Source of the DNA: Candidatus Jordarchaeales archaeon
Lineage (GTDB): Archaea > Asgardarchaeota > Jordiarchaeia > Jordiarchaeales > Freyrarchaeaceae
DNA: 19,182 nucleotides
Direction: 5' to 3'
NCBI GenBank assembly: GCA_038858525.1
Contig: JAWCFL010000008.1
Span: 23,493 to 42,674 of the forward strand
The notes under the pieces are model-generated. The model saw nothing but the letters and a program-made list of their open reading frames with translations, was not told the origin of the DNA and did no database searches. Both the position numbers and the translations under genes were made by a program. Positions within the stretch are counted from its first letter, which is position 1, and every line of letters begins with the position of its first letter. Shown here in pieces: positions 1 through 19,182 of this stretch.

Positions 1-875
1 TCGCCGTCAATGTATCCCTCAGTAAAACCCCTGCTGAAAACAGACGCCAACCTCTCAACAGCCCGCTTACCAGGCTTTCTATTCTCTAAGGCCCCTTTTA
101 GCGCGTGCTTGTAAACGTCCACGGTGACGGCGACGTATTCGGGACGCCTCATCCTTCCCTCTATCTTAAAGCCATCCACTCCTGCCTCGACGAGGTCTCG
201 TAGGCGGTTGACGAGACATAGATCCCTCGTGCTCAGAAGATGCCCTTCAGCCAGAGTTTTACCCGACGTGTCAATTAGCTTATAGCGTTTACGGCAGGGC
301 TGGGCGCACCTTCCTCTATTCCCGCTTCTCCCTCCTATGAGACTACTCATGAGGCAGGCTCCCGAGTAGGAGAAGCATAGGGCGCCGTGGACAAAGGCCT
401 CGAGCCACAAGCCTGTTCCAGTCCTTATTCTTCGAATTTCCTCCAACGTTAGCTCCCTTGCCAGTATGACTCCGTGGGCTCCTAGCCTCTCGAAGAATCT
501 GACCGCCTCGAGGCTGTGAGTGGTGGTCTGCGTGCTGGCGATCAGCTTTAACCCATGCAGGCTTTTACCCATCTCCAAGACCGCCAAGTCTTGGAATATG
601 ACTGCGTCAACTCCCATCTCGTGGAGCTCTCCGAGGTAGTGGGCGGCCGCTTCAAGCTCCTCGTCGAAGACCAATGTATTAACGGTGACGTAGACTTCAA
701 CTCCACGCTTATGTGCGTATCTCACCGCGTTTTTTATTTCGTCTAGGGTGAAGTTTTCAGCGTACTGCCTGGCGTTAAAGGATTTTCCTCCGAGGTAAAC
801 CACGTCAGCTCCGCATTCCACCGCGGCTAGAAAGGATTTCCACTCGCCTGCTGGAGCCAGAATTTTCGGACGCAT
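1..875 (-). CDS. U32 peptidase-family protein (TrhP/RlhA-like Fe-S hydroxylase family), 3' end runs off the window
   Basis: Not in the ORF track because it has no stop in the window. Manual translation from ATG at 875 (SD GGTGG upstream): MRPKILAPAGEWKSFLAAVECGADVVYLGGKSFNARQYAENF...EAFVHGALCFSYSGACLMSSLIGGRSGNRGRCAQPCR...FKIEGRMRRPEYV. It carries the U32 N-terminal LAPAG motif, the Cys cluster and KIEGR. Confidence 0.92.
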   Translation of the reverse strand, partial: MRPKILAPAGEWKSFLAAVECGADVVYLGGKSFNARQYAENFTLDEIKNAVRYAHKRGVEVYVTVNTLVFDEELEAAAHYLGELHEMGVDAVIFQDLAVLEMGKSLHGLKLIASTQTTTHSLEAVRFFERLGAHGVILARELTLEEIRRIRTGTGLWLEAFVHGALCFSYSGACLMSSLIGGRSGNRGRCAQPCRKRYKLIDTSGKTLAEGHLLSTRDLCLVNRLRDLVEAGVDGFKIEGRMRRPEYVAVTVDVYKHALKGALENRKPGKRAVERLASVFSRGFTEGYIDG

Positions 876-1021
876 GAAACCACCAATCTCAGTGAAAAAA
901 TGGAAAAATTGCCTAATTTGCTTAACTATTCGTATGGCGACAAGTTGGTTGAAGAGGAGGCAATGCAGTTAGCATTTCACTTCTCTGGGGGAAGGGAGAG
1001 GAAGCGTGTTAGCTAGTAAGC

Positions 1022-1029
1022 TTTATAAA
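1022..1029 (+). promoter_or_regulatory. TATA box for the 1078 CDS
   Basis: TTTATAAA lies 49 nt upstream of TTG 1078, with SD GGTGGTG at 1067-1073 between them. Confidence 0.55.
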
Positions 1030-1077
1030 TGCTCTCGCAAGTCTTCCTTATTAAAGCTGGTTGAGCGGTGGTGTTCT

Positions 1078-1524
1078 TTGAGCAAGTATCTTAGCCCTCC
1101 TAGTGAGGCTGACGTGGAGCTCTTCGAGAGGATGTTAAGGAACGTTGGTGTTGAAGAGTTCATGGACGCTGCGAGAAGCGCAGCTGACACGGTGAGTGCA
1201 AGGCTTAAGGAAGGGGACGTGAATGGTGCTGCCGAGTACGTATTCGACATGGTTGTTCAGTCGGTTATGGTGAACAGGCTTGAAGCGCCTAGAAAGGTAA
1301 TAGACCTGCTTAAGAGAAGGGGTGAGAAGCTTAAAGGGCTACTCGAAAACCCTATCTTTAGGGTAAGTGACAAGTTGTTGGAGTCATTCGAGAAGGGCGA
1401 CGTAAAGCTCTTCGCCGACGCCATGAGCAGCGTTGAGAAAGAAGTGCTAGGGAAAACGAGTCTCGACATAAGGTTTTCCATAGTGAAGGACATACACTGC
1501 GCATTCTACAAGTACACTCAGTAA
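1078..1524 (+). CDS. Hypothetical all-alpha protein (148 aa); C-terminal half resembles SNAP/Sec17 or PCI helical repeats
   Basis: Part of track ORF 1006..1524. The start is moved to TTG 1078 because the TATA box lies inside the longer ORF and the SD precedes 1078. Helical, E/K/L-rich, with segment KLLESFEKGDVKLFADAM. Confidence 0.75.
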   Translation: MSKYLSPPSEADVELFERMLRNVGVEEFMDAARSAADTVSARLKEGDVNGAAEYVFDMVVQSVMVNRLEAPRKVIDLLKRRGEKLKGLLENPIFRVSDKLLESFEKGDVKLFADAMSSVEKEVLGKTSLDIRFSIVKDIHCAFYKYTQ

Positions 1525-1833
1525 TTACTGTTTTGGTGGGAGCCCGCAGTCTTTACTCTGCTTCTCCTTCTTTACCAAATAAAGAGAGAGAATGAGAATG
1601 CTCTGAAAAATCATTAATGTTAAGAGCAGGATGAGTCCGAGCGTGTTTTGAACGTTGACCGGAATGGGATACATTTCTGGGGGGAGCATTCTAGCCCACC
1701 AGTTGGACAGAAAGAACATGTTAACTGTGACCGCTCCTATCACGAGGAAATATAATAGGTAGCTGGTGGCCAGTTGAATTTTGAGGATCCTGCCAGCCAG
1801 CTTAACCCGCTTCTCCAAACTCAAGGGCAACAC
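1525..1833 (-). CDS. Small membrane protein with two predicted TM helices
   Basis: Hydrophobic stretches LATSYLLYFLVIGAVTVNMFFL and TLGLILLLTLMIFQSILILSLYLV with a basic C-tail. An upstream TTTTATAA is present. TTG 1824 is an alternative start (GGGTG SD). Confidence 0.65.
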   Translation of the reverse strand: MLPLSLEKRVKLAGRILKIQLATSYLLYFLVIGAVTVNMFFLSNWWARMLPPEMYPIPVNVQNTLGLILLLTLMIFQSILILSLYLVKKEKQSKDCGLPPKQ

Positions 1834-1857
1834 CCGAAATAAGGGAAAACTTAGAAA

Positions 1858-1865
1858 TTATAAAA
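1858..1865 (-). promoter_or_regulatory. TATA box for the 1525..1833 CDS
   Basis: TTTTATAA on the minus strand, 25-35 nt upstream of the candidate starts. Confidence 0.5.
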
Positions 1866-1920
1866 GTTGACGGGAGAGCTACCTCCCAAATGCTTTTATA
1901 GGTTTTGATTATGCTTCGTG

Positions 1921-2664
1921 TTACGCTTCAATGTGCACGCTACATATCTGCTGTCTTTCGAGGGTCTCGGAGTTGACGCGTTCCGCTACAATTTGCCTCC
2001 TGCTTATCGTTAATAGGTTGAAGGATGGCGGCGTGTGAGCTTTTAGGCGAAGGGTTGTTGCTGTCCCAGCGTTTATAATAAGCATTCCGTTAAGCCTCCA
2101 GAGCCAAGGAACATGCTTGTGTCCGCATAAAATCAGGTGAACGTTGAGGTCTGAAAGGAGCTTCAGAAAGTCACCTGAGTCTGACGGTATATTTCTCTCT
2201 CTTCCCGTTCCAGGGACGGGCACAAGGTGGTGATGAAGAGCTACAACCTTGACGCCGCTAAAATCCTTAAGCTCGTTTTCAATTATACGGTAGGCGAGGC
2301 GGCCGACGTGCCCGTCGTCAAGGTCTGGCTCGGTCGAGTCCACCCCCACCACCTTGACTGGCCCTACTTCGACGCTTGGATAGCGTGTCCCGAAGATTTC
2401 CTCGAAGATAATGTAGCCCGCATTGCGCGAGTCGTGGTTGCCTAAGACCACCAGCATGCGTTCAACTTTGAACTGGTCAAGGAAGGACTGCGCCTCCCTG
2501 TACTCGTGGAGGTACCCCTCGTTCGTAAGGTCTCCTGTGACGACGAGCAAGTCGGGTTTCGCCCTGTTAACCTCGTTCACAACATTTTTCTCTAGCTCCC
2601 TCGAAAAGTACTGGGATGTGACGTGAACATCAGAGACATGTGCTATAACGACTTTTTCTTTCAT
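1921..2664 (-). CDS. Calcineurin-like metallophosphoesterase (Icc/CpdA-type)
   Basis: Complete motif set: SDVH, TGDLT, GNHD, LHHH, GHKH. SD GGAGGT upstream of ATG 2664. Confidence 0.92.
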   Translation of the reverse strand: MKEKVVIAHVSDVHVTSQYFSRELEKNVVNEVNRAKPDLLVVTGDLTNEGYLHEYREAQSFLDQFKVERMLVVLGNHDSRNAGYIIFEEIFGTRYPSVEVGPVKVVGVDSTEPDLDDGHVGRLAYRIIENELKDFSGVKVVALHHHLVPVPGTGRERNIPSDSGDFLKLLSDLNVHLILCGHKHVPWLWRLNGMLIINAGTATTLRLKAHTPPSFNLLTISRRQIVAERVNSETLERQQICSVHIEA

Positions 2665-2687
2665 AAGGACCCTCCGTTGCCTGTTTA

Positions 2688-3869
2688 TTACTGAGTTGAG
2701 GGAGCTTTAGGTGTTTCGTGCATGCGTCCTGAGAGAACTGAGCTGACTCCTATACCGTTGTGCATGAGGAATGGTATCCCTGCGGCTGAGCAGTATGTTA
2801 GGCGAGCCATGTGGTCGAGTAGGGCTACTGCGAGCCCCAAGTTCAGGGGGAGCCCTGTTACTCCTAGAACCGCCGCAACTATGAACTCATAGACTCCAAA
2901 GCCTCCAGGGACAACTGGGAAAAATTTTGAGGCGAAACCTAGGAGAGCTGACAAAATGCAGACGCCAGCCGAGATAGAGGAGAAAGGCGACATGAATATG
3001 GCAAGCGTGACGGCGTCCGTAAGCCAGACGCTGGGATAAACGCCCGCCAGCACTGCGAGCACAAGAATTTGAGTAAGCTCCGGTATACCCGCTGCGTTAA
3101 TGAAAATGTATATGGAGAGAGCGTCGACAACCCATATCGGGGGTGAGAGCGCGGCGGTGAGCAATAGTGCCTTAGGCTTCTTGGAGAGCTTTTGCACTCC
3201 TTCCTTCATTCCGAGAGCCAAACTATATACTACATCGTGCATTCTCCTTGAAACCTTGTGTAGCCTAAGAGAGCTCACTATTCCCGGTCCAGCCACGCAG
3301 AAAGCCAAGGTCAGGAGAAGGATCATGGCGAGGACTGCGAATATTATGATTGATATGAGCTTTATGTGGAAGGGGATCAAGACGCTGAAGTTTGCGGTAA
3401 AAAGCAGCATGGAGGAAACGAGTGCTATTGAGAAGACGTCAAAGGCGCGCTCAACAGCTATAGTCGAGGTGCTCTCCCCTAGAGGCATCTCTCCCTGAGA
3501 AGCTAGAAGAGATATTCTGAGGAAGTCGCCAACCTTTGCCGGCGTCACCTCATTGATGAACCACCCGGAGAAGTTGATGCTCATAAGCCTCATTATTCCA
3601 GCGTTGCCTCCGGCGGCGTCCACTATAACCTTCCACCTAAGGGCTCTCAGCACAAAGGACGATGTGTATGCGGCAATGAACATGGCGACCCAAGCCGGGT
3701 GAAGCCTTGATGCCAAACTCAGGAAAAGGTCGATCCCTATCATCCACAGGACGATGAAGATGAAGGCAACTGAAAGAGAGAAAGCTGTAACCTTGAGCAA
3801 CGTCCCCTTACTAACCAAGGTCGCACCCCTCACCACAAGGGTGGATGACTCCTTTTCAACTTTTCCCAA
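2688..3869 (-). CDS. UPF0104 / lysylphosphatidylglycerol-synthase-TM (flippase-like) membrane protein
   Basis: Multi-TM, with family motifs LRALRWKVIV, NEVTPAKVGDFLRISLL, IAVERAFDV and PVVPGGFGVYE. A plausible alternative start is TTG 3818 (SD GAGGGGTG). Confidence 0.88.
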   Translation of the reverse strand: MGKVEKESSTLVVRGATLVSKGTLLKVTAFSLSVAFIFIVLWMIGIDLFLSLASRLHPAWVAMFIAAYTSSFVLRALRWKVIVDAAGGNAGIMRLMSINFSGWFINEVTPAKVGDFLRISLLASQGEMPLGESTSTIAVERAFDVFSIALVSSMLLFTANFSVLIPFHIKLISIIIFAVLAMILLLTLAFCVAGPGIVSSLRLHKVSRRMHDVVYSLALGMKEGVQKLSKKPKALLLTAALSPPIWVVDALSIYIFINAAGIPELTQILVLAVLAGVYPSVWLTDAVTLAIFMSPFSSISAGVCILSALLGFASKFFPVVPGGFGVYEFIVAAVLGVTGLPLNLGLAVALLDHMARLTYCSAAGIPFLMHNGIGVSSVLSGRMHETPKAPSTQ

Positions 3870-3899
3870 AAGCTTAAGGAATCTGCTGTTGAACGTTTG

Positions 3900-3914
3900 G
3901 AAAAGCTTTTATTT
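3900..3914 (+). promoter_or_regulatory. BRE/TATA-like element for the GT2-GT-C operon
   Basis: GAAAAGC followed by TTTTATTT about 45 nt upstream of the GT2 start; SD GGTGAGG at 3947-3953. Confidence 0.4.
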
Positions 3915-3955
3915 TTGCTGGTTGAGGGGTTAACGAACGGCTTCAGGGTGAGGCA

Positions 3956-4666
3956 GTGTTGAAGGGGAAGGTATCCATAATAATTCCATGCTTCAACGAG
4001 GAGGAGACTATCTCGGATGTCATAGAGAGAGTTAAGAGGGTCGACCTTGGACTGGAGAAGGAGGTCATTGTGGTGGACGACGGGTCAACGGACTCCTCTT
4101 TTGAGAAGGCGAGTAAACATGATGGGGTAATAGTAGTCAGGCACGAGAGGAATATGGGGAAGGGGGCGGCTGTCAAAACAGGGATAGCACACTCCACGGG
4201 CGACGTAATAGTCATACAGGACGCCGACTTGGAGTATTTGCCGGAGGATATACCGGGGCTCCTAGTCCCGCTGCTGCGCGGGGAGGCTGACGCCGTATAC
4301 GGCTCGCGCTTCCTAGGAAGCATAGAGGGTATGTCTCTAAGCCACATGTTAGGCAACAGAGTGCTCTCATGGGCCACCCGCATTCTCTTCGGGGCGAGGA
4401 TAACGGACATGATGACGGGGTACAAGTTGTTCAGGAGGGAGGTCGTTGATGGGCTGGAGCTTAAGTCGAAGAGGTTTGAGTTTGAGCCTGAAATCACGGC
4501 TAAGCTCCTTAAGAGGGGGGTGAGGATCGTCGAGACCCCAATAAGGTACAGTGCGAGGAAGAAGGGGGAAGCTAAGATAAGGTGGAAGGATGGGTTAATC
4601 TGTCTTTGGTGGCTTGTAAAAGAGAGACTTGGAGGTAGGGGGAATGAAGGTAAGGCAGGCGGGTAG
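3956..4666 (+). CDS. GT2 glycosyltransferase, polyprenol/dolichol-phosphate sugar synthase (DPM1-like)
   Basis: SIIIPCFNEE, VVDDGSTD, NMGKGAAVKTG, IQDADLEY, VYGSRF, ITDMMTGYKLFRR, FEFEPEITAK. The start may be TTG 3959. Confidence 0.93.
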   Translation: MLKGKVSIIIPCFNEEETISDVIERVKRVDLGLEKEVIVVDDGSTDSSFEKASKHDGVIVVRHERNMGKGAAVKTGIAHSTGDVIVIQDADLEYLPEDIPGLLVPLLRGEADAVYGSRFLGSIEGMSLSHMLGNRVLSWATRILFGARITDMMTGYKLFRREVVDGLELKSKRFEFEPEITAKLLKRGVRIVETPIRYSARKKGEAKIRWKDGLICLWWLVKERLGGRGNEGKAGG

Positions 4667-6161
4667 CCTACTGATGGCGAAGGTTTCACGCCTCCTAGAA
4701 GAGTGCAGGAAGGATTGGGTTGTCGCGTTCACGGTAGCCACTATAGTAATAAGAGGACTACTTTCACTGCTTCCTGTTCCTGTAACGTGGGACGAGGCAG
4801 TCTACGCTAACCTAGCGAGGGAATATTACTACTTTGGGTTCCACTTCTACTTTCCACAGCAAGTCATCCTAGACTTCTCTAGAGCACCTATAACGCCTCT
4901 CTCGATTTATACGTTATATCTTCTGACGGGGCCAAACCACATTGTAGCTCAGCTGGTGGTTTACGCGTACTCGGTTGCCGCCATCTACACGGTCTACCTG
5001 CTTGGCAGGGACATGTATGGTGAAAGGGTTGGAAGGTTTTCAGCTCTAGCCCTCGCCTGTAGCCCGTTTCTCCTAGTCTCCTCGTGGGGGATCCTCAGTG
5101 AGCCACCATGTATCTTCTTCTCAACACTCTTCCTGCTCCTAGTATATAGGGCGCAGAGGAACCCCAAGTATTACGTCCCCGCCGGAGTGGCTTTGACGCT
5201 CACCACGCTCACAAGATACCCTGGATTCCTCGTAGTCCTAGCCGCTCTCTTCATGGTGGTAGCCTCAGGAAACACTAAGAAAGCCTTCAAGTCTCCTTGG
5301 CTCTACGCCGGTATAGGCGCAGCGCTCGCTGCGGCAGCCCCGTGGCTCGCCTTCAGCAAAAGTCTGACCGGTTCATACACTGGATTCCTCCAAATCTTCT
5401 TCGCCTCAACCCAGCAATGGATGCGTGACCCATACATTATGCTCCTCGGCGTCACACCCCTAGACTACGCGGTTAGCGCGTCCTATGACGCCTTATCCCT
5501 CGTAGCTCTCCCTGGAGCCCTCATATCATACTTCCTATGGGGGGTTAAAGCAGGAAAGGGGCGCGCGGAGGGGAGAGCACTCATCTTCTGGCTACTGTCT
5601 AGCGTGGTGGCTTATGGATTGCTCATGAGGACGGCGCGCCTAGTAGACTACCTGAGGTACAATGAGACAGCGCTACCAGCTGTCGCCGTTCTCTCGGCCG
5701 TGGGCCTAGCCGTGCTACTTGGCGAGGGGGACATAAGGCTTGAAGCCGCCCGCTCCGTCCTAGCTGGGAAGAAAAAGGTCGCATTGATGCTCATAGCTCT
5801 CAACTTCGCAGCGGGATTCGCTGGAGCTTATGTTGTCAGGAGCGAGGCGGCGATCAGCGAATCAGGAGTGGCAATCCCCGTTCCAGTATACGAGTTTTTA
5901 GCGGTGGCAACGCCGCCTGACGGCTCAATTCTGTCGAACATCTACCCCATAGTGAGCTACTATACTGATAGGGTATGCATGTGGTTCCCCCAAGTCGACT
6001 GGCTGAGGGAATACACGTTCACACACTTAAACGTCAAGTACATTCTGTTCAACCTTAACAGGTACTGTCCAATAGACACGCTGATATACGTGGAGTCGCA
6101 CCCTGAAAAATTCGAGAGAATACTGATATACGGCGGAATAATACTATACAGGGTCAAGTAG
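4644..6161 (+). CDS. GT-C fold membrane glycosyltransferase (ArnT/PMT_2, GT39/GT83-like)
   Basis: More than 10 hydrophobic segments; TWDEAVY first-loop acidic motif, APITPL, LSEPP, LTRYPG, and a soluble C-terminal tail. ATG 4644 has SD GGAGG and overlaps the GT2 stop. The track start is 4629; ATG 4674 is another option. Confidence 0.85.
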   Translation: MKVRQAGSLLMAKVSRLLEECRKDWVVAFTVATIVIRGLLSLLPVPVTWDEAVYANLAREYYYFGFHFYFPQQVILDFSRAPITPLSIYTLYLLTGPNHIVAQLVVYAYSVAAIYTVYLLGRDMYGERVGRFSALALACSPFLLVSSWGILSEPPCIFFSTLFLLLVYRAQRNPKYYVPAGVALTLTTLTRYPGFLVVLAALFMVVASGNTKKAFKSPWLYAGIGAALAAAAPWLAFSKSLTGSYTGFLQIFFASTQQWMRDPYIMLLGVTPLDYAVSASYDALSLVALPGALISYFLWGVKAGKGRAEGRALIFWLLSSVVAYGLLMRTARLVDYLRYNETALPAVAVLSAVGLAVLLGEGDIRLEAARSVLAGKKKVALMLIALNFAAGFAGAYVVRSEAAISESGVAIPVPVYEFLAVATPPDGSILSNIYPIVSYYTDRVCMWFPQVDWLREYTFTHLNVKYILFNLNRYCPIDTLIYVESHPEKFERILIYGGIILYRVK

Positions 6162-6168
6162 CCGGACG

Positions 6169-6191
6169 TTCTTCTTTCATCTCTTTTTTCT
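6169..6191 (+). terminator. Pyrimidine/U-rich tract downstream of the GT-C stop
   Basis: TTCTTCTTTCATCTCTTTTTT starts just after the TAG at 6161. It is also explained by the KARKKR codons on the opposite strand. Confidence 0.3.
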
Positions 6192-6896
6192 AGCCTTAAC
6201 TATGAGCACGTCGCTTAGTGTCGGCAGCAGGTTTCCGAGCGGGCTTAGGACGAGGCGCTTGAATAGTTCTCTCATGAGCGGCTTTGGGGCCGGCAGGAAG
6301 TTCCCCGTCAGTTTCTCGACGCTGAATCCGTGGCGGCTGAGTTGCGACAAGAGTACGCTGGCCGTGTAGTAGCGGACGTGGCCAACACCGTTATTGCTGT
6401 ATTGTAAATGGTCAGGATACTTTCCCAAGAGAAGTTTGAGTCTGTTCGTTAGGGAAGCAATGTTGGGGGTTGAAAGTATGAGGACCCCTCTCGGCTTAAG
6501 CACTCTGTACACCTCGCTGAGAAGGAAGTCGGTGTCGAGCACGTGCTCTAGTATCTCCTCAGCCCAGACGACATCGAAAAAGCAGTCTTCGAAGGGGAGA
6601 CCTTCCTCCACGTTGTGGCGCACGCATTTGACCCCGCGTTCCAGCGCAACTTTATAAGAGTCTGAGAGCTCGACGCCATAGCACTCCCATCCAGCTTTCA
6701 TCAGTGGAAGCATGGCTCCCCCAGCTAGGCAACCGACGTCGAGGATTCGCCCCGGAGGCTCGTTTTCGAGCAGCTGGTAGGACTTCAGGAAGCGGTATTT
6801 GTCACGTTTCCAGGTGAGTAGCTCAACTAGAAGCCAGCCTTCTCCGTAAAAGCGGAGTGAACGGTGATCGCGGAGTGAACTGTCACCGTAGTTCAT
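6177..6896 (-). CDS. Class I SAM-dependent methyltransferase (239 aa)
   Basis: ILDVGCLAGG motif I, YGVELS, FDVVWAEEILEHV, LKPRGVLILSTPN. The true start is ATG 6896 with SD GGTGGTG. The extra 129 N-terminal codons in the track ORF are antisense shadow of the TPR gene. Confidence 0.9.
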   Translation of the reverse strand: MNYGDSSLRDHRSLRFYGEGWLLVELLTWKRDKYRFLKSYQLLENEPPGRILDVGCLAGGAMLPLMKAGWECYGVELSDSYKVALERGVKCVRHNVEEGLPFEDCFFDVVWAEEILEHVLDTDFLLSEVYRVLKPRGVLILSTPNIASLTNRLKLLLGKYPDHLQYSNNGVGHVRYYTASVLLSQLSRHGFSVEKLTGNFLPAPKPLMRELFKRLVLSPLGNLLPTLSDVLIVKARKKR

Positions 6897-6927
6897 TCGC
6901 ACCACCAAAAAGTTAGCCTCAAACAAA

Positions 6928-6936
6928 CTATAAAAG
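6928..6936. promoter_or_regulatory. Candidate bidirectional TATA element
   Basis: CTATAAAAG reads TATAAAA on + (after A-rich AAACAAAC) and TTTTATA on -. It sits between the divergent methyltransferase and TPR-like genes. Confidence 0.45.
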
Positions 6937-6937
6937 T

Positions 6938-8809
6938 GTGACCTTCCACGTGGAGGGAGGTGTAAGCTGCGCGTCTCCTCTGGAGGATGATGGAGTGTGG
7001 CGTGAGTTTTTTGGCAGGCTCGAGGGGGCTCAGCTCGGTTCCGAGGTAAGAGACAGGTTTCTAGGGGCTCTAGCTGTGGCCTCAGCCGTTTATGGTGACG
7101 CTGAAAGAGTAATAGGGCTACTGGACAGGGTAAGGGATGCGTATGCTTACGTGGATGCTTCCCTGAGCGCGGCTGCTGAGCTCTGCTGGAAGGGCCTCGT
7201 GGAGAAGGTGGATGTGCTAATCGGGGAGTGCTTAAGGAGGATGGCTGAGCTAAGTCGAGGCGAAGCTGGGGCGCTAGCTCCAAAGCTTGCTTACGTCAAA
7301 GCGCTTGCGGAGGGGGTAGATGAGGGGGTGAGCGTGGCTATGAGGGAGGAGGGGGTATGGCGTTGCCGCTCAGTCCTAGCTGTTGCTTCAGCCATAATTG
7401 AGAGGGGTATAGATGGACTCGATGCTGTTCTTGAGGAGTTTGATTCACGCGTGAGACTGGTATTCGACGAGGAGAAGGCGGGCCTCTTAATAGAGGCGGG
7501 AAAACTTCTGCTTGAAGCTGGAAAAGCTGATGAGGCTAGGGGGATGCTTAGGAGAGCGGTTGAGGTAGCAATGAACATTTACGATGAATTCTCTAAAAGG
7601 ATGATCTTGTCGAGTTTAGTCCCCGCAACTATTAGTGCAGGTATGCTTAAGGAAGCCGTGGTTCTCTCCGGCATTTTGGGTTTAGCAGGGTTACATTACC
7701 TTGAAAGGATCGGTGAGGCTGCCGGTGTGAACGTTGTTAAAATGCCTTTTGATGCACTCGACGCGTATGGCAGGGCGGTTCTGGCCTTAAGGGGGGCCGA
7801 GGTAAGCCTTAGCCGCGAGGCTGTCGCCAAGGCGGCTGAGCATGTCAGGTTGCTTTCGGGGCGTTCATGGTACCCTGAGCTCTTGGCGAGGCTTGCCGTT
7901 GTTCAAGCGAAAACTGGAGAGGAGAAGGAGGGTGAGGCTAATGTCGGAGTGGCTGTTGAGCTGGCGAGTGGGGCGCAGCTTGTGAAGGTTGCCAGTGTGA
8001 TCGCTGAGTGCTATGCAAGCCATGCTGAGAGGGCGCTTGAGAAGGCCTGCAGAGAAGCTGAGGGGCTAAGGAAAGAGGAAAAAATTCTAGTGTTGATGAG
8101 TGCTGCAGTGGCGTGGTCAAGAATTGGGAGGGAAGAAAAGGCTGAGGAGTGCTTTAAGGAGGCGGTTAAGCTGTTGGTTGAGCTCGGGTCGAGTGAGCTC
8201 CTCGTTGAGCTTTCAAGACACCTAGCCCTGTCAAGAAAGCCGGAGGCGGCGCTCAGGTCTTTAATGTGGCTTCTAGATGATGAAAGCAAAGTAGTGCTCC
8301 TAGCCCAAACAGCCTCTATCCTGGTGGAGGAGGGTAGAGTAGAGGAGGGAGTGAAGCTAGCTGAGGAGGCGCACCTTACGACGGGACGAGGAGTAGCGGC
8401 ATTCTCCTCCATGGCGCGGCTAGCGGTTTCCCTCTCGAAGAAGGGGAGGGTGCGAGAGGCGCAGAAAATTGCTCCCATAATAGCTGATGGAATAATGAGT
8501 GAGGCTTTTGGGAACAACTCAGAAGTCCTTAGGCTTCTCAACTCAGCTTTGGAGCTTGCTCCCCGCTTAAGGTTACTAGTCAGAGAGGGGGGAGAAAGAG
8601 CCTCACTGATTCTGCTCAATAGGGGAGGAGGGTGCGTTAACATTGACGTTAAGCTAGGCGGTTTAACGATGAACCTAAGTAGATTGGATGCAGGGGACGC
8701 TGCACATTTAAAGATGGACTCTTCATTGCCTTTTGAATCGGTTAGCGTGAAGTTTGAGGACGCTTTTGGCGTTGAGGAGTGCGTGTTTAAGCTGAAGGCT
8801 TCGAGGTGA
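6938..8809 (+). CDS. TPR-like alpha-solenoid protein with a C-terminal Ig-like beta-sandwich
   Basis: Repeated helix pairs of the type LLxxLAxxxAKxGxxxEA (e.g. LLARLAVVQAKTGEEKEG, LLAQTASILVEEGRVEEG, MARLAVSLSKKGRVREA). The last ~83 aa (8558-8806) alternate like beta-strands with an LLNRGGG motif. The likely start is GTG 6995 (SD GGAGGA), because 6938 is only 3 nt from the TATA. Confidence 0.8.
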   Translation: MTFHVEGGVSCASPLEDDGVWREFFGRLEGAQLGSEVRDRFLGALAVASAVYGDAERVIGLLDRVRDAYAYVDASLSAAAELCWKGLVEKVDVLIGECLRRMAELSRGEAGALAPKLAYVKALAEGVDEGVSVAMREEGVWRCRSVLAVASAIIERGIDGLDAVLEEFDSRVRLVFDEEKAGLLIEAGKLLLEAGKADEARGMLRRAVEVAMNIYDEFSKRMILSSLVPATISAGMLKEAVVLSGILGLAGLHYLERIGEAAGVNVVKMPFDALDAYGRAVLALRGAEVSLSREAVAKAAEHVRLLSGRSWYPELLARLAVVQAKTGEEKEGEANVGVAVELASGAQLVKVASVIAECYASHAERALEKACREAEGLRKEEKILVLMSAAVAWSRIGREEKAEECFKEAVKLLVELGSSELLVELSRHLALSRKPEAALRSLMWLLDDESKVVLLAQTASILVEEGRVEEGVKLAEEAHLTTGRGVAAFSSMARLAVSLSKKGRVREAQKIAPIIADGIMSEAFGNNSEVLRLLNSALELAPRLRLLVREGGERASLILLNRGGGCVNIDVKLGGLTMNLSRLDAGDAAHLKMDSSLPFESVSVKFEDAFGVEECVFKLKASR

Positions 8810-9509
8810 AGTAGCATTCAAGCCTGCCTGCAAGCGTAGCCCTTGCTATCCTGTCCGTGGCGTTAATTGCTTCCTCGAGAAGGCTCACTTGAACTCCTGG
8901 GACGCCGTAGGCTATGAGCAGGGCTTCCTGTGTCTCCTCGGTTATCTTTGTCCTTTCAGAGTCCCTGTAGGGGTATATCGACACAACTCCCTCTTCATCT
9001 GACACCACTATTTCGTTTCCGTTCAGGGGCTTCGGGGAGGACATGCCTATGCCTTGAAATGGTTCCCCGGGCTCCGCAAATCTCACTGTGAGACCACCCC
9101 TAATCTTGCCCATGTCATACGCTCCCAGGGTGACGCCAGTTATGGCTGACGCGAGATTGTAGGAGTTAACGAACTTGTTCACGCGCCATATGTTCCCGCC
9201 CCCCAGTATTCTCCGGATAAGAGCTTCGGAGGCGGGTCTCTGCTTCGTTGGGTCTATTGATAAACGCCAGTAGAAGTCCCTGTAGGCTCTCACCACGGGA
9301 TCATGCTTAAGCGACTCGAGCGTGTACCTTCGCCTTATCTCCTCGAATACCTCAGCCTCCAGACGCTCAACCTCATCAAACCGCTTCTCAGCACTAATAT
9401 CTGTGAACTTTGCTATAACCATCACAAGCTGGGGGTGAGCGAAACCGACCCTAGGATGCCACTCTACTCTAATGAAGGGGCGCTGTTGGGCTGACACCAA
9501 AACCACCAC
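8787..9509 (-). CDS. Stand-alone B3/4 (PheRS beta editing-like) domain protein
   Basis: DPVVRAYRDFYWRLSIDPTKQRPASEALIRRI, VNSYNLASAITG, GAYD, GEPFQGIG, NEIVVSDEEG, YPYRDSERTKIT. The start may be GTG 9497. Confidence 0.9.
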   Translation of the reverse strand: MVVLVSAQQRPFIRVEWHPRVGFAHPQLVMVIAKFTDISAEKRFDEVERLEAEVFEEIRRRYTLESLKHDPVVRAYRDFYWRLSIDPTKQRPASEALIRRILGGGNIWRVNKFVNSYNLASAITGVTLGAYDMGKIRGGLTVRFAEPGEPFQGIGMSSPKPLNGNEIVVSDEEGVVSIYPYRDSERTKITEETQEALLIAYGVPGVQVSLLEEAINATDRIARATLAGRLECYFTSKPSA

Positions 9510-9573
9510 AAGGCGGTTGGCAAGTAAAAGTAAAATATGTTTTTGGTCTGTAAAGCTTAGTGGAGGGGTGAAG

Positions 9574-10329
9574 TTGAAAGTCGTGTACCATGAAAAGTAC
9601 AGGACTGTTTACTCTGGTGACCCGGCTTCAGCTCCGGGGAGGATCGAGGCGATATATGAAGCGTTGAGAGACAATTTCGAGTTTGTCGAGGCGAAGCCGG
9701 CCAGTGAGGAGGACGTCAGGCTGATACATAACCAGCACCACTTAGATTACGTTAAGCGGGACAGCGTCCTATTCGAGGTGGCATTACTCGCCGTCGGCGG
9801 AGCCATAATGGCTTCTGACATAGCTATGAGCGGCGAGGCTGCCTTCGGCCTTATAAGGCCGCCCGGGCACCATGCGAGTCCTGGGTCAAGTTGGGGGTTC
9901 TGCTACTTTAACAATATAGCGATAGCCGTTGAGAGGCTCATAAGAAAGGGCGAAGTGGAAAGGGTGCTTATAGTGGACTTCGACCTCCACTACGGTGACG
10001 GGACGGCTAACGCCTTCTCCGGGCGGACGGATGTCAAATACATACATCCTGAGGGGGACAGCAGGGAGGTGTACATGGAGAACACTAAGACGTCTCTCTC
10101 GCTGCTAAGAGGAGAGTTTGACCTGTTAGGCGTGTCAGCCGGGTTCGACAGGCACGTAGAAGACTGGGGTGGACTTCTCACCACTGATGACTACAAAGAG
10201 CTGGGCTCCCTTCTAAGAGAGTTCTCGGAGGAGAAGTGTAAAGGAAGAAGGTTCGCCGTCCTAGAGGGGGGATATAACCACAATGTTCTGGGGAGAAACG
10301 TGAAGGCTTTCCTCGAAGGATTCAAGTAG
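9574..10329 (+). CDS. Histone deacetylase / acetylpolyamine amidohydrolase family protein (compact, 251 aa)
   Basis: RPPGHHA, GFCYFNN, DFDLHYGDGT, SAGFD, LEGGY. Start TTG 9574 (or GTG 9568) follows SD GGAGGGGTG; the track start 9472 would overlap the divergent gene. Confidence 0.92.
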   Translation: MKVVYHEKYRTVYSGDPASAPGRIEAIYEALRDNFEFVEAKPASEEDVRLIHNQHHLDYVKRDSVLFEVALLAVGGAIMASDIAMSGEAAFGLIRPPGHHASPGSSWGFCYFNNIAIAVERLIRKGEVERVLIVDFDLHYGDGTANAFSGRTDVKYIHPEGDSREVYMENTKTSLSLLRGEFDLLGVSAGFDRHVEDWGGLLTTDDYKELGSLLREFSEEKCKGRRFAVLEGGYNHNVLGRNVKAFLEGFK

Positions 10330-10433
10330 CCCGCCAGTTGAAGCGACATCAACCTGTGCGAGAAGACAGTGTTAAAGCAATTAAAAGCGATGCGCATAAG
10401 CGTTTAGGACAACGCATAAGAACGAAATGATTA

Positions 10434-10449
10434 AAAAATCTAATATATA
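10434..10449 (+). promoter_or_regulatory. BRE/TATA-like element for the 10502 CDS
   Basis: A-run followed by TAATATATA about 53 nt upstream of GTG 10502; SD GGGGGAG at 10487-10493. Confidence 0.45.
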
Positions 10450-10501
10450 GGAAAAACGTATAGAACTAAGTGAGAGATGATTTTTAGGGGGAGTAGCTGT
10501 T

Positions 10502-11611
10502 GTGTCCTTAAGGGGGAAGGTCGCTGAGTTTCTTCGAGAAAACGTGAAGCTGTCCATGCTTATGGGGGAAAGCTTGGATGTATTTGCAAAGTCTATTGAG
10601 GAGCTCTACAGGAACTTTCTGATGGGCTGCATGCATGAGTTGCTAATGGAGTACTACAGAGTTGTTCGTTCTCTGATAAGCTTCTTGGAGGAGTATGTTT
10701 CCCTGTGCTTCTCGGTTAGAAGGCTTTTCTTGGACCTGCTTTACGCTATAGGGCTGAGGGAAGCCTACCACGCCGTCCTGCAGGATGACGGCCTTCTCGG
10801 CAAGGTTAAGGTGCGTGTGGTTGACGCTCTCTTTTTGAGGCTGCATGTGAAGTCAACCGTTAATGCTCTCGCTCCCTCCATAGATATGACGCTTAAGGGG
10901 TTCTCTTTAGATGAGCTGAGGAAGGAGGCAGAAGTAGTTGAATCCAAGTTTCTGTCGGAACTAATCTTTAAGGTCACGAAGCAGGCTGATTGCTGGGATA
11001 GATGTGTGGAGCACTTAAATTTTTTACTGGAAAAAATTGAAAGCGGAAGCAACGAGGAGGTCGTCGAGGCAGTGAAGGATTTGCTTGATACTTTAAGGCC
11101 GCTCATGAGAAGTATTGAGGAGACGCTTAGCCAAGTGACCTCTAAGCTGGGCGTCGAGAGGGAAAGTGAAGTATCCACGACTATGGAGGAGTTATCGATG
11201 GGAACTAAGGATTTTCTGGAAAAGTGGAGGGAAGCTCATGAGGCCACCATAAGATACTTGAAAACTGTTTTCTTCATGGTTTGGAGTAACGTTGAGGACG
11301 GATTAGAAAAGTTGAAGGAGACCATTCAAGGGAAAAAAGTTGAGGAGCTGATCCCCAAGGAGCTGTCTCCGAGGGACGTCGCCTTCGCCGCCTCGCAGGC
11401 GATGATGGAGCTAAACGAGGCTGCTGACGCTAGCAGGATGCAGATGGATAAGCTGCAGTACTTCCTCAGGGTTACGGAGGTGCTTGAGAGCGCTGTTTTG
11501 AGGAGGCTGGCCGATGAAATGAAAAAGAGGTTTGAGGTGTTTAGCGAGTTTCAGCAAGATATGTTCGAAAAACTTGAAGAGATAAGAGCCTTAGCAAAAA
11601 AGGAAGCTTAA
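10502..11611 (+). CDS. Hypothetical all-alpha / coiled-coil-rich protein (369 aa)
   Basis: Long ORF with its own SD and TATA. E/L/K/R-rich amphipathic helices throughout, no TM segment, no recognisable catalytic motif. Confidence 0.82.
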   Translation: MSLRGKVAEFLRENVKLSMLMGESLDVFAKSIEELYRNFLMGCMHELLMEYYRVVRSLISFLEEYVSLCFSVRRLFLDLLYAIGLREAYHAVLQDDGLLGKVKVRVVDALFLRLHVKSTVNALAPSIDMTLKGFSLDELRKEAEVVESKFLSELIFKVTKQADCWDRCVEHLNFLLEKIESGSNEEVVEAVKDLLDTLRPLMRSIEETLSQVTSKLGVERESEVSTTMEELSMGTKDFLEKWREAHEATIRYLKTVFFMVWSNVEDGLEKLKETIQGKKVEELIPKELSPRDVAFAASQAMMELNEAADASRMQMDKLQYFLRVTEVLESAVLRRLADEMKKRFEVFSEFQQDMFEKLEEIRALAKKEA

Positions 11612-11749
11612 TAGTAACTTGGGTTCAGAAAAACAATAGGGTAGCAAAATCAAGCGTTGAGCGACGAAAAAGTTGCGGTTCGAAGCGTGTTAAGCCCACG
11701 TTTGAGTGTGGCACACTAAATGTTGTTGATATTTGATCCTTGTCTCGTT

Positions 11750-12673
11750 TTATAGGCGTTGTCTGAGGTGTTCCGGCTGGAGAAGGGTACGCCCCAACTC
11801 GGGGTCTGATTCCAGTATGTCTATGTGAATGCCTAAAAAGTTAAGAAGGTCTTCTTTTTCGTCCGGCAACTTCCCATTTACCGGTAGGTAGTTTGATACG
11901 TGGTCGCTTAGAAACCAGCTTGAAACTTTGAGTCTTTCAATTAGGAGCCTTGTCTCCTTGAGCACCTCGAGTGGTGATGAGACTTTGAATTCCCCACTAA
12001 CAACTCTTTCATGTAGGGGGGTTCCTGGTATTGGAACTAGTGTTCGAACTCTTATGAACGTCGGGTTTATCTTGTTCAGCACGTTAGCGGTCTCCGAGGC
12101 GTGCCTTTCCCACCTATCCTTTCCACCCAAGCCGAGGATCACGTACTCTGTGAGCTCGAAGCCCGCCTCCATCGCCTTTCTTCCAGCCTCCGCCATTTCG
12201 CTCGCCGTAATGCCCTTACACATGTACTTCAGAAGATGGTCATCGCCCGTCTCAAGACCTACATGCAACCTAGTTAAGCCAGCCTCCCTCAGCGCTACAA
12301 GGTCCTCCAGCGGCTTACGAAGTATGGTCTTAGCCCTAGCGTAACTCGTGATCCTCCTCAACCCCGGAAACACCTCACGGGCAAACCTCAAAACATCAAG
12401 CAGTTCCTCGGTCTTCATCACGAGGGAGTTACTGTCCCCGATGAACATAGTTGGGCGCAGGCCGAAAATGCCCCTAGCAGCCACAATATCCCTCTTAATG
12501 TCCTCGAGCGGCCTACGAGAGAAACGCATACCTTTATACATCACGCAGAAGGCACACTTGTTCCACGGGCAACCCCGAGTAGCCCTCAAAAGAATACTCT
12601 CAGCTTCAGACGGAGGCCTAAATGGAGGGAAATCGTAGCCCAGCCCAGAAACCAATGAGACCACCATGAACAC
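11750..12673 (-). CDS. Radical SAM protein (no B12-binding domain)
   Basis: FRPPSEAESILLRATRGCPWNKCAFC (CxxxCxxC), FIGDSN, LHVGLETG, YVILGLGG. The start may be ATG 12667. Confidence 0.92.
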   Translation of the reverse strand: MFMVVSLVSGLGYDFPPFRPPSEAESILLRATRGCPWNKCAFCVMYKGMRFSRRPLEDIKRDIVAARGIFGLRPTMFIGDSNSLVMKTEELLDVLRFAREVFPGLRRITSYARAKTILRKPLEDLVALREAGLTRLHVGLETGDDHLLKYMCKGITASEMAEAGRKAMEAGFELTEYVILGLGGKDRWERHASETANVLNKINPTFIRVRTLVPIPGTPLHERVVSGEFKVSSPLEVLKETRLLIERLKVSSWFLSDHVSNYLPVNGKLPDEKEDLLNFLGIHIDILESDPELGRTLLQPEHLRQRL

Positions 12674-12687
12674 GTGTAAAACTCGAA

Positions 12688-12695
12688 CTTTAAAG
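12688..12695 (-). promoter_or_regulatory. TATA box for the radical SAM gene, probably a leaderless transcript
   Basis: CTTTAAAG about 20-25 nt upstream of GTG 12673 / ATG 12667, with no SD in between. Confidence 0.45.
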
Positions 12696-12721
12696 GATTA
12701 CTGCGCAACGACACTAACACC

Positions 12722-12781
12722 AAGAAAAAGAAAGAAGATGATGTGGCGCCAGCGTTCCTTTGAAATAATGAAGGAAGCGCT
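12722..12781 (-). terminator. Hairpin plus U-rich tract terminating the 14054-12780 operon
   Basis: AGCGTTCCTT (12751-12760) pairs with AAGGAAGCGCT (12771-12781) with one bulge. The hairpin starts at the stop codon and is followed on the minus strand by TTCTTTCTTTTTCTT. Confidence 0.55.
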
Positions 12782-13244
12782 ACGAGTAAACTAAGTATTC
12801 TTTCTTTCTTAGCCCTATGGCTACCTCCACGACGTATATCAGGGCGGTCGCCGCCACGACGTAAGACAAAAGCATTATGACGCCATTAACGTCTAAGATG
12901 GCCACAAGGCTGATTCCCCTAATGAAGAACTCCATAGGGTAAAAAAGGTTAACGAGCAGTATCCCTGGGAAGGATGCAATCCACAGCGCTGTGACGAGGC
13001 TCCTAGCCACACCTGCCAGGCCGTGCCCCACACACTCCCCCTTAAACAAGCCTAACAAGAAGAACGTGCCGGCAGCGGTAACGCCGAAAAGCACCAGTGG
13101 AACCGGGCTAAACGGGTAGAACACACCCCACCTTGACAGCAACTGCTGAGCGAAGTTGAGAAGCCACAATGGCACGACAACGTAACCCAGAACGCCGAAA
13201 AACATGAAGATGAAGCCTTTAACCACAGCCTTAGCCGCTCCCAT
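12780..13244 (-). CDS. Hypothetical membrane protein (about 4 TM helices)
   Basis: Four hydrophobic segments. ATG 13244 follows SD GAGGGGTGG, which overlaps the stop of the upstream gene, indicating an operon. Confidence 0.78.
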   Translation of the reverse strand: MGAAKAVVKGFIFMFFGVLGYVVVPLWLLNFAQQLLSRWGVFYPFSPVPLVLFGVTAAGTFFLLGLFKGECVGHGLAGVARSLVTALWIASFPGILLVNLFYPMEFFIRGISLVAILDVNGVIMLLSYVVAATALIYVVEVAIGLRKKEYLVYS

Positions 13245-13253
13245 AACCACCCC

Positions 13254-14054
13254 TCACGAAACATGATACTTCACAGGCCAGACGAAGACGAACGGCTTAG
13301 TAAAATTGAGAACCACAGTGTAGTCTCCCGTAGACGGGGAGGGAGGTGCAGTTAACGTATAGGTTATGGTGTCGTTGAAGTCTCCTAAGGGAACGGTTTT
13401 AGAGTAGGAAGCGACATCTGTTATTTTATCGCCGTCGGGGTCCAGTATGTATGACGTGAATTCAAGCTGGTATGACTGAAACTTGTTCGTGAAGGAGAAG
13501 CTTACGTTAACCTGTGACGGTGAAATTTTTAGTTCGGTTATCGTGAAGTTGTACATTGGGGAGCCTATTTCTAGGGGGATTTTGATCATTCCTGCGAAGC
13601 CGACTCTCGATTGGAGGTATCTGAATCCTATGAAAGCCTCATACTGGAAGTAGACGCTGCCACTCATAAACTTCGCAAAGGCTTCCTCGGCGAGACCTGA
13701 GAAATTGGCGTAAAACGAAATTTTCAGCGGAACAGCGAACCTGGCGGGGATCATCGTTGATATCTGCGGAACCTCGACCATCGATTCTCCAGCATCGTTC
13801 ACCATCTTAAAGTATATCAAAACGTTTTCTATAGGAGAGAAGCCCGAGTTGATCACTATGACTGGGAATGTCGCGTTAAATACGCCTCCGCTCGTATCGA
13901 TGGATGGAGGCTCAAACGGGGACGGAACAACGGAGACGTTCGGCGGCAGGAGAAAGAAGACTCCAAGCAACGAGTATACGAAAACCGACGAGACAGCGAT
14001 GAAGCCAATGAACTTCAGAATACGCATGAGCCAAGCCATTCTCTCACTCTTCAA
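13254..14054 (-). CDS. Membrane-anchored extracellular beta-rich protein, probable glycoprotein
   Basis: One N-terminal TM (FIGFIAVSSVFVYSLLGVFFLL) followed by beta-strand-rich sequence with 7 N-X-S/T sequons. ATG 14039 is an alternative start. Confidence 0.8.
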   Translation of the reverse strand: MKSERMAWLMRILKFIGFIAVSSVFVYSLLGVFFLLPPNVSVVPSPFEPPSIDTSGGVFNATFPVIVINSGFSPIENVLIYFKMVNDAGESMVEVPQISTMIPARFAVPLKISFYANFSGLAEEAFAKFMSGSVYFQYEAFIGFRYLQSRVGFAGMIKIPLEIGSPMYNFTITELKISPSQVNVSFSFTNKFQSYQLEFTSYILDPDGDKITDVASYSKTVPLGDFNDTITYTLTAPPSPSTGDYTVVLNFTKPFVFVWPVKYHVS

Positions 14055-14170
14055 ACTTCTCCAACAAAAAACAATTAACGGTTAGAGTTTTCTTGGAAAT
14101 AAAACTTTTGATAATACTTTTCACAGTTAAGGAGGTTGAATTTACTGAAAAACAGACCGAGAGGAAGAAT

Positions 14171-14746
14171 ATGGAGGAGTCAGATGCTTTAAGGATGCTG
14201 GAGCAGCTCAAGGTTAAAGCTGAGAACTGCACTAAGTGCCCTTTGTCCTCCACCCGGAGGAGTGTTGTCTTCGGGGAGGGCGGAGTTGAGTTGCGCATCA
14301 TGATGATTGGCGAGGCTCCGGGGAGAGAGGAGGACGCTCAGGGTAGACCATTCGTTGGGCGGGCTGGTAGGTTGCTCGACGAGTTGCTCCGCAATATTGG
14401 AGTGGACAGAGGGAGCCTATACATAACTAACGTCGTCAAGTGCAGGCCTCCCGGAAATAGGCCTCCAAGGAAAAGCGAGATCGAGGCGTGCAAAGAATAT
14501 CTTTTGGGGCAGCTTGAAGCCGTTAAGCCGAGGCTGGTGGTGCTACTGGGAAGCGTCGCTCTTAGAGCCCTTCTGGGTGAAGACTACGCTGTTACTTCGG
14601 ATAGGGGGAACCCATTGGCGAGGGGTGAGCTTGTTTTTCTTCCAACGCTGCATCCTGCCTCGGCTCTTTACAACCCTAAAAACAAAAAGCTGTTAGAGGA
14701 GGACATGAGAAAGTTCAGGGATTTACTTGACAAGTTGAAACAGTAG
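14171..14746 (+). CDS. udg: Family-4 uracil-DNA glycosylase (4Fe-4S)
   Basis: NCTKCPL, IGEAPGREED, PFVGRAG, TNVVKCRPPGNRPP, EACKEYL, LHPA. ATG 14171 is preferred over the track start at 14093. Confidence 0.93.
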   Translation: MEESDALRMLEQLKVKAENCTKCPLSSTRRSVVFGEGGVELRIMMIGEAPGREEDAQGRPFVGRAGRLLDELLRNIGVDRGSLYITNVVKCRPPGNRPPRKSEIEACKEYLLGQLEAVKPRLVVLLGSVALRALLGEDYAVTSDRGNPLARGELVFLPTLHPASALYNPKNKKLLEEDMRKFRDLLDKLKQ

Positions 14747-15848
14747 GGGAAGCAAGCGGCCTCCTCCTTCTTTCCCGAAGAATTAAGGTGAGAAACAATG
14801 CGAGGGCCGCCGCGCAGCCTACCACAGCAAACATTACGGTTGACCTGTAACCGTATGCCTGACTCACAGCTCCGCCAATTACCGGGCCCACAGTGGACGC
14901 AACGCCTCTAACAGTTCCCAGGAAGCCTACGGCTGTACCCCTCTCGTTACCTCTCTCTGCAACGTATGTAAGGGATCCTACGTAAAGGAGGGACCATGAA
15001 AGGGCGAGCAACAGTTGAGCTAGGAGAACGTGGACATAGTTTCCCGAAGCGAAGTAAGCAACGAATGTTAGTAGGGAGAAGAGGAGGCCGGAGGCGACGA
15101 GGCGTCCACTGTTAAACCTGTCTATGAAGGGCATTATGAAGAACTGGGCAAACGTGTTGGTGGCGTATATCACTCCAATCCAGAAGCTGTTCGCTCCAAT
15201 ATCCTCCAGGAATAGGGGGAAAACCGCCCACACCGCATTCGCACTCATATGTCTAATAAGGAATGAAGCATAGACAGGCAAGCCTCTCCTTACAATGTTC
15301 CATGAAAAGAACGGGACGTTTAGTTTAACATCCTTAACGTCCATCTTTAGGGAGATGAGGAAGCCTGCTGCGAAGAGGAAGCCGGAGGACAGAAAAACAT
15401 CCTTGTAATTGTATGCGAAGGATATGAAAAGACTGCCAACCCCCCACCCAAGAGCTCCAAAGGATACGAGGCTACCAAGGCGGCCTCTCTTTTCATATCC
15501 CTGCACCGCCAACACTGTAGGATAAATACCGGCGCATATTCCTGAGAGACCCCTAACTGCTAGGAGGTGGAGGGGTGTAGGGGAAAGCGCATGGAGCGGA
15601 AACACGACGGCTGCTATGGCCAGACTTGCTTTGAGCAGCTTCCCTCTACTGAAGACATCTGAAAACCATCCTGAAATGTACGAGGAGACGAGAAGAGAAA
15701 AACCATAGACAGCACCTATTAATCCGATCTCAAAGTTCGAGGCGCCAAGAGACTTAGCGAAGAGGGGGACAACCACAAGTGAAGCCGAAACAGCGCAGTC
15801 GGAAAGAAGAAGAACAGCGCTCTCCTTAATGACTGCTAGGCTCGCCAC
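14715..15848 (-). CDS. Major facilitator superfamily transporter
   Basis: About 12 TM segments; motif-A-like GWFSDVFSRGK in the N-half and PFIDRFNSGR in the C-half; GPVIGG motif; SD GAGGGG. Confidence 0.9.
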   Translation of the reverse strand: MASLAVIKESAVLLLSDCAVSASLVVVPLFAKSLGASNFEIGLIGAVYGFSLLVSSYISGWFSDVFSRGKLLKASLAIAAVVFPLHALSPTPLHLLAVRGLSGICAGIYPTVLAVQGYEKRGRLGSLVSFGALGWGVGSLFISFAYNYKDVFLSSGFLFAAGFLISLKMDVKDVKLNVPFFSWNIVRRGLPVYASFLIRHMSANAVWAVFPLFLEDIGANSFWIGVIYATNTFAQFFIMPFIDRFNSGRLVASGLLFSLLTFVAYFASGNYVHVLLAQLLLALSWSLLYVGSLTYVAERGNERGTAVGFLGTVRGVASTVGPVIGGAVSQAYGYRSTVMFAVVGCAAALALFLTLILRERRRRPLASPTVSTCQVNP

Positions 15849-16266
15849 ACGAACCCCTCACAGCCCTTTTCCCATTGAAAGCCACTCACCTAACAAACAC
15901 CGCATCACTCAACTGGCAAACCATAGATAAGCTAACAAACCCATGGATTTCCTAAGGATACCATCCAGCAATCATCCTGAAAAATTCCTTTGTGAGCCAA
16001 GAGCCTACGTCCGCTCTCCAAACTCCTAAAATCCAAGCACCATTTAAAGGTTTCCAGTCTCCCTAATCAGTAAAAACCCTTCCACCAATCATGGCGATAG
16101 GCGAAGACGCAAACTTAACGTTCAATAAGTGGACGAGTAAGTGTAGCGAAGAGTTAAACACCAACAGAGCACGAGGTATAATGGATAAAACGGAGCACGA
16201 AAACAACTTGTCCCAAGGCGAGAAACTGATAAGCTAATCGAAGCATCTTCCCCATTCCTTTATTTC

Positions 16267-16638
16267 TCAGCAATTATCTTCAATAAATGATTCAGCGTAT
16301 TTCAAGAGGGCATCTTTATCGTCTTTCTCCAACGCTTTTATGACGTTTATAACATCGAGCCCGGGAGCGTACTTCTTTATAAGCTCTCCTAGAATGCAGA
16401 TTAAAAAAGCCTTAGCTGCGCACTCAAGCTTTCCGAGCGCCATAACCAGCCGATTATACGACTCCTTAGGTTTTTCCAGGAAACCCTTTACTATTTCGGT
16501 CATGCTCTCAGAGCCAAACTCCTCCGTTACGGCCTCGAAAACGCTTTTAAAGTAGAAGTAACCTTGAGTCTCTTTAAGAGAATTTATAGTTTCGATGAGT
16601 TTTGTTGCTATTCTTTCATAAATGATCGTTGAGTTCAT
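16267..16638 (-). CDS. Small helical protein resembling the archaeal DUF3227/NitrOD5-type domain
   Basis: 123 aa. The pattern FLEKPKESYNRLVMALGKLECAAKAFLICILGEL matches my recollection of the P-x2-F/Y-x3-L-x3-G core of that family. The family call is tentative. Confidence 0.6.
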   Translation of the reverse strand: MNSTIIYERIATKLIETINSLKETQGYFYFKSVFEAVTEEFGSESMTEIVKGFLEKPKESYNRLVMALGKLECAAKAFLICILGELIKKYAPGLDVINVIKALEKDDKDALLKYAESFIEDNC

Positions 16639-16776
16639 AATTGATCACCGTAACACATGCGATTTAATTTAACATCAACGTTACTTATAAATATTATCAT
16701 AAAATCACTAGTTACCTTGTAAATACGTTATGTTTAATGCAATGTTTTTTATTATTTATTGTTTTTTCCGTTTAAA

Positions 16777-16791
16777 TCATAAAAATTATGA
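16777..16791. promoter_or_regulatory. Inverted repeat TCATAA-N3-TTATGA, candidate transcription-factor site
   Basis: Perfect 6-bp arms in the AT-rich spacer between divergent genes. Confidence 0.35.
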
Positions 16792-16909
16792 AGAAATAAA
16801 GAATAACGATGATTTTTTATTTGAGGATGGGTTCTTTGACTTTTCAATCTTAAGTCATGAGAAATTTTTTTCTTTTGTCGCGTTGCTTTAGTGTTATTGT
16901 TGTTGCTGG

Positions 16910-17341
16910 TTGGTGGTGAAGGTGACTGTTGTTTCGAGGCGTGTCAGGTTTTCGACAAAGGGGGAGGTCGACATGGTCGACGTCACTCACATGGTTCAGA
17001 GGGCTGTCGAAGAGTCTGGTTTGAAGAAGGGAATTGTGACTGTCTTCGTGCCTGGCTCGACGGGCGCTGTGACCACGATAGAGTATGAGCCTGGACTCCT
17101 GAAGGATTTCCCGAGGATGCTTGAAAAAATAGCCCCGAGGGGTGAGGAGTATGAACATCACTTGAGGTGGCATGACTGGAACGGGCACAGCCACTGCAGA
17201 GCTGCCCTACTTGGTCCAAGCCTCACTGTTCCCTTCGAGGATGGGAGGCTTCAACTTGGGACGTGGCAACAAATAGTATTTGTGGAGCTTGACGTTAAGC
17301 CTAGAGAGAGGGAGCTGATACTTCAGTTGATCGGCGAGTAG
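16910..17341 (+). CDS. yjbQ: YjbQ/UPF0047 family protein (secondary thiamine-phosphate synthase-like)
   Basis: GIVTVFVPGSTGAVTTIE, YEHH, DWNGHSHCRAALLGPS, LQLGTWQQIVFVELD, PRERE. The start may be GTG 16916. Confidence 0.92.
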   Translation: MVVKVTVVSRRVRFSTKGEVDMVDVTHMVQRAVEESGLKKGIVTVFVPGSTGAVTTIEYEPGLLKDFPRMLEKIAPRGEEYEHHLRWHDWNGHSHCRAALLGPSLTVPFEDGRLQLGTWQQIVFVELDVKPRERELILQLIGE

Positions 17342-18237
17342 TGTCTCGCCGCCTGAGGAGGCATGCCATGAAGGTTGATAGGAAGGTGCTTAGACGAGCT
17401 GTGGATGAATTGGGGTTTGAGAGCCTTCTCCACTTAATGTCCAGTTGGGGGGTTAGTGTCAGGGGAGTCAATGATAAAGATGAGGCTTTTAGGAGGATTT
17501 GGGAGGCGGGGGTGACGCCGGTTAGGCTTGAGGACATTTTGGCTGTTCTTGACTTGGAGCAGAGCCTTCCATTTACTTTTTGGCGTGTCTACACGTTTCA
17601 GCGTCCAAGTGGTGCCATTAGGGTTGGGACAGTGGAGAGGAGGCTTAACAGGGAGATGAGCAGGAGGGCTGAAGGGGAGAGGGCAGGCTACTTTAGGGCT
17701 CTGAGCATTGGTAATGGGGTAATTTGTGTTTTTTACAGGTTTGAAAGGGAAGAGCTGGTTGGCGAGAGGGGGGGAGTTAGGATAGTTCGCAGGATTTGCC
17801 ACTTGAAATCTATTGTAGGTAATGGCTTGCTCTTGGTTGAGGAGGACGAGTGGCTTGAGTGGGTTTTAGAGCTGCTATCGATAGCTTTGGGAGCGGAGCT
17901 TAACTCTGTGACTTTTCCCCCGTTCTTGCTTAGAGAGCTTGCTGAGCGGAACGTGGTTAGGCGTGCTGTGGTCTTTCTTGATGGGCAGATAACGGGTGCT
18001 CCGGGGCTGAGCAGGGTAGTTGTAGAGGGGGAGAACGTTGTTAAGGGGGCTGAGAAGCTTAGGTCGCGGCAGGAGCTGAACTTTTGGTCTGCTGGGCCTC
18101 TCCTTGAGATAGAGACTGACATGTTTATGTTCTCGTCTAGCGGGCGGGTCAAAATTAAAGATGGGAAAGGAATGTTTGGGGTGAAAGAAATGCTACGGCT
18201 CATTGAGGATATATTAAAATCCCAGGAGAACGCTTAA
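17341..18237 (+). CDS. Hypothetical protein, putative CENP-N/Chl4-like (eukaryotic signature candidate)
   Basis: The CDS itself is well supported: 298 codons, TAGTG overlap with the yjbQ stop, and an alternative ATG 17368 with SD GAGGAGG. The CENP-N resemblance comes from manual motif alignment only (see findings). Confidence refers to the CDS; I put the homology at about 0.6. Confidence 0.85.
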   Translation: MSRRLRRHAMKVDRKVLRRAVDELGFESLLHLMSSWGVSVRGVNDKDEAFRRIWEAGVTPVRLEDILAVLDLEQSLPFTFWRVYTFQRPSGAIRVGTVERRLNREMSRRAEGERAGYFRALSIGNGVICVFYRFEREELVGERGGVRIVRRICHLKSIVGNGLLLVEEDEWLEWVLELLSIALGAELNSVTFPPFLLRELAERNVVRRAVVFLDGQITGAPGLSRVVVEGENVVKGAEKLRSRQELNFWSAGPLLEIETDMFMFSSSGRVKIKDGKGMFGVKEMLRLIEDILKSQENA

Positions 18238-18350
18238 TGCTAACTCCGGCAATTAAGGGACATTCAGTGAATGCGTTAATTATTGATGCTATTTAAGTGT
18301 TTTAGGGTGAAACGATGTTGCTAACTTTTGCAGCGGAGGAGGGATTATCC

Positions 18351-18379
18351 AAAAATTTTTATTACTTTGAATTTAAATT
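18351..18379 (+). promoter_or_regulatory. AT-rich promoter region of the KaiC-like gene
   Basis: AAAAATTTTT (18351-18360) and AATTTAAATT (18370-18379, containing the TATA-like TTTAAA); SD GGAGG before TTG 18449. Confidence 0.4.
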
Positions 18380-18448
18380 TCAGTATCAGAGTGAAACGGT
18401 TGAGGCTTTCCTGCTATATTGCAGTAAGCGAGTGATGGAGGTTTTGTT

Positions 18449-19168
18449 TTGGAAAGGGTGAAGACAGGAGTTGAAGGGCTTGACAGGATTCTTGGCGGAG
18501 GAGTTCCTAGAGGCTCAAGCGTGCTGGTGACTGGCGGCACAGGCACAGGAAAGACGACGCTTTCAATGCAGTTCCTTATGGAGGGATTGCAGAACGGCGA
18601 AAATTGCCTTTTGGTGACGTGTGAGGAGGAGCCGCGCAGGCTCTACATGGAGATGAAGCAGCTCGGATGGGATTTTGAGAAATTTGAAAAAGATGGGAGG
18701 CTCATCGTGATAGATGCGGCAAGCACTAAGGCCGGCATGCCAACTGCCACCACGTACAAGGACCTTCAGCCGAGGAGCGCCAACATAGACATGGATTTAG
18801 TTGTGCTCATAGGCAAGGCGATAAGGGAGTACAATGTGAAGAGGGTTGTCCTTGACTCTGTGCCAGCTTTAGCCTTAAGGGTTGGGAAGCCGGAAGCTCT
18901 AAGGGAACTACTTTTCAGAGTGTACTCTATGCTGGAGAGGTTCGATTGCACAAGCTTCGTCGTAACTGAGATACCGGAGGGAGAAGGCTTCCTCAGCAGG
19001 TATGGCGTGGAAGAGTTTCTCTCAAGCGGAGTAATAAAGCTCTCCCTTCAGAGGGAAGGAGGCAAGTGGGTTAGGAAGATACAGGTGGTAAAGATGCGGG
19101 GAACAAGTCATGACCTCAACGAACATGTCTTCGAAATAACAAAGGAAGGAATAAAGCTTAAGGATTAA
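18449..19168 (+). CDS. Single-domain KaiC/RAD55-like RecA-superfamily ATPase
   Basis: VKTGVEGLDRILGGGVPRGS, Walker A GGTGTGKT, catalytic CEEEP, Walker B RVVLDS, VVKMRGTSHD arginine-finger motif. Confidence 0.93.
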   Translation: MERVKTGVEGLDRILGGGVPRGSSVLVTGGTGTGKTTLSMQFLMEGLQNGENCLLVTCEEEPRRLYMEMKQLGWDFEKFEKDGRLIVIDAASTKAGMPTATTYKDLQPRSANIDMDLVVLIGKAIREYNVKRVVLDSVPALALRVGKPEALRELLFRVYSMLERFDCTSFVVTEIPEGEGFLSRYGVEEFLSSGVIKLSLQREGGKWVRKIQVVKMRGTSHDLNEHVFEITKEGIKLKD

Positions 19169-19182
19169 CGCGAGACGCTTTC

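Follow-up and report, generated by a model that had tools for sequence, protein, structure and literature searches.

What does a single gene of a Jordarchaeial archaeon have in common with the inner kinetochore of eukaryotes? The window analysed here, meaning the whole stretch of 19,182 nucleotides, holds an open reading frame that the earlier note had taken for a homologue of CENP-N/Chl4. Kinetochore origin is an open question. From the structure of the human CCAN it was inferred that a DNA-binding singleton, homodimeric and akin to bacterial RdgC, was duplicated to give CENP-LN (PMC9235857). The main survey detected no sequences significantly related to CENP-L/N and could assign the pair only to a broad TBP-like fold class (PMC6601020). 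Our full-text searches of the literature found no report of an archaeal CENP-L/N-type singleton. The link between CENP-L/N and an RdgC-like homodimeric singleton is thus already known; what is new is a concrete Asgard candidate for that singleton. We consider it reasonably probable (roughly 0.6) that the gene encodes a basic 289-aa homodimer of the RdgC/CENP-L/CENP-N fold that acts on DNA, and that its family is the best candidate for the source lineage of CENP-L and CENP-N.

The open frame reported earlier (17341..18237, plus strand) is present, but translation probably does not begin at its GTG. The start methionine of all nine close orthologues corresponds to residue 10 in the earlier numbering, and the matching ATG (17368) lies 7 nt past a GAGGAGG and 26 nt past the yjbQ stop codon. 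From the orthologue starts and the surrounding sequence of this ATG, we conclude that the protein has 289 residues and that the residue numbers used earlier are 9 too high (Table 1). No Pfam or NCBIfam model matches the 289-aa protein, and the gene is the sole family match in its own genome. The host is an Asgard archaeon; the gene is not eukaryotic contamination, a point that the earlier note had asked to be checked. The adjacencies to yjbQ upstream and to the KaiC-family ATPase gene downstream are both confined to the Jordarchaeial family.

Table 1. Genes of the window near the fold-protein gene, and segments of the encoded protein (residues in 289-aa numbering).
Feature	Position	Strand	Remarks
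CENP-L/N-RdgC-fold protein gene, 289 aa	17368..18237	+	ATG start; TAA stop 18235-18237
In-frame GTG extension	17341..17367	+	Probably untranslated; carries Shine-Dalgarno-like GAGGAGG 17355-17361
yjbQ (UPF0047), upstream gene	16910..17341	+	Probably co-transcribed with the fold-protein gene
KaiC-family ATPase, single-domain, downstream gene	18449..19168	+	
N-terminal four-helix domain, residues 1-69	17368..17574	+	Lines up with the CENP-N N-terminal helical ('pyrin') domain
LN-homology (TBP-like) beta-sheet domain (LNHD), residues 70-182	17575..17913	+	W72/Y75; long hairpin 119-151
C-terminal dimerisation domain, residues 183-289	17914..18234	+	
Most conserved motif of the family, G210...G243	17995..18096	+	G210, G213, G221, R234 and G243 invariant in 54 sequences
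Strand 216-221	18013..18030	+	Predicted to pair with itself across the two-fold axis; lowest expected error 217:217, 218:218, 219:217

We modelled the Jordarchaeial protein and an orthologue from a Heimdall lineage with AlphaFold, without templates. Both models (pLDDT 86 and pTM 0.83 for the Jordarchaeial protein, pLDDT 92 for the Heimdall orthologue) show an LNHD, which is a curved sheet of the TBP-like kind, and after it a dimerisation domain, and their only significant neighbours in the PDB are CENP-L, CENP-N/Chl4, Iml3 and RdgC. When the Jordarchaeial model was searched against the PDB with Foldseek, these families made up all of the top 26 matches (E 3e-7 to 2e-3), the next match following at E 0.036. 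VIA-align gave the highest Z to CENP-L (12.8; chain 7PKN_L, Foldseek E 3e-7, 210 residues aligned across the LNHD and the dimerisation domain), then to CENP-N and RdgC (11.4 each), Chl4 (10.9) and Iml3 (10.7), with the next structure at 6.2. The same families were recovered from the Swiss-Prot part of AFDB, where the alignments begin at residue 5-6 for CENP-N and at residue 67 for RdgC. For the Heimdall model, the top 23 Foldseek matches were all CENP-N, CENP-L, Chl4 or Iml3, and RdgC appeared only at E 0.04-0.06; by VIA-align, CENP-L was again on top (Z 10.6 vs 9.0 for RdgC).

These models support assigning the Jordarchaeial protein to a predicted CENP-L/N fold class, with nothing else in the PDB near it. 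The expectation of such a fold was thus borne out, but bacterial RdgC ties with CENP-N in geometric score, and a specific homology to CENP-N was not supported: CENP-N lies no nearer to the protein than does CENP-L, its best match. The N-terminal domain was delimited by secondary structure and by whole-chain CENP-N alignments, which start at residues 1-6 in both proteins, and SAP-type four-helix bundles also resemble it (Z 5-6).

The best sequence match to CENP-N lies in the N-terminal part of the protein. The earlier note had aligned four blocks with CENP-N and Chl4 and described them as collinear over the whole length. When we searched 177,635 PDB sequences with HMMER, using a 20-member profile (A2), the best match was human CENP-N (E 0.036), with residues 10-127 aligned to CENP-N 7-135. 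This alignment pairs the Trp of SWG and the Trp of FWRVY with those of ILKAWD and KVWDVF, and therefore reproduces the first two blocks. The match came from this narrower profile only and was lost with the broader 54-member profiles; neither the whole-length profile (A3), the C-domain profile (A4) nor the N-terminal profile (A5) found a CENP or RdgC chain in the PDB at E<=10. Blocks three and four were not reproduced in sequence; the collinearity stands at the level of the fold. When the 54 members were searched against 24,736 Pfam models, the families matched most often were CENP-N, by three members (best E 0.053), and RdgC, by two (best E 0.034).

None of the CENP-N, CENP-L and RdgC sequence models reaches its threshold. 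The Jordarchaeial protein gives no match to PF05238 (CENP-N) above the gathering score of 25 bits, and this model finds nothing in the six-frame translated genome at E<=10; PF13092 (CENP-L) and PF04381 (RdgC) match neither the protein nor the six-frame genome. Among the residues singled out earlier, W72 (83% identical), Y75 (93% aromatic), G221 (100%), V224 (85%) and G227 (91%) are conserved in the 54 orthologues; the first Trp stays below 70%.

The protein is predicted to pair with itself. Its homodimer prediction scored 0.55 (vs 0.00 for the best control), a pass that may stem from resemblance to RdgC and CENP-LN, whose dimers have been solved. Among 30 proteins solved as same-chain pairs, 20 attained this score, as did one of 23 solved as single chains; these counts are only rough for the Asgard protein because a self-made alignment was used. 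Three dimer runs shared at least 88% of their contacts, with a partner pLDDT of at least 80. The contacts form two self-symmetric patches, one at residues 209-231 and the other at 126-143 together with 3-14/51-61, and the predicted interface includes the family's most conserved motif.

We propose a two-fold symmetric homodimer that would be closed by two interfaces. At the first, the edge strand of the C-domain would pair with its own copy; at the second, the long LNHD hairpin would lie against its mate and the partner's N-domain. The contact pattern suggests a central pore, and such a dimer may encircle or straddle a single DNA duplex in the manner of the RdgC ring and the CENP-LN vault. DNA binding by the Asgard protein is suggested by this analogy and by its basic character (the median pI is 9.15 for the family and 9.3 for the LNHD alone). 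The CENP-L/CENP-N pair would then have arisen by duplication from this prokaryotic lineage. A homodimer predating that duplication had been put forward earlier; a homodimer is indeed predicted and the gene is single-copy, which fits a pre-duplication form, although the ancestry itself is not settled.

To see how the family is distributed, we searched 400 Asgard species genomes and found matches in 107-115 of them, nearly always one per genome. Presence is near-universal within about 15 GTDB families, and likewise in the Heimdall, Jord/Frey, Odin, Njord and Hel lineages; carriers include Heimdallarchaeum endolithica and aukensis, Heimdallarchaeota, Njordarchaeia, Odinarchaeia, Helarchaeota, Freyarchaeum and Jordarchaeales. 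The family was undetected in Thorarchaeia, in Baldrarchaeia and in f20, which with 135 genomes is the largest family of the sample. The 415-aa ORFs of f20 showed weak N-domain matches, but were left out of the family count because their hhalign probability was only 11%. Each of the 11 GTDB families with more than one member is monophyletic in the protein tree, the topology matches the taxonomy, and the Heimdall-labelled families form one clade (support 92/86). There is no paralogue beside the single gene per genome, nor any match to the CENP-L model in the host genome. The gene is thus core, single-copy and vertically inherited in many Asgard lineages, among them those most closely related to eukaryotes. 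Together with the CENP-L/N fold, its single copy and vertical inheritance make it a candidate for the unduplicated forerunner of CENP-L/N.

A stricter view would make the protein a direct, unduplicated Asgard orthologue of CENP-L/CENP-N that works on archaeal chromatin, as a histone-DNA reader or a locus marker. Much of the above speaks for it: the top structural matches of two distant members are CENP-L/N, the N-domain is collinear with CENP-N, which is also the top PDB sequence match, the family is inherited vertically and near-universal in Heimdallarchaeia, and a predicted homodimer suits the state before duplication. The host genome also has a histone gene. However, the one archaeal histone gene detected there lies away from the fold-protein gene, RdgC equals CENP-N in geometric score for the Jordarchaeial protein, and the whole architecture also occurs in bacterial families. 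We hold this view only tentatively.

The bacterial relatives are numerous. The full-length fold is found in a Bacillota family of about 297 aa, in helicase fusions, in GAPS4b_N and DUF4868 proteins and in phage RdgC, and the 297-aa Bacillota cluster is among the nearest by shape (TM 0.62/0.61, residues 4-286). Language-model features place bacterial clusters closer (0.92-0.96) than CENP-N (0.80-0.81) or CENP-L (0.77). Nearest by these features are unnamed Bacillota and Methanobacteriota proteins of about 295-310 aa (0.93-0.96), which we take to be the RdgC-like proteins of the 'RdgC histone' operons. Such proteins of Bacillus and Halobacteria have extra small N- and C-terminal domains (PMC11390915). 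A HMMER search of 1.84 billion representatives at E<=0.001 did not find the RdgC-like, Bacillota or Methanobacteriota clusters. Unlike in the 'RdgC histone' operons, the neighbouring ORFs of at least 80 aa include no conserved histone or membrane-protein gene next to the Asgard one, a cut-off at which a minimal histone would be missed. This fold is common among bacteria, which leaves a particular sister relationship of the Asgard family with CENP-L/N plausible but unproven.

Could the family instead belong, as an Asgard branch, to the RdgC-like proteins that are mobile or linked to defence (lambda RexA, GAPS4b and the DUF4868/KwaB type), with no special tie to the kinetochore? Its nearest language-model clusters do include GAPS4b_N-bearing ones (0.90-0.91), its fold matches in AFDB and the Atlas include DUF4868, WYL, helicase/ResIII fusions and phage RdgC, and RexA is the 24th match of the Heimdall model. 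We nevertheless find this very improbable. The gene is single-copy and near-universal within lineages, and its tree tracks taxonomy; PADLOC returned only noise, with no family at a meaningful level. A restriction, helicase or toxin partner is never conserved alongside, and the neighbours are of the housekeeping kind: yjbQ, Rpb5, ribosomal protein S25, a pyruvate:ferredoxin oxidoreductase operon and a tRNA methyltransferase. Comparisons among the recurrent neighbours (an E2F/DP-like winged helix, a Zn-ribbon/wHTH protein, dsDNA_bind and clusters c3 and c6) with hhalign revealed no relation.

One neighbour is not what would be expected beside a DNA clamp. In 15 of 50 loci, a Ras-family GTPase (PF00071, E 2e-55) is encoded immediately upstream; some of these gene pairs are divergent and others co-directional, and the adjacency spans six GTDB families (Odin, f26, f15, Hel f17, Heimdall f11 and f32). 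In two of five genomes the adjacent GTPase was the best of 9-25 paralogues, in one it was third of 26 and in another mid-list of 67. As these best-hit ranks were ambiguous about the orthology of the neighbours, we built a GTPase tree. In this tree, the Odin, f26, f15 and f17 neighbours fall in one clade (90/85), a second clade holds the f11 and f32 neighbours, and the label 'adjacent' changes three times (vs a shuffled mean of 10.5).

This recurrence, the clustering in the tree and the first ranks in two genomes would suit a protein that serves mainly as a partner of the GTPase (effector, regulator or platform), with the LNHD as a protein-binding surface rather than part of a DNA clamp. Yet no GTPase gene lies near the fold-protein gene in ten other families, that of the Jordarchaeial window included, the family is basic, and all its strong structural relatives bind DNA. 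A role of this kind therefore seems unlikely. In the human inner kinetochore, the pseudo-GTPase CENP-M binds the dimerisation domains of CENP-LN (PMC9235857), and the Asgard pairing recalls this contact, although the neighbour is an intact Ras-family GTPase. Perhaps a small GTPase was already the partner of an unduplicated protein from which the CENP-L/CENP-N vault descends, so that the gene pair prefigures the CENP-M/CENP-LN contact. We regard this as quite improbable; if true, part of the DNA-proximal core of the kinetochore would be older than eukaryotes. The repeated pairing is in any case a second testable lead. Should the ancestry fail, the family would still be an undescribed, widespread Asgard protein without a Pfam model, likely associated with the nucleoid.

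Among the known systems, CENP-L/Iml3/Fta1 (PF13092; 7PKN_L, 4IT3) is the best structural match of the Jordarchaeial protein; for the Heimdall orthologue CENP-L leads by VIA-align Z and CENP-N leads the Foldseek list. CENP-L and the Asgard protein both have an LNHD followed by a dimerisation domain and dimerise through the C-terminal domain (a prediction in the Asgard case). However, CENP-L lacks the N-terminal four-helix domain, and it pairs with its paralogue CENP-N in a 16-subunit eukaryotic complex, whereas the Asgard protein is single-copy and is predicted to pair with itself. CENP-N/Chl4 (PF05238; 6EQT, 7PKN_N, 6QLD_N) has the same domain order as the Asgard protein from residue 1 and is the only family that a sequence profile reached in the PDB, with both Trp residues aligned. 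Compared with CENP-N, the Asgard protein is shorter and lacks a long linker. CENP-N also recognises the L1 loop of CENP-A, for which no counterpart is known in the Asgard protein, and it forms a heterodimer with CENP-L inside the CCAN, where a homodimer is predicted here.

Bacterial RdgC (PF04381; 2OWL, 2OWY) has about 300 residues and shares the LNHD and the dimerisation core. It is a DNA-encircling homodimer, a ring with two symmetric interfaces known as the 'horseshoe' and the 'gate', and the predicted Asgard contacts follow the same logic (PMC2965237). RdgC lacks the N-terminal helical domain, however, aligning to the Asgard protein only from residue 63-67, and it matches the Heimdall orthologue much more weakly than CENP-N does (E 6e-5 for the latter). 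It is also proteobacterial and modulates RecA, whereas no link to RadA was seen for the Asgard gene. Lambda RexA, GAPS4b_N and DUF4868 belong to the same fold class (PMC11077077). These defence-linked proteins are patchy in distribution, carried on mobile elements and paired with effectors; the Asgard gene, by contrast, is a core gene passed on vertically.

The open frame at 17341..18237 (+) of the window, proposed in the earlier note as a homologue of the kinetochore protein CENP-N/Chl4, holds up as a gene, but its start moves 27 nt downstream. The methionine at residue 10 of this frame is the first residue in 9/9 close orthologues, and a GAGGAGG (17355-17361) stands before ATG 17368, which lies 26 nt after the stop of the upstream yjbQ/UPF0047 gene; hence the protein (here called LN-like) is 289 aa long. 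It matched no family at a meaningful level in Pfam, NCBIfam or PADLOC, and a single-sequence search of the PDB gave no significant relative.

The predicted structure is more informative. An AlphaFold2 model built without templates from a 20-sequence alignment (pLDDT 86, pTM 0.83) has a four-helix part at residues 1-69, a sheet domain of beta-alpha-beta type at 70-182 and, at 183-289, an alpha/beta C-domain whose last element is a long helix. Foldseek's best 26 PDB matches are exclusively CENP-L, CENP-N, Chl4, Iml3 and RdgC (E 3e-7 to 2e-3), while the 27th has an E of 0.036. A second, independent structural aligner, run against 48,161 representative chains, returned the same proteins (Z: CENP-L 12.8, CENP-N 11.4, RdgC 11.4, Chl4 10.9, Iml3 10.7; next chain 6.2). 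The first residues of CENP-N align with the first residues of the model, whereas the RdgC alignment starts only at model residue 63-67. For a Heimdall orthologue that shares just 15% identity with the window protein, and whose model is better still (pLDDT 92, pTM 0.89), the best 23 Foldseek matches are all CENP-N/L/Chl4/Iml3 (6e-5 to 9e-3), with RdgC further down at E 0.04-0.06; geometric Z is 10.6 for CENP-L and 9.0 for RdgC. Judged from these models, assignment to the RdgC/CENP-LN fold class is our firmest result.

At the sequence level, human CENP-N ranks first among all PDB sequences for a 20-member family profile (E 0.036), with profile positions 10-127 pairing with CENP-N 7-135. This alignment bears out the first two of the four collinear blocks suggested earlier, placing both tryptophans on those of ILKAWD and KVWDVF in human CENP-N; the last two blocks were not borne out at the sequence level. 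The CENP-N match is lost with single-domain profiles and with a 54-sequence profile. When 54 members were scanned singly against Pfam (E<=10), CENP-N was matched by three (best E 0.053) and RdgC by two (best 0.034); these are the families matched by most members, and both are also the structural relatives. Among language-model neighbours, the CENP-N (0.80-0.81) and CENP-L (0.77) clusters are the sole eukaryotic families. All of these links are sub-threshold, and the Pfam CENP-N, CENP-L and RdgC models found nothing in the host genome. The sequence signal appears real but weak, and speaks for superfamily membership, not for orthology to CENP-N.

The N-terminal domain is not a unique link between the LN-like protein and CENP-N, because bacterial and archaeal proteins in the AFDB clusters and ESM Atlas share the full-length architecture (for example a 297-aa Bacillota family, TM 0.62/0.61 over residues 4-286), and an 'RdgC-like' protein of Bacillus and Halobacteria carries extra N- and C-terminal domains (PMC11390915). 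Bacterial clusters (0.92-0.96) are also closer in language-model features than the CENP clusters. Further examples of this full-length architecture in these databases are N-terminal modules of DEAD/ResIII helicases, GAPS4b_N, DUF4868, phage RdgC, WYL proteins and a family from Nitrososphaerota.

Close homologues (50-100% identity) come from sources named Freyarchaeota and Jordarchaeales. A HMMER search of all 1.84 billion representatives recovered only 13 proteins at E<=0.001, each of about 290 aa. Those with a source name come from Asgard archaea (Freyarchaeum, Promethearchaeota, Helarchaeota, Odinarchaeia), and one MAG labelled Deferrimicrobium belongs to a genome that the genome collection assigns to the Asgard phylum. 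The family profile matched 107/400 Asgard species genomes (115/400 with a broader profile), almost all with one copy. In some 15 GTDB families nearly every genome carries the gene (29/31, 21/22, 11/12, 11/12, 6/6, 4/4 etc.); exact look-ups identify these families as Heimdallarchaeaceae (with Ca. Heimdallarchaeum endolithica and aukensis among them as closed genomes), other 'Heimdallarchaeota', Njordarchaeia and Odinarchaeia. Profile searches found no LN-like gene in Baldrarchaeia or in three GTDB families (f20, with 135 genomes, f14 and f19), and only 2/89 genomes were positive in the families holding the genome named Thorarchaeota; sequence divergence may account for part of these absences. 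In a maximum-likelihood tree of 50 members, 11/11 multi-member GTDB families are clades, and the Heimdall-labelled families all fall in a single clade (support 92/86), as expected of a core gene passed on by vertical descent. Weak matches to the N-terminal domain only (E 0.002-0.004; G240, G241 and three located in the table) lie in ORFs 214 and 416 aa long, with one 415-aa case at 11% hhalign probability, and may be N-domain relatives or noise.

In the window, the LN-like gene stands between yjbQ and a single-domain KaiC-family ATPase gene, an arrangement seen only inside the Jordarchaeial family. Separately, GC falls to 0.385 over window 16001-17000 (about 0.50 elsewhere), and a 123-aa ORF in this stretch, without a family match, is conserved in place at 5/5 loci examined in the window's own GTDB family. 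At window 8787-10329, predicted ORFs for a B3/4-domain protein (-) and a histone-deacetylase-family protein (+) are divergent and overlap, and the deacetylase match is broken into two stretches.

Location of features in the window, at LN-like loci of other Asgard genomes (L) and in other genomes (G)
Feature	Location	Strand or position	Match
KaiC-family ATPase, single-domain	window 18449-19168	(+)	PF06745, E 1e-71
ORF in low-GC stretch	window 16267-16638	(-)	
Ras-family GTPase, examples of 15 loci	L005:2431-3006, L040:2754-3353, L025:2416-2967	upstream	PF00071, E 2e-55
Divided GTPase, Odin closed genome G303	L024:823-1358		
E2F/DP-type winged-helix protein, 150 aa	L005:3170-3625 and six other Odin/f26 loci	one or two genes away	PF02319, E 5e-10
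Zn-ribbon/wHTH protein, 130-148 aa	L044:3276-3677, L043:3112-3516, L037:5004-5447, L034:4957-5400, L031:3015-3404	upstream, co-directional	weak domain matches
Full-length Rpb5 with N-terminal restriction-endonuclease-like domain	L028:245-829 and other f13 (Heimdall) loci	directly upstream, co-directional	
Weak N-domain matches	G081:C33:5812-6168, G090:C290:2962-3330, G246:C161:108481-108675		

Across 50 loci, a Ras-family small GTPase is the sole neighbour recurring between classes. It lies immediately upstream at 15 loci in six GTDB families, divergent in Odin, f26, f15 and f17 (Hel) and co-directional in f11 (Heimdall) and f32. The P-loop, NKxD and SAK motifs are kept throughout, and DIAGQ also in the four divergent families. 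A tree that also includes 20 non-adjacent paralogues, drawn from three genomes, groups the neighbours from those four families in one clade (90/85), with one paralogue pair nested within, and those of f11 and f32 in a second. The label 'adjacent' needs 3 changes on this tree against a shuffled mean of 10.5, a contrast inflated by near-copies; chance adjacency is expected in about 1% of genomes, to an order of magnitude (our own arithmetic, from 9 paralogues and 1.4 Mb genomes). We take the pairing to be real. In one Odin genome (G303) a TGA divides the GTPase into 94- and 83-aa ORFs, which may mark a pseudogene or reflect a sequencing error; the gene is whole in G300 and G302 of the same genus.

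Other recurrent neighbours are a protein with an E2F/DP-type winged helix (a DNA-binding domain of eukaryote type), a PDCD5-type dsDNA_bind protein, a full-length Rpb5, and a Zn-ribbon/wHTH protein found in four Heimdall-labelled families and one Njord family. The gene for the Zn-ribbon/wHTH protein adjoins the LN-like gene at four loci, its stop overlapping the LN-like start at L044, and is one gene apart at the fifth.

A two-copy complex prediction scored 0.55 against 0.00 for the best control, which supports self-binding. This mark was passed by 20/30 proteins solved as same-chain pairs and 1/23 solved as single chains (rough counts, own alignment used). Runs had at least 88% of contacts in common, with partner pLDDT of at least 80. 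Since RdgC and CENP-LN dimers are already solved, the score may reflect likeness to these structures rather than binding. The predicted contacts form two patches, each self-symmetric. In the first, the two copies of strand 216-221 pair with each other (217:217 and 218:218) inside 209-231, the motif with the highest conservation in the family (G210, G213, G221, R234 and G243 do not vary among 54 sequences); in the second, hairpin 126-143 meets its mate (131-133 to 141-143) and the partner's N-domain helices 3-14 and 51-61. The contact pattern suggests a central pore. Members of the family are basic, with a median pI of 9.15 (9.3 for the sheet domain).

Iml3/Chl4 and CENP-L/N are known to be structurally akin to RdgC, and a homodimeric ancestor has been inferred (PMC9235857, PMC11077077); the survey by Tromer et al. 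gave no significant relatives at the sequence level (PMC6601020). Our search of the full-text literature found no report tying an Asgard or other archaeal member to CENP-L/N. What is new here is the named lineage map, a gene tree that agrees with taxonomy, the prediction, mapped on the conserved motif, of a homodimer with two interfaces, and the pairing with a GTPase gene. The original CENP-N proposal is partly supported: the models place this Asgard protein in the RdgC/CENP-LN fold class, and the sub-threshold sequence matches do not show orthology to CENP-N. The protein is most likely a homodimeric DNA clamp. As the ancestor of CENP-L/N before their duplication it is a credible candidate, but an unproven one.

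The predicted dimer would follow the same logic as the RdgC ring, in which two interfaces, the 'horseshoe' and the 'gate', lie on one two-fold axis (PMC2965237), and its C-domain pairing would match the dimerisation domains of CENP-LN (PMC9235857). In the human CCAN, these domains are bound by the pseudo-GTPase CENP-M (PMC9235857), to which the GTPase pairing could, as a lead only, be a parallel.
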